A stretch of DNA of 64,000 nt from Eledone cirrhosa (taxonomy: Eukaryota): positions 12,958,001 through 13,022,000 of the forward strand of contig OZ024748.1 in the NCBI GenBank assembly GCA_964016885.1. Reading direction: 5' to 3'. The notes beneath the pieces are model-generated. The model saw nothing but the letters and a program-made list of their open reading frames with translations. It was not told the DNA's origin and searched no databases. Positions within the stretch are counted from its first letter, which is position 1. The number at the start of each line of letters is the position of its first letter. The position numbers and the translations under genes were made by a program. This document shows, in pieces, positions 1 through 64,000 of this stretch.

Positions 1-99
1 TTATAGCTCTGATTTATCTGAATTATTCAGCCCTCTGCCACTCATGTCGAATTTGTTCATCGTAAACTCGTGAGCCGATTTTCCGATACTCGATTATTC

Positions 100-103
<4 letters not shown>
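1..103 (-). mobile_element. Family G short element end abutting (TA)n
   Basis: Reverse complement aligns with 16191-16295 (agtagaataatcgagtatcg...aatcagagctataa); both copies abut (TA)n at the same end. Confidence 0.65.
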
Positions 104-165
<62 letters not shown>

Positions 166-308
166 CCTCCTCCTCCCATTTTGGGGACAGTGTGAAATTT
201 TCATTCGAACTGCAGGACTTACAACTTAACAGCTCCTTCTAGCACTGATGATGATTATCGCTAAATATTGATGTTGATTTAGTTATCAATATTAATATTA
301 TTGGGTTA

Positions 309-431
309 CCCACTGAAGATTTATAAGATCCCACTTGCATAAGAATCCATTGATCTTACACAAGCTTCTACATAACTTGGTATAATTTCACCCACCATGT
401 AGAAATCTTATAATGAAACGATTCGTTTGGG
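309..431 (+). ncRNA. Candidate type I hammerhead ribozyme with long branched stem II, inside a (TA)n-flanked element (165-598)
   Basis: CCCA(309-312)-CUGAAGA(313-319)-stem II ttataagat/atcttataa-GAAA(415-418)-stem III ACGA/UCGU-U427-UGGG(428-431). The first stem II pair is U-U and stem I is only 4 bp. Confidence 0.5.
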
Positions 432-439
432 AGATGAGA

Positions 440-707
<268 letters not shown>

Positions 708-723
708 GTGTATATATGTATAT

Positions 724-913
724 ATAGGAACGAGTAGGACCCCGACGGCCGAGGTCAAGCCGATTCGACGGCTAATTCTGGACGCTAATGTCCAGAATTA
801 GCTAGAGCTCGGCCGTCGGGGTCCTACTCGTTCCTATTACCCACTCTACTACCCTAAGTATTGAGTACTTTGGTGCGTTATGGTCCACCTGGTTTCTTAC
901 CACATTTCCTTCG

Positions 914-916
<3 letters not shown>
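724..916 (+). mobile_element. Family A hairpin-plus-tail element in (TA)n
   Basis: Inverted repeat 724-837 (ataggaacgagtaggaccccgacggccgag...ctcggccgtcggggtcctactcgttcctat; right arm partly deleted), then the conserved tail tacccactctactaccctaagtattgagtac...cttcgtta; (TA)n on both sides. Confidence 0.85.
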
Positions 917-1001
<85 letters not shown>

Positions 1002-1022
1002 ATATGTGTGTGTATATATAAA

Positions 1023-1116
1023 TACAGTGTGTGTCCCCAAAATGTATGCACACTCTGATTACATCTATAGGCAATATTTATGAGAATGTGCAGCTTGTGT
1101 GTATACATTTTTGGGG
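1023..1116. mobile_element. Possible Tc1/mariner-type MITE remnant
   Basis: TA-CAGTGTGT start and inverted repeat ccccaaaatgtatgcacac / gtgtgtatacatttttgggg. Confidence 0.35.
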
Positions 1117-1279
1117 TAAACGTTTATCTATAAATGTATGTATGTGTGTGTGTCTGTGTGTGTGTGTGTGTGAATACTCAATATAATAAAGTAGATTTTA
1201 AATATTAATTTATTATAGCTACGTATAGATTCTTATTACTCTGCTGTCTCATCTTCACACACACACACACGTGCGCACG

Positions 1280-1355
<76 letters not shown>

Positions 1356-1369
1356 CATATATATATGCA

Positions 1370-1535
1370 AACAGAAATAACAAGCAAACAACGCAGTACA
1401 ATGAAGAAATAATATGATAAGTTTTACGCTTGATTTAGTAGGAAAAGAATTTTAATGTTTCTGAACTAGTCCTTCATCTGAAATTAGAATCAGAATTTAA
1501 AGAAGAAATAGAAAGATATAGACCGGGTAGTGGCA
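1370..1535 (-). mobile_element. Family E element (degenerate minimal HHR)
   Basis: Aligns with 52045-52200 and 26612-26720 (acagaaataacaa...acgcttga...ggaaaag...ttaatgtttc..ctagtccttcatc). Confidence 0.55.
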
Positions 1536-1564
1536 TATACATATATGTATTTATATATATATAT

Positions 1565-1658
<94 letters not shown>

Positions 1659-2092
1659 CAATGGTCTGGTTTTACAATATATTAAATAAATACTTTCTAA
1701 CACTGCATGCCTGATTGTATGACAATCGTTGGTGGCTGCTCACAAATAAACTAATCTAGTAGGGCAATATTTCAATAAAGACACCATAGCTGGGAGGAGA
1801 TCACGATAATTGGTATCGATCTTTTACTAAATTGATCAAAAGAGCAGCGTATAGCCAAAGAAAGCTTTTGGCAATAACAGTTGGAAATATATATTTTTCC
1901 CCTTTCAGTTGGCCTCGATATTTCTCAAGATTACTTGAAAACGTGGCTTAGTTAACAATCTTTCATAACAAATGTTATTTCTATATTTTCTTACTCACAC
2001 ATACCTCTCTTTGATCTGTTTAAATATATTTTCCCCAAATATTCATTCTAATTTAACTGTATATGGAAGTTAGACCTTATTGACTCCATCTC

Positions 2093-2385
2093 TTAACCCT
2101 TAACATATTTATTATCAAACCATCTGAAACAGCCCGTGGTTCTATCAGATATGACTTCTAATCAGATATATTAAAGAGTTTATATTTATATTTATATGAA
2201 AAGGTTCCATCATAATTTTTATTTAAGAACCTTTATTAAATTATATTCCAAATACCAACTTAATAATTACAAGATTAGCTATATTGCTATATTAGTAAAT
2301 GCCTACAAATTCTTGATTATTTTAATAATTATTTGAAATATGGTAGGCAAGTGTTTCATTAGAAATGTGGTAACGGAAGGGTTAA
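2093..2385. mobile_element. piggyBac-type MITE
   Basis: TTAA-CCCTT at 2093 and AAGGG-TTAA at 2377-2385 (TTAA target, CCCT/AGGG termini); no ORF. Confidence 0.65.
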
Positions 2386-2422
2386 AGATATCAAATATTT
2401 ATTCCAAAACACACACACACAG

Positions 2423-2527
<105 letters not shown>

Positions 2528-2642
2528 CATAATGGGTTATATATATTATATCGTGAATGATGTCAATGTGTGTGTATAAATTCATAATACATACATGTAT
2601 ACATACGTACATACCATAGATACATACATAAGCATACATACA

Positions 2643-2692
<50 letters not shown>

Positions 2693-3200
2693 GATATATA
2701 CACATATATACATACACATATATACAACATACTTACATTTATACATACATACACATATATCTTATATATACAGGCATACACACACACACACACACACATA
2801 TGTATATACAACATAAATTAGATATGTATTTAGACACACATAAGTGCACGTGCTGTATGCACACAGTACGTGCACACTCTGATTTTGCAGCTAAGGCGGT
2901 GAGACGTTGAGAAGACGAGGTGGTGTGGGGTAGAGATTGGTAATCGTAGTGGGGCCAAGTGGGTGGGTGTGGTGGGTGGCTGATAGGGAGGGTTAACTAA
3001 GCGGAGGGAGTGGTTGAGCTTCGGCGGTCTCGGGATGGCTGTAATGATCAGGAAAAGTATGGGGTAGGGAAAGAGAGAAAATGATGATGTATACGTAACA
3101 TGGGTGGTGGGAGGTGGATGAGAGAGAGAGAGAGGATACGTGAGAGAGAGAGAGAGAGAGAGAGATGGGATACGAGAAAGAGAGAGAGAGAGAGGGAGAG

Positions 3201-3253
<53 letters not shown>

Positions 3254-3299
3254 CGGTAGGGAGAGAGAGGGAAAGAGAGAGCGAGAGAGAGAGTGATTC

Positions 3300-6200
3300 T
3301 GTGGTGGGTGATGTGGTGGGGGTCGTGATATAATGGTGGTGGAGATGGTATAGATGTGGTGATAGTGATGGTAGTGGTAGTGGTGGTGGTGGTGGTCGTG
3401 GTGGTGGTAGTGATGGTAGTGGTAGTGGTAGTGATGGTAGTGGTAGTGGTGGTGGTGGTGGTGGTAGTGATGGTAGTAGTGGGGGTTGTGATAGTCTTAC
3501 GAAGTGGCGGTGTTGTAGTGGTGGTGGTAGTGCTGGTAGTGGTAGTGGTGGTGGTGGTGGTAGTGATGGTAGTGGTAGTGGTGGTGGTGGTGGTGGTGGT
3601 AGTGATGGTAGTGGTAGTGGTGGTGGTGGTGGTGGTGGTAGTGATGGTAGTGGTGGGGCTTGTGATCGTCTTACGAAGTGGCGGTGTTGTAGTGGTGGTG
3701 GTAGTGATGGTAGTGGTAGTGGTGGTGGTGGTGGTGGTAGTGATGGTAGTGGTAGTGGTGGTGGTGGTGGTGGTAGTGATGGTAGTGGTAGTGGTGGTGG
3801 TGGTGGTAGTGATGGTAGTGGTGGGGGTTGTGATAGTCTTACGAAGTGGCGGTGTTGTAGTGGTGGTGGTGGTAGTGATGGTAGTGGTAGTGGTGGTGGT
3901 GGTGGTAGAGATGGTAGTGGCAGTGGTGGTGGTGGTAGAGATGGTAGTCGTGGGGTTGTGATAGTCTTGCGAAGTGGCGGTGTTGTAGTGGTGGTGTAGT
4001 GGTGGCGGTGACAGTTGTGAAATGGTGGTGGTAATTGTTATGATGGTAGAGATGGTAGTGGTAGTAGTGGTAGTAGTGATGGTAGTGGCAGTGGTTGTGG
4101 TGGTGATGATGGTAGCGGTGTGATGCTAGTGGTAGTGGTGCTGGTAGTGGTGGTGGTGGTGGTTCTGGGGCTAGTGGTGGTGTGGAAATGTAATGGTATA
4201 GTGTAGCGGTGTGGTGGTGGTGTAGTGGTAGTCTTACGAAATGGTGGTTGTGAAACTGTGATGGTAAATGTTGTGATGGTAGAGATGGTAGTATTGGTAG
4301 TGGTGGCGCTTGTATAGTGACGGTGGTGTTAGTATATAGTGGTGGTAGTGGTGGTGGTGGTGTGGTGGTGCTTGTGTGAAATTGTAGTGGTAGTGTGTAG
4401 TGTAGAGGTGGTGGGGCTGCTTATGTGGTAGTGATGCTAGTGGTGATGGTGGTGTAGGGTAGTGTGGTGGTGTGGTGTTGGGGGATGGTAGTGGTGTTAG
4501 TGGTGGTGTAGGTGTAGGTGTGTAGTGTGGTGGACCTTGTATGGTGATGGCGGTGTAGTTGTGTAGTGTGGTGGTGTAGTGTTGAGGATGGTAGTAATGG
4601 ACCTTGTATGATGTTGATGTTGTAGTTGTGTAGTGTGGTGGCGTGGTGTTGGTGGTGGTGTGGTGTTGGGGATGGTAGTAGTGTGGTGGTGTGGTGTTGG
4701 TGGTGGTGGTGTAGTTGTGTAGTGTGGTGGTGTGGTGTTGGTGGTGGTGTAGTTGTGTAGTGTGGTGGTGTGGTGTTGGTGTAGTTGTGTAGTGTGGTGG
4801 TGTGGTGTTGGTGGTGGTGGTGTAGTTGTGTAGTGTAGTGTGGTGGTGTGGAGTTGGTGGTGGTGGTGTAGTTGTGTAGTGTGGTGGTGTGGGGTTGGTG
4901 GTGGTGTAGTTGTGTAGTGTGGTGGTGTGGTGGTGTTGGTGGTGTAGTTGTGTAGTGTGGTGGTGTGGTGGTGGTGGTGTAGTTGTGTAGTGTGGTAGTG
5001 TGGTGGTGGTGGTGTAGTTGTGTAGTGTGGTGGTGTGGTGATGGTGGTGTAGTTGTGTAGTGTAGTGTGGTGGTGTGGTGGTGGTGTAGTTGTGTAGTGT
5101 GGTGGTGTGGTGTTGGTGGTGGTGTAGTTGTGTAGTGTCGTGGTGTGGTGATGGTGGTGTAGTTGTGTAGTGTAGTGTGGTGGTGTGGTGGTGGTGGTGG
5201 TGTAGTTGTGTAGTGTGGTGGTGTGGTGTTGGTGGTGGTGGTGGTGGTGTAGTTGTGTAGTGTGGTGGTGTGGTGTTGGTGATGGTGGTGTAGTTGTGTA
5301 GTGTAGTGTGGTGGTGTGGTGGTGGTGGTGGTATAGTTGTGTATTGTGGTGGTGTGGTGGTGTGGTGGTGGTGTAGTTGTGTAGTGTAGTGTGGTGGTGT
5401 GGTGGTGGTGGTGTTGGTGGTGGTGTAGTTGTGTATTGTGGTGGTGTGGTGGTGGTGTAGTTGTGTAGTGTAGTGTGGTGGTGTGGTGGTGTGGTGGTGG
5501 TGGTGTAGTTGTGTAGTGTGGTGGTGTGGTGGTGGTGGTGGTGTAGTTGTGTAGTGTGGTGGTGTGGTGTTGGTGGTGGTATAGTTGTGTAGTGTGGTGG
5601 TGTGGTGTTGGTGATGGTGGTGTAGTTGTGTAGTGTGGTGGTGTGGTGGTGGTGGTGGTGGTGGTGTAGTTGTGTAGTGTGGTGGTGTGGTGGTGGTGTA
5701 GTTGTGCAGTGTAGTGTGGTGGTGTGGTGGTGGTGTAGTTGTGTAGTGTGGTGGTGTGGTGGTGGTGGTGTAGTTGTGTAGTGTGGTGGTGTGGTGGTGG
5801 TGGTGGTGTAGTTGTGTAGTGTGGTGGTGTGGTGGTGGTGGTGGTATAGTTGTGTATTGTGGTGATGTGGTGGCGTGGTGGTGGTGTAGTTGTGTAGTGT
5901 AGTGTGGTGGTGGTGGTGTGGTGGTGGTGGTGTGGTGGTGGTGGTGTAGTTGTGTAGTGTGGTGGTGTGGTGGTGGTGGTGTAGTTGTGTAGTGTGGTGG
6001 TGTGGTGGTGGTGGTGTAGTTGTGTAGTGTGGTGGTGTGGTGGTGGTGTCGTTAAAGAAGCAGGAAATTTTGCCCAACTAATTAGCTTCGCTCTTGAATT
6101 ACTACCGTTTCAAACGGAACAATATGAGTTGAATGAACGGGAAACCAGCCAAGACCGTCCCAGGATGGGCGGCATTGCTCCTGCTTAATGTGGTGGAGGT

Positions 6201-6660
6201 GGTGGTGATGCTGTTGTTATTGTTGTTGTTGTTGGTGTAAGGGATGTGGTGGTGCAAGGGTTGTGGTGGTGGTGGCGATGTTGCAGTTGTCGTTGTTGTT
6301 GTTGTTGTTGGAGATGGTGACAGTGGCGGCATTGCTTCTCCTGTGGTGGAGGTGATGGTGTTGGGAGTGGTGGTGTTGTAGTCGTTGTTGTTGTTGGTGT
6401 TGTGTGTTAGTGGTGGTGTTGGGTGTTGTGGTAGTCTTGGTGATAGTGGTGGTGGCAATGTAGTTGTCGTTGTTGTTGTTGTTGTTGTTGTTGGTGGTGA
6501 TGTTGGTGCGAGTGAGGTGGGAGTGATAGTGGTGGTGGTGGTGGTGGTGAGGATAGAGGGTGGTGGTGGTAGTGTTGGTGGTGAGGATGGAGCGCTGTTG
6601 AAGAAATTTTGGTGATTGTGGTCATGACCGTTTCGGTGGTGGTGGTGGTGGTGGTGAATA
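3300..6660. repeat. GGT/GTA/GT-rich compound micro/minisatellite
   Basis: (GGT)n with recurring gtagtgatg and gatagtcttacgaagtggcggtgttgta units; 4620-6050 is built from the variable-length unit gtagttgtgtagtgtggtggtgt(ggt)n. Confidence 0.9.
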
Positions 6661-6929
6661 CGTTAGGGGAGCTGGTTTGGTAAATGTGTTGTTCTTTTTG
6701 TTGTTTGTGATAGAGATAGAAGCGGAGGTGGTGGTGGTGGTGGTGTGTGTGTGGGGGGGGGGAGGGTTAGTGATGATGATTGTTGAGATCATTTTGGTTA
6801 GTAGTGAATGTAGTGTTGGGGGTGACAGTGGTTATGGAGGCTTTCCAGGTGAAACTCTTAACAGAACAGTGGTTTCACTACTACCGGTCACCATATTCCA
6901 ATTTATCAATATTATTATTATTATTAATG

Positions 6930-7365
6930 TAGGGCGGTGGATTGGCAATATCGGTAGAGCGTCGGACGCCATGCTTTGCAGCATAGAGTTACGGCCCCTT
7001 GATCTGAGTTCAAATCCCACCGAGGTTAACTTTGCCTTTCATCCTTACGGGGTCGATAAAATAAAATACCAGTAACGAACTGGGGTCGATTTAATCGACT
7101 TTCCCCTCCCTCTAAATTACTGGCCTTGTGCCTATAATAGAAATCATTATTATTATTATTATTATTATTGTAGGGCGGTGGATTGGCAGTATCGGTAGAG
7201 CGTCGGACAACATGCTTTGCTGTATAGATTTATGGTCCTTTACGGTTTGAGTTCAAATTCCGCCGATGTTAACTTTGCCTTTCATCCTTACAGGGTCGAT
7301 AAAATAAGTACCAGTAATGAACTGGGTAATTGCTGGCCTTGTGCCTAAAGTAGAAACAATTATTA
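6930..7365 (+). mobile_element. Two tandem tRNA-derived SINEs (Meta/MESC-like core) with (ATT)n tails
   Basis: A box TGGCAGTATCGG, B box GAGTTCAAAT, core ctttgcctttcatccttacggggtcgataaaata..taccag, tail gctggccttgtgcc..tagaaa(att)n. Confidence 0.9.
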
Positions 7366-7639
7366 TTATTATTATCGTAGTAATATAGTTGTTATTGTAG
7401 TAGTAGTAGTAGTAGTAGTAGTTGTTGTTTGGTGTAGTAGAAACAAGAAAGACTATTGCAATTAAGTTGTTAGTATTTAGCTCTCATTAAGTAACTCTAT
7501 AACTAAAGCCGTTCCATCCATGGATATCCAGTTTGTTTATCGACACAATGTATACATAATCTCCTTACCCACCGGCTACCTGTTTTGTATGGCAGTAGAA
7601 TGTGATTTTATGGAGATTTAATTTTCAAATTTTTAGAAT

Positions 7640-7965
7640 GTCATGGTGAAAGGCAAAGCTCATTTCGGCAGGATTTCAACTCATAACGTAAAGGGTGGTA
7701 ACATAGTGCCTGACACTCTATCGGTACTGCAAATCCACTTCCCTTTGTTTCTGATTTTGGCACAAGGCCAACAATTTTGGTGGGAGGGAAAGTCATTTAA
7801 ATCGACCGTAGTGTATTACTAGTACTTTATTTTATCGATATCATAGGGATGAAAGGCAAAGTTGACCTCGGCAGGAAATGAACTCAGACTGCAAAGGGCC
7901 GTAACTCTATGCTGGAAAGCATGGCGTCCGACCTTCTACCGATACTGCCAATCGACCGCCATTCG
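7640..7965 (-). mobile_element. SINE 5' fragment plus full SINE copy (same family)
   Basis: Reverse complement of the same head, core and tail (ggcacaaggcc...gatgaaaggcaaagttgacctcggc...ccgatactgccaat). Confidence 0.85.
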
Positions 7966-8295
7966 GGTATATAATAATAATAATAACTCAACAACAAAAC
8001 TAATATCAACAAAAGACGAAAAATACCAACAACAACTGCAACAAGGACAACAATAACATATTTATTATATATAATAACAATACAATTACAATCAACGTAA
8101 GAAATATACAAAGACTATCAACAAGGAATCTTATAAACAAGAAACCTACTGCATTGTCTTTGGCTGAAGAAATTTGTAAATAGGGAGGAAAATTACATAG
8201 ACGTTAGTTGTACAATTAATGTTGTATCTTGAATATAATAGTTACGGCGGTTTGTTTATAACTCACAAAGAAAAGGCTTATATATACATGGATTG

Positions 8296-8326
<31 letters not shown>

Positions 8327-9385
8327 TGTATGTATGTATGTATGTATGTATGTATGTATGTATGTATGTATGTATGTATGTATGTACGTATGTGTGTGTA
8401 TGTATGTATATATGTATGTATGCATGTATGTACGTATGTAAAAATGTATGTATGTATGTATGTATGTATGCATGTATGTACGTATGTAAAAATGTATGTA
8501 TGTATATATGTATGTATGTATGTACGTATGTAAAAATGTATGTATGTATATATGTATGTATGCATGTATGTACGTATGTAAACATGTATGTATGCGTGCG
8601 TGTATGTATGCATGTAAGTTTGTACGTACCTATTGATATCTATGTGTATGTATGAATGTGTATATATATATATATGAATGTGTATATATGAATGAACGTA
8701 TGCATGTGTATATGTATATGTGTATGTATGAAGGTGTATATATATGAATGTGTATATATGAATGAGCGTATGCATGTGTATATGTATATGCGTATGTATG
8801 TGTATATATATATATATATGTATGTATTTGTGTATGTATGTATATACATACATAAGTATGTACGTATATATGCATCTATGTAAGTATTATGTATGTATTT
8901 ATCTAAATATGTATGTATGTATATATGTATATGTGTGTATGTATATGTATATATATATATATGTGTATGTATTTGTGTATGTATGTATATACATACATAA
9001 GCACGTACGTATATATGCATCTATGTAAGTATTATGTATGTATGTCTGTATATAGCTATGTATGTAACTATATATGTATATATACGAGTTTATCTGTGTC
9101 TTTCTAAGGAAGCATCGGTATATATTTTTCTCTATATATTCCTATCAATGATTTTCAAATATTCATTAGAAAAACAGTGCACAACATTCAATACACACCT
9201 AACTATAAGATCTTTTATAAACAATAATTATATACACTTTCAATATAATACTAATATAACCTGAAAGTTCTAGTCTTATTATTAATATTATTTTTGGCTT
9301 GTCACTATATAAGTCATATGTAACTTCTCCAAACCTATTAATTGTTATTGTTCATATAAACCTATACATTATATATATACATTAT

Positions 9386-9470
<85 letters not shown>

Positions 9471-9707
9471 TACGTGTATATATATATATATATATATATG
9501 TGTATATCTATATATTTATATATGTATATATATATATGTATATGTACATATATATGTATATATATATACGTATATATATATATGTATGTATATATATATA
9601 TATATATTCATATAACTAGCCAATAGACAAAAAATATATCAATAGTAACTCAACCGTTTGTCTTCTGCCAATCTTTCTCATTTACATATTTTTTGGTCCC
9701 CCCCCTC

Positions 9708-9761
<54 letters not shown>

Positions 9762-10276
9762 CGCGTGTGTACGTGCCTATGTGTATGTCTGTTGGTATGT
9801 ATACGTATGTATGATTGCGTGTTAATGTGTGTGTGTTTGCGTGCGTGCAAACTGAACAAAACGCCAATTAGAAGTTTATTACTTTCTTTATTCATTTATT
9901 TATGATTTTCTAATGTTTCTGAGTCAACGCAACTTTCACTTTCAAATAATATATATACTCATATATACAAATGACTGAATGGATTGTTGTTGTATTGAAC
10001 GATGTGCATTCAGTCGTTGAAACAACGTAACTGCCCCCTTATAGAACAATATTATAAGAAGCTGAGTTTTGTTGGTAAAATTATAAACCTTACCTATACG
10101 AGAATGGAAAATAGAATCTTTAAAACAACGAATACTTCAGAGACGCTATATATTATATATATTTTAGATAAATGATCATTAGCATATTTAGTCCAGACTA
10201 AACTTCTCTTAGGCTAAACAGTATTACGGAAACTGTTAATTAAAGGTTTACTCTTTTACCTGTTCCAGCCATCCGG

Positions 10277-10390
10277 GTTACAGTACCGAGGTTTCCCAAG
10301 CGGTCACCCATCTAATTACTAACTAGGTTCGACGTTGCTTAACTCCGGTGATGGGACGAGAACCGATGTTTTCAGCGTGATATGGCGTAC
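10277..10390 (-). pseudogene. 5S rRNA pseudogene
   Basis: Minus strand gtacgccatatcacgctgaaaacatcggttctcgtcccatcaccggagttaagcaacgtcgaacctagttagtaattagatgggtgaccgcttgggaaacctcggtactgtaac matches invertebrate 5S rRNA (box A agttaagc, box C gatgggtgaccg) with scattered substitutions; single dispersed copy. Confidence 0.9.
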
Positions 10391-10580
10391 ATGAAATAAT
10401 ATGCATATAAAATATCTATATTTAAACTAACATATATTTAAAATATATCCTGATAATATATTCTTCTTCCCGTTCTCCTTTCTTCTTTCTCTTTTGTTTG
10501 TCTACAGAAAACTTCAAAACGTACCACAGCTGGGGCTTTTCTCACTGTACTACCACTTGTTTTACAATATTTACCTAAAC

Positions 10581-10630
10581 TAGTGAAGGCGCGTGGCTGG
10601 GTGGTTAGAGAATTGGATTCGCAATCAAGC
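10581..10630 (+). mobile_element. tRNA-SINE head fragment (CORE-like family)
   Basis: agtgaaggcgcgtggctgggtggttagagaattggattcgcaatc resembles the head at 57325-57450. Confidence 0.55.
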
Positions 10631-10631
10631 A

Positions 10632-11210
10632 ATATCTCTTTCTTAGAGCTATTTTGTTGTAAGAGACTATTTTGAGTTCCTAACTCAATATATACATTTA
10701 ATATATTCGGCTCCGTTAATTTGTTGAGCTATTTCAAATGTCGAGTAAACCTGGCTGCTATTTTTAGTGATGTGGGTTTGTGAGACTCGCTAGGATGACA
10801 TCTGCGCTGTTTTATATTTTATATATAGCATACATACATGTGTCTAGGATACTAATTCATCACCCACTGATGAGCTTGGAATAGTATTTCTATTCACAAT
10901 TAACTTTGCGAAACAACAAGTTGTCTGGGTGATTGGTAGTTACCACATTTCCGGTTTGTATTTATTTTATTAATTTTTTCTTAAATTGAGACAAGCGAAC
11001 CCAATTGTCTATAGTTAGCATTCTTTTCACCTTAGCGAATCAGGTCCCTTACGATTTGAACACATATATCCATATATCTGTGTTCGTTTTTCTTTTCTTT
11101 TATATTATAATATACGGCTCGGAAATATCTCTTTCTTATTTGTTATCTATTTCTATTTTTGTTGCAAGAGACTATTTTGAGTTCCTAACTCAATATATAC
11201 ATTTAATATA
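10632..11210 (+). mobile_element. Retrozyme/PLE-like non-coding element with terminal direct repeat and internal HHR
   Basis: Direct repeat aagagactattttgagttcctaactcaatatatacatttaatatat at 10661 and 11166 (period 505); HHR between the repeats; ends in a TA/CA microsatellite. Confidence 0.7.
10859..10933 (+). ncRNA. Type I hammerhead ribozyme
   Basis: Stem I AUCACCCA(10859-66)/UGGGUGAU(10926-33); CUGAUGA 10867-73; stem II GC/GC enclosing hairpin gaatag/ctattc; GAAA 10910-13; stem III ACAAC-AA-GUUGU; GUC with predicted cleavage after C10925. Confidence 0.85.
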
Positions 11211-11288
11211 TATATACTACACAGACACCCATATATATATGTGTTTGTGTGTGTGTATGTATATATATATACACACATATATATATAC

Positions 11289-11328
<40 letters not shown>

Positions 11329-11700
11329 GTGTGTGAGTGTGTGGTGAGGGAAAGAAAATATATTTGAATTTATATGTCTATATCTATATTTGTGTGTATG
11401 TATGTGTTGGTCAATGTGTGAGTGTGTGTGTGTGTACATGTACCCAACATTATATCATATTAAAACACTTCACTCTAAGTATATAGGAATATACAATATA
11501 TAATGTACAAGAGATACCCCTTATAATAACACTGCCCTACAAACTCACACATACACATTGTGAAAAACGCACATATATTTCTATGCTCATATGTATGCGT
11601 GTGTGGGCAAGCATTTGTTCCTCAAAATACTGATGTTTCTGTCTCTCTATCTATATGTATATAGTGTATGTATATACATATATACATACACACACACACA

Positions 11701-11748
<48 letters not shown>

Positions 11749-11945
11749 TATATATATATACGTGTGTGCGTGTGCGCGCATATGTTCTTCGAAATATCGA
11801 TGACTCTCTATATGTATATAATATGTATATATATATCTACATACCTATCTATATACCTATCTATATTATGTATATCCATATCTATGTCTATATCTATATG
11901 TATATCTATCTATCTATGTATCTATCTATATATCTATATATATAA

Positions 11946-12116
<171 letters not shown>

Positions 12117-12573
12117 TGTGTGTGTGTCTGTTTGTATGTGTCCTTGTGAATGCGGTGTGCGTGACTGTGTGTAAGCGTGCATTCTTTAATTCTACAAACA
12201 TACATACATATGCCCTTATATAGAACGGGACACATTGCATTGCAGAACATATATATAAACACATGCATACAAATACCCATACAGAGAAGCAGAATTGGTC
12301 GGCAGCGTTAAGCAGAAAGATTCATACCATTACCTTTGTATAAGTTTATGAAGAATATTCAATAATCTTTGAGCCGAAAGACTAAAATCAAGAAGTGTTA
12401 ACAACCGTAAGCAGTTTAATTATTCCTATTATAAACTAAAATGAAGTGAAATATAAAACCTAAGAGAACATAGTAGAATCTGCGAAGTCTTACTTTCACA
12501 TCTCAGATTGACAAATACCTTACCTTACATAGAACAAAATGGAGGCGCGTGTACTATAATTATATTTCATATT

Positions 12574-12639
<66 letters not shown>

Positions 12640-12823
12640 GTGTGTATATATATGTATATATGTATATATATGTATGTATATATATGTATATATGTATATA
12701 TATGTATATATATATATATGTATGTATATATATATATATATGTATATATGTATATATATATGTATATATATATATGTATATATATGTATATATATATATA
12801 GATACATACACACAAACACACGT

Positions 12824-12982
<159 letters not shown>

Positions 12983-13369
12983 CATATATACATATATATA
13001 TATATGAAAATATGGCATCTTAAAGTTCATTTCGAAGTGATGCAATTTGTAGAGATATTCAAGTTACATTAAGACAGGTTTTAAACTAGAAATTTTGTAA
13101 ATATATTTGTGCAGTTTAATTATACATATATTTCGATGCAGTGTATAAAGTAGGAAAAATGGAAACATCTATTTCGATTTGTATGAAATTTCTCACGGAA
13201 CATTTTAGAAATCAGCAAGACTTCCTTCTTCAACATTCAATTATAATCTTTTCTTTCGCCTTGCCTTTTATGTCTCAACCAATCTAAACACTGACACTAT
13301 CAGCAACAGACATACGCACACAGAAATATACGCAAGGACAAACATACATATATAAACACATGCACATAA

Positions 13370-13630
13370 ACACATATATCTTCCCGAATACACACCTACA
13401 TATAATTCTACAAACACGCACTCTCGTCACATACGCTTATACACTTAAACATACATCCGTGTACACACATGCATCTGCACACACATGTACACAAACACAC
13501 ATATCTTCCCGAATACACGCCTACATATAATTCTACAAACACGCACTCTCGACACATACGCTTATACACTTAAACATACATCCGTGTACACACATGCATC
13601 TGCACACCAATGTACACAAACACACATATT
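13370..13630. repeat. 125-bp tandem duplication
   Basis: ttcccgaatacac... at 13381 and 13506, nearly identical. Confidence 0.85.
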
Positions 13631-14216
13631 CGCAAACATAAAAAGGTGCACGTAATGTTTGGTAAGATTTCTGAAAATTAAAAGCTCACAACTTCCAAAC
13701 TTTTCAAAATTTCTCGCTACTTTTGAAAGCAAATCTATTATATTTCTTAAAGTTGACGATAGATGGATTAGCTTTCCTGAAAGTATAGGAAGAACATTTT
13801 CCCCTACTATTCTCTTCTCCTCTTTTCTCCTTCCTTCAATGAAACCCCAACCACTAGCACAACCACAACCACTTTCCAGTTAAGATAGGGGAAGAGCCTT
13901 TTATTTCTATTCTTATTCCCTTTCTTATCTTACTTCAAACAACACCACTAATAATATCGCTATAACTACATACAAGGTAAAATATGGTGAAATACTTCTC
14001 TCTGTCCTCCATCAATACTCCACCACCAACAACACCAACAACACCAACACCACCAACAATGCAACCACACCTCTCCAACCATCATAACTTATACTTACTT
14101 ATTTTCGCATAACTATATCGAGATTTGTAGTAATGCGTAGATGAATAGGAACTTATTAATACTTACAACTATAAGTACTATATTCAAACACACCCACCCA
14201 CTCTCTTTCTCTCTCG

Positions 14217-14306
<90 letters not shown>

Positions 14307-14948
14307 CACTCACACGCACACACACACACACTCTCTCTCTCATACACACACATATGATGATGATAGTGAAGATAGTTTCCCACGACCACCAACGTTATTT
14401 CTCCAAACTCAACAAAGTGCTTAAACATAACTTTAAAAGAAGGGCCAACGGAGAGGAGTTCCAGCTAGATCTTGTCAACAAAATCTCCATACGGTTTGAA
14501 TATACAAGTCTCCCATATCTAAATGGCTAATTATCAGCAAAAAGGCACCCACGAATCATGAACTGGATGTGGACTGGTTCTCATAGAATGTAAGACGTTA
14601 ATCCCTGAAACAGTTGCTTGAGGGGGTGGAGGTCATCTCTGAAGACCTTCTCTTGTCCAGCACTCCTAAAAGTTTCTTACCACAGTTTCATTATAAATAT
14701 GTTGGCCTTTGCAAATGGTATTAATATAATCCTTACAAAATGCATGTATAGGATAAAAATAGCCTTAGACATTTTATCATGCATAAGAAAAGTTCATAGT
14801 AATAATATTTAGTAAGATAATCTTTGTTTAATTCGTGTCTATTAACTAAGGACAATTGTCCAAAATAACTAACGGAGATGAGAAGTGTCGATCTAGATAT
14901 ATTTTATTTCCAGTTGTGAGTTTATTTTCGTCCTTGCATTTAACCATG

Positions 14949-15071
<123 letters not shown>

Positions 15072-15216
15072 GGAGGTGAGTATATATATATATATATATA
15101 TGTAGGAGGTGAGTTTTATTGTAGTACAATAAAGCAATGCAGATATCGGATAAGTAGCACTCTACAGTTTGTAGGACTGGAGTATAAATAATATATAAGA
15201 TTAAAAGAGTTCCATG

Positions 15217-15287
15217 TATTTTATTATGCGCATTTCAAAAACAAATATCATCATGCAATAACATTTGCGTTTTCGTCAGATAAAATA
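15217..15287 (-). ncRNA. Type I hammerhead ribozyme (family B)
   Basis: Minus strand UAUUUUAU-CUGACGA-long stem II-GAAA with palindromic stem III AUGCGCAU, then A and AUAAAAUA. Confidence 0.8.
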
Positions 15288-15355
15288 GGGAGACATATGT
15301 TGATTTAAAACTGCACTATTCACGAGTGTGTTTTAACCTTCATATCATGTCTCCC

Positions 15356-15426
15356 TATTTTATCTGACGAAAACGCAAATGTTATTGCATGATGATATTT
15401 GTTTTTGAAATGCGTATAATAAAATA
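15356..15426 (+). ncRNA. Type I hammerhead ribozyme (family B)
   Basis: Stem I tattttat/ataaaata; CUGACGA 15364-70; stem II gcaaatgttatt/gatgatatttgt; GAAA 15407-10; stem III AUGCGUAU; AUA site with predicted cleavage after A15418. Confidence 0.8.
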
Positions 15427-15454
15427 CATGGAACTCTTTTAACCATCTTTTGAT

Positions 15455-15877
<423 letters not shown>

Positions 15878-15916
15878 CTGATATATATATATATATATAC
15901 ATATATATATCAGATA

Positions 15917-16110
15917 GGGTGTGGTAAAATACCAAGTGGACCATAACCTCCCAGAGTACTTGATACTTGGGCTAGTAGAGTGGTTAATATGAAAAGAATC
16001 AGGACCCCGAGGGCTGAGCTCCGGCCGTTTCGATAGCTAGATCCAAACTGTTCGGATATAGCTGTCGAAACAGCCGGAGCTCACCAGACGGGGTCGTGAC
16101 TTTTTTTCAT
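15917..16110 (-). mobile_element. Family A (subfamily 2) hairpin-plus-tail element
   Basis: Tail gtgtggtaaaatacc..ggaccataac..gagtacttgatact..gtagagtgg, then inverted repeat atgaaaag..gaccccg..gagctccggccgtttcga / tcgaaacagccggagctc..cggggtc..ttttcat. Confidence 0.8.
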
Positions 16111-16113
16111 CTA

Positions 16114-16190
<77 letters not shown>

Positions 16191-16194
<4 letters not shown>

Positions 16195-16425
16195 GAATAA
16201 TCGAGTATCGAAAAATCGGCGCACGAGTTCACGATAAACAAAATTCGAAATGAGCGGCAGAGGGCTCAATAATTCATATAAATCAGAGCTATAACTATCG
16301 TTAAAATACCGTCACACATAGAACATGTCTACAATCAACCATACGACCGAAAAATTGCGATATGGAAGATTCGGGACACTCAGATAAAATATCAATAAAT
16401 CAATAAATGAAATGAATGTAAAAAG
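16191..16425 (+). mobile_element. Family G element
   Basis: Starts at (TA)n; the first ~105 bp are homologous to 1-103 in inverted orientation. Confidence 0.6.
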
Positions 16426-16604
16426 CATGTGTGTGTGTGTGTGTGTGAAAGAAGGCTGAAGTCTGTAGGCCTTGGACCTCTATGTCTTTCGTTGTTATTT
16501 TTATTTTCAAAAACATTTTTAATGTTTCCCATTCAAGAAAACTTTTTTCGTTTTGCTTTGTCTTCGTTCGTTGTCTTTCTCTCTCTTAATTTAGTATATA
16601 GTTT

Positions 16605-16735
<131 letters not shown>

Positions 16736-17073
16736 TTGAGATTCTGTAAAGTGATACAATTGCTGTTGTTGCAGGTTTTACTATTATTGTTACCACTCAA
16801 CTAACATGATTGAGTTGATTAAAAGTTTTTTAAAAATCATTTTTGAGGTTATTGAAGTTTGAAACAAATAATGGTGCTGTTGTTGTTGTTGTTGTTGTTG
16901 GTGTTGTAGTTGCAGTTGTTGTTGTTGTTGTTGTTGTTGTAGCAGTTGTTGCTGTTGCTGCCTTTGTTCTAAGAGCGTTTGCCGTTGATGATACCAGTGA
17001 CTGTGGACGCTAGTAACTACTTCTTCTACTACTACTACTACTACTAATACTACTACTAATACTAACCCCCAAA

Positions 17074-17126
<53 letters not shown>

Positions 17127-17132
17127 CCCCAA

Positions 17133-17170
<38 letters not shown>

Positions 17171-17188
17171 ATACTACTACTACTACTT

Positions 17189-17236
<48 letters not shown>

Positions 17237-17291
17237 ACAACACTACCACCAGCACTAGCTCCACCACCATCACCAGTATTAGCACCATCTA

Positions 17292-17374
<83 letters not shown>

Positions 17375-17480
17375 ACAACACTACCACCAGCACTAGCTCC
17401 ACCACCATCACCAGTATTAGCACCATCTACACTACTACTACTACTACTACTACTATTACTACTACTACTACTACTACTTT

Positions 17481-17515
<35 letters not shown>

Positions 17516-17970
17516 GACAGCCATTAGTGTCAACAACATCTATGGCTGAAGAGTAATTTATCAATTGCTCAACGGTTAAATCTTTAAGCAGACTTTCAAT
17601 TGCTCTGCAAATAAGTTCCAACGAAACATCTAAGAATTCTTGCAGCAGAAAATTGGACATAATTTCTCTGTATTTTTCAAAGTATATTTCTTTATTATCT
17701 TTCATATAGAATTGTTTTTTTTTTCAGTACCAGCATCTCCCCCCCCCCACACGTATACGCATGCGCGCGCGAGCACACACACACACACATATATACATAC
17801 ACACTCTCTCTGTCTCTCTCACTCTCTCTGTCCTTCTCTCTCCCTACGTCTCTCTCTCTCTCTCTCTTACAAACACACATACATATATATACATATACAT
17901 ATATATATATATAAATATATATATGTATATATATATATGTATGTATGTATGTATATATATATATTATATA

Positions 17971-18044
<74 letters not shown>

Positions 18045-18073
18045 CATATATATATATATATAGATATATATAG

Positions 18074-18188
<115 letters not shown>

Positions 18189-18399
18189 CAACACATTTTC
18201 GTGTGGTGCTATCTTCTTTTGTTCTTAATTCGGTGTTAGATTGGTGTAGATTTATATTTTTTCTAGTAGAGCCACTTCCTAATTATGGAACTTTATCGAA
18301 CCTTCTCTTTCCTCTTTTCTTTCTTATCTTCCTCACCCTTCTCCTCATTATAACCCTCCACCCGATTTTCGAATGACAAAGCAGTCATTTATCACACGT

Positions 18400-18543
<144 letters not shown>

Positions 18544-18592
18544 ACACACAAACACACACACACACACAGATATATATATATATAGTTCTAAT

Positions 18593-18705
18593 CTAGTTGT
18601 TGAAACGGCCAGAGCTCAGCCGTCGGGATCCTGAATTTTTTCATATTACCCACTCTACTACCGCAAGTATCGAGTACTCTGGTGCGCTATGGTCCACCTG
18701 GTATC
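18593..18705 (+). mobile_element. Family A (subfamily 2) single arm plus tail
   Basis: gaaacggccagagctcagccgtcggga..tcatattacccactctactaccgcaagtatcgagtactctggtgcgctatggtccacctgg. Confidence 0.8.
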
Positions 18706-18779
18706 ATTTTCAACATATGGATTACATTGAGTTCTTCATGCAGACCAGACCCCCAAAACTTACCGTGGATATCTGTGTG

Positions 18780-18928
<149 letters not shown>

Positions 18929-19071
18929 AGAAACACAGTAAACCGTGTGTCTAAAATTACAAGGGTTGAAAAACCACATATGCTTGAAATATTTAACCAA
19001 GAAACAGACAGGATGACAAAATGAAAATAAAAATATATTATCATAATACAAACCGCCTCAATAACCATTAT

Positions 19072-19153
19072 ATCTCTCGGACAGATTATCCCTAATCTGT
19101 TTCGCCCTGAGTGTGTTTGTAACAGATAATCCTGGGCTTCATCAGCGAGAGAT
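19072..19153 (-). ncRNA. Type I hammerhead ribozyme in a (TA)n-flanked ~320-bp element (18925-19245)
   Basis: Minus strand AUCUCUCG-CUGAUGA-(A)-GCCC...GGGC-GAAA; stem III ACAGAUUA-GGGA-UAAUCUGU; C (GUC); CGAGAGAU. Stems I and III are perfect 8-bp helices. Confidence 0.88.
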
Positions 19154-19401
19154 TGCAATTAAATGTCACAAACACTATTTGCCAACGTTCACACAGAAAG
19201 ATGAATTTATCACCTCGTGCGCCGCAGTCAAACGTGGTAAGCGCGTATATATATATATATATATATATATAGATATATACACACAAATTAAAACAAAATG
19301 AAAACGAAATTTCATTTCTCACTCTTAGTATGGCACTTACTTAAATGTAAGTATGCATGTATACGTACATACATATATGTATACAGACGTACAGTAGCAT
19401 G

Positions 19402-19445
<44 letters not shown>

Positions 19446-19456
19446 TACATATGCAT

Positions 19457-20073
<617 letters not shown>

Positions 20074-20142
20074 CAGGAAAGAAGGTTTACATGGTTTGCT
20101 ATACAAAAAAGTGGACTGCATTTAACTATTATTTGTTAATCC

Positions 20143-20262
<120 letters not shown>

Positions 20263-20289
20263 TTATATATATATCTTTGATAACTTCGT

Positions 20290-20707
20290 TAACTTAATAG
20301 CACCAATAGGCGAAGTCTTTCAAATCAAGATTTGGATTTCATGGCCCACACAAGTACAGAGCTATTGTTAACGGAGACATATCCGAGTGTAGGAGATTTA
20401 TCCACGATTTCTTGGAGGAATTTGTTCAAAGACCTTTTGAATTTTATGGGGTCTGTTTTTGATTTAATGTTAAAGAGAGTGTGACCATTTGAGGTGAAAT
20501 AAGTGTGCCGTAATTTTGTTATGTGGTGCGAGTTTTATTTTTGTTGTGGGCGAATAGCGGGGGTCCAAGCCTCAGGTGTACTTTAAAGATGATGCCAACA
20601 TCATTTGGGCAATGGTGATGAAATATTTTCCATATTATGTAGATAATTTAGTGTTCTCGGCGGTGTTGGTAAGAATAGAATTTGAGCTTCTCTAGACGAC
20701 CCCAATA
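20290..20707 (-). pseudogene. CR1/L2-group LINE ORF2 C-terminal remnant
   Basis: Minus strand translates to GLKDLEYWGRLEKLKFYSYQHRREH*IIYIIWKI ... [28 protein letters not shown], the typical Y..RL..L.L.S...RR.R and FK..LD.FL motifs downstream of the RT domain; contains a stop and frameshifts. Confidence 0.75.
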
Positions 20708-20784
20708 TTCAAGGTCTTTCAGGCCCTATATATATATATATGTACACACACACAAACACAAACACATACCCACACACACACATT

Positions 20785-21170
20785 ATGCTTTGCTGCATAT
20801 AGTTATGGCCCTTTATGATTTGAGTTCAAATCACACCAAGGTTAGCTTTGCTTTTCATCCATACGTGGTCGATAAAATAAAGTACCAGTAATGTACTGGA
20901 GTCCATTTAATCGACTTTCCACTTCCCCAGAATTGTTGACCTTGTGCCTACATCTCAAACCGTTATCATTATTGTTAGTATAGCGGTGAATTGGCAGTAT
21001 CGGTAGAGGGTTGGCCGCCATGCTTTCTAGCATAGTTACGTCCCTTTACAGTCTGAGTTCAAATCCCGCCGAGGTTAACGCTGCCTTTCATCCCTACGGG
21101 GTCGATAAAATAAAGTACCAGTAATGTACTGGTGAATTGCTGGCCTTGTGCCTAAAGTAGAAACAATTAT
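20785..21170 (+). mobile_element. Two tandem SINEs (Meta/MESC-like core)
   Basis: Same B box, core and tail as 6930-7365. Confidence 0.88.
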
Positions 21171-21173
21171 TGT

Positions 21174-21211
<38 letters not shown>

Positions 21212-21327
21212 TCAGAAGCAACAAAAAGCAAGAACACATCACCACCACCAACACCACCACCACCACCACCACCATCACCACCACCACCACTACCACCAAC
21301 ACCAACACCACCACCACCACCACCACC

Positions 21328-21361
<34 letters not shown>

Positions 21362-21439
21362 CACACATATACAACAGAACAACCACACCAACAGCACAAC
21401 CACAATCACCACTAATACCAATAGCAACAACTAAACAAA

Positions 21440-21470
<31 letters not shown>

Positions 21471-22173
21471 CAACTGTCTGTTATTTCACAGAAGGTTTTG
21501 TAAGAGTTGAAGACTTAAAAGTTAAAAGTTAAAAGTTAAAAGTTAAGAGATAAGAACTAAGAACACGTATGAAAACCTAAGAGTTAGTAAGTGGGGCGTG
21601 ATGGGGTGGTGTGTGGGTGTGAAGTACAGGGTGGGGATAGTGTTGTGTGTTGTGGGGAGAGGGTAGTTTAGTAGCGTAGGGGTGTATGGGGTGACAGGAG
21701 GAACAGATCTTCCAAAAGTTTTACCGAATCTTTTCACAATCAATATTAAGAAAAACAGTTTCGGTTGCCAACAACGACCATTTTCCACGGCAAATTGTTC
21801 ACAGCCTACCGTTCTGAGGTCGGTAAAAGATCAAAGAAAATGGCAAGTGCCCAAGCCGGCCAGAACATAGATCCATTTCCATCCAGCAGCGTTGCCTGCA
21901 ATGTCATGAAAGGTTCAGAGATTCTTTTGGCACCAAACTCAATTTTTACATTTTCGCAACACGGCTTAACTATTAAAATTTGGTTGGTGTGTGTAGTAAT
22001 AATTTTGAATAGAAGCGAAGAGATATTTAAAATTGACAAAACTTAACACACCACACTTACATGCGTCTGTGCGTTCTACCTATGTATGTAATCACATATT
22101 GAAATACATATATACAATACATATACAAACACTAATATAACTGCATATATGTTTAGATGTATATAAGTATAGG

Positions 22174-22221
<48 letters not shown>

Positions 22222-22319
22222 TTGTATGTATATATACTTATATGTACATATGTATATGTATGTAGTATGTATTTATATATTATATGTAAATGTGTATGTA
22301 TACTTATATGTATATGAAA

Positions 22320-22403
<84 letters not shown>

Positions 22404-22579
22404 GTAAGTGTATGTCTGTTTGTGTGTTTGTGTGAATACGCACACACATGTATACATAGGCGTCTATGGTTAGAAGCATACATTGACATATACAAGTGCA
22501 TCGGCACATATATACAAACACATATATATGTATACACACACACACACAGACAGACAGACACACACACACACACACACAC

Positions 22580-22660
<81 letters not shown>

Positions 22661-22868
22661 CATACATCGTACATATGTATTCACGTACTTTTATGCATCT
22701 AGTAGGAAATCTCTCCAAGAAATTTATTAGTAGAACGCTGTTCGATTCCTTGGAACGGAAGTGAAGAACCAATCAAAACGGCACCAACAGTTGGGACGTG
22801 AGATTCCAATTCACACTGCCAAAATATCTCGATAGAAATTCTTTGTATTACACATTTTAGTGCAATAT

Positions 22869-22911
<43 letters not shown>

Positions 22912-23103
22912 GGTATATATATATATATGTATTTATTTATGTATGTATGTGTGTGCGTATATATATTTATATATATATATATTTATATATATATGTATGT
23001 ATGTATATATATATATATATATACGTAATATATACGTATATATTTATACGTATATATACGTATATATTTATACGTATATATAAACATATATATATCGTAT
23101 ATA

Positions 23104-23150
<47 letters not shown>

Positions 23151-23252
23151 TATATTATATTATATATAAATGCATATATATATATATATACTTATATATA
23201 TACGTATACATATACGTATATATAAACATATATATATATAGTATATAGCATA

Positions 23253-23301
<49 letters not shown>

Positions 23302-23356
23302 ATATTATATTATATATATATACACGCTTATATATATGTATTTACACACAGAGACA

Positions 23357-23412
<56 letters not shown>

Positions 23413-23419
23413 AATACAT

Positions 23420-23465
<46 letters not shown>

Positions 23466-23559
23466 GAATTGCAGCATGAGCATGAGTCGTAACAGATGTC
23501 TATATGTTTCGCTGACTTTGAGGAATCAGTCAAACCCTTGATAGACTTAACCTAGTACA

Positions 23560-23760
23560 ACACGAAACGTATTGTAATCTTCTCTCACTTGACTGGGCGA
23601 TGTATGAACTGTACCACTTAACACCAGGAACGGTGCAGCGAACACAATTTCACTTGGTTTCTCCCTTCGGTATCTAACTCACAAGATTCCGTTACTCGCT
23701 AGATTACACAAGAAGACACGTCTTCACAATTCTGCGCTGTGGGATCGAACATCGAACGCG
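23560..23760 (-). mobile_element. Old tRNA-SINE of a different family
   Basis: Minus strand gttcgatcccacagcgcagaattgtgaagacgtgtcttct (B box followed by a CORE-like segment). Confidence 0.45.
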
Positions 23761-23837
23761 AATCAATAATTTTATGATTGGAAAATTGTATTTGCAATGT
23801 TTCACGTGTACTCAGTAATGATTTCTGATTGAGGGCC

Positions 23838-24025
23838 AAGGGCAAATACTTTTTTGCTGGAGTTGGAATGTCGATTAAATCGACCCCAGTACGTTACTGG
23901 TACTATATTTTATCGACTCTGTAAGGATGAAAGGCAAAGCTAACTTCGGCGGGATTTCGAACTCAGAACGCAAAGGGCCGTAACTCTATGCCGCAACGCA
24001 TGTTGTTCGGTGTTCTAACGATACT
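23838..24025 (-). mobile_element. SINE (Meta/MESC-like core)
   Basis: ctggtactatattttatcgactctgtaaggatgaaaggcaaag..cggcgggatttcgaactcaga..gggccgtaactctatgc. Confidence 0.85.
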
Positions 24026-25100
24026 ATCATCATCATCATCAAAACTGTTACACAACCCACCATTACAACAACCAACACGACCAACATCACCATCACAATC
24101 ATCATCATCATCATCAAAACTGTTACACAACCCACCATTACAACAACCAACATCACCAACATCACCATCACAATCATCATCACCATCACCATCACATCAT
24201 GTTCATCATCACCATCAACATCATCATCACCATCACCAACACCATCACAATCACCATCACCATCACCATCACCAACACCATCACAATCATTATCACCATC
24301 ACCATCACCATCATCACCATCACCATCACCATCACCAACACCATCACCATCACCATCGCCAACACCATCACAATCATTATCACTATCACCATCACCATCA
24401 CCATCATCACCGTCACCATCACCATCACCATCACCATCACCATCACCATCATCAACACCATCACAATCATTATCACCATCACCATCACCATCATCACCAT
24501 CACCATCACCATCACCAACACCATCACCATCACCATCGCCAACACCATCACAATCATTATCACCATCACCATCACCATCACCATCAACATCATCATCACC
24601 ATCACCATACACCATGACAATCATTATCACTATCACCATCACCATCACCATCATCACCATCGCCATCACCATCACCATCGCCAACACCATCACAATCATT
24701 ATCACTATCACCATCACCAACACCATCACAATCATCATCACCATCACCATCACATCATGTTCATCATCACCATCAACATCATCATCACCATCACCATATA
24801 CCATCACAATCATTATCACTATCACCATCACGAATCACCATCATCACCATCACCATCACCAACACCGTCACCATCACCATCACCATCGCAATCGCAACAA
24901 TCACCATCACCATCACCATCACCATCACCATCACCATCACCATCACCATCACCATCACCAACACCATCACAATCACTATCACCATCACCAACACCATCAC
25001 CATCATCACCATCACCATCACCAACACCGTCATCATCACCATCACCATCACCATCGCAATCGCAACAATCACCATCACCATCATCATCATCATCATCATC
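24026..25100. repeat. (CACCAT)n compound minisatellite
   Basis: Recurrent caccat units with aacaccatcacaatcattat higher-order repeats. Confidence 0.9.
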
Positions 25101-25438
25101 TCGCGAACACAGCAGGTTATAAACCGAAACTATATTATTTCTTCACCAGAAAGCTGTCCGCAGTCTCCTTTAATATAATGACATTGGTCAGTTTAAATGT
25201 CCACATCTGACCTTTGACATTGGACAGATGACCAAACACAAGATAATTTGCTAAGGTCAATCATGAAATCAGGTGCTGAAGTTTAGTTTGGGAATCAATA
25301 AATTGTAAACATCGATCCTCTAGCATTGTATTTCAGACTTGCCAATAGACAATAGATTCAATGCCAGATAGATTCCCCATTTATATATATATACACACAC
25401 ATATATATATGTGTGTATATATACATGTATATATATAG

Positions 25439-25912
<474 letters not shown>

Positions 25913-25929
25913 ATATATATATATATATC

Positions 25930-26078
25930 CAAAATTAAGATAAATTAAATGAATTTAACCTAAATCAAAATTATGGGTGTCATGCCATAACGGCATGCGC
26001 CATATCACCCGGCAAATAAGCTCAAAGATTATCTCCTGTGATTATTCATGTTTATATATATGTTAATCAATTTCTAGT

Positions 26079-26138
<60 letters not shown>

Positions 26139-26516
26139 CAACTAAAAATTGATTAACATATAAATAAACATATGAAACAATCACAGGGGATAATTTTTAC
26201 AAGTGTTTAAGCACACATAGCTAGGTAGGTAACTAAATAAAGTTAACTAGAACTTCAAAAATAGATACCTTATAATATTATAAGGTATCTATTTTTGAAG
26301 TTCTAGCTATGTGTGCTTACACACTTGTAAACATTATCCCCTGTGATTGTTTCATATGTTTATTTATATGTTAATCAATTTCTAGTTGTTATAAAATGCT
26401 CGGACCTATTCATTAGAATCTTAGAGCTTATTCTACGGGTGATATGGCGCATGCCTTTCTGACATGACACCCATAATTTTGATTTAGATTAAATTCATTT
26501 TGATTTATCTTAATTT

Positions 26517-26519
<3 letters not shown>
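25930..26519. repeat. Nested inverted repeats (family D) between (TA)n tracts
   Basis: Inner palindrome 26134-26393 centred on ccttataatattataagg; outer arms 25930-26030 and 26420-26519; third copy of the inner arm at 26028-26082. Confidence 0.85.
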
Positions 26520-26588
<69 letters not shown>

Positions 26589-26642
26589 AACAAGTATGAC
26601 CCCTTCTGATGAAGGTTAACGCTTGAAATAGCAGGAAGAGGG

Positions 26643-26678
26643 TCTTAACGTTTCCGACGCTAGTCCTTCATCAGAAGA
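26643..26678 (-). ncRNA. Minimal Penelope-type hammerhead (family E)
   Basis: UCUU-CUGAUGA-A-GGAC-UAGC-GUCG-GAA-ACGU-U-AAGA; stem III is reduced to palindromic ACGU. Confidence 0.65.
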
Positions 26679-26939
26679 AAGAAAGAGAAATAAGATAGAT
26701 TGAAGGGACGAGCGGGGTGGAATTTGAAAAAAAATGTCTTTAAATAAAAATAACAGGTCCTTTCATGTTGACATCTCTTGGAAAAAGTTAGGTAAGAGTG
26801 ACACAATGACAAATGCGACCAGAGGCATGTTGCACCAGAGGCAGACTACAACAATGAAAAATACAGACAGGTTAAAGACAAACCTGAATACATACAGATT
26901 AACATTCGTCTTTAAGTATTTTTCGTTGTTGTAATATTA

Positions 26940-27125
26940 TGGTGGAGCATGCCTCTGCTGGAGCATGCATTGTGGTGGAGCATGCCTCTGCTGGAGCATG
27001 CATTGTGGTGGAGCATGCCTCTGCTGGAGCATGCATTGTCGTGGAGCATGCCTCTGCTGGAGCATGAATTGTGGTGGAGCATGCCTCTGGTGGAGCATGC
27101 ATTGTGGTGGAGCATGCCTCTGGTC
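26940..27125. repeat. 33-bp minisatellite (about 5.5 copies)
   Basis: Unit tgtggtggagcatgcctctgctggagcatgcat. Confidence 0.9.
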
Positions 27126-27396
27126 GCATTTTTCATTGTGTTACTATTACCTAACTTTATGTATATATGGTCTTGACTTCGCTGCCTCACTCTCTCCGGC
27201 TCTCATATACATACATGCGCTTTTCGCGTTTCCCTCTTCGGTATTTTCTCTGCGTTAATTTCCCTTTATAACTTCCTATAGTTATTGACGCACTGGAGCT
27301 AGTTGTATTGTCTTTAATGCGTAGAAATGTCCGTGATCTCCAGCAGACAACTGATAATGGGTATGTCCCCCGTTTGTACATTCGACTTATTTCTAA

Positions 27397-27527
<131 letters not shown>

Positions 27528-27656
27528 TATATATATATATGCAAAGGTTATATTTAATTTATTGGAATTCAGTAAACTTAAAAGTTTTATAACTGATATA
27601 AAGCACTCAACTAATAAGTGGAGTAAATATTCATTATATTAATAAATGGAAACTAT

Positions 27657-27758
27657 ATTTATAAAACCATAATTATTTTATTATATATATTTCAAGGGCA
27701 ACCAAGACAAATTTTGGTGCGCTTTCATCAGATAAAATACAAAATTAGTTTTATAAAT
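27657..27758 (-). ncRNA. Type I hammerhead ribozyme (family C), left arm of palindrome 27632-27907
   Basis: Near-exact reverse complement of 27781-27882. Confidence 0.8.
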
Positions 27759-27780
27759 GTTGACATGCGGGTATGTCAAC

Positions 27781-27882
27781 ATTTATAAAACTAATTTTGT
27801 ATTTTATCTGATGAAAGCGCACCAAAATTTGCCTTGGTTGCCCTTGAAATATATATAATAAAATAATTATGGTTTTATAAAT
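27781..27882 (+). ncRNA. Extended type I hammerhead ribozyme (family C)
   Basis: Outer stem I atttataaaacta/tggttttataaat, internal loop, inner stem I tattttat/ataaaata; CUGAUGA 27808-14; stem II aag.gca.ccaa/ttgg.tgc.ctt; GAAA 27846-49; palindromic stem III AUAUAUAU; predicted cleavage after A27857. Confidence 0.82.
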
Positions 27883-27904
27883 ATAGTTTCCATTTATTAA
27901 TATA

Positions 27905-27961
<57 letters not shown>

Positions 27962-28466
27962 CACCCCTTTTCTGATTTCAATACTACCTTTAAAAATGAA
28001 AAATACTTAATACATATATAAAAGGAAATGACTTAATCGCCAGATCCTGTAAAGACACAATGTTTTAGTTGATCTTTCCATTGTTCATTCTCCTTGTCCA
28101 ACGTAATGCATGTCAGAAAGAGGCAGACTTTGAAATCAGAATGCACAAAACCGGATCAAATACCAGTAAAATCTTCTGTCCAACATTTTAAAATGCTGTC
28201 AGTCTGTATGTATGAGAAATAGATAAAGAGATTGATAGTTAAAGATAGATAGATAGATAGAGAGAGAGTGAAAAGTGACAGAGTGAGGTGTAAATGAGAG
28301 AGAGAGAGGAGAGAGAGGGGAGTGAGTGATAGAGAGAAAGGAGAGAGAGAGAAATGAAATAGATAGAGTGACATATATACAGAGAGAGAAAAAGAAGATA
28401 TATGGAGAGAAATGAGAGAGAGAGAGAGAGAAAGGTGAGTGATAGAAAGAAAGAGAGAGAGAGGGG

Positions 28467-28516
<50 letters not shown>

Positions 28517-28619
28517 TGAGTGATAGAGAGAGAGAGAGAGAGAGAAAGGTGAGTGATAGAGAGAAAGGTGATAGAGAGAGAGAGAAAGGAGAATTTGAGG
28601 AGAAATGAGAGAGAGAGAA

Positions 28620-28661
<42 letters not shown>

Positions 28662-28850
28662 AAGAGAAAGGAGGGTGATAAAAAGAAAAATCGAGGGAGA
28701 GAAATACGAGAGAGTGAGAATTGAGCGAGAGAGGGCTGGGTTAAGGTGTAGTAAGAAGAAAATAAGAGGAGGGCAGGGCACTGTGACATCCGGATAGTAA
28801 GTAAAGTTTGTGTCAATTATGTTTGGCATCAGTCTGTCGTTGTATGGCAG

Positions 28851-28947
28851 TTGACATTCAACCAAGGTTGACAACTCCATCTCCTTCTAAACCAACTACA
28901 CCACCACCGCCGCCGCCGCCAGCTCCTCACTTTCCTGCCTTTTTCTG
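28851..28947 (+). CDS. Possible exon (DIQPRLTTPSPSKPTTPPPPPPPAPHFPAFF)
   Basis: Preceded by tgtatggcag and followed by gttagc; open frame, phase-compatible with 29677-29719. No recognisable homology. Confidence 0.25.
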
Positions 28948-29109
28948 GTTAGCACCATGTCGTAAATGATGATCATCACCACTACCAGCAACACGACCAC
29001 TATCACCTCCAGCAACACCAACAGTACCACCACCACCACCACCACCACCACCTCGCTAAACACTACCACTACCAGCACCACCACCAACACGATTAACACC
29101 ACCACCACC

Positions 29110-29140
<31 letters not shown>

Positions 29141-29479
29141 CTATTAACACCACCAACAACAACAATCACCACTACCACCAACACCAACACCACCACCACC
29201 ACCGACCAACACGATTAACACCACCACCACCACCAACAACAACACTATTAACACCACCAACAACAACAATCACCACTACCATCAACACCACCACCACCAC
29301 CACCACTACCATAACCAGCACCACCACCAACACTATTAACACCACCAATAACAACAATCACCACTACCACCACCACCAACACCACCACCACCACCACCGA
29401 CCAACACTATTAACACCAGCACCCCAACGAACACCACCACCACCACCAACAACAACAACAATACCACCAATACCCTCAT

Positions 29480-29600
29480 CTATAGCTGAGTCAACTGGAG
29501 CAACGTAAAATAAAGTTTCTTACTCAAGAACACAACGCAAAGCCCCGTCCGAGAATCGAACTCACAACTTCGTGTTTGTAAGCCCGACGCTCTAACCACC
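29480..29600 (-). mobile_element. CORE-like tRNA-SINE fragment
   Basis: Minus strand ggtggttagagcg..gagttcgattctcggacgg..gcgttgtgttcttgag; same family as 57325-57450. Confidence 0.65.
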
Positions 29601-29676
29601 AGGGATTGCAGCATGCTAAAGTAACTTTATAGTTAACACTTTTAAAATATTTGAGGACGGCAAACTTCTTTTCCAG

Positions 29677-29719
29677 TCAAACCTTAATAAATTTCTTCAA
29701 ATATCCCTTGAAGAGCAAG
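29677..29719 (+). CDS. Possible 43-bp exon (QTLINFFKYPLKSK)
   Basis: Acceptor cttcttttccag and consensus donor AAG|gtgagt; could equally be a UTR exon. Confidence 0.3.
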
Positions 29720-30137
29720 GTGAGTGCAAAGAGGGACAAGATAACTTTGCGTTGCTTTATGGAACATGGACCCTAACAGTGAGATTGACGTGGCTGAATG
29801 GGGCCTACCCTGACTAAGCTTTACTAAACAAAGGTAAAGAAACCGTCAAAGGTCACGACATGGATAATCCAAGTTTTTGTATACGATTACCCTTGAATTA
29901 CCTTAAAGTGCAGTCTCCAACCCATTTGGAACACTCCTAGTGATGGCTTTGTAAAGTTATCAAAGTTATCAAAGATATATATTACAATAACTATTACTAT
30001 GAAAGGGTCAATTTCAATGGGCTTCGTGCGACTAACTAACCCGAGGGTTTTGATATTCCCCTAAAATACAGTTCACTGCTATTGGCAAATTGGCCTTTGA
30101 GGATGAGAACGATGATCATGTTTCTGATGCTGATAAT

Positions 30138-30145
30138 AGTGGTGG

Positions 30146-30176
<31 letters not shown>

Positions 30177-31075
30177 GGTGGTGGTGATGGTGTTGGTAGT
30201 CCTGGTGGTGGTGGTGGTGGTGGTGGTGGTGGTGGTAGTTCTGCTATTCCTGGTGGTGGTGCTGGTGGTGGTGGTGGTGGTGGTGATGGTGGTGATGGTG
30301 TTGGTAGTCCTGGTGGTGGTGGTGGTGGTGGTGGTGGTGGTGGTAGTTCTGCTGCTCCTGGTGGTGGTGGTGATGTTGGTAGTTCTGCTATTCCTGGTGG
30401 TGGTGGTGATGGTGGTGATGGTGTTGGTAGTCCTGGTGGTGGTGGTAGTTCTGCTGCTCCTGGTGGTGGTGGTGATGTTGGTAGTTCTGCTATTCCTGGT
30501 GGTGGTGGTGATGGTGGTGATGGTGTTGGTAGTCCTGGTGGTGGTGGTGGTGGTGGTAGTTCTGCTGCTCCTGGTGGTGGTGGTGATGTTGGTAGTTCTG
30601 CTATTCCTGGTGGTGGTGGTGATGGTGGTGATGGTGTTGGTAGTCCTGGTGGTGGTGGTGGTGGTGGTGGTGGTGGTAGTAGTTCTGCTGCTCCTGGTGG
30701 TGGTGGTGATGGTGGTGATGGTGTTGGTAGTCCTGGTGGTGGTGGTGGTGTTGGTAGTGCTGCTCCTGGTGGTGGTGGTGATGGTGGAGGTGGTGGTGTT
30801 GGTAGTGCTGCTGCTCCTGGTGGTGTTGGTAGTTCTGCTATTCCTGGTGGTGGTGGTGGCGGTGTTGGTAGTGCTGCTATTCCTGGTGGTGGTGGTGGTG
30901 GTGGTGGTGGTGGTGGTGGTGTTGGTAGTTCTGCTATTCCTGGTGGTGGTGGTGTTGGTAGTACTGCTATTCCTGGTGGTGGTGGTGGTGGCGGTGTTGG
31001 TAGTGCTGCTATTCCTGGTGGTGGTGGTGGTGGTGGTGGTGTTGGTAGTGCTGCTCCTGGTGGTGGTGGTGCTGG
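30138..31075. repeat. (GGT)n-based higher-order minisatellite
   Basis: Cyclic order of gttggtagtcct, agttctgctgctcct and agttctgctattcct modules between GGT runs. Confidence 0.85.
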
Positions 31076-31436
31076 CTATGATTGTAATGGTAACTCTGTC
31101 GAGTGATGTTGCACTGGAGAGGAACATATAAGGTTAAACGATGTGTTATATTATAATAGGTTAAAGCGACACAGACACAGGTTGTGGTGGTGATGTCCAC
31201 ATTGGTCTGGTAATCTAGTTTAGAGACTGACACAGACAGGAGCACCCCCCCCCCCCTTATCTCACCTCTCCCCCCTTCACACCAACACTCTCACTATTCC
31301 TCTCATTCTGTCGCCATTTCTCTCTATATTTATCCCTATAGTTATCTATATGTCTCTATTAATGGATGGAACTGTCTCACTGCATTTGTGTGCAAGTGTT
31401 TCTGCGAAATATTTGTATACTCACACTTACACACAC

Positions 31437-31494
<58 letters not shown>

Positions 31495-31529
31495 ACACAC
31501 ACACACACACACCCATACACACACACACA

Positions 31530-31561
<32 letters not shown>

Positions 31562-31693
31562 TACACACACATACACACAAACACACATACACACACATAC
31601 ACACACACTTACACACACTTACACACACACACACATACACACACATACACACACATACACACACATACACACGCACACACACATACACACATA

Positions 31694-31725
<32 letters not shown>

Positions 31726-31857
31726 TAAACGTACACATACAGGCATACATACACTCACACACACATATACACATGCAAATATACACAGACACACACACAC
31801 ACATACAGACACACATACACACATACAAATATACGCACACAAACACACACACACACG

Positions 31858-32400
31858 TTCTGAGATCAAACCCCTTCGCAATTTGCTTTGCCTTTCATCA
31901 TTACGGGGCCGATAGAATCAAGTACCAGTAATGTACTAGGGTAAATTTAATCGACTTTTCCTTCCCTCTTAAATTGCAGGCGTTGTGCCTGAATCGGAAA
32001 GCCTTATTTGGCAGTATCGGTAGAGCGTCAGACACCAAGCTTTGCAGCATAGAGTTACGGCCCTTTACGATCTGAGTTCAAATCCGCCGAGTTTAACTTT
32101 GCCTTTCATCCTTACGGAGTCGATAAACTAAAGTACCAGTAATGCACTGGGATAATTGTTGGCCTTGTGCCAACAGTAGAAACAATTATTTTGGCAGTGA
32201 CGCTCTGGGGTTGATTTAATCGACTTTCCTTTCCCCCAAAATTGCTGGCCTTGTGCCTATATAAGGAACTATTACCAGGCGGTAAATTGGTAATTTGGCA
32301 GTTTTAAAACGTCGGATAAAACACGATTTGTGGTATTTCTTCCAACTCTTTGCCCTCTGAGTTCAAATCCCACCCATACCAACAATTCCTCTCATCATTT
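31858..32400 (+). mobile_element. Cluster of 3-4 SINE copies and fragments
   Basis: Repeated B box, core and gctggccttgtgcc tail. Confidence 0.85.
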
Positions 32401-32418
32401 TGAGGTTAATAAAATATA

Positions 32419-32609
32419 GTTTCTACTTTTGGCACAAGGCCAGCAAATACCCAGTGCATTACTGGTACTTTATTTTATCGACCCCCGTAAGGATGAACGG
32501 CAAAGTTAACCTCGGCGGGATTTGAACTCAGAATGGCAAGGGCCGTAACTCTATGCGTCAAAGCATGGCGTCCGACCCTCTACCGATACTGCCAATCCAC
32601 CGCCCTCTA
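32419..32609 (-). mobile_element. Young full-length SINE with 14-bp TSD, nested in an older SINE
   Basis: TSD gttaataaaatata at 32405-32418 and 32610-32623. Confidence 0.9.
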
Positions 32610-32934
32610 GTTAATAAAATATAACAGTCAAGCACTAGGTCAAAGTCTTCCTCTATATCCCTTTCTAACCTTCTTTCTTTCTCTTTCTATCCTTCTCTAA
32701 AATAAATCTACTGTGTGTTCAGACATCGAAAAGAGATGCGTTCCACTGGTGTTAAACATTTCCAAGAAACGCCATCTGTCAATTTGACGTTCCTACAACT
32801 CCAACAAGAGTTACAAGTCTATACATAGATGCATTATTATATCCTTACGGGGTCGATAAAATAAAGCACCAGTAATGTACTGGGTAATTGTTGGCCTTGT
32901 GCCAAAAGTTGAAACAATTATTATTATTGTTGTG

Positions 32935-33115
32935 GCCAATCCCTCCGAAGTCCCCCCCCCCCCTATTGGGGAATTTTTCAATGTTATTTTTTTGTTACAT
33001 CCTCTGTTTTTGTTTTTTTACACGCAGAAATGCCCATTTGTACCGTCCTGTATTGTCCTGCACTGTCCTTAATGTCTACTTTATGTAAACCCTTGTGGTT
33101 AATAAAGAAATCATT
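32935..33115 (+). mobile_element. LINE 3' UTR fragment (Tx1/L1-like)
   Basis: ccctattggggaattt...cccttgtggttaataaag plus (att)n; similar ends at 60545-60715 and 60855-60990. Confidence 0.55.
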
Positions 33116-33291
33116 ATTAAATCATTATTATTGTTATTATTTTTATTATTATTATTATTTTTGATTATCAAGGCATGATAAGTAATTAAAAGTAATTTTA
33201 AATACTACTAGAGATATTTCTTTTTAATTGGAATCCATACGCTCAGCAAATACATGAAATAAATGTGATGCATCATACAGTGATATACCTA

Positions 33292-33345
<54 letters not shown>

Positions 33346-33350
33346 TATAT

Positions 33351-33420
<70 letters not shown>

Positions 33421-33431
33421 GTATATGTATA

Positions 33432-33495
<64 letters not shown>

Positions 33496-33530
33496 GTATA
33501 TATATATATGTATATGTATATATATGTATG

Positions 33531-33636
<106 letters not shown>

Positions 33637-33641
33637 GTATG

Positions 33642-33672
<31 letters not shown>

Positions 33673-33799
33673 GCACACACACACATATATATATATACGT
33701 GTGTGTGCATATATATTATTATACATGTATGCGCCAGTGGCTAATAGCCTTGGGGAATCTTCACAAATTGACGTTTAATTTAAATGTAATGCCTGTGTA

Positions 33800-33853
<54 letters not shown>

Positions 33854-33894
33854 CATATATATATATGTGTGTATATGTATATATAAATAGATAT

Positions 33895-33937
<43 letters not shown>

Positions 33938-34489
33938 CATACATACATACATACATACATACATACATACATACATACATGCGTATCTATTTATATACAT
34001 GAAAGTTAAATATGTGCTTAAAACCTCCTTTTAGAAGAGTCCCTTTACTTGCTTGATTGGTTTGTGCTCCTAATTACCGTCTTTGACAAGAAATGCCTTG
34101 GTGTTAGTCAGATTTGACACAGATCAACAGTTAAAGTTTTCAATATATCAAACACCTTTACAATTATATTCCTGAGCGTTTTGGTTTTGGTAAACGAGTT
34201 TTTTTTTTCGATTTTGTTTTTCTGATTTCTATTTAAATAATTAATTATGATGTGAAATTATTAGATTAATCTAGATAGAGGGTTTAACGTACACATGTTA
34301 CATCTACTTCGTTTAAACCAAGCAGTCGAAAGCCCAAATTCAAAGCTACAGCGTAGTCCACTCGCACTACATTCTCTAAAAATGCTCCAAAATATTTAGA
34401 TCAACTCAGATTGCAAAAAGCTCTCTCCCTTGTTTCCTTCACTGAACTTCAGTTTCGGCTCATTGCGTTCTGATTTCAGCTTGAGGTTG

Positions 34490-34990
34490 ACTTTGCCTTT
34501 CATCCTTACGGGGTCGATAAAATAAAGTACCAGTAATGCACTGGATAATTGCTGGCCTTGTGCCTAAAGTAGAAACAATTATTACTAACTTTGCCTTTCA
34601 TCCTTACGGGGTCGATAAAATAAAGTACCAGTAATGCACTGGGTAATTGCTGGCCTTGTGCCTAAAGTAGAAACAATTATTACTAACTTTGCCTTTCATC
34701 CTTACGGGGTCGATAAAATAAAGTACCAGTAATGCACTGGGTAATTGCTGGCCTTGTGCCTAAAGTAGAAACAATTATTACTAACTTTGCCTTTCATCCT
34801 TACGGGGTCGATAAAATAAAGTACCAGTAATGCACTGGAATAATTGCTGGCCTTGTGCCAAAAAGTAGAAACAATTATTGCAGGGTGGATTGGCTATATC
34901 GGTAGAGGGTCGGGTGCCATGCTTTGCAGCATAGAGTTACGGTCCCTTTCGGTCCTTTACAGTCTGAGTTCAAATCCGCCGAGGTTAACT

Positions 34991-34991
<1 letters not shown>
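34490..34991 (+). repeat. Four tandem 98-bp SINE 3' halves followed by a SINE 5' half
   Basis: ctttgcctttcatcc starts at 34491, 34589, 34687 and 34785; head at 34880-34991 ends at gaggttaactt before (AGT)n. Confidence 0.92.
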
Positions 34992-35043
<52 letters not shown>

Positions 35044-35044
35044 A

Positions 35045-35076
<32 letters not shown>

Positions 35077-35077
35077 A

Positions 35078-35109
<32 letters not shown>

Positions 35110-35110
35110 A

Positions 35111-35143
<33 letters not shown>

Positions 35144-35528
35144 ACGACAAAGAGTAAAAGTGTCTGCTGCTAGGATTGAAGGGCTGGTTATGTGTTATGT
35201 GGGTGATATGGAGGACGGGCTCAAAAATCATTAATTAATGCTGTGGTGGTGATGATGGTGATTATATTGTTAGAAATAAGAAATAATTATTTCGGAAAGT
35301 TCATCAAAAGTAGGTTTGTTGTTTATCGTGAGCCCGACATTTCGTTGAGTGTTGTACTAGCTAGTTATTGTATTTTTCTGGGTGCGCCTGTGTGTGTGTG
35401 TGTGTAAGTATGTGTGTGTGTGTGTCTGTGTAAGTATGTGCGTGTGTATGTGTGTGTAAGTATGTGTGTGTGTCAATGTATGTTTATATGTATGCGTTTG
35501 TCCTTAACAATAAAATAATTTTTCGACG

Positions 35529-35728
35529 NNNNNNNNNNNNNNNNNNNNNNNNNNNNNNNNNNNNNNNNNNNNNNNNNNNNNNNNNNNNNNNNNNNNNNNN
35601 NNNNNNNNNNNNNNNNNNNNNNNNNNNNNNNNNNNNNNNNNNNNNNNNNNNNNNNNNNNNNNNNNNNNNNNNNNNNNNNNNNNNNNNNNNNNNNNNNNNN
35701 NNNNNNNNNNNNNNNNNNNNNNNNNNNN
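35529..35728. other. Assembly gap (200 N)
   Basis: A run of exactly 200 N; a fixed size suggests a scaffolding join of unknown true length. Confidence 0.98.
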
Positions 35729-36869
35729 GGCGATGGCGATGGTGATGGTGATGGGATGGAGATAGCGATGGTGTTGGGATGGGGATACTGATAGTGATGA
35801 TGATGGTGATGGTGCTGGTGCTGATGGTGCTGATGGTTATGGTGCTGATGGTGATGGTGATGATATTCGCTGTGGTTGGTGAGTGTCCCTATACATTTTA
35901 AAGGAAATGGTAGTTTCAGGGCAGTTGGGTAAGCGGAACTTGAGCTTCTGTTCTTGCTACTGCTGCTGTTGTTGTTGTTGCTGCTGTTCTTACCATTATT
36001 ATTGACAGTATTGTTGTTGTTGTTGTTGTTGTTGCTGCTGTTCTTACCATTATTATTGACAGTATTGTTGTTGTTGTTGTAGTGGAAGTTGCATTGTTGT
36101 TTTTATTTATTTACTTATTTAACACTATATTATTTTTGCTCTCCTTTCGGTGAAATTGTAGCAGAGAGGAAGATTTTGGAAATGGGGAAGAGGGAGAGGT
36201 TGGGTTTAAATGAGGTACGAGAAGAAGAAGAAGAAGAAGAAGAAGAAGAAGAAGAAGAAGAAGAAGAAGAAGAAGAAGAGAAGAGAGAAAAAGATGAAGA
36301 AAAAGAAGAGAAAAATAAGAAGAAGAAGGAAAAGAAGAAGAAGAAGAAGAAGAAGAGAAGAAGAAGAAGAAGAAGAAGAAGACTGGATGGTAGTGCATGG
36401 AAGAGGACGTGTGTGGGGGGGAGCGGATGGATAAAGAAGCGGCGCGGAAAGATGACTCGAGGAGGGAACACGAAGAAGAAGGTAGAGGAGGAGGAGGAGG
36501 GGGGTGGAATAGGGAGAAGGGGAGAAGGGAGAAGGGGAAGAAATAGATAGTTAAGAGGGAAAAGGATGGTAACGGAAGATAGGGTGTATGTGATGAGGGG
36601 GCCGGGATAGGTGGCGGGTAGGGTGAAGGGAATGATGAAGGAGCAGAAGGAAGATGGTGGAGTTGATGGTAAAGGGAGAAGGATGCGCACAATTTGCTTT
36701 ATATAGATATTTTTGTGTTTTGTTTAGTGTTTGCATGTTTCGTTTGATTTTTCTTTTGATTTTTTTTCTTTTCTTTGTCTTTCGTTTCCATCGAAGTAAT
36801 TGACTTAAGTTTGTTTTCGGCAATGTCTGCATGATTTGGAAACTCCGACACTACCTTTTATGCCATCAT

Positions 36870-37827
36870 TACAACCATCACCACCAACACCACCACCACC
36901 ACCACCACCAGCAAGTCCACCATCGCCACCACCCCACGACAACCACCATCACCATCACCACCAACACCACAACCACCAAGTCCACCATCGCACCGCCCAC
37001 GACAACCACCATCACCATCACCACAACACCACCAACACCGCCACCATCGCCACCACCCCACGACAACCACGATCACCATCACCACCAACACCACCACCAC
37101 CAAGTCCACCATCGCCACCACCCCACGACAACCACCATCACCATCACCACCAACACCACCAACACCGCCACCATCGCCACCACCCCACGACAACCACCAT
37201 CACCATCACCACCAACACCACCACCACCAAGTCCACCATCGCCACCACCCCACGACATCCACCATCACCATCACCACCAACACCACCACCACCAACAATA
37301 CAACCACCTCATCCAGCAGCACCACCACCAAGTCCACCACCACACCGCCGCCACCACCACCACCACCACCAAGATCATTACCACTACCACCACCAACACC
37401 ACCACATCCATCACCATCACTACCATCACCAACACCACCACCTCCAACACCGCCACCAGCACAACCACCATCACCACCAGTACCACCACCACCACCACCA
37501 CCACCACCACCACAACAACAACAACAACAACAAAAAGTACCACCACCACCACCAGCACAACAGCAACACCACCCCTATCACCACCAACACCACTACCACA
37601 ACCACACCAATATTACTACTACAAGTACGAATAACAACACACCATCACCATCATACTATCACCAACACCATGAATACCACCACCACCACCAACACCACAC
37701 CCCACTATCACCACCACCAACACCACCAACAACAACATTAATCGCAACTCCACTATTACGAACAACAACAACAGCACCTATCACTACAACCATGACAACT
37801 AACATCATTATATTTACTACTACCACC

Positions 37828-37918
<91 letters not shown>

Positions 37919-38030
37919 CAACAACAACAACAACAACAACAACAACATCACTACGAATAACAACAGCAACAACAACAACATCAATCACAACCATCATCAA
38001 TACTAACATCATTATAATTACCGCTACTAT
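36870..38030. repeat. (CAC)n/(AAC)n compound minisatellite
   Basis: Recurring ccaccatcgccaccaccccacgacaaccaccatc module, then CAC and AAC runs. Confidence 0.9.
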
Positions 38031-38036
38031 CATAGC

Positions 38037-38472
38037 TGACTATAAAGGAGTGATGCTAGAGCTGTGAAATCTTGGATGCATTAATTTCAACTCTTATTAC
38101 TAACTGCATTGTTTCTTAACAGATACTATATTGAAAACTAAGCCTCAATCGGTTATTCCAAGAGAGTATCTTGGTCATATGTTGACTACGAAGGAATGAT
38201 GCTAGAGCTGTGAAATCTTGCATGCATTAATTTCAACTCTTATTACTAACTGCATTGTTTCTTAACAGAGACTATATTGAAAACTAAACCTCAATCGGTT
38301 ATTCCAAGAGAGTATCTTGGTCATATGTTGACTTCGAAGGAATGATGCTAGAGCTGTGAAATCTTGCATGCATTAATTTCAACTCTTCTTAATACTAACT
38401 ACATTGTTTCTTAACAGAGACTATTTTGAAAAATAAACCTCATTTGGTCATTCCATGAGAGTATCTTGGTCA
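38037..38472. repeat. 146-bp tandem repeat, 3 copies
   Basis: gctagagctgtgaaatcttg at 38055, 38201 and 38347. Confidence 0.92.
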
Positions 38473-38810
38473 GCCTATAGTTTTTCTTTACAATCATCCA
38501 ACCTCATATCAAACCCTTCATTCAATGCAGAATTATTTCCAATCACATAATTACAAATCGTAGCGATATCGATTTAAACTTTCATTGCTCAAACCTCAAG
38601 GCTATAAATACCAGTGCTAATCTAGGGTCGATCCTAGACAATATAGAACCGTATCCAGCAATGGTCTGGCCTTTATTCCAACCAATAAACGTCATTGTTT
38701 GAAAGAACATAAAACGTGTAAACAACCTGTATGTACACACACACACACACACACACACACATCACACGACGCACACACCCCCACACACCACTCACACACA
38801 TACACACACA

Positions 38811-38897
<87 letters not shown>

Positions 38898-39718
38898 ACA
38901 CACCACTTATAGGTAAGAAAGTAACAAAACAACTACAAACTAAACAAAAAAGTAGGTAAGGGGTGTGGCGGTGGTGGTAGGTGTGTGTGTGTGTGTGTGT
39001 GTGGAGGGGTGGGGTGGGGGGTGCACAAATTTTAATAAAATAAAAACAATGAAAAAGAAAGCAAAAATATAGGGAAAAAATATTTTGAATCGCTGAAAAT
39101 TGTTGTTTTTGTTGTTGTTTTCTGGAAAAGGTTACAAGTTATATTAGAACGACTAACTGACATTTTGTAGTTACATCTACCCCCTCCCCCACGGCACCAC
39201 AGCCCCTTCCCCTTCACACAGCCCCAATACTGCCATACACCACCAAACTATACACCATCACTACCACCATCACCACTAATACTATGTTCCACCCACACCA
39301 CCAACAACACTATCATCATCACCGCCATCGTTATATTTTACCCGTTCCACCACGATCACCACCACACTATGCACTACCACTACCACCACCACCATCACCT
39401 CCACCATCACCACTAAATTCCACCCTCACCACCATCCAGTCACTTACTCTATAGACCACCACCACAATTACCATCAACTTAACCATTACCAACATATTTC
39501 CTCTGCACCACCACCACCACCACCACCACCACCACCACCAACACTCAACTATTTATATTAACCATCAACCATCCAGTCAACCATTTTGTACATTTCTGAA
39601 GTAGTTACCTCTTTCTCCACTTCATCACACTTCCACCACAATCCTACACTGCAGCCATACACCGCCACACGTGATATCTGCACGGGCATTAGCACACACA
39701 CACACACACATATATATA

Positions 39719-39762
<44 letters not shown>

Positions 39763-40175
39763 TTGAGTTTATGTTGGTTGTATACCAACACCTCAGTATG
39801 CAGGCTGGAGCACTCGACGAAGTGCGCAGGTTGGTTTGGTGACTCCGGAGTAGTGTAAAATAAAGTTAAATAAAAGCAGTAATAAACGAAGCTAAATTTT
39901 AATCATTTGACTTTTATTTAATTTAATTTTATATATATATATGTATATATATATACATACAAGTATATTGTTTCAGATATATCATATATATATATATATG
40001 TGAGTGGGGTGTATGTATGAATATATTAACTCCAGCTGGAGGGTTAAGTAACTTCACCCACCCACAACCGGCCAAGCGCCGTTGAATACCGTTGTATACG
40101 CCGTTGAAGCAGTGGAGATCAACCAAGTAGGGGTTCACCCAACAGGGACCAGAAGGTTCTGGATTGGATTGGATA

Positions 40176-40213
<38 letters not shown>

Positions 40214-40259
40214 AGGAAGAATATAAAATGAAAGTGCTTTTTTTAAAAAGGAATTTATT

Positions 40260-40382
40260 AGGTATTGACATATGTTTCTGTAACAGACGGAATACCTATG
40301 TATCGCTGCTTGCGTAATCATATAATGTTAGCAAGTATTCCATAGCAAATGTATAATCAGTTGTCACTTCTTCAGAGATTTT
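40260..40382 (-). ncRNA. Degenerate HHR-like motif in a (TA)n-flanked segment
   Basis: Minus strand CUGAAGA-A-GUGACA...UGUUAC-A-GAA-ACAUAUGU-C; stem I pairing is poor. Confidence 0.4.
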
Positions 40383-40404
40383 GGATAAAATACTTATATA
40401 AATA

Positions 40405-40481
<77 letters not shown>

Positions 40482-40484
<3 letters not shown>

Positions 40485-40640
40485 CAAAAGATGGTTAAAT
40501 GAGTTCCATGTATTTTATTATGCGCATTTCAAAAACAAATATCATCATGCAATAACATTTGTGTTTTCATCAGATAAAATAGGAGGACATGATATGAAGG
40601 TTAAAAACACTTGTGGATAGTGCAGTTGTAAATCAATATA
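40482..40640 (-). mobile_element. Family B element, full ~160-bp monomer with HHR (40511-40581)
   Basis: CUGAUGA core, palindromic stem III AUGCGCAU, stem I tattttat/ataaaata; TA on both sides. Confidence 0.85.
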
Positions 40641-40661
40641 TATATGCATATATATATATGT

Positions 40662-40840
40662 GTGAAAAGATTCAGAACCCCGACGGCTGAGCTCCGGCCG
40701 TTTCGACAGCCAGTCCGCGACTAGCTGTCGAAACAGCCACATCGCACCCGTCGGGGTCCTGAATCTTTTCATATTACCCACTCTACTGCTCCAAGTATCG
40801 AGTACTCTGGTGGGTTATGGTCTAGCTGGTTTTTACCACA

Positions 40841-40845
<5 letters not shown>
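40662..40845 (+). mobile_element. Family A (subfamily 2) hairpin-plus-tail element
   Basis: tgaaaagattcagaaccccgacgg...ccgtcggggtcctgaatcttttca plus the conserved tail. Confidence 0.85.
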
Positions 40846-40905
<60 letters not shown>

Positions 40906-40926
40906 TTACATATATATATATATATA

Positions 40927-41001
<75 letters not shown>

Positions 41002-41054
41002 TCTCTCTCTCTATCTATCTATCTATGTCTCTCTCTCTATATATATATATAATA

Positions 41055-41195
41055 TAAGATCAAAAGATGGTTAAAAGAGTTCCAAGTATTTTATTATGCG
41101 CATTTCAAATATTTGCGTTCTCATCAGATAAAATAGGGAAACATGATATGAAGCTTAAAAAACACTTGTGAGCAGTGAAGTGTTAAATCAACATA
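41055..41195 (-). mobile_element. Family B element with stem II deletion
   Basis: Colinear with 40482-40640 but lacks about 22 bp of stem II. Confidence 0.8.
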
Positions 41196-41208
41196 TGAAA
41201 AATATATA

Positions 41209-41275
<67 letters not shown>

Positions 41276-41283
<8 letters not shown>

Positions 41284-41467
41284 ATACTTTGGGAGGGTCA
41301 TGTTGCCAATAAGAAACACACGCACCAGTTGCTTTCACTTCAATTTAATTTATTAAATATTTATAAATTTGTAAATTTATAAATATTTAATAAATTAAAT
41401 TGAAGTGAAAGCAACTGGTGCGTGTGTTTCTTATTGGCAACATAACCCTCCCAAAGTATAACAATAT
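41276..41467. repeat. 192-bp near-perfect palindrome plus short tail, between (TA)n tracts
   Basis: Arms of ~95 bp with one visible mismatch; 2-nt centre at 41371-41372. Confidence 0.92.
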
Positions 41468-41521
41468 CGGTTTCAACACACGATTTCAGATAAAGAATCT
41501 TGCTAAACAAATTCAGAAACG

Positions 41522-41565
<44 letters not shown>

Positions 41566-42302
41566 CAAATTTAATATAGAAATGGCTTCTACGGGAATAG
41601 AACTGTTTCGTTTGAAAGAAATCAACAGGAAAGTCGACATGCATTGTAATGCCGTGGTATTTATATGTTTTCTGGGGGGTGGGGAAAATGGTGGTTTTAA
41701 AGATGGACAGAGGTAGGTCACTCGCTGATGGTCTTTAAGAAATTGGGATTCTTTGAAGAAATTACTTTTAGAAATACGGATGACTACTGCTGTCTCCGTC
41801 TACCAAGTACCACTCCCAACACATTGGTTAACTCGAGATTATAGAAGTTATTTGCCCCAGTTTCTATATAGCTGGAATCAACATAGAATCACGCCATCCA
41901 CTCTCTTATTCTCTCTATCCATCTCACAGTTAGGCACGGACGCATACAACGCATACACATGTTCTCTCCCTCTCTCTCTCCCATGTAAATATCTATATCT
42001 GACGAAGGAGTAATTCTATCATATGTAACCCATGTGCAACCACGCAGTATTCTTCTTTCTTTTCATGTTTTATTTTGGCTGCTTACTAAATCGTAGACAC
42101 ATAATAAGATAACACACACACACACACACACACACAACATGCGGCTTTGACCGGGAGGGTCATTTAGAGGGAAATGGGGGGGGGGGGCTGCACTGCGCCA
42201 CTTTCCGCCATGGCGATTAGACTGCATGCCCTGCTTTCCAGGTTAACCTTCGCCACTGATATATATATATATATACACACACACAAATATATAAATATAT
42301 AT

Positions 42303-42375
<73 letters not shown>

Positions 42376-42438
42376 AACATAATAACTATGATATATATAT
42401 ACATACATACATATAAATATATATAGATACATACATAT

Positions 42439-42496
<58 letters not shown>

Positions 42497-42518
42497 ATAT
42501 ATATACATACATACATAT

Positions 42519-42591
<73 letters not shown>

Positions 42592-42594
42592 TAT

Positions 42595-42648
<54 letters not shown>

Positions 42649-42658
42649 TCATACATAC

Positions 42659-42767
<109 letters not shown>

Positions 42768-42801
42768 TATACATATATATATACATATATATGTATGTAT
42801 G

Positions 42802-42942
<141 letters not shown>

Positions 42943-42949
42943 GAATATA

Positions 42950-43019
<70 letters not shown>

Positions 43020-43088
43020 CAGACATACATATACATATATATATATACATATATATATATTCATACATACATATATATATATATATAC

Positions 43089-43119
<31 letters not shown>

Positions 43120-43129
43120 CATATATATG

Positions 43130-43233
<104 letters not shown>

Positions 43234-43470
43234 TGTATGTATATATATATATCATAGTTATTATGTTGGTATGTTGGCTCAACATAATTTCAAGCAAACA
43301 GTAATACATATTAATCGCCTGCAGCTCGAGGCCTCTGTTGATATATTTCAGTCCACATCTAATTTTACAAATGGCAACCAGGCTTTGCTATTTAGCACTC
43401 CTCTACTTCATAAAAATCTGCTTGAAACTATTTCATTCTTGCCTCTGTATATACAGTAACGCCCATCTAC

Positions 43471-43542
<72 letters not shown>

Positions 43543-44385
43543 TTCAAAATATTAATAAATATAGACATTCAATGTAATCAAAATATATTATATATATATA
43601 TATTATATATATATATATTATATATATATATACATTCATAGATACATAGATACATACATACATACAAACATATATATATAAATATATGAAGTTTCGTTTA
43701 CATGCATTTAGGTTCGTACTGTGTATCAACATATTATGCGAGTTTCGCAGAGGAGTGGCTCAAGGTCACCCATTGAAGATATGAATACGGCTGAAATACC
43801 AAGCTGCTCATTAGACTGATGATTTAACAAAAATGCATTTTATACAAAAAATACATATCAACAAAACTTCCTCGCTTTTCATAAAATATACAGCTGTTTG
43901 TGCATCGAGTGTTCATATTGTTTCCAGCTAGATATCCCAATGATTGCATAACTACAGCTATGATTACGTAAGCATCTGATGAAATCACATCCATACCTAT
44001 GTAACAGAAGTATATATTATGCAATAAAAGTAATTATGGTGAAATAACCCCGTCTTAACTACACCTATTTGATATATTAGGATTGCTGCTCTGAAATAGC
44101 GATGTATACATGAATGTATGTATAGTACATACATTTGGCAATATACCGTATGTTTAATTAAAAACATTTAGAAGACCATACGCTATCGGTTTAAAAGTAG
44201 TGATTATGTCACTTACTTCTTCTCGGCGAAAGAAGAGAGAGAAGCTGACAGTCTGTTTCACGCTGATTGGCGATCATCAGAGCCACGCACCCCTGCTTCC
44301 ACCGAATATATATATATATGATTATATATATATATATATGTTATATATATATACATATATATGTGTGTGTGTATATACATATATA

Positions 44386-44429
<44 letters not shown>

Positions 44430-44447
44430 AATACACACACACACAAT

Positions 44448-44539
<92 letters not shown>

Positions 44540-44838
44540 GAGAGAGAGAGAAATCTAGCAAAATATACGGTAGTGTCCAATCCGTATGAAGAACTCAATG
44601 TAATCCAAATATCATGAAAAGAGAAGATGCATTCAAAAATGTTCGATGAAAATCATAGGAAAACAGAAGACAGCATGTATATGTGAAGGTATGTATATTT
44701 CCTCTGATAATTTGTAAATTTTTACATAGATCTATCTGATATACATACCAACACACACATATATATCCTAGAAACGATCGTAAAATGATGAATTTTAATA
44801 TAAGAAATTTGTTCTTTGTTTCTATTTCATTTTTTTAA

Positions 44839-44970
<132 letters not shown>

Positions 44971-45409
44971 GAAGCAAAGAAAGGAGAGTAGAGAAGGACT
45001 GAGAGAACAAAACGGGTAGATTAATCGATAGATAGATAAATTGATAGATTGATAGATAGATAGAAAGAGTGAGAGAGTGAGAGAGGGAGAGAGTGATAGG
45101 CAGATACAAACACAAATACATACACAAAAGTGTATATGCGCAGAACGGGAGGGTTAGTCAGAGTTAGACAGATGTAGAGACAGAGAGACAGACAGAGAGA
45201 GACAGACAGAGAGAGACAGACAGACGAAAGACTGATTGACAGCGGGAGAGACAGACAGATATAGAGACAAACAGACTGACTGTCTGACATACGGACAGGT
45301 AGACATACAGACAGATAGATAGACACAGAGAGATAGACATAAAGACGAAATATGTGAGATACTCTGAAGACGACAGCCAAACAAATAAAACCACAAAGGA
45401 TGCAAAAAC

Positions 45410-45441
<32 letters not shown>

Positions 45442-45769
45442 TATATAAAAATACAACAAAAAACATAAAAATATACAAAATAAATAAATAAATACAATAA
45501 ATAAATAAATAAATAAATATATAGAAATATTTCCACAAAAAAAGGTGAAAAACAAAAGAAAAAGAAACGGGAAACGATGGAGTGTGAAGGATTGTCTTTC
45601 TCTTTCTTATTTCTTCTTAGAAGAAGAAAAAAATATATACGTAAAAATAGATATAAATAGTAAATAAATAAATATATATAAATAAATGAATGAATAAATA
45701 AATAACTAAATAAAAATAATAAATAGAAGAAAATAAATCAAAATAAAAAAACAACAAAACAGAGACACC

Positions 45770-45889
45770 CCGAAAAGAACTCGGTTCTCCTCATCCGCTC
45801 CGTCAGGCAGTAAACGAACACACAATAGACTAGCTACCACGCCCAATTAGCGGAAAATCGTCGTCTCCTTACTGGGGTAAGCAATGTGT

Positions 45890-45931
<42 letters not shown>

Positions 45932-46035
45932 GTATATACATACACACATATATATATATTTATATATATGTATATAAATATACATATGTGTGTGTTTGTG
46001 TGTGTGTGTATCTATATATCTATATACATATATAT

Positions 46036-46114
<79 letters not shown>

Positions 46115-46560
46115 TATATATGTATATAGATATATAGATACACACACACACAAACACACACATATGTATATTTATATATATGTATATATATATACATATA
46201 TATATATACACACACATATATATGTATATAGATATATAGATACACACACACACACACACACACGCAAACACACATATATATATGTATATGTGTGTGTGTG
46301 TATGTATGCGTGTATTTGTGCTTATGTATGTCAGTGTATATCAATGTATATATATATATAGAGAGAGAGAGAGAAAGAGAAATAGGGGGGATATGGGGTA
46401 GTGGAGAGACATGAGCTGACGAACGAAGAAGGAAAGCGGCGCCAATGAGGGCGGGACATAGTTTGTTGGTCAAGCGGGAGGTCGGAAGGAGCCGGACAGC
46501 TCAACAATACCCGGTTTCAGTTGCGATTGTTCCTAACCTGAGCTGGGTAGAAAGCTCCCT
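45770..46560. promoter_or_regulatory. Candidate divergent (head-to-head) promoter region
   Basis: Two CpG-containing unique islands: ccacgcccaatt at ~45837-45848, and CCAAT 46442-46446 plus GGGCGG 46449-46454; separated by a palindromic microsatellite. Confidence 0.4.
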
Positions 46561-46661
46561 AGACCAGTTCGGCGCCATAGCAAAGCAAGCCTGAATAAAA
46601 AAACGAAAATGAAACGAAAGAAAAGAAGAAAAGCACCAACAACAATAAATATCCCTGTCGT

Positions 46662-46697
<36 letters not shown>

Positions 46698-46841
46698 GCA
46701 TCAACAACAATAAATACCAACAAATAACAATAACAAAATACAATAAAGGGATGTTAGGCAATTTGACCCCAGCCACACGGTTCCTATGTAACAAGGTGTC
46801 TCAGTGCAGAGCTTTTTAAGGCCGACCGTCGTCGATCTTTT

Positions 46842-46903
<62 letters not shown>

Positions 46904-46989
46904 TTTATGTATATATATATATGGATAGATAGATAGATATATGTGAGTGTATGTGTATGTATGCGTGTGTGCGTGTGAGTATATATATT

Positions 46990-47022
<33 letters not shown>

Positions 47023-47204
47023 GAGTGTGTGTTTGTGTGAGTGTGTGTGTGCGTGCTTGTGTGTGTGTGTGTCTGTGTGTGCGTGCGTGTGCGTATGTGT
47101 GCGAGTGGATTTACTAGCAAGATAGAAAGCTATTCAATATGTTGTAGATTTTATTCATTTATTCAAAGTAGATATATATATATATACATATATAAGTATA
47201 AATA

Positions 47205-47274
<70 letters not shown>

Positions 47275-47749
47275 CGTGCGTGTGTGCGTGTGTGTGTATG
47301 TGTGTGTCTATGCGTGTGTATGTGCGTGTTTGTATGTGTATGCATATACATATATACACGTGTATATACATGTATAGAGAGTGATGGAAAGATCGGGGAG
47401 AGGGGGAAACAAAGAGATGTCTATAAACGTATGTATATCTATATGTCTGTGTTTGTGTGTGTATGTGCGTGTGTATGTTTGTGCGTGTGTGTGTTTACTA
47501 CGTTGTTCTATATAGAGCCGGAGGTTTAGCCGTATCAAGCAAGCTCACGATCAAAGGCATTCTAGTGTTATTGTCAGGCAGAAGCTATCTAGGATTACAT
47601 TATCCATGCGCCTCTCATATTTTATGTCGTTAGGGCGTGATATGTGAGGGATTGTGTTACTATTTCTAGCATGTTGGGTGACCACGTAAATGTTATTACT
47701 TTTTTCATTGGGCCTTATAGTTTGATTTGTATTTAGGTATGTATCCATA

Positions 47750-47920
47750 GAAGGGAGATGAATTGATAGAGTCGTTAGAATGTCGGATAGAATGCTTTGC
47801 GGGTTTAGTTTCGGCACACTGCTCTCTGAGTTCAAATCCCACTGAGGTCAACTTTGCCTTTCATCCATTCGAGGGCGATAAAAAAGTACCAAAAGTACAA
47901 GTCTAGTACTGGGGTTGATT
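47750..47920 (+). mobile_element. Older SINE copy
   Basis: ctgagttcaaatcccactgaggtcaactttgcctttcatcc core. Confidence 0.8.
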
Positions 47921-48193
47921 CCTCTTCCATATTTCTTGCTCAGTTTCGCTGCTTTTCGACCAGAAGACGAATAAGCTCCACCAATCTTAAATTTCAATAT
48001 GACTCCATCAGGATTTATTCATAAATGCACACACACACACAAAATACTGACACACACACTCTCACACACACACATACACATACATACATACACACACAGA
48101 CAGTGAGCTGGAACACACAGCAAGGCATTTTCAATACGATGCTTTAACGACACAGCCAATACGAGACCATTTATATGCTTGTATACACTACAG

Positions 48194-48250
<57 letters not shown>

Positions 48251-48286
48251 CGTGTATGTGTCTGCGTTTCTGTGCATGGAGAAAGT

Positions 48287-48349
<63 letters not shown>

Positions 48350-48844
48350 GCGGGCGGGATAAAAGAGAAGTGAAACAACATTCCTTGCTAATGTACGAGA
48401 ATAGAAAATGAAGAAGGATATTTTTAACCTAAGAAAGTAAACCTACCTGAGCAACTGATTAACAGAAAGACTGACTTATGTATTGAAATATGGAACGTCA
48501 ATGGTAACATAATTCATACAAAATGTTGCTGTTTTACACAGCAGATTTCTGATGATGGGTTAATTTGATTTCTTTACACATACGTATCTGCAATGTGGAC
48601 ATATGTCGTAATGACGCTGTCCTGAAAGACGTCGTTTCTTTGTCACTTTAAAGCTTGCAGAACCCATCGCCCTGAAGGTCGCAACCCATCCAGCATCTTC
48701 CAGATTAATGAAAGAAACGACTCTGCTGTTATACTAAAACTTTATTTTTATTGACCATGAAAGTATGAAAGGCAAATTTGACCTGGTAAATGTATCGAAT
48801 GTACTATGAGCAGAATATCACTGCATTCGTTGTCCTTACATTCT

Positions 48845-49268
48845 TTAACCCTTTAGCATTCACATTATTTTATATATAGGATTGGCAGTACCAGTAGAGG
48901 GTCGGACGCCATGCTTTGACGCATAGAGTTACGGTCCTTGCCATTCTGAGTTCAAATCCCGCCGAGGTTAACTTTGCCTTTCATCCTTTCGGGGTCGATA
49001 AAATAAAGTACCAGTAATACACTGGGTTAATTGCTGGCCTTGTGCCAAAAGTAGAAACAATTATTTTATATATACTATTATATTTTCATGGTAAAGGTTT
49101 TACCTCGCATAATTATCTCACATAATATCGAATCTATGAGATTTTGAAAGTATTTATTTTGAGAACAATACCTTAACATCAGTTTGAGTGACCAGTTACA
49201 GTCAGTTTCAACAGAAAGAGGTAGACAATTCTGGCCGGTTTTGGCCGGTTTGAACATTAAAGGGTTAA
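48845..49268. mobile_element. piggyBac-type MITE interrupted by a SINE
   Basis: TTAA-CCCTTTA...TAAAGGG-TTAA termini. Confidence 0.75.
48879..49059 (+). mobile_element. Young SINE with 15-bp TSD
   Basis: TSD attattttatatata at 48864-48878 and 49060-49074. Confidence 0.9.
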
Positions 49269-49321
49269 TGAGGTTGGTAAAAAGAATTATCTGTAAGTAT
49301 GCACCTGATATAGTAAGAAAA

Positions 49322-49385
49322 GAGTATTAACGTTTCAGACGCCAGTCTTTCATCAGAAAATAGAAAGATAAATTATAGAAGAATA
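49322..49385 (-). ncRNA. Minimal HHR (family E)
   Basis: CUGAUGA-A-AGAC-UGGC-GUCU-GAAACGUU; stem II covaries relative to GGAC/GUYC in the other copies. Confidence 0.55.
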
Positions 49386-49528
49386 TATATATATATAACA
49401 AAGATGACTCAGTGATCTGCTAATCTGAATTTACACTGAGACTTACAGATTCTTCGATGCTTGACATGATAAATTCCCAAATACATGATCATCTGTTGTA
49501 CTCCTGGCCTTGTGCCTAAATTAGAAAT

Positions 49529-49596
<68 letters not shown>

Positions 49597-49915
49597 GTTT
49601 CATTTTGTATACTATGTATACTAACTGAAGACGTTTTTAGTTACTAAGATAATGTGGGTGTTTAGTAAAGGATTGTCACAGTTGAGGAGTGTTTCTTTTC
49701 CGAAATCAGAGGAACGAGAAAGGAGGAATACGAAATTCTCTGAAACAAAAGAAAGAAGTTCTTTTGACTCATTTAAATCGCTGCTTCTATTATGGGAATA
49801 GAACGGCAATTGTTTTTGTATATATAGTATACATATTTCTAGATGCTTGTTCAATACGTATTATAATACGTATATATCTATATATATCTATCTATATATA
49901 TATATATATATATAT

Positions 49916-50110
49916 ATAGGAAAAAGTATGACCCCGACGGCAGAGTTCAAGCCGTTTCCACGGCTATTTCTGGACAGAAATAGCCGTCGAAACGGCTTGA
50001 GCTCTGCCGTCGGGGTCATACTTTTTCCTATTTCCCACTCTACTACCCTAAGTATTGAGTACTCTGGTGCGTTATGGTCCATCTGATTCCTTACCACAAT
50101 TCCTTTGTTA
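49916..50110 (+). mobile_element. Family A hairpin-plus-tail element (most complete copy)
   Basis: 116-bp palindrome 49916-50031; right arm holds GAAA(49989-92)-ACGGC/GCCGU-C50011-GGGGUC; tail runs to (TA)n. Confidence 0.9.
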
Positions 50111-50237
50111 TATATATATATATATGTATATATATATACAGTATTTACGTATCGAGAAAGAGAAAAAAAGGGGAGGATAGGTGATACATATAGTTATTTA
50201 CCAAGTAGCGTATGCCAATATATATATATATATATAT

Positions 50238-50408
50238 TGGTCACCGCGGCCCTTCTATCGGTCGCTGTCTTCATTTTGCAAAGCCGTCTAAACGTAATGT
50301 TATAACTCTAGGGTTATATACCCTATTCGAGTGCTTAGCTGAACACCGAAACTGCATTCGTTAGCTTGGCTGCAACCATCGCTTCGTTGATGCTGTACTA
50401 AATTTTGT
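50238..50408 (+). mobile_element. Family I element end
   Basis: Colinear with 52872-53046 (tcggtcgctg..gtctaaacgtaatg.tataactcta..gcattcgttagcttg..atgctgtacta); both end at (TA)n. Confidence 0.7.
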
Positions 50409-50965
50409 ATATATATATATATATATGTCTATATATGTACATACAGACAGTAGCTGCTTCATTGAAATATAACAGCACACACAACAAAGGTTTTCCAGTA
50501 ATTACCTCAATACTATTAACATGGCCGCCGCGATGATCCTAACTCCATTTTGCTTATTTCAGTTTTACTTAGAATTTGAAAAATGTTTAAAATTTAGAAA
50601 CATTTATTAAAATTAAAGTGCAACAGAATTGTATATTTTCAGGAAGTAACAACACAAAGAAACCCAAATTCTATTATATGTTAGTATAATGGAAGTTATT
50701 AGTGGAAATACCACGTGGGGGTCTTACATTGAGCGAGAGGACGTTGAGGTGTTGGTTACTTAGTGTACTGAGGGATAAGAAAACAAACAGATACACATAC
50801 ATACATCCCTCCATACATAAATAGAAACATGCATACATGGATACGTATATGGATACATAGATACATAGATGCATACATACATAGATAGATGCGCATATAT
50901 ATATATGGATAGATAGATAGATATATGTGAGTGTATGTGTCTGTATGCGTGTGTGCGCATATATT

Positions 50966-51002
<37 letters not shown>

Positions 51003-51007
51003 TTGTG

Positions 51008-51151
51008 TTAGAAATGCGCAACCGGTAAAAACTTAAAAACTTAAAACCACAAATGAATACTAACCCATACAATTACTAATACTCTTTTATTCCTAATTAA
51101 ACCATTTTTCAACTGTGAACAATTTGTCAGCATTTTCTATTCCGTTTACCA

Positions 51152-51155
<4 letters not shown>
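51008..51155 (+). mobile_element. Family J end, young copy
   Basis: About 3 visible mismatches to 25765-25912. Confidence 0.85.
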
Positions 51156-51187
<32 letters not shown>

Positions 51188-52123
51188 GTATATATATGCA
51201 TATATATATATACGAATATGCATATGTAAATGTGTATACGCATATACACATTCAAGCACTTATAAATATCTATATGCACAGACACCCCCATCTCTCTCTA
51301 TATATATGTGTATATATATGTGTGTGTATGTATATATATATAGGTAGGTAGGTAGATAGAGAGAGAGAGAAAAAAAAAGAGAGAAAGAGAGAAGATTAAT
51401 GGATAGATAGTTTGATAGCTAGATAGATAGATAGGCAGTTAGATATACAGGCCTACATATATACAGACATACCTATATACATGTTTGTAAAGTGTGTGTA
51501 TATTACACTGGCAAATGTATGGGAATTTATAATTCAGCTTTCTTAATATTTATTGAATTATTCACAAATTTGGGATATCTGTGAAATGATTAGTTACAGA
51601 CCTCCTTGAGTTGTGGCATTTATTCATAACTACGTGAAGGTTGGACTCCATAAATAAAGTAAGGCGATGTACAAGGCAAGTTAACTCAAACTGATTTGAG
51701 AACTGATGAGGTGAAGATGTGTGTGTGTAAACTTGTCTTGTACATCGCCTTTATTTCTTTCTTCTTGTCACTTCTGTGCACCAACACATTTCTCCTTGAC
51801 CTCATCCTCTTTCAATCTTTTCTATATTTCATCTGCCTTTCACCAACCTTTTGGGTTGTCATTCTGTTGAGCACTGGCCGCTGGTCTCTGTCCTCTGAAG
51901 TATTCTTGCCCATCGCTGTCTTTGACAGCATTTTGTTGTTTTAACGGCTGCTCTAGCGATGAGTTTTCTCATTTCTATATGTATTATATACATATATATG
52001 GGGTGGGTAAAATTCCCGTAAAATGTCCGTGTGTGTGGAAAAGGTAAACAGAAATAACAACACAATCGGTACAGTATATGGAGCGAATATATTAGGTTAA
52101 CGCTTGAAAGAGCAGGAAAAGTG

Positions 52124-52159
52124 TCTTAATGTTTCGAACGCTAGTCCTTCATCAGAAGA
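52124..52159 (-). ncRNA. Minimal HHR (family E) in element ~52000-52395
   Basis: UCUU-CUGAUGA-A-GGAC-UAGC-GUUC-GAAACAUU-AAGA; flanks colinear with 26612-26760. Confidence 0.55.
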
Positions 52160-52395
52160 TAGAATTAGAAGTAAGATAGATTGAAGGGGCGGGCGGGGTG
52201 GAATTGGAAAAAATGTCTTTAGATAAAAATAACTGGTCCAGGAGTGAAGAACAACGCGGATGAGCGATACAGTATGTTTTATTCCAAGTATTATTAAATG
52301 TTTCATTGGTCCCGTGTGTCAAAAATCGCTATCTGTAGTGATACATTGACAATAGATTGTTACCTCCAAATACATTTTCAAAATATACAAATTTT

Positions 52396-52433
<38 letters not shown>

Positions 52434-52440
52434 AATACAA

Positions 52441-53046
52441 TATCGGAGAAAGCTTTTTAGCGATACTCCGGCTAAGTTCCAACTCACTCAAGTTCCAACT
52501 CACTCAACAAACATTAGGAAATAAGTGATTATATTCCCAATTATGTGTTCGGGGTGCTAACTAAAAGTATTGCGTGGAAAATTGGCTGTATTATTTCAAA
52601 TGAGACATATCTAATAACCGGGGGTTACCTCCCTTCGGAGAAACCACGTGATTATTAGCAGTGTTTACTACTAGTTCTTGCAACCGGCGGCGGAGGACGA
52701 AAACTGTTCTATCTTCCAAGGACCAATCAACTTGCAGGCCCATGCAAATGGATTTTGTTGATTTCGGATTTACAGAAACCTAGTGGAGATGTTATATAAT
52801 ATTATGTAATATGTCCACGATGGTCCAGGTAACTGTCAAACATTGCCCTGAGTCGGTTTTTTCGTTGTTCTGGTCCTAGCGGCTGGCATTTCGGTCGCTG
52901 GCTTCAATTTGCATAGCTGTCTAAACGTAATGGTATAACTCTAAGGTAAAATTCTTCCTTATTGAGTGCGTTTGGCTGTACTTCCCGACAGCATTCGTTA
53001 GCTTGCCCGCAACCAGAGCTCCGATTATGCTGTACTACCTTCTTGT
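52441..53046. mobile_element. ~600-bp (TA)n-flanked element with a family H end and a family I end
   Basis: Left end homologous to 440-598 and right end to 50238-50408. Confidence 0.65.
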
Positions 53047-53071
53047 ATATATATATATATATATATATAAA

Positions 53072-53114
<43 letters not shown>

Positions 53115-53379
53115 CTGAAGACGGGTTTATATGTGTATTATATATATGGAAACTGTCAAAGTTCAACTCAACAGCTGAAGACCTTGAACTTCTGTATCTT
53201 CCATCTGGCTTTTTATATTCAAAAAGCTTTTACTTAAGATTTCCTCTTTAAAAAGTTATTTAATTATCCTAATATTTATATATATATATATAGTAAAACA
53301 TTGAACGGGAACAAAACAGAGAGGCAGTACGAACAAAGGTTTATTAGTTTCACGCTCTTGAGAGTGGGGTGTTGGTGGA

Positions 53380-53416
53380 GAACGACGTTTCGAGCATAAG
53401 CCCTTCTTCAGGTAAA
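53380..53416 (-). ncRNA. Minimal HHR-like motif
   Basis: CUGAAGA-A-GGGC-UUAU-GCUC-GAA-ACGU-C; stem I is weak. Confidence 0.5.
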
Positions 53417-53503
53417 AAGTGTGTGGGAAGAGAGTTCCAAGGGTGTGTAGGGGGGGGGGGGGGTGGAGAGACATATAGAAAAAAGGGGGTATATATATAT
53501 ATA

Positions 53504-53698
53504 TAACGAAGGAAGTGTGGTAAGGTACCACATGGACCATAACGCACTAGAGTAATCAATACTTAGGGTAGTAGAGTAAGTAATAGGAGAATGTTTAACC
53601 CCGACAGCAGAGCTCAAGACGTTTCGACAGCTATTTCAGACCAGAAATAGCCGTCGAAACGGCTTGAGCTCTGCCGTCGGGGTTAAACAATCTCCTAT
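53504..53698 (-). mobile_element. Family A hairpin-plus-tail element
   Basis: Tail followed by palindrome 53583-53698; (TA)n on both sides. Confidence 0.9.
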
Positions 53699-53878
53699 AT
53701 ATATATATATACATATATGTGAGGGTAGATAGTGGGATGAACGGTTGAATGGGTGCATAGATTCGATAGATGAATAGGTTGACAAAAAGTGAGAGTGGTA
53801 AAAATATAACATCTACAATGTAACACATACACACATACACCGAGGCACACAAACACACACACACACACGCATATATAT

Positions 53879-53911
<33 letters not shown>

Positions 53912-54065
53912 AATATATGTGTATGTGTGTGTGTGTGCGTATATACGTGTGTATGTATGTATGTATGTATGTATGTATGTATGTATGTATGTATGTATGT
54001 ATGTATATAAGTGTGTATATGTATGCGCGTACGTATATATATATGTTTGTATGTATAAATGTACA

Positions 54066-54107
<42 letters not shown>

Positions 54108-54180
54108 TATACATATATATACATATATACATATATATACATATATACATATATACATATATATACATATATATATATAC

Positions 54181-54211
<31 letters not shown>

Positions 54212-54723
54212 TACATATATACATATATATATACATATATATACATATATATATATATATATACATATATATAAATAGAAAGAGAGAGAGAGGTGGATGA
54301 AGGCGGAGTAGGAATGGAGACGTCACATTCACAAAGACAATGGTAAAACAGTGTGAAGCCGTGTAGTGAACAGTGGAACCAATTAGCAACTCTCCCCCCC
54401 CCCTCTCTCTCTCTCACACGCCAAATACATACCTCTCTCTCTCTCTAACTCTCTGTCTCTCTCTCTCTCTCACTGTTTCTTTTCTCCTTCTTTCTCTCCT
54501 TCTTCCTCCAGTTAATTATCATGGTTAACAGGTCTCCCAGTACGATTCCTATAAAGAAAGATATAAAGAAAGAAGGATATAGAGAAAAAGGAAAAGCTCG
54601 GCTGAGGTATAGAGCTATTTCAGTTGAGACGACACTATATACTACACTACACTTTCTAACTCCTCTCACACTTTAACACATTGCTTTACCTTCTTCAACA
54701 CACACATATATACATACACGCAT

Positions 54724-54754
<31 letters not shown>

Positions 54755-54759
54755 CACAT

Positions 54760-54804
<45 letters not shown>

Positions 54805-54819
54805 TACATACACAAACAT

Positions 54820-54855
<36 letters not shown>

Positions 54856-54860
<5 letters not shown>

Positions 54861-54992
54861 AACCAGTAAGACCCCGACGGCTGAGTTCAAGCCGTTTCGA
54901 CGGCTAATTCTGGACTCACCCACTCTACTACCCTAAGTATTGAGTACTTTGATGCGTTATGGTCCACCTGGTTCCTTATCACATTTCCTTCG

Positions 54993-54994
<2 letters not shown>
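54856..54994 (+). mobile_element. Family A element with one arm deleted
   Basis: Left arm joined directly to the tail (ctggac|tcacccactctac). Confidence 0.85.
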
Positions 54995-55065
<71 letters not shown>

Positions 55066-55443
55066 CATACATACACAAACACACATATATATATATATAT
55101 ATATATACAGAGAGACACACACATATGTATATATATATACGCACACACAGATACACACACACATACGCACACATATATACATATATATATATATGCACAC
55201 ACATAAATGTATATATACATACACAGACACTCACACATACATACACAAATGCATACATACATAGATATATCCATATATACATATATACATGCATGCTTAC
55301 ATACATGCAGATATAAAGACATACAGACATGCATGCAAGCATGCATACACACAACTGATATATTCATAACTCACACAAACATACACATATATACATACAT
55401 ACATATCTATCTATCTATCTCTCTCTCTATATATATATATACT

Positions 55444-55528
<85 letters not shown>

Positions 55529-55573
55529 ATACATACATACATACATACATACATACATACATACATACATACA

Positions 55574-55605
<32 letters not shown>

Positions 55606-56510
55606 CATATATGTATGGCTTTTCTCTTGTTCTCAGTTTCCTTCTGAACCCACTTTTAGCTTCTGTATTTATCTATCAGTAAATCAATCAAAAGATCGAT
55701 ATATTTCTTCTGTCTCAATACCATTATTCTATATCGCACACAAGTTCCTTACAGACACACATGTCCCTCACACATACATGGTGGCTGCCAACTCGTTTTC
55801 GAGTACGGCCACTACTTTATATCCATGTAGGAGAACCCCTACCGATGCGTTGAACGAGTGTGACTTCCTAGTCCAGCCAGCGACTTGAAAACTCTGGTAC
55901 AAACACAACACTTGTGACAATTATTGACACATAGTGCTGGGCCCATGGTACCATGTGACGACAAGTGCAGAGAGATCTCCAGATATAAAGCAATGCCTGT
56001 GCCGTGAAGCTTTTATAGTGAGCAAAGGCACTGCACAAAGCCAGTCCCACTCTCTTAAACAAGATGATATTTACCAAAAAGAAGAACAAGTCAACATCAT
56101 TGGATACCATCAGGGTTGCAGGTGTTATATCAGAGTTTTCCTTCTCCTAGAATTCTGCCTTGACACATACATACATATATACATACATACACTGATATAT
56201 ACATACACACAAGGCCCCTCACACAGAGACATACATACATGCATACATACATAGATTCATAGATACACACATAGATACATTCATCTATATATACGTACAT
56301 CCATGCATATATATATATATATATACGCATACATATATACAAACATATATATGTATACATGCATGCATACACATACAAATACGAGAGTACGATAATCAAT
56401 CTACCTATTTATTTCTTACTACATATATCAATCTAGAGCGGGTAAAATTCCTGAGATCCATGTACGAGTCCTCTCCAGCGGTCTCTGTCCCTCATTATCG
56501 CCGCATCGTC

Positions 56511-56555
<45 letters not shown>

Positions 56556-56719
56556 TAAATTAATATATATGATGAACACAAATACCAACATATCTGTGTT
56601 TATATTGTAAAAGAAATTAAGTTAGCTAGAATGAAATATACTAATTATAATATAATAATTATAATAGGAATGCTTGAGTTTTGAACTCAATACATTTAAT
56701 ATATATATATATACATATA

Positions 56720-56807
<88 letters not shown>

Positions 56808-56883
56808 TACATATATATGTATACTTGCATGCATACACATACAAATATATATATATAATATTAAAAAAAAACAAAAAAAAACG

Positions 56884-56986
56884 AAAAATCAGTGATGCAT
56901 CTAGACTCAGTTTATTGCGTGTTACAATTGGTTCGCCGACAATTGTAACACGCAATAAACTGAGTCTAGATGCATCACTGATTTTT
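56884..56986. repeat. Perfect 47-bp-arm hairpin plus tail next to (TA)n
   Basis: aaaaatcagtgatgcatctagactcagtttattgcgtgttacaattg-gttcgccga-reverse complement. Confidence 0.92.
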
Positions 56987-57076
56987 TTTTATTTTTATAT
57001 TATATCACATTCTGCTCTGTAAGAACATCGAGTGCTCACCTGGCATACCGCCTATGGAAGCACCATAGCTACCATT

Positions 57077-57196
<120 letters not shown>

Positions 57197-57207
57197 GTAT
57201 GTGTGTG

Positions 57208-57262
<55 letters not shown>

Positions 57263-57324
57263 ATGTATGTATGTAGTATGTACATATATATTTATAAGTG
57301 TATGTATATATGTTTGTATACTGG

Positions 57325-57450
57325 CAGTGAAGGTGCTTATCCTAGTGGTTAGAAAATTAGATTGGCAATAATGAGGGTAGGAGTTCGATTCCCGGACCGG
57401 GCTATGCATTATGTCCTTGAGCATGATACTTTATTGCCTCGTTGCTGTTT
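57325..57450 (+). mobile_element. CORE-like tRNA-SINE 5' part
   Basis: tagtggttag A box, ggagttcgattccc B box, tgtccttgagca CORE-like motif. Confidence 0.65.
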
Positions 57451-57719
57451 TTATGAAGATTTGCGACCGGTAAAAAGTATCAGCAATGTCAAGACCAATG
57501 GAAACATTGTCTATTCGGTCCGCTTCGATGAGTCGGTAAACAAATGAGGTTCGAGATATTATCGACCGATTCCTTCAGTATAAATTGCACGCAGAAAAAC
57601 AGTTACGTAAGATGAACAGGCAAGTTATTCAAGTAGTGTGTGTGTGTGTGTGAGTGTGTGTGTGTGTGTATGTATGTGTGTGTGTGTGTGTGAGTGTGTC
57701 CGTGTGTGTGAGTGTGTCC

Positions 57720-57761
<42 letters not shown>

Positions 57762-58672
57762 ACGCGCGCGTTCGTGTGTGTTCGTTAATGTAGTAAAAAT
57801 ATACATGTAGTGTTAGGTTTATGGTTAGGTTTAGGGTTAGCCATATCAGACATAAAAAAATACATTGCACAATGTCACAAAATTCAACCGGTTAGAAAAT
57901 GTAAAGATATTGACGAAAAATCCGCTTAGGCAAGGATGGTCTCTTAAAATGTCTTTTTCAGGAGAGAAGAGCGAGCGTGTGCTAAGGGAATTAAGCGTGA
58001 AAACCGTCGTAGAAAGCAGTGAAGTGAAATACGTGCGAAGTTTGATTATATCTGTATGACTGTGCAGATATGCGTGTTTATGAGATGGGGTGGGGGAGAA
58101 AGTAGAAGGGAGAGAGAGAGAAAAAAAGAAAGAAACTTGTTTGCAAATGTGCATAACTCTAAGTTTATGCACTAACTTGAAATAAATGTGTGATGGTATC
58201 ATCAATCCGATATTAAGTCCTATATTAATTTTGTGCTGTGTCCAAGACACCATAGTATGCGTGTTAGAACGCGTGGTCTGAAGTGGATATGAAGGCATTT
58301 ATGAACGAGTGTGTGTTATTGGTAGCAGAGGAGTTAATTGTGCTTAGGTGGAACATTAACTATTGTTCACGACAATCCCACTACACAGAAGTCCCATGGT
58401 ATTCTATACACATATAGAAAGTGATATGAAGATGATTGTGTCTAGAAGAATTGAGAAAAGAGACGAGGTTATGACACTTCGATTAAACAAATACACATCG
58501 AATTTAGTGCTTAAATAGTCAAATAATTATTTAAATTTTATTCATAACAGATATATGAAGATATAAGTCATGTAGTCTTAAAGGAATATATATATATTAG
58601 TTCATTTCGACGCTATATAGAACGTCGATATTTGCTAATCTCTCACACATTTCTTTAGTCTTTCTTTAGTCT

Positions 58673-58821
<149 letters not shown>

Positions 58822-58831
58822 TATACATATA

Positions 58832-58915
<84 letters not shown>

Positions 58916-58916
58916 C

Positions 58917-58949
<33 letters not shown>

Positions 58950-58951
<2 letters not shown>

Positions 58952-59059
58952 ACGAAGGAAATGTGGTAATATACCAGATGGACCATAACGCACCAAAGTA
59001 CCAGAATTAGCCGTCGAAACGGCTTGAGCTCAGCCGTCGGGGTCCTACTCGTTCCTATA
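58950..59059. mobile_element. Family A element, internally deleted
   Basis: Tail end fused to the outer arm (caaagta|ccagaattagccgtcgaaacggc...ttcctat). Confidence 0.85.
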
Positions 59060-59077
59060 TATATATATGTATATATA

Positions 59078-59117
<40 letters not shown>

Positions 59118-59181
59118 TACATATATATATATACATATATATACATATATTATACATACACACATATATATATTTATATAT

Positions 59182-59214
<33 letters not shown>

Positions 59215-59228
59215 TATGTATATACACG

Positions 59229-59259
<31 letters not shown>

Positions 59260-59736
59260 GTGCGTATATGTGTGTGCATGAAAGCATATATGTACAGGGA
59301 GAGATTATCTCATCGGATTCTGTTCTCTGACTTTGCAAGATATTCAACCATCTGCAATTCATTGATAGCTGTGCTAAAGAAGAACATTCTTAATCTCATA
59401 AATATCCATTTAACCTAACATTAACTGCTGGTGTCATTCTCTCACTTCTCACACACTATCAAATTCCCACAAATATATTTCTACGATAAGACATATTTTT
59501 CACGGAAGATAACTTCATTAAATTGTGTGGAAATAAAAAAATTCAATAAATAAGAAAGAACAATAAAACAAACAAAAATACACAATAAATAATAGAAATG
59601 ATTCGAAAAAGTAAGATAAACCAACTGCGAGAGGAAAAATGAGCAATAATAAGAACCCAAATAACAAAAATAAACAAACTAACCAAGAAGAGTGTAATAT
59701 GATAAAATCATTTATCCTACTTTCACTTTCGCCAAT

Positions 59737-59790
<54 letters not shown>

Positions 59791-59813
59791 ATATGTATAT
59801 AAATGCATGTATA

Positions 59814-59913
<100 letters not shown>

Positions 59914-60379
59914 TATATATCATATATACATATATACATATATACATATATACACTAACACACATGTTTGAGTAAGATAATGTGATTATATATATATATA
60001 TATATACATACATACATACATGCACACATATATATATATGTGTGTGTGTGTGTGTGACTGCGTATGTGTGTGCATGTATATCTCTGTAAGTGTGATACTG
60101 TGTGTGCGTGTGTGTATATGTGTGTCTGTGTGTGTGTGTGTGTACAGGTGTGTGTATGTATGTAGACATAAATTCTCGCCAACGTTTAGTTTATTTCGTT
60201 TCGTCTCATTTGTCTCGGTGATCAATTGGAAAATGTTGAAGTTGGCAGAAAATTCGTCAATGTTCCACACAGAAACAAAATGTCTGCGAGGGAGAAAATG
60301 AAACAATGAAAGAATCACATGTAGAATTCCACTGAAAAGAAATAACTCTTCTGAATTGAACTCTATCTATCTATCTATT

Positions 60380-60712
60380 TATGAAAGATGGGTGAAAGTG
60401 GCGAGAATGGCCCGTGTGAATGGGCCTTCACTCTACATCAGACTATAGGTGAGGAAGAGGAAAGATCAAGGGAGCACCCCCTCTCTGTGTTCCTGAGGAG
60501 AAGGGTTGCACACTTTTTTTCGGGGGTGTGTGCGGCCTCCCAAGGCGCCTCCTCCCTATGGAGGATTTTGTTATAAAATTTATTTTGTTATATTGTATTT
60601 TATTTTTATACTTTGTTATTGCCTCCTCCATATTGAGGACGCCTTGTTATGTAAACTCCGCCCCATTGTACTTGTCCCACTTTTGATGCCCTGGTGGCAA
60701 ATAAAAAGAAAG

Positions 60713-60715
<3 letters not shown>
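60380..60715 (+). mobile_element. LINE 3' end (Tx1/L1-like) inside (TATC)n
   Basis: Short ORF end ERWVKVARMARVNGPSLYIRL*, 3' UTR, AATAAA, then (TATC)n; a shorter related end lies at 60855-60990. Confidence 0.55.
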
Positions 60716-60770
<55 letters not shown>

Positions 60771-61026
60771 GCATATCTATCAATCCATCTATCTATATAC
60801 ACGCTCTTGAAGTTAAGGGTTGTTCTATCGACGGGGTATTAAACAACCCATTTGTGGCGCCTCCTCCCTATTGGGGATTTCGATTGTTATATTTGTTTGT
60901 TTCATATTTTTACACGATTGTATGTAAAGTCCCCGGCATGTGTCTTTGTTTGGTACCCTTTTCTTGTGCGCCCTTGTGGCTAATAAAGTAATATATCTAT
61001 ATACAGTAATGATAAATACAAAGAGC

Positions 61027-61087
<61 letters not shown>

Positions 61088-61090
<3 letters not shown>

Positions 61091-61148
61091 GCGGTGCGTC
61101 AGCATGGCCTCAGCCGGATGGCTGGAACAGGTAAAAGAGTACAAGAGT
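61088..61148 (+). mobile_element. SINE/LINE 3' tail fragment
   Basis: ggcggtgcgtcagcatggcctcagccggatggctggaacaggtaaaagagta; the last 28 nt are identical to the reverse complement of 10249-10276. Confidence 0.7.
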
Positions 61149-61183
61149 ATATATATATATATATAAAAATATATATATATATA

Positions 61184-61499
61184 TACCCTAAGTATTGAGT
61201 ACTTTGATGCGTTATGGTCCATCTGGTTCCTTACCACAACACCTTCATTATATATATATATATATATGCAATGATATTAAATAAATGGAAACTATATTTA
61301 TAAAACCATATTTATTCTATTATATATATTTCAAAGGTACCAAAAATTACCTTTGAAATATATATAATAGAATAAATATGGTTTTATAAATATAGTTTCC
61401 ATTGATTTAATATCATTGCATATATATATATATAACGAAGGCGTTGTGGTAAGGAACCAGATGGACCATAACGCATCAAAGTACTCAATACTTAGGGTA
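61184..61499. repeat. 316-bp composite palindrome (family A tail - (TA)n - family C half HHR, then its mirror image)
   Basis: Centre aaaggta-ccaaaaat-tacctttgaaa at ~61343; arms include both families. Confidence 0.9.
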
Positions 61500-61584
61500 G
61501 TAGAGTGAGTAATAGGAGAAAGTATGACAGAAATAGCCGTCGAAACGGCTTGAGCTCTGCCGTCGGGTTCATACTTTCTCCTAT
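61433..61584 (-). mobile_element. Family A element with partly deleted arm
   Basis: Tail plus ataggagaaagtatgac|agaaatagccgtcgaaacggc...catactttctcctat. Confidence 0.85.
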
Positions 61585-61884
61585 ATATATCTATATATAT
61601 ATATATAGATACACACACATAGATACATATGTGTGTGTGTATATACACATATGTGTTCATGTGTGTGTAGTTGTATGCTTGGATGTTCAGTGGTAACCGA
61701 TATATTAGTGATGGCAGTGACTGGTCATTTAGAACCACTGGAAACCAATAGAAACCATTGGATTGTCGGAGGATTCTTGAGGAACCAGCACACCCCCAAC
61801 AGTCTGTAACCTAATTTTCAATGAGATTCTAAATTTCCAATTTCCTGTATAAGTAATTAATTTAAAAAGACGTTTATTATTCAT

Positions 61885-62102
61885 TCGTTGTTATCAATTT
61901 CATATCTTTATAGCTGTTGTTGTTGTTGTTGTTGTTGCTGTCGTTGTTGTTGTTGTTATTTTTGTTGTTGTTGTTGTTGTTGTTGTTATTTTTGTTGTTG
62001 TTGTTGGTGGTGGTGGTGGTGGGGGGGGGGTATTTTTGTGTTGTGGTTGTTATCAATTTCATATCTTTATAGCTGGTGTTGTTGTTGTTGTTGCTGTTGC
62101 GG

Positions 62103-62152
<50 letters not shown>

Positions 62153-63300
62153 GGTGGTGGTGGTATGTGTGTGTGGGGGGGGGGATTTGTGTTGTAGTTG
62201 TTATCAATTTCATATCTTTATAGTTGTTGCTGTTGTTGTTATTTTTGTTGTTGTTGTTGTTGGTGGTGGTGGTGTTGGTGGTGGTGGTGTTATAGGAATT
62301 TTTGTGTTATGGTTGTTATTGGTGAATTTGTTGTTATTGTTGTTGTTGTTGTTGTTGATTATGTTGTTGTCGTTATTTTTGTTAATGTTATTGCTGTTGT
62401 TATTGTTGTTGGAACTGTGTCTGTTGTGGTTGCTTTTGGTGTCTTTTTGTTGTTGTTGGTGTTATTATCATTGTTGTTATGGTTATTATTGTTGTTATCG
62501 TTGTTATTGTTGGTGCAGGTATTTTTGTTGTGGTTTATCAGAGCCTTTTCTGTTTTTTTTTTGTTATTTGTGCAGGTGGTCGTGATGGTGTTGGTGACTG
62601 CTGTGATTGTGATGGCTTTCATGTTACTGTTGTTATTGGTGGTGATGTGGTTTTGTTGTAGTTTCATTGGTGTTGTCGTTGTTGCTGTTATTGTTGGTAG
62701 AGGTATTTTTATTGTTGTAGCTGTTGGTATCTTTTTTTTATTTTGTTTGCGTTGTTGTTGTTTGTGCTGGTGGTTGTGATGGTTTTGGTGATTGTGGTGT
62801 TTCTAGTGGTTTTGATATTGATGGTCTTATTGGTGGTGATGTTGTTGGTATTGTTGTTATTGGTGGTGATGTTGTTGGTATTGTTGTTATTGGTGGTGAT
62901 GTTGTTGGTATTGTTGGTGCTTTTGGCGTCGGTGTTATTGGTGTTAGTGATATTATTGGTGTTGTTACTGTTTGTTGTTGCTGTTACTCTTAATGAAGTT
63001 TTTGTTATTGTTGCTTATTTTTGCTTCCATGGTTGCTGTTATTGCTATTGTTGTTGCTATTGTAGCTGCTGTTATTGCTGTTGTTGTTGTAGTTGTTGCT
63101 GTTGTTGCTGTTGTAATTGCTGTTGTTGCTATTGTGGTTGTGTTGTTGGAGATGTTGTGGTTGTTGTTGTCATAGTTTTTATTGTAATAATTGAATCTGA
63201 TATGTTCTATATTTTGTTGTTGTTGTTGTTGTAATTGTTGTTGTTGTTGTAATAAGTGATGTTGCTGTCGTTGTTGTTGTTGTTGCTGTTGTTCGTGTTG
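61885..63300. repeat. (GTT)n/(GGT)n low-complexity tract
   Basis: GTT runs, with gttatcaatttcatatctttatag repeated three times. Confidence 0.85.
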
Positions 63301-63677
63301 CTATTCATTATTTCGTCTCATTGCCAAAATGTACGTGAAATTAAATCCAATATTTTATTTTACTTTTATTAGTTACTGATAAGTATACACACACACACAC
63401 ACACACACCCATTCACACATATTCATACACATACAAAAATACGCACACACACACACACACACAAACACACGTATACACACATATATATATATATATACAT
63501 ACACATAAACACATACAAGCGTGCACATATATAAAAGATGGGACGCGTGTATGTACGGTATATATGTATATATATATAAAAGATGATACGCGTGTATGTA
63601 TGTATGTATTTAGAAACATATACTCACACAGAAGCACACACATATATATATATATATATGTGTGCTTCTGTGTGAGT

Positions 63678-63719
<42 letters not shown>

Positions 63720-63753
63720 TTACCCTATATATATATATATATATACACATATT

Positions 63754-63929
<176 letters not shown>

Positions 63930-63939
63930 TATATATATA

Positions 63940-64000
<61 letters not shown>

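Follow-up and report, generated by a model that had tools for sequence, protein, structure and literature searches.

A hammerhead-bearing repeat of about 160 nt in Eledone cirrhosa and its likeness to the terminal repeats of Penelope-like elements

Hammerheads in Penelope-like termini and in retrozymes

According to published descriptions, insertions of Penelope-like elements (PLEs) are truncated at the 5' end and often adjoined by an inverted copy that is 5'-truncated too, with a tail of 30-40 bp and with a hammerhead ribozyme inside the pseudo-LTR (pLTR) (PMC8557442). Rotifer pLTRs measure 193-218 bp, have palindromes of 18-38 bp at their 5' end, overlap the inverted copy and also occur solo (PMC3846280). 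Most PLE hammerheads are reported to be single, dispersed and dimer-dependent, with a palindromic helix III, and some lie on opposite strands 100-700 bp apart (PMC4209133). Purified PLE protein was found in vitro to nick AT-rich DNA, to extend both target strands and to use mainly uncut RNA (PMC11167929). The Hydra clade of PLEs targets (TA)n and has an octopus member; the hammerheads tabulated for this clade cut after GUH, many of them without a G10.1-C11.1 pair (PMC8557442). Non-LTR retrozymes consist of tandem repeats and are expressed as abundant monomers, linear as well as circular, the circles being highly self-paired (PMC7229834). According to a recent preprint, a retrozyme needs two consecutive units, families range from 51 to 972 bp, their fraction of monomers lying anywhere between 0 and 1, and retrozymes derive from pLTRs; no mollusc figures among the genomes sampled (10.64898/2026.07.22.740005). 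An annotation of octopus repeats presents active Penelope-like families, and hammerheads are not mentioned in its text (PMC13282606).

The window analysed here, a stretch of 64,000 nt from contig OZ024748.1 of Eledone cirrhosa, contains a family of short repeats (family B) which we lean towards reading as the terminal repeat (pLTR, 3' end) of a (TA)n-targeting EN+ PLE, present as solo or fold-back copies. The likeness to the pLTRs of EN+ PLEs as published extends to a unit of about 160-220 bp with the hammerhead inside and a palindrome at the 5' end, to a 5'-truncated inverted copy that stands head to head and overlaps by a few nucleotides, to the AT-rich target and to the occurrence of solo copies. 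In family B the ribozyme likewise lies near the 3' end of the repeat, with its cut site 38 nt from that end, and an inverted 5'-truncated copy adjoins the 5' end at one of three family B loci and at both loci of a second family (family C). A first-pass annotation had proposed a minimal unit akin to retrozymes and separate from PLE termini; this separation is not supported, as ends, size, fold-back and target all match pLTRs. Unlike in EN+ PLEs, no ORF was seen with family B. The optional tail of 30-40 bp is usually one-armed in the pLTRs described, whereas both arms of the family B fold-back reach the same 3' end; a third family (family A) is asymmetric. Family B is undescribed in the literature that we covered on octopus hammerheads and retrozymes, octopus repeats and palindromic non-autonomous Penelope, a scope outside which lay Repbase, Dfam and most subscription papers.

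As candidate parents of family B, the (TA)n-targeting Hydra or Neptune types fit best. The 3' ends reported for the Hydra clade share with family B the insertion into (TA)n and a short self-complementary stem III, and Hydra-1_Obim has a sense hammerhead near its 3' end with 35 nt after the cut, against 38 in family B (PMC8557442, Files S1 and S2). Of 24 families in the Hydra-clade table, 10 have their cut 25-55 nt away from the 3' end, and a U precedes GAAA in 16 of the 24, as it does in families B and C (PMC8557442; offsets were counted by hand, leaving out one row with a 5'-end motif and one antisense duplicate). A preference for (TA)n together with a canonical hammerhead at the 3' end, as found in family B, is however not unique to this clade, which is itself defined by protein motifs (RT and EN motifs RWK, DKT and CxCX5C, no CCHH), and the 3' end of Hydra-1_Obim bears no resemblance to family B by eye. 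The tabulated Hydra-clade hammerheads also have a GUH triplet, not AUA, and a shorter stem II. Given the GUH triplet and the lack of sequence likeness, no clade was assigned. Two short motifs of families B and C had no match in the Naiad/Chlamys/Hydra consensus file of the Craig 2021 supplement, where line breaks could hide one.

With the PLE hammerheads of palindromic helix III, as described in PMC4209133, family B has in common the type I topology, dimer dependence, dispersed single motifs and opposite-strand pairs; it differs in its 8-bp stem I, a stem II of about 18 bp, an 8-nt palindrome and an A-U pair in place of the conserved G10.1-C11.1. An AUA triplet before the cut is not new, since it occurs naturally in the (+) hammerhead of Eggplant latent viroid; unlike family B, that motif belongs to a viroid RNA and has a stable monomeric fold (PMC1636495, as far as its account of this motif goes).

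Copies, ends and ribozyme of family B

BLAST searches of the window with 40482-40640 as query matched 15296-15455 (93%, E 1e-64), 15201-15296 (95%) and 41058-41195 (E 1e-31), and reached family C at 27.7-27.8 kb through a 17-nt match. Within the window family B comprises four arms at three loci (Table 1), with a between-locus identity of 87-93% over aligned bases; because their flanks differ, these are taken as three separate insertions. The units are non-coding, 141-163 nt long and of 28-30% GC. The copies at 40481 and 41057 lie on the same strand, 554 nt apart with unrelated DNA between them, and this neighbouring pair is the least alike (87%). The three near-full copies with matching ends against TA that had been noted before are confirmed, with limits refined as in Table 1, and dispersed monomers with an internal hammerhead are indeed what the TA-flanked loci contain. 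To call the element little more than a hammerhead nevertheless understates it: the ribozyme takes up 71 of about 162 nt, and the rest is mostly a 5' domain (about 57 nt) and a 3' tail (38 nt).

Table 1. Family B and other hammerhead-bearing or fold-back features of the window
Feature	Positions	Length	Strand	Remarks
Family B copy, candidate solo terminal repeat	40481..~40642	~162 nt	(-)	5' limit blurred by TA, ~40636-40642
Type I hammerhead of this copy	40511..40581	71 nt	(-)	core 40573-40567; stem II 40566-40531
Stem I of this hammerhead	40581-40574 with 40518-40511	8 bp	(-)	
Stem III palindrome	40527-40520		(-)	predicted cut between 40519 and 40518
3' segment downstream of the cut	40481..40518	38 nt	(-)	joined to (TA)n run; putative start side of reverse transcription
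5' domain, imperfect hairpin	40586..40642	~57 nt	(-)	inner 5 bp alone well kept in this copy
Family B full arm	15294..15456	163 nt	(+)	hammerhead 15356-15426; one G.U variant in stem III
Inverted 5'-truncated family B arm	15198..15296		(-)	hammerhead 15217-15287; 11-nt loss in 3' segment
Family B copy minus 22 nt of stem II	41057..41197	141 nt	(-)	hammerhead remnant 41087-41135
Family C fold-back	27627..27912	two 140-nt arms, 6-nt spacer		hammerhead cores 27808 (+), 27731 (-)
Second family C fold-back	61253..61434			limits include TA flank; ends inside stem II; 3' hammerhead half only
Family A, TA-flanked fold-backs	727-915, 15910-16105, 18585-18700, 40663-40845, 49916-50110			
Family A, TA-flanked fold-backs, further loci	53505-53700, 54860-54995, 58950-59058, 61435-61585			
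Lone complete type I hammerheads	10859-10933 (core 10867); 19145		(+); (-)	self-complementary stem III; sequence unrelated to family B
Minimal hammerhead cores, Penelope/Poseidon-end kind	26600-26680 (core 26606), 52090-52160 (core 52155)			
Minimal hammerhead cores, Penelope/Poseidon-end kind	49356, 53411, 44280		(-)	

The ends of family B within the window are precise. The 3' end is the same base in all four arms, abutting TA (in the 15294-15456 arm, an array of about 226 TA units), and lies 38 nt from the predicted cut; in the inverted arm, 11 nt shorter here, the distance is 27 nt. The 5' starts of the three full arms fall within about 6 nt. Under uniform truncation, three 5' ends within 7 nt have a probability of 0.012 over 100 nt and of 0.003 over 200 nt, so that a fixed end is needed. 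Sequence 3 nt or less away from a (TA)3+ run makes up 18% of the window, and the TA runs at the ends may have grown after insertion. The 5' hairpin, which might provide the fixed end, exceeds shuffled sequence significantly in only one of three copies (z -2.3, -0.5, -0.6), and this weighs against the pLTR reading.

Such ends had been proposed as a test, ragged ends pointing to random truncation of a longer PLE terminus and precise ends to a separate unit. The test does not discriminate, because published pLTRs are likewise fixed units of 193-218 bp and a solo pLTR has equally fixed ends (PMC3846280). The same observations bear on a further explanation, namely that family B is a non-autonomous derivative of a PLE, constant in length. 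A master copy between TA runs would be read through from a neighbouring promoter, PLE proteins would prime in trans on its 3' end, and the upstream TA run would fix the 5' junction, so that all daughters have identical ends. Three independent loci, with different flanks and 87-93% identity, have both ends in common, which uniform truncation would bring about with a probability of only 0.003-0.012; non-autonomous PLE derivatives are known in Chlamydomonas (PMC8557442), and monomers of retrozyme families in vertebrates are derived from pLTRs in the preprint (10.64898/2026.07.22.740005). We nevertheless regard this derivative as possible but doubtful, given that the rotifer data explain fixed ends equally well by a solo pLTR (PMC3846280), that family C ends at two different points, and that family A stops at one hairpin with varied junction loops. 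Since recurrent stopping points, as in family A with its different junction each time, are common in the window, they are no proof of a fixed master element. The sense strand also has neither a Pol III box A nor a box B when one mismatch to the consensus boxes is allowed, on which ground family B was rejected as a Pol III SINE.

All four arms have complete type I core boxes, an 8-bp stem I and an AUA (NUH) site. The hammerhead of about 70 nt with a palindromic stem III noted in the first-pass annotation is therefore real in its core, but not uniform: the 8-nt palindrome is perfect in three of the four arms, with a G.U variant in 15294-15456, and stem II is present in three, the 41057 copy having lost 22 nt and with them a stable stem II. 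The base pair of stem II is A-U in three arms and G.U in one, a departure from the G10.1-C11.1 pair that is typical, not universal. A strict descriptor, with thresholds set after a first scan for cores, found eight motifs in the window and none in each of 200 shuffles (local, block-wise dinucleotide). Rfam returned no hammerhead at the gathering score in the whole window, and no hammerhead model matched 40400-41300 up to E 10.

In predicted folds, stem III forms as an intermolecular 8-bp duplex only; its first pair has a probability of 0.001 in the monomer, and the double-hammerhead fold has -31.9 kcal/mol, which is 10.7 lower than two separate monomers and 1.4 short of the most stable dimer. 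Sequence and predicted fold thus support a real dimer-type type I hammerhead, which is predicted to take its active shape only in pairs and, with its full 8-bp stem I, would work in a tandem transcript. The hammerheads at 40481 and 41057 could pair in one transcript, with at most one cut, because one copy lacks stem II. Lunse and colleagues are said to have devoted a paper to dimer cleavage by PLE hammerheads. The extension of stem I is shorter in family B, where it lies beyond a pyrimidine bulge, and has 13 more pairs beyond an internal loop in family C (27773-27909, +); a loop-loop contact with stem II is possible.

A tandem origin can be weighed on the same motif. In this scenario family B would be the monomeric offspring of a non-LTR retrozyme, a tandem array elsewhere giving rise to a circle of about 150 nt that a PLE RT copies once round, starting internally. 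Family B resembles the retrozymes described in being non-coding, with a type I hammerhead, less than 50% GC and a size within 51-972 bp, and for them too monomers are common and a PLE origin has been proposed; a size at the low end of non-LTR retrozymes, as first noted, is hence not unusual (10.64898/2026.07.22.740005, for the families it lists). The hammerhead would work in a tandem transcript, and the first and last 13 nt are alike at 10 of 13 positions in two copies, a value reached by 0.3-0.5% of shuffles and expected of a once-round copy with a short overlap. This likeness was however noticed post hoc, is weaker in the third copy, where 8 of 13 positions agree and 16% of shuffles do as well, and has mismatches common to different copies, so that the overlap is inherited and not remade at each insertion. 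Family B also differs from the retrozymes described in lacking tandem units in the window, monomer release and a strongly self-paired circle: the search for multimers that had been suggested found no tandem family B unit in any of 73 tandem arrays, a single internal hammerhead cannot free a 160-nt RNA from any of the loci, and the predicted circles of all three putative units are not unusually paired (z -1.8, 0.2, 0.2). We therefore consider a retrozyme offspring quite improbable. A 146-bp tandem at 38030-38472 (three copies, 93% alike) was rejected as a family B array; it is unrelated (best BLAST E 1.4) and contains no hammerhead core.

Fold-back insertions and a possible route of insertion

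At 15.2 kb the inverted and the full arm stand head to head with an overlap of 3 nt, and both outer ends of the locus (15198-15456) are 3' ends against TA. The inverted partial copy previously placed at 15195 is accordingly a real arm, but not a separate one: it forms a single insertion with the 15294 copy. Of 88 positions compared, 1 differs between the two arms and 4 differ between one of them and the 40481 copy, as would be expected if one template served for both arms. The locus is predicted to fold as a single hairpin, the tip of which is formed by the 5' hairpin of the element, and the cDNA end at the junction is predicted to fold back with -6.3 kcal/mol. Most simply, synthesis of the cDNA would have run to the 5' end, where the strand snapped back and was elongated from the 3-nt match. 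Two points speak against this. In the literature such junctions are put down to self-priming on an antisense template (PMC3846280), and the 5' hairpin on which a snap-back would depend surpasses shuffles in one of three copies only. Owing to its spacer of more than 30 nt, the locus is missing from our catalogue of fold-backs, whose 14 rows include 6 simple-repeat artefacts.

A long inverted repeat within TA, together with two copies just 554 nt apart, could also recall spread as DNA, either as MITE-like hairpins or by duplication or recombination among TA runs, with the hammerhead as a passenger. Terminal inverted repeats are however absent at two of the three loci, homology stops at the element ends, the adjacent copies are the least alike, and the polarity, with a fixed 3' end and a truncated inverted arm, is that of a retroelement; we hold spread as DNA to be highly improbable.

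The window also holds other hammerhead-bearing or fold-back TA-flanked fragments, a setting that supports the reading as a PLE terminus. Family C has two loci, each a fold-back in AT-rich sequence, which stop at two points, about 55 nt before the core and inside stem II. The family C hammerhead is a sister of that of family B. The earlier claim that structure is kept between the two despite sequence change stands as far as pairing goes, 105 of 105 cells of the alignment being paired, with two-sided changes in 4 of 18 pairs. As evidence of covariation it is weak, because there is in effect one comparison of B with C: the consensus structure was drawn on the very alignment tested, the count of two-sided changes was reached by 80 of 500 shuffles, and no pair is changed on both sides inside family B.

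Family A, with 12 pattern matches at nine loci, has an apparent 3' hammerhead half with a GUC site in all 12; a 5' core box was found in none of the 12 within 45 nt upstream. Its arms are asymmetric, an extension of about 80 nt being present on one while the other ends earlier, and its junction loops vary between loci, which, with a single hairpin as stopping point, points to recurrent independent events. Among the minimal hammerhead cores, that at 26600 carries core boxes in inverted orientation at either end. Further hairpin elements, nearly perfect and set in AT-rich or TA sequence, occur at 41276-41467, 56884-56986, 26247-26306 and 25909-26539, the last a nest of inverted repeats; no hammerhead core was found in these four.

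For family B as a PLE terminal repeat, the following route would account for the copies. A PLE protein with RT and GIY-YIG domains, encoded elsewhere in the genome, would bind PLE RNA; a TA run would be nicked and, to judge from the flanks, cDNA would start 38 nt 3' of the hammerhead site. The scissile bond lies inside each insert, so that the template should have been uncut or rejoined RNA, which agrees with the prediction that the self-complementary stem III of the hammerhead pairs only when two copies meet, as well as with the mainly uncut template reported for purified protein (PMC11167929). Synthesis would end at the hairpin-bearing 5' end of the repeat, which may be why the copies are nearly equal in length. 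The cDNA end would then join the TA target, as the junctions of the 40481 and 41057 copies suggest, or alternatively fold on its own hairpin and be extended from the 3-nt match, giving the head-to-head arrangement at 15198-15456. Once inserted, the copies are probably dead ends, and the hammerhead would matter in a tandem parent transcript only, where two motifs can pair. It speaks against this reading that Pfam found neither RT nor GIY-YIG in 187 of the 238 unmasked window frames of at least 45 aa (51 were dropped for low complexity or X), and that for family B the window contains no longer copy, no direct pair of pLTRs and no partial tandem.

One could go further and regard family B as a self-standing mini-retroposon of about 160 nt, free of a coding element, with ends set by TA runs or by one RT trip round a circle of about 150 nt, of which the 13-nt end likeness would be the trace. 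The AUA hammerhead would cut only when two RNAs pair, dimer formation thereby deciding between cleavage and retroposition, and hairpins, above all hammerhead stem II, would set the stop and fold-back of PLE cDNA in this family as well as in A and C. We consider this combined scenario unlikely.

Implications and further repeats of the window

Family B is real and was correctly spotted; most likely it is an ordinary PLE terminus. By itself it adds little, as thousands of single PLE hammerheads per genome have already been reported. It has a modest mechanistic value in that the fold-back junction at 15.2 kb lies exactly on the element's 5' hairpin, and that families A and C fold at stem II; these points suggest a testable rule for the origin of the inverted ends of PLEs, a step left unexplained in the PLE literature as far as the sources cited above go. 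If transcribed, fold-back insertions would give rise to long double-stranded RNA. For biochemistry, families B and C offer a new predicted pair of dimer hammerheads with an AUA site and an A-U base to stem II.

The window as a whole is animal-like non-coding DNA, of which about one third is simple repeats; its microsatellite load and its dispersed 190-nt repeats appear octopus-like. Five frames gave weak Pfam matches below the cutoff, which were taken as noise with the possible exception of a C2H2 zinc finger (E 9e-4) at 55842-56012 (-), at the end of a 57-aa frame that is possibly a gene fragment. The sole Rfam match at gathering score is a single 5S rRNA gene or pseudogene at 10275-10392 (-; 67.5 bits). 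Two further short repeats, dispersed and without a detected hammerhead core, end in TA runs at 1-138 and 16156-16294 (94%) and at 25765-25928 and 51008-51171 (98%). An abundant SINE-like family of about 190 nt, which presumably resembles octopus SINEs, occurs at 6910-7370, 7750-7990, 20785-21170, 23820-24025, 31860-32600, 34490-34879 and 48880-49070, and its 3' part forms a 98-bp tandem of four copies at 34490-34879.

Follow-up and report, generated by a model that had tools for sequence, protein, structure and literature searches.

The window, 64,000 nucleotides of the Eledone cirrhosa assembly, holds at positions 49916 to 50111 an insertion whose parts are listed below. Signed positions refer to an intact, asymmetric element found elsewhere in the genome, in which +1 is the A at L115:5726, a base within the final portion of the 31-nt loop II of its hammerhead ribozyme.

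49916 to 50111, plus strand: complete insertion, in which the 5′-terminal part of the element RNA is copied twice, head to head, within a (TA)n tract
49916 to 49975, minus strand: tail-less arm, the intact element from +61 back to +2 by blastn; putative cDNA 1
49973 to 49977, no strand: head-to-head junction with a single shared C
49975 to 50111, plus strand: tailed arm, the intact element from +5 to +141; putative cDNA 2
49978 to 50016, plus strand: 3′ half of a type I hammerhead, from the fold of the intact element
49978 to 49988, plus strand: stem II, 3′ strand
49989 to 49992, plus strand: GAAA
49993 to 50009, plus strand: stem III and its loop
50010 to 50011, plus strand: UC
50012 to 50016, plus strand: stem I, 3′ strand
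50011 to 50012, plus strand: predicted cleavage position (+41/+42), elsewhere in the genome the centre of a second class of palindromes
50029 to 50031, plus strand: putative priming site 1 (TAT, +59 to +61)
50032 to 50111, plus strand: 80-nt one-sided tail, the last bases of which form putative priming site 2 (TAT, +139 to +141)

Both outer ends of this copy stop at TAT followed by (TA)n, and between them the insertion forms a hairpin with 56-bp arms and an 80-nt extension on one side only. The palindrome proposed in an earlier, sequence-only reading was recovered as described, its fold having an energy of −89.4 kcal/mol (z −19.9) which none of 200 shuffled sequences equalled. The right arm is, as that reading had claimed, the 3′ half of a hammerhead, with the 3′ strand of stem II, GAAA, stem III, UC and the 3′ strand of stem I all present and with a self-complementary stem III loop, while the 5′ half, and with it a complete core, is absent from the stub. 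In the intact element the tail belongs to the 5′ leader that precedes the next reading frame. The same junction recurs in flipped orientation at other loci (e.g. L010). Our junction parser admits a subfamily variant, so that some printed positions are off by one base (2/4 in place of +2/+5 for this copy), a shift that does not alter which arm is longer; blastn ends at ‘+144’ take in three flank bases, the true end being +141.

Nine places in the window had been assigned to this family. All of them hold family sequence, but near-complete two-armed palindromes were found only at 15917, 40662, 49916 and 53504, whereas the tailed arm starts late at 724, 54856, 58950 and 61433 (at +25, +63, +89 and +45, respectively) and the copy at 18593 is one-armed. 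The other copies, including pieces not listed before, and a relevant copy of a second family are as follows.

724 to 917, plus strand: tail-less arm to +2, filler, tailed arm from +25
15920 to 16105, minus strand: two-armed copy, older subfamily
18599 to 18702, plus strand: one-armed older copy
25572 to 25710, minus strand: family K, a separate hammerhead family with a CUGAUGA core and a similar tail motif
26584 to 26603, minus strand: previously unlisted arm with only +42 to +61, starting at the predicted cleavage position
40662 to 40843, plus strand: two-armed copy, older subfamily
53503 to 53698, minus strand: two-armed copy
54856 to 54996, plus strand: non-overlapping pair, tail-less arm to +1 and tailed arm from +63
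58949 to 59058, minus strand: non-overlapping pair, tail-less arm to +4 and tailed arm from +89
61184 to 61251, plus strand: previously unlisted tail-only piece, from +74
61432 to 61584, minus strand: tail-less arm to +5, tailed arm from +45

The pair at 54856 to 54996 contains no palindrome and has the layout of L1-type twin priming. At 26584 to 26720 the +42 to +61 arm is joined via a short inverted filler to another, common hammerhead family that is also present at 1415, 49306 and 52094, and at 61184 to 61476 the tail-only piece is set tail-to-tail against the 61433 copy, with flanking DNA duplicated in inverse orientation between the two tails. Two more pairs of minimal hammerheads arranged head-to-head, belonging to other families and carrying a whole core on both arms, lie at 15279/15364 and 27731/27808, and single hammerhead motifs at 19145, 40573 and 41127; an Rfam scan of the window gave no hammerhead among the matches listed (150 of 446). 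The minus strand at 10275 to 10392 matches 5S rRNA with 67.5 bits, against an Rfam gathering score of 38, and is likely a pseudogene or a 5S-derived repeat.

Genome-wide, perfect 13-nt arms were found around a centre of 2 to 30 nt at 13,896 loci and around a centre of 31 to 60 nt at 1,763 loci, and the reversed control pattern gave 0 loci. This 3.0-Gb assembly thus holds more than 15,000 short mirror-image stubs. Locally the density was about one insertion per 11 kb (57 match clusters, a few of them spurious, in 614 kb). A multi-gap pattern matched at least 43 loci, 30 of the 43 serving only as an oriented sample.

The sequence-only reading had predicted an asymmetric master element with a CUGANGA-bearing 5′ half. 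A master does exist, in the form of an intact 3.5-kb element, but its core is not CUGANGA. All 27 matches to the CUGANGA pattern in the genome were inspected and rejected; they were junction fillers, arm remnants or neighbouring elements, and none was a hammerhead 5′ half. Upstream sequence contained in one of them led to long copies, these to a GIY-YIG-like end, and this in turn to intact tandem arrays. At L115 the master is arranged as a tandem array of 3531-nt units, and its open frame spans 784 codons and encodes 717 aa when read from the first ATG, the reading frame of the master beginning at +232. The 5′ junction of a tandem array in L118 (6171 to 9742) contains roughly 65 repeats of a 55-nt segment of the reading frame, produced by either repeated template jumping or later expansion.

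The 717-aa frame carries YRDDG and YIG motifs in the arrangement of a single-frame reverse transcriptase with a C-terminal GIY-YIG domain, the former being what we take the motifs to denote. On older copies the Pfam matches to GIY-YIG were weak and below the curated cut-off (E 0.003 to 0.006), Pfam and PDB searches with the intact frame gave no match, GIY-YIG included, and the 2049 relatives at E≤0.001 were nearly all unnamed. The frame does contain the motifs of the Hydra clade, namely RWR at 37, DKT at 117, CxCx5C at 572, CxxC at 670 and CxH at 698, and, as judged by eye, no CCHH; the (TA)n target and the 3′-end hammerhead expected of that clade were likewise found, as were the partial tandems, the inverted 5′-truncated copy and the one-sided tail that mark pseudo-LTRs. 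All these features, with RW[K/R] in the place of RWR, recur in the Hydra clade as described in the available part of PMC8557442. The present element differs in its unit of 3.5 kb (generally <3 kb there), its U3:A8 core (CUGANGA-type in five Hydra rows of that paper) and its 80-nt tail (30 to 40 nt there). Neither the CX2-5CxxC linker nor the DKG of the Neptune clade was found in the 717-aa frame, and assignment to that clade was rejected. So was a non-LTR retrozyme, which consists of non-coding tandem units each with a whole hammerhead (bioRxiv 10.64898/2026.07.22.740005, available part), since the stubs are single and hold half a ribozyme and the tandem form is protein-coding. On the grounds of its sequence, we regard the element as a young, abundant Penelope-like retrotransposon with Hydra-clade protein motifs.

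A complete type I hammerhead, whose core is of the U3:A8 kind and in which the 3:8 pair, G10.1-C11.1, GAAA and UH are all present, lies at the 3′ end of the master unit. It has a 4-bp stem III and a loop II of 31 nt, and its predicted cleavage position is +41/+42. The three-way junction was the minimum-energy fold in two subfamilies and was not more stable than shuffled sequences (z 0.12 and −1.25), and an Rfam search of the master gave no hammerhead match. Among 123 complete ribozyme matches in the retrieved loci, 45 of them distinct because arrays and overlapping loci were counted more than once, the cores were UUGAGAA (80), UUGAAAA (37), CUGAGAA (3) and UUGACAA (3), with U3 and A8 in 120. 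CUGANGA occurred in none, and the half that the stubs lack is therefore not the CUGANGA-bearing one that had been supposed. At L017:2647, L100:791 and L197:8383 a variant core combines C3 with A8 and goes with shared changes in stem II; it is perhaps a subfamily with an inactive ribozyme. The hammerheads of Penelope-like elements in the available part of PMC4209133 are similar in being type I, in having a stem I of 5 bp, a palindromic loop III and a long stem II in which a base close to the 5′ end is left unpaired, in U3:A8 covariation (Cercyon) and in the occurrence of motif pairs on opposite strands. The 4-bp stem III and the 31-nt loop II, which likely holds a transcription start site, set the present ribozyme apart from them. 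Hammerheads are not mentioned in the available part of PMC13282606.

Arms of this family end at +61 or at +141, each time at TAT followed by (TA)n, and the other TAT triplets within the tail are not used as ends. Blocks chosen without being centred on copies, 614 kb in all, contained 33 simple head-to-head pairs, and 31 of these combined one tail-less with one tailed arm. As a free choice of site would give like-with-like in half of the pairs, these figures argue for fixed and unlike ends. Long insertions were sampled as 20 consecutive endonuclease matches, one row that had already been retrieved being skipped. All 13 in which both ends were seen had one +61 arm and one +141 arm; six were one-armed (four ending at +61 and two at +141), and one, L227, had an end unseen. 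Hand-picked long loci also follow the rule, to which the exceptions were two both-tailed insertions (L197 and L258). Long insertions thus have the same ends as the stubs, and a stub is the smallest case of an ordinary insertion. When +1 to +235 was folded as a single sequence, no significantly stable structure was found at the two sites (z −1.29).

Arms had been said to match within a copy and to differ between copies, and this proved correct: in 51 of 56 short copies the two arms differed at no more than one of 11 diagnostic bases, against a mean of 15 copies and a maximum of 27 in 5000 permutations. In long insertions (18 given, 11 unbiased and 7 hand-picked, with L241 left out) the partner arm was the strict nearest neighbour in 14 of 17 informative cases, with two ties and one in which it was not the nearest; partner arms were 0 to 0.6% apart, compared with medians of 1.4 to 3.7%. 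The arms cluster by locus and not as left and right groups. Exceptions were L225, whose arms are 2.2% apart, and L183, which carries two subfamily variants. Three independent head-to-head joins to another hammerhead family were found near 1500 in L031, L040 and L044, and such joins need two RNAs or later repair. The partner family at these loci starts at the identical base each time, also with AGT. Gene conversion, spacer inversion or deletion after insertion could mimic part of the symmetry and of the arm identity.

Pairing by locus is not what would be expected of a non-autonomous MITE-like or SINE-like element multiplying from symmetric master copies. In keeping with such an element, 39 other scored loci are 94 to 98% identical to the 49916 copy, 38 of them over nearly the whole length, and most of the 30 near-identical loci retrieved share its centre, although these loci were chosen for their likeness. 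However, 63 short copies had 50 distinct centres, with blunt joins, overlaps of 1 to 4 nt or fillers and in both orientations, there is no terminal inverted repeat at the tail end as a MITE would have, and the ends are identical to those of the long coding insertions; we consider this origin highly improbable. The earlier view of a Penelope-like element whose arms are made anew at each insertion, which is not a MITE and which bears on inverted pseudo-LTRs, was upheld.

The same cannot be said of the proposed mechanism, in which the cDNA would fold back on the stem II hairpin, prime itself and thereby destroy the ribozyme. The loop of stem II had been named as the axis of the palindrome, yet only its last few bases lie at the centre and the loop as a whole is absent. 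Not one of 63 parsed short palindromes reaches more than 4 bases before +1 (−3 in script coordinates) and none contains the whole 31-nt loop or the 5′ strand of stem II. The centres that this set can show are limited, because 45 of the 61 stretches behind it had been centred on loci with a centre of ≤30 nt. The 5′ strand of stem II lies at −35 to −24, and the furthest point reached among 31 unbiased pairs was −12. Inspection by eye of the first 50 of the 1,763 long-centre loci, in rows of 80 letters, revealed none that retains the entire loop together with the 5′ strand of stem II. Some long centres hold long runs of A or T (e.g. G000:C1:18731497 and 44860422), which may be untemplated additions or captured poly(A). 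Folding back on stem II would explain why centres lie just 5′ of its 3′ strand, but not why in long insertions they lie anywhere, nor why one class of palindromes is centred at +42.

Family K also speaks against it. As had been noted, it keeps CUGAUGA and shares the tail motif, but it is a family of its own and not the master. The motif was measured here at 37 nt after the cleavage position, as against 40 nt in the present family. It forms 22 head-to-head pairs of the same layout, centred 5′ of the core, in which both arms keep the core; loss of the ribozyme is thus no part of the mechanism, and the fold-back cannot be said to destroy it. The copy of family K at 25572 to 25710 has a G at the cleavage position, where the L070 copy has an A, and its upstream part runs on to about 25915. 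Fold-back on stem II is refuted for the bulk of the copies, and as a general explanation we give it next to no credence. To judge from the sequences compared here, the 5′ half of the stub's ribozyme was likely never part of the RNA that was copied.

Any fold-back of a tailed cDNA requires the tailed arm to be the longer one. Among 63 short copies the tail-less arm was longer in 23, the tailed arm in 27, and both were equal in 13 (p 0.67); the corresponding numbers were 14, 11 and 5 in a second set of 30 and 6, 6 and 1 in the 13 long insertions. The frequent cases with a longer tail-less arm, among short and long insertions alike, therefore argue against fold-back. At L115/L116 a 286-nt tailed arm stands opposite a tail-less array of several units, and in long insertions the tail-less arm can be longer by kilobases, even in copies 100% identical to the master. 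The 26 youngest copies lean towards the tailed arm, which is longer in 14, the tail-less arm being longer in 8 and both equal in 4. Furthermore, 5 of 31 pairs have a tailed arm whose first base lies past +61, which leaves no palindrome to fold, and one pattern alone found 353 loci with non-overlapping arms genome-wide.

These observations also bear on a second form of self-priming, related to a proposal in the available part of PMC3846280, in which the cDNA started at +141 would run off the RNA 5′ end, fold back, be copied to +61 and join the target via TAT, later spacer inversions or deletions randomising which arm looks longer. The near identity of the arms within a locus, the fact that some fillers are snap-back-like repeats of arm sequence and the lean of the youngest copies (14 versus 8) are all compatible with it. 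It is difficult to reconcile with a tail-less arm that is longer in 6 of 13 long insertions, by kilobases and also in 100%-identical copies, with one-armed insertions ending at +61 (4 of 6), with non-overlapping pairs and the loop-less perfect palindromes that were also found, and with the other TAT triplets of the tail remaining unused as ends. We hold this route to be quite unlikely.

The intact master, the arm ends, the spectrum of junctions and the identity of the arms are best accommodated by programmed twin priming of one RNA from both target strands, which, as judged from these sequence features, is probably how the insertions arise. In the order of events that we favour, the endonuclease would cut both strands of the (TA)n target and the two target 3′ ends would each pair with a different UAU, that at +61 or that at +141. 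Both cDNAs would run to the RNA 5′ end or stall, the second displacing the first, their 3′ ends would be linked by end joining (blunt, with overlaps of 1 to 4 nt or with short fillers), and host repair would fill in the second strands. Target-site duplications are not visible in (TA)n. An mRNA from the element's own promoter inside loop II would leave a stub of 61+141 nt without the 5′ half of the ribozyme, because the priming sites lie so near the mRNA front that a transcript with an internal start can yield nothing longer; read-through RNA would give the long inverted and tandem insertions, and ribozyme-cut RNA the palindromes centred on +42.

Twin priming might also involve a pair of sister RNAs, kept together by a protein dimer or through their self-complementary stem III loops, one being primed at +61 and the other at +141. 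This variant would need no strand displacement, would account for the mixed arms of L183 and L225 and the joins at L031, L040 and L044, and is in line with the dimer predicted for the Poseidon protein (PMC11167929). On the other hand, even a 5′ end as rare as +42 is common to both arms, long arms are never partnered by a start-site stub (0 of 13), premature stops are more frequent in the tailed arm (beyond +20 in 12 of 31, against 2 for the tail-less arm), as if it were blocked on the same RNA, and the rule of one site each is left without explanation. We therefore rate two RNAs as an unlikely, though not negligible, alternative to the priming of a single one.

As regards the template, the longer arm ended at +1 or +2 in 39 of 63 short copies. 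In the first 50 of 2,836 loci at which both arms reach +1, the base before +1, read by eye, was the templated T in 66 of 100 arms, while 17 had G, 14 had C and 3 had A; of the 14 C, 7 reflect a G in the opposite arm and 7 are the first base of arm sequence that is repeated. Long copies had T in 28 of 30 at this position and no G. Many of the T ends stop at about −4. An untemplated G is the trace expected from copying a cap, although reverse transcriptases can also add an untemplated C without a cap. Both +1 and −4 lie in what we take to be initiator-like sequence, with a presumably TATA-like run 29 nt before +1. The centre of the palindromes is thus likely to correspond to the 5′ end of a putatively capped RNA, with the predicted start site inside loop II. 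In Drosophila Penelope the promoter lies inside the pseudo-LTR (PMC2377424, available part).

Programmed twin priming as outlined here would unite the two-strand extension and the two tail-bounding sites seen in vitro (PMC11167929) with the twin priming of L1 (bioRxiv 10.1101/2024.08.27.596794, available part). In Anolis Poseidon in vitro, both strands of AT-rich targets are likewise cut and extended, two internal start sites bound the tail, and uncut RNA is the main template; however, these sites are 7 nt apart and inside the frame, as opposed to 80 nt apart here, and are used alike for both strands without the pairing of strand and site that the unlike ends would reflect. Inverted insertions are not discussed in that study, which has no RNA ends at the ribozyme site (PMC11167929). 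In L1, as far as the available part of the preprint describes, both nicks also prime one RNA, the ends are joined by microcomplementarity, and deletion or duplication results according to whether the outer cDNA passes the inner primer. There the inner site is a chance match and duplication the minority outcome, whereas here the sites are fixed, two arms are the rule and the outer cDNA would usually pass the inner primer to the RNA end. The rotifer Adineta vaga has similar head-to-head inverted pseudo-LTRs with junction palindromes, a one-sided tail and microhomology at the 5′ junction, which the available part of PMC3846280 reads as self-priming, probably on an antisense template, in contrast to the sense template and two primers favoured here. 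In the available part of PMC8557442 the tail is ascribed to resolution by the endonuclease and the inverted structure is left undefined.

Inverted pseudo-LTRs, the tail, the ribozyme variant, the Hydra clade and the self-priming proposal (PMC3846280, available part) are already in print. Searches of the available literature found no printed twin-priming model of Penelope-like elements, and within the same scope neither the rule of one site per strand, nor stubs as copies of the mRNA front, nor the cleavage-centred class. The origin of the inverted repeats and tails of these elements is a named open question in the available part of PMC8557442 and was left open in PMC11167929. Counts from this family separate the models, and the favoured one is testable in vitro, since the family has a young driver gene that is still intact, a defined leader of 141 nt and a simple target. 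On balance, we incline slightly to the wider view that endonuclease-bearing Penelope-like elements normally integrate by programmed twin priming, with a dedicated priming site on the RNA for either target strand, that stub centres record RNA 5′ ends, namely a capped start in loop II and the ribozyme cut, and that promoter placement disables the ribozyme in the mRNA. If so, every insertion would be an inverted pair with a one-sided tail, with tens of thousands of palindromic stubs as the outcome. Annotators should bear in mind that a MITE-like palindrome which is abundant and lies in (TA)n can be the stub of a retrotransposon, with no need for a master of its own.

A further class of palindromes has its centre at the predicted cleavage position. 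In one subfamily 144 loci had centres of ≤14 nt at +42, and of the first 50 of these, read by eye, 21 stop at +42 in both arms with a filler, 19 are blunt joins there, which could equally be read as a 2-nt overlap, 4 have one arm ending at this position and 6 extend beyond it. A control window placed next upstream gave 43 loci, 39 of which were centred on the self-complementary hexamer of loop III. The +42 class is indirect evidence suggesting germ-line cleavage by the ribozyme and occasional copying of the cut RNA. Such evidence for cutting in the animal is lacking in PMC11167929 and in the available part of PMC4209133, which has none in vivo, and +42 stubs would, if the wider view is true, be fossil proof of germ-line cutting by the ribozyme. 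In the subfamily of the 49916 copy, 10 of 18 loci stop at +42 in both arms, and the retrieved loci of this class had a clear tail on one side in 13 of 15 cases, a partial one in 1 and tails on both sides in 1.

Follow-up and report, generated by a model that had tools for sequence, protein, structure and literature searches.

A palindrome at positions 61184-61499 of the analysed window (the whole stretch of 64,000 nucleotides) has arms that run out of one short hammerhead-type element, cross a (TA)n spacer and continue into the tail of a neighbouring element of another family. By whatever route, this palindrome was probably produced by DNA-templated fold-back copying. The fold-back might well have been coupled to insertion, as the snap-back of a cDNA made by a Penelope-like element (PLE), a reading that we hold more tentatively. 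Such fold-back copying is of a known type, and the new aspect is the overshoot of the arm into the neighbouring element. The likelihoods that we attach to the different readings are a matter of judgement and were not computed. Family labels A and C are those of the original prediction; B, D, E and F were assigned in the present analysis.

The palindrome at 61184-61499

Local alignment of the reverse-complemented left arm (61184-61339, 156 nt) with the right arm (61348-61499, 152 nt) gives 149 identical positions out of 152. The arms differ by three substitutions, two of which are CpG-type transitions, and by a single gap of 4 nt, which lies in the TA spacer (left arm 19 nt, right arm 15 nt). 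The palindrome is thus present in the sequence as had been described, and the same alignment confirms that the mirror crosses the (TA)n spacer, duplicates about 65 bp of the adjacent A tail and ends in (TA)n. From the centre outwards, each arm begins with 73 nt of family C-type sequence (hereafter C'), which is followed by the TA spacer and then by 65 nt of the tail of family A (Table 1). The centre itself is the 8-nt loop CCAAAAAT (61340-61347), and the stem around it is predicted to form a DNA hairpin of -3.6 kcal/mol. At its outer end the left arm passes into (TA)n through a 2-nt TA overlap, while beyond the mirror the right arm continues into the rest of the family A copy that we call A9. 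The spacer between C' and A9 is the presumed priming site. Between the left and right arms, the C' parts have 1 difference in about 72 positions and the A-tail parts 2 in 66.

Table 1. Features of the palindrome and its surroundings, together with the intact family C palindrome used as a reference
Feature	Positions	Strand	Description
Intact family C palindrome (reference)	27541..27888	.	head-to-head pair of complete minimal hammerheads
Left flank, probable SINE tail (3' fragment, 60 nt, of a different repeat)	61088..61147	+	
(TA)n tract receiving the left-arm end	61148..61185	.	18 nt, AAA, 17 nt
Inverted copy of the terminal 65 nt of the adjacent A tail	61184..61248	+	from alignment to A copies
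Duplicated TA spacer, left	61249..61267	.	19 nt
Left C' arm	61267..61339	-	antisense of stem II 3' strand, GAAA, helix III, short end
Fold-back centre	61333..61354	+	7-bp stem AAAGGTA/TACCTTT around the loop; equivalent to hammerhead stem II
Right C' arm	61348..61420	+	minimal type I hammerhead, 3' half only, reaching the short end of the family
TA spacer between C' and A, tail to tail	61420..61434	.	15 nt
Family A copy A9	61435..61583	-	tail and long arm, joined head to head to a plus-strand short arm

The hammerhead core motif consists of CUGANGA and GAAA boxes. C' has only the 3' half of it: GAAA (61355-61358), the palindromic helix III ATATATAT and an AUA triplet are in place, and TATATTTC stands where CTGATGA would be expected. 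In other words, the 5' core box CUGANGA is replaced by the mirror of the 3' half, and the locus contains half a ribozyme, twice. The reference palindrome of family C is different in this respect. Its centre lies at about 27769, some 40 nt upstream of the core, with the long arm to the left and the short arm to the right, and its hammerheads at 27808 (+) and 27731 (-) both have CTGATGA, an 8-bp helix I, ATATATAT and ATA. These copies show the layout of minimal PLE hammerheads in their core boxes, helix I, helix III and UH triplet; the G10.1-C11.1 pair is absent, helix II being closed by A-U in both C and B copies. The C' arm and the short arm of the intact copy (27845-27915) agree in 59 of 66 positions, and their ends are no more than about 2 nt apart; the C' loop has 7 of 8 nucleotides in common with the loop at 27821-27828 (for any given position, a chance of about 9e-4). 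The centre of the palindrome is accordingly a family C half-hammerhead, folded in stem II, as the original prediction had it. The accompanying statement that the intact form is present in the same window stands as far as the intact hammerhead at 27808 is concerned, but this copy belongs to a related subfamily, in which stem II exceeds that of C' by about 10 nt, and is not the same element. Across the window, Rfam reported no hammerhead at the gathering score. Searches up to E 10 of 27540-27920 and 49910-50115 returned no hammerhead either, the matches being hairpin-shaped, due to chance and below the gathering score, and in the free folding of 27790-27880 the hammerhead fold did not stand out (z -0.53).

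To judge by its sequence, the extra arm is derived from A9 or from the source of A9, because it has 2 differences from A9 in 66 positions, both of them CpG-type transitions, vs 6-22 differences (55-66 positions compared) from the other eight A copies. An origin in the adjacent copy was what had been proposed. The extra arm starts at +33 after the predicted A cleavage site; the recurrent A ends are at +19 and +97. In A9 itself the plus-strand short arm has GAAA at 61542-61545 and GUC at 61562-61564, and the long arm extends to +4 after the predicted ribozyme cleavage site. The start of this long arm, at 61525-61528, looks as if the template had been a self-cleaved RNA. With the CpGs of its short arm kept and few differences from its closest copies, A9 looks about as young as the palindrome, so their apparent ages lend no support to A9 being the older of the two.

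Long-plus-short palindromes in the window

In families with multi-copy tails, all ten head-to-head palindromes combine a long arm with a short arm that ends at a fixed site. Eight of them belong to family A (727-945, 15915-16112, 40660-40845, 49916-50108, 53505-53698, 54856-54994, 58952-59058 and 61435-61583) and two to family E (25930-26081 and 26138-26518). Three further palindromes, of families B, C and F, the tails of which are single-copy, are excluded from this count and look long-plus-short too. An inverted short arm is carried by 8/9 A copies and ends in all eight at the same aligned position; the remaining copy, A3, is 5'-truncated just upstream of GAAA and has no inverted arm. Single-arm B copies that end at the short end are found at 40476-40645 and 41054-41205. 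The eight A and two E palindromes show the anatomy of PLE insertions, namely an inverted 5'-truncated copy, a tail on one arm and a (TA)n target. The palindrome ends lie in TA runs, with the exception of one A short arm in a GATA/GA run.

In the four young A copies, the short arm is nearest to its own long arm, with 0, 0, 1 and 1 differences vs 1-7 over the 16 compared positions from the cleavage site to the short end. Long arms start at +20 in A7, +49 in A8 and +4 in A9; the arms of A7 do not overlap at all (long arm from +20, short arm to +19), and the long arm of the left E copy already ends 27 nt past the short end. Since in A7, A8, A9 and the left E copy the short arm contains sequence that is absent from the long arm, snap-back alone cannot yield them. 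Twin priming at two fixed sites on one RNA fits the long-plus-short palindromes better than snap-back does. A competing possibility for these palindromes is one-sided deletion from the palindrome centre, against which the position of all four losses on the long side (1 in 16) is weak evidence. Twin priming is familiar from L1, where two target ends prime on one RNA and an inverted 5' part results, the second site not being fixed. The L1 scheme fits the other palindromes of the window and, by itself, leaves the arm beyond the element at 61184-61499 unexplained. Twin priming never extends an arm past the element, and therefore this locus needs either DNA-templated copying or an RNA that contains A sequence.

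The original prediction had regarded the locus as an independent family showing the same stem-II-centred symmetrisation. As a rule this fails, because the B and C palindromes are not centred at stem II: the B palindrome has its centre at about 15321, about 40 nt upstream of the core, and keeps both ribozymes, just as the intact C palindrome does. Nor does family A offer a parallel case, its long-plus-short anatomy indicating a different route. In addition, a motif scan found the CTGANGA core in none of the A copies in the window, so stem II of family A is placed by position only. The locus at 61184-61499 is thus an exception among the palindromes of the window and no repeat of the family A pattern, and a mirrored flank was seen in none of the 13 other palindromes inspected. 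We also considered an ACTC...GAGT hairpin common to the long tails of A, B and C. Each of these tails can form such a hairpin, but homology was unsupported by shuffles, as none of the 15 pairwise tail alignments was better than shuffled sequences (108-497 of 500 scored as high), and the candidate was dropped. More palindromes with one arm ending in (TA)n are present at 41279-41524, 56873-57075 and 51652-51760; the motif scan found no hammerhead core in them.

Routes to an overshooting arm

If the fold-back was coupled to insertion, the following order of events can be proposed. A PLE reverse transcriptase would nick (TA)n at the tail end of a resident A copy, and a cDNA would be primed from the nick at the short start site of family C. 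This cDNA would end after about 90 nt, just past ribozyme stem II. Its 3' end might then fold back through the 7-bp stem and be extended on DNA, either by the reverse transcriptase or by a host repair polymerase, along the cDNA and then, past the priming junction, through the TA run and into the A tail for 65 nt. Finally, the released strand would pair by TA with the other target end. Supporting this reading is the observation that one event accounts for all junctions; the extra arm is nearest to the adjacent A copy and stops at a non-recurrent position, and both single-arm short-end copies and the 5'-truncated A3 exist in the window. Against it count the ribozyme-free fold-backs described below, the weakness of the stem (-3.6 kcal/mol) and the restriction to a single locus. 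Moreover, all ten verified palindromes are long-plus-short, and therefore an ordinary C' palindrome could have been extended later. The earlier idea of a cDNA snapping back and copying into the flank thus explains the shape in one event and agrees with the stem II centre and the A-derived arm, whereas the coupling to reverse transcription and the role of A as a resident flank are put forward as proposals.

The later extension of an existing palindrome deserves the closest attention among the alternatives, although we consider it unlikely. C' would have inserted beside A9, as an ordinary head-to-head palindrome or as an intact single copy, and a template switch during repair or replication, with no reverse transcriptase, would have extended the arm afterwards. 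After a break or switch in the left (TA)n, the strand would fold on the 70-bp inverted repeat or on stem II and lose its unpaired end; it would then be extended along the TA run and 65 nt of A and be rejoined through TA, in the manner of snap-back SD-MMEJ. Mirrored flanks centred on TA arrays do occur in the window more often than in shuffles. They were found at 3/275 arrays, a total that includes the arrays of one 100-nt low-complexity stretch excluded from the match list; shuffled pairings gave a mean of 0.23 mirrored arrays, and 1/300 reached 3. One of the three matches, at 26082-26137, was dropped as a fold-back, being two separate E copies placed tail to tail. The two remaining fold-backs, with no ribozyme or element at the centre, are at 46045-46104, where at least 40 nt of flank are mirrored (46016-46133), and at 63642-63659, where 24 nt are mirrored (63619-63680). 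The latter leaves into TA by a TATA overlap, with the same anatomy as the locus at 61184-61499. Because such ribozyme-free fold-backs exist at TA arrays, fold-back at the DNA level needs no cDNA. A side observation concerns 42371-43272, where an 18-nt non-repetitive inverted repeat flanks 900 nt of microsatellite; the left one of the two repeat copies runs out into (TA)n through a TAT overlap, and the structure is possibly a long-range fold-back.

A long palindrome would also be expected to fold far more readily than a 7-bp stem, and snap-back synthesis followed by microhomology joining is an established repair route (PMC5728401). On the other hand, the two-step route requires two events at one spot, and mirrored flanks are missing from the 13 other palindromes. 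It also predicts a C' part more diverged than the A part, whereas we saw 1 difference in about 72 positions vs 2 in 66, numbers too small to decide, the more so as a template switch could homogenise the arms. Of what an SD-MMEJ product should contain, the locus has a 7-bp stem, but the overlap at its exit is no more than TA (2 nt), and synthesis would have run past five TA-phase overlaps that come earlier in the copied tail. The run of 150 nt at the locus is longer than typical SD-MMEJ inserts.

Quite unlikely, in our view, is a composite RNA, in which a read-through transcript of C', (UA)n and antisense A9 was copied as a unit from the far end of A9. The second arm would then be the product of a snap-back that stopped within the cDNA or of another priming event on that RNA, and no genomic flank would have been copied. 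In its favour, the plus strand of the unit ends at the recurrent short end of A (61583), a likely start for the reverse transcriptase, and the ends at 61499 and 61583 are 84 nt apart, near the 78-nt spacing between the short and long ends of A. Capture of flanking or host DNA by PLEs has been reported (PMC3846280). However, such an RNA would have no sense sequence on the 3' side of the start site, as was required by a purified PLE protein (PMC11167929), although the transfer of this requirement to the present family is an assumption. Added 3' sequence left the main product of the protein unchanged, and read-through capture is therefore disfavoured (PMC11167929). In addition, the left end of the palindrome is no recurrent end, and within the window 1/9 A copies adjoins a C piece. 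Recurrence of A and C as a compound element, which had been named as an observation that would speak against the fold-back, is therefore not seen, on a count whose scope is the window alone. An exact-pattern scan of metagenome contigs for the C motif gave no match, as did a scan of viral, genome and metagenome contigs for the A motif; the count of composites in public contigs (0 matches) is uninformative, as it comes from collections without any A or C motif.

The other explanations fare worse. A sequencing or assembly artefact in the form of an inverted chimeric read is very improbable, as the arms of a chimera should be identical and these differ by three substitutions (two of CpG type) and in TA length, and as the centre lies on a natural stem with the loop retained. 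In a search of public runs, which listed 19 with no RNA run among them, the best three, all of one sample, contain 0.47-0.49 of 47 sampled words, and this is not interpretable as read support. Hardly credible is the coincidence of an independent 5'-truncated A copy in the TA run on the left side of a C' palindrome of the short-plus-short type. With nine in 64 kb, A copies are common, and they cluster in TA runs, but the left piece has the variants of A9 itself (2/66 vs 6-22 differences), and the coincidence would need both an unsampled near-identical subfamily and a short-plus-short palindrome, the latter found nowhere else in the window.

Returning to insertion-coupled snap-back, one might speculate that PLE insertion has two branches, with both cut strands normally priming on one RNA and a single cDNA sometimes snapping back; we regard this wider scheme as doubtful. 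In the main branch, two cDNAs would be started at two fixed sites and joined head to head at an RNA hairpin. It would give long-plus-short palindromes with matching arms, which would be non-overlapping when the long cDNA stopped early. In the second branch, a lone cDNA would fold on itself at ribozyme stem II, and its extension would pass the priming junction and go on into the target. If this is the case, the locus would be a genomic fossil of the snap-back branch and an in vivo sign of continuity between PLE cDNA and target. We found neither two-branch PLE insertion nor a fossil of snap-back overshoot in the literature searched.

Known systems and the sequence context

Several of the proposed steps have counterparts in known systems. 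One PLE protein, studied in purified form, nicks AT-rich DNA and extends it along RNA, starting at fixed internal sites; it cuts and extends both strands, and two internal RNA start sites bound the tail (PMC11167929). The inverted pseudo-LTRs of endonuclease-bearing PLEs have been attributed to self-priming as a proposed cause (PMC3846280), while the way in which PLEs form tandem and inverted ends has been called undefined (PMC8557442). With pseudo-LTR PLEs, the palindromes described here have in common a head-to-head inverted 5'-truncated copy, a tail at one end, (TA)n targets and palindromes at the inverted junction; unlike in those elements, the arm at 61184-61499 runs past the element, through TA and into a different element (PMC8557442, PMC3846280). 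An arm of a PLE extending into its flank was not reported in the literature searched, which covers older Penelope work thinly, and among the matches listed, judged by titles and abstracts, no paper dealt with both twin priming and pLTR, while three of them mention twin priming as well as Penelope-like elements.

The locus also resembles R2 snap-back, in that an antisense copy of the insert is fused at the 5' end and joined to the upstream target. R2, a site-specific non-LTR element, has been investigated in human cells, and its snap-back 5' junctions contain copied cDNA or nearby target DNA; priming by the 3' end of the cDNA takes place on the cDNA itself or, more rarely, on target DNA close by, and the junctions are a minor class (PMC11371274, PMC11331408). 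No continuous run from the cDNA over the priming junction into the flank is described in the passages on these junctions (PMC11371274, PMC11331408). The locus is comparable to snap-back SD-MMEJ in a short inverted primer repeat, templated synthesis and a putative microhomology exit, but SD-MMEJ involves no retroelement (PMC5728401). The intact C copies resemble the minimal type I hammerheads of metazoan PLEs in the core boxes, the 8-bp helix I and the short palindromic helix III, and hammerhead pairs on opposite strands 100-700 bp apart have been noted (PMC4209133). Unlike these hammerheads, C' is a 3' half present twice, with stem II closed by A-U instead of the usual G-C (PMC4209133).

Arms that overshoot into the flank allow a distinction between fold-back on a DNA template and models in which the template is RNA. 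If counted across a genome and combined with the long-plus-short rule, such arms would make PLE end formation testable from assemblies alone. Little can be proved with one locus, and in vitro work on one PLE has previously demonstrated that target DNA can serve as the primer (PMC11167929).

By their anatomy, the pieces discussed here look like PLE ends that were inserted in (TA)n. It is on anatomy that this assignment rests, because no coding parent (RT and GIY-YIG) was found when the list of open reading frames in the window, dominated by simple-repeat frames, was read by eye. The repeat landscape of the window seems to be that of a cephalopod genome, and a run of 200 N at 35529-35728 points to a scaffolded assembly. 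The window is rich in short hammerhead-type pieces within TA runs. Among 19 hand-listed pieces, 5/18 neighbouring pairs are 75 nt or less apart with simple repeat between them, and the gap between B1 and A4 is 14 nt, the same as between C' and A9, so the adjacency of C' and A9 needs no special cause. On the left of the palindrome, the flanking fragment is identical at 28/28 nt to 10249-10276, which lies immediately downstream of a 5S rRNA-like match (10275-10392). The 5S rRNA-like sequence at 10249-10392 (67.5 bits) has its tail in common with 61088-61147 and is possibly a 5S-derived SINE. An A variant with a longer tail, and with a third common end, occurs at 18593-18782 and 19586-19665. The former, the longest A copy, has an open 65-residue frame, for which a protein search returned four candidates, none at E 0.01, and thus no homolog. 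At 26588-26800 there is a family D copy with an intact minimal hammerhead on the minus strand, and it terminates in a 13-nt inverted copy of its own core, after which comes an A-like piece that runs from the cleavage site to the short end. This patchwork suggests template jumps between families.
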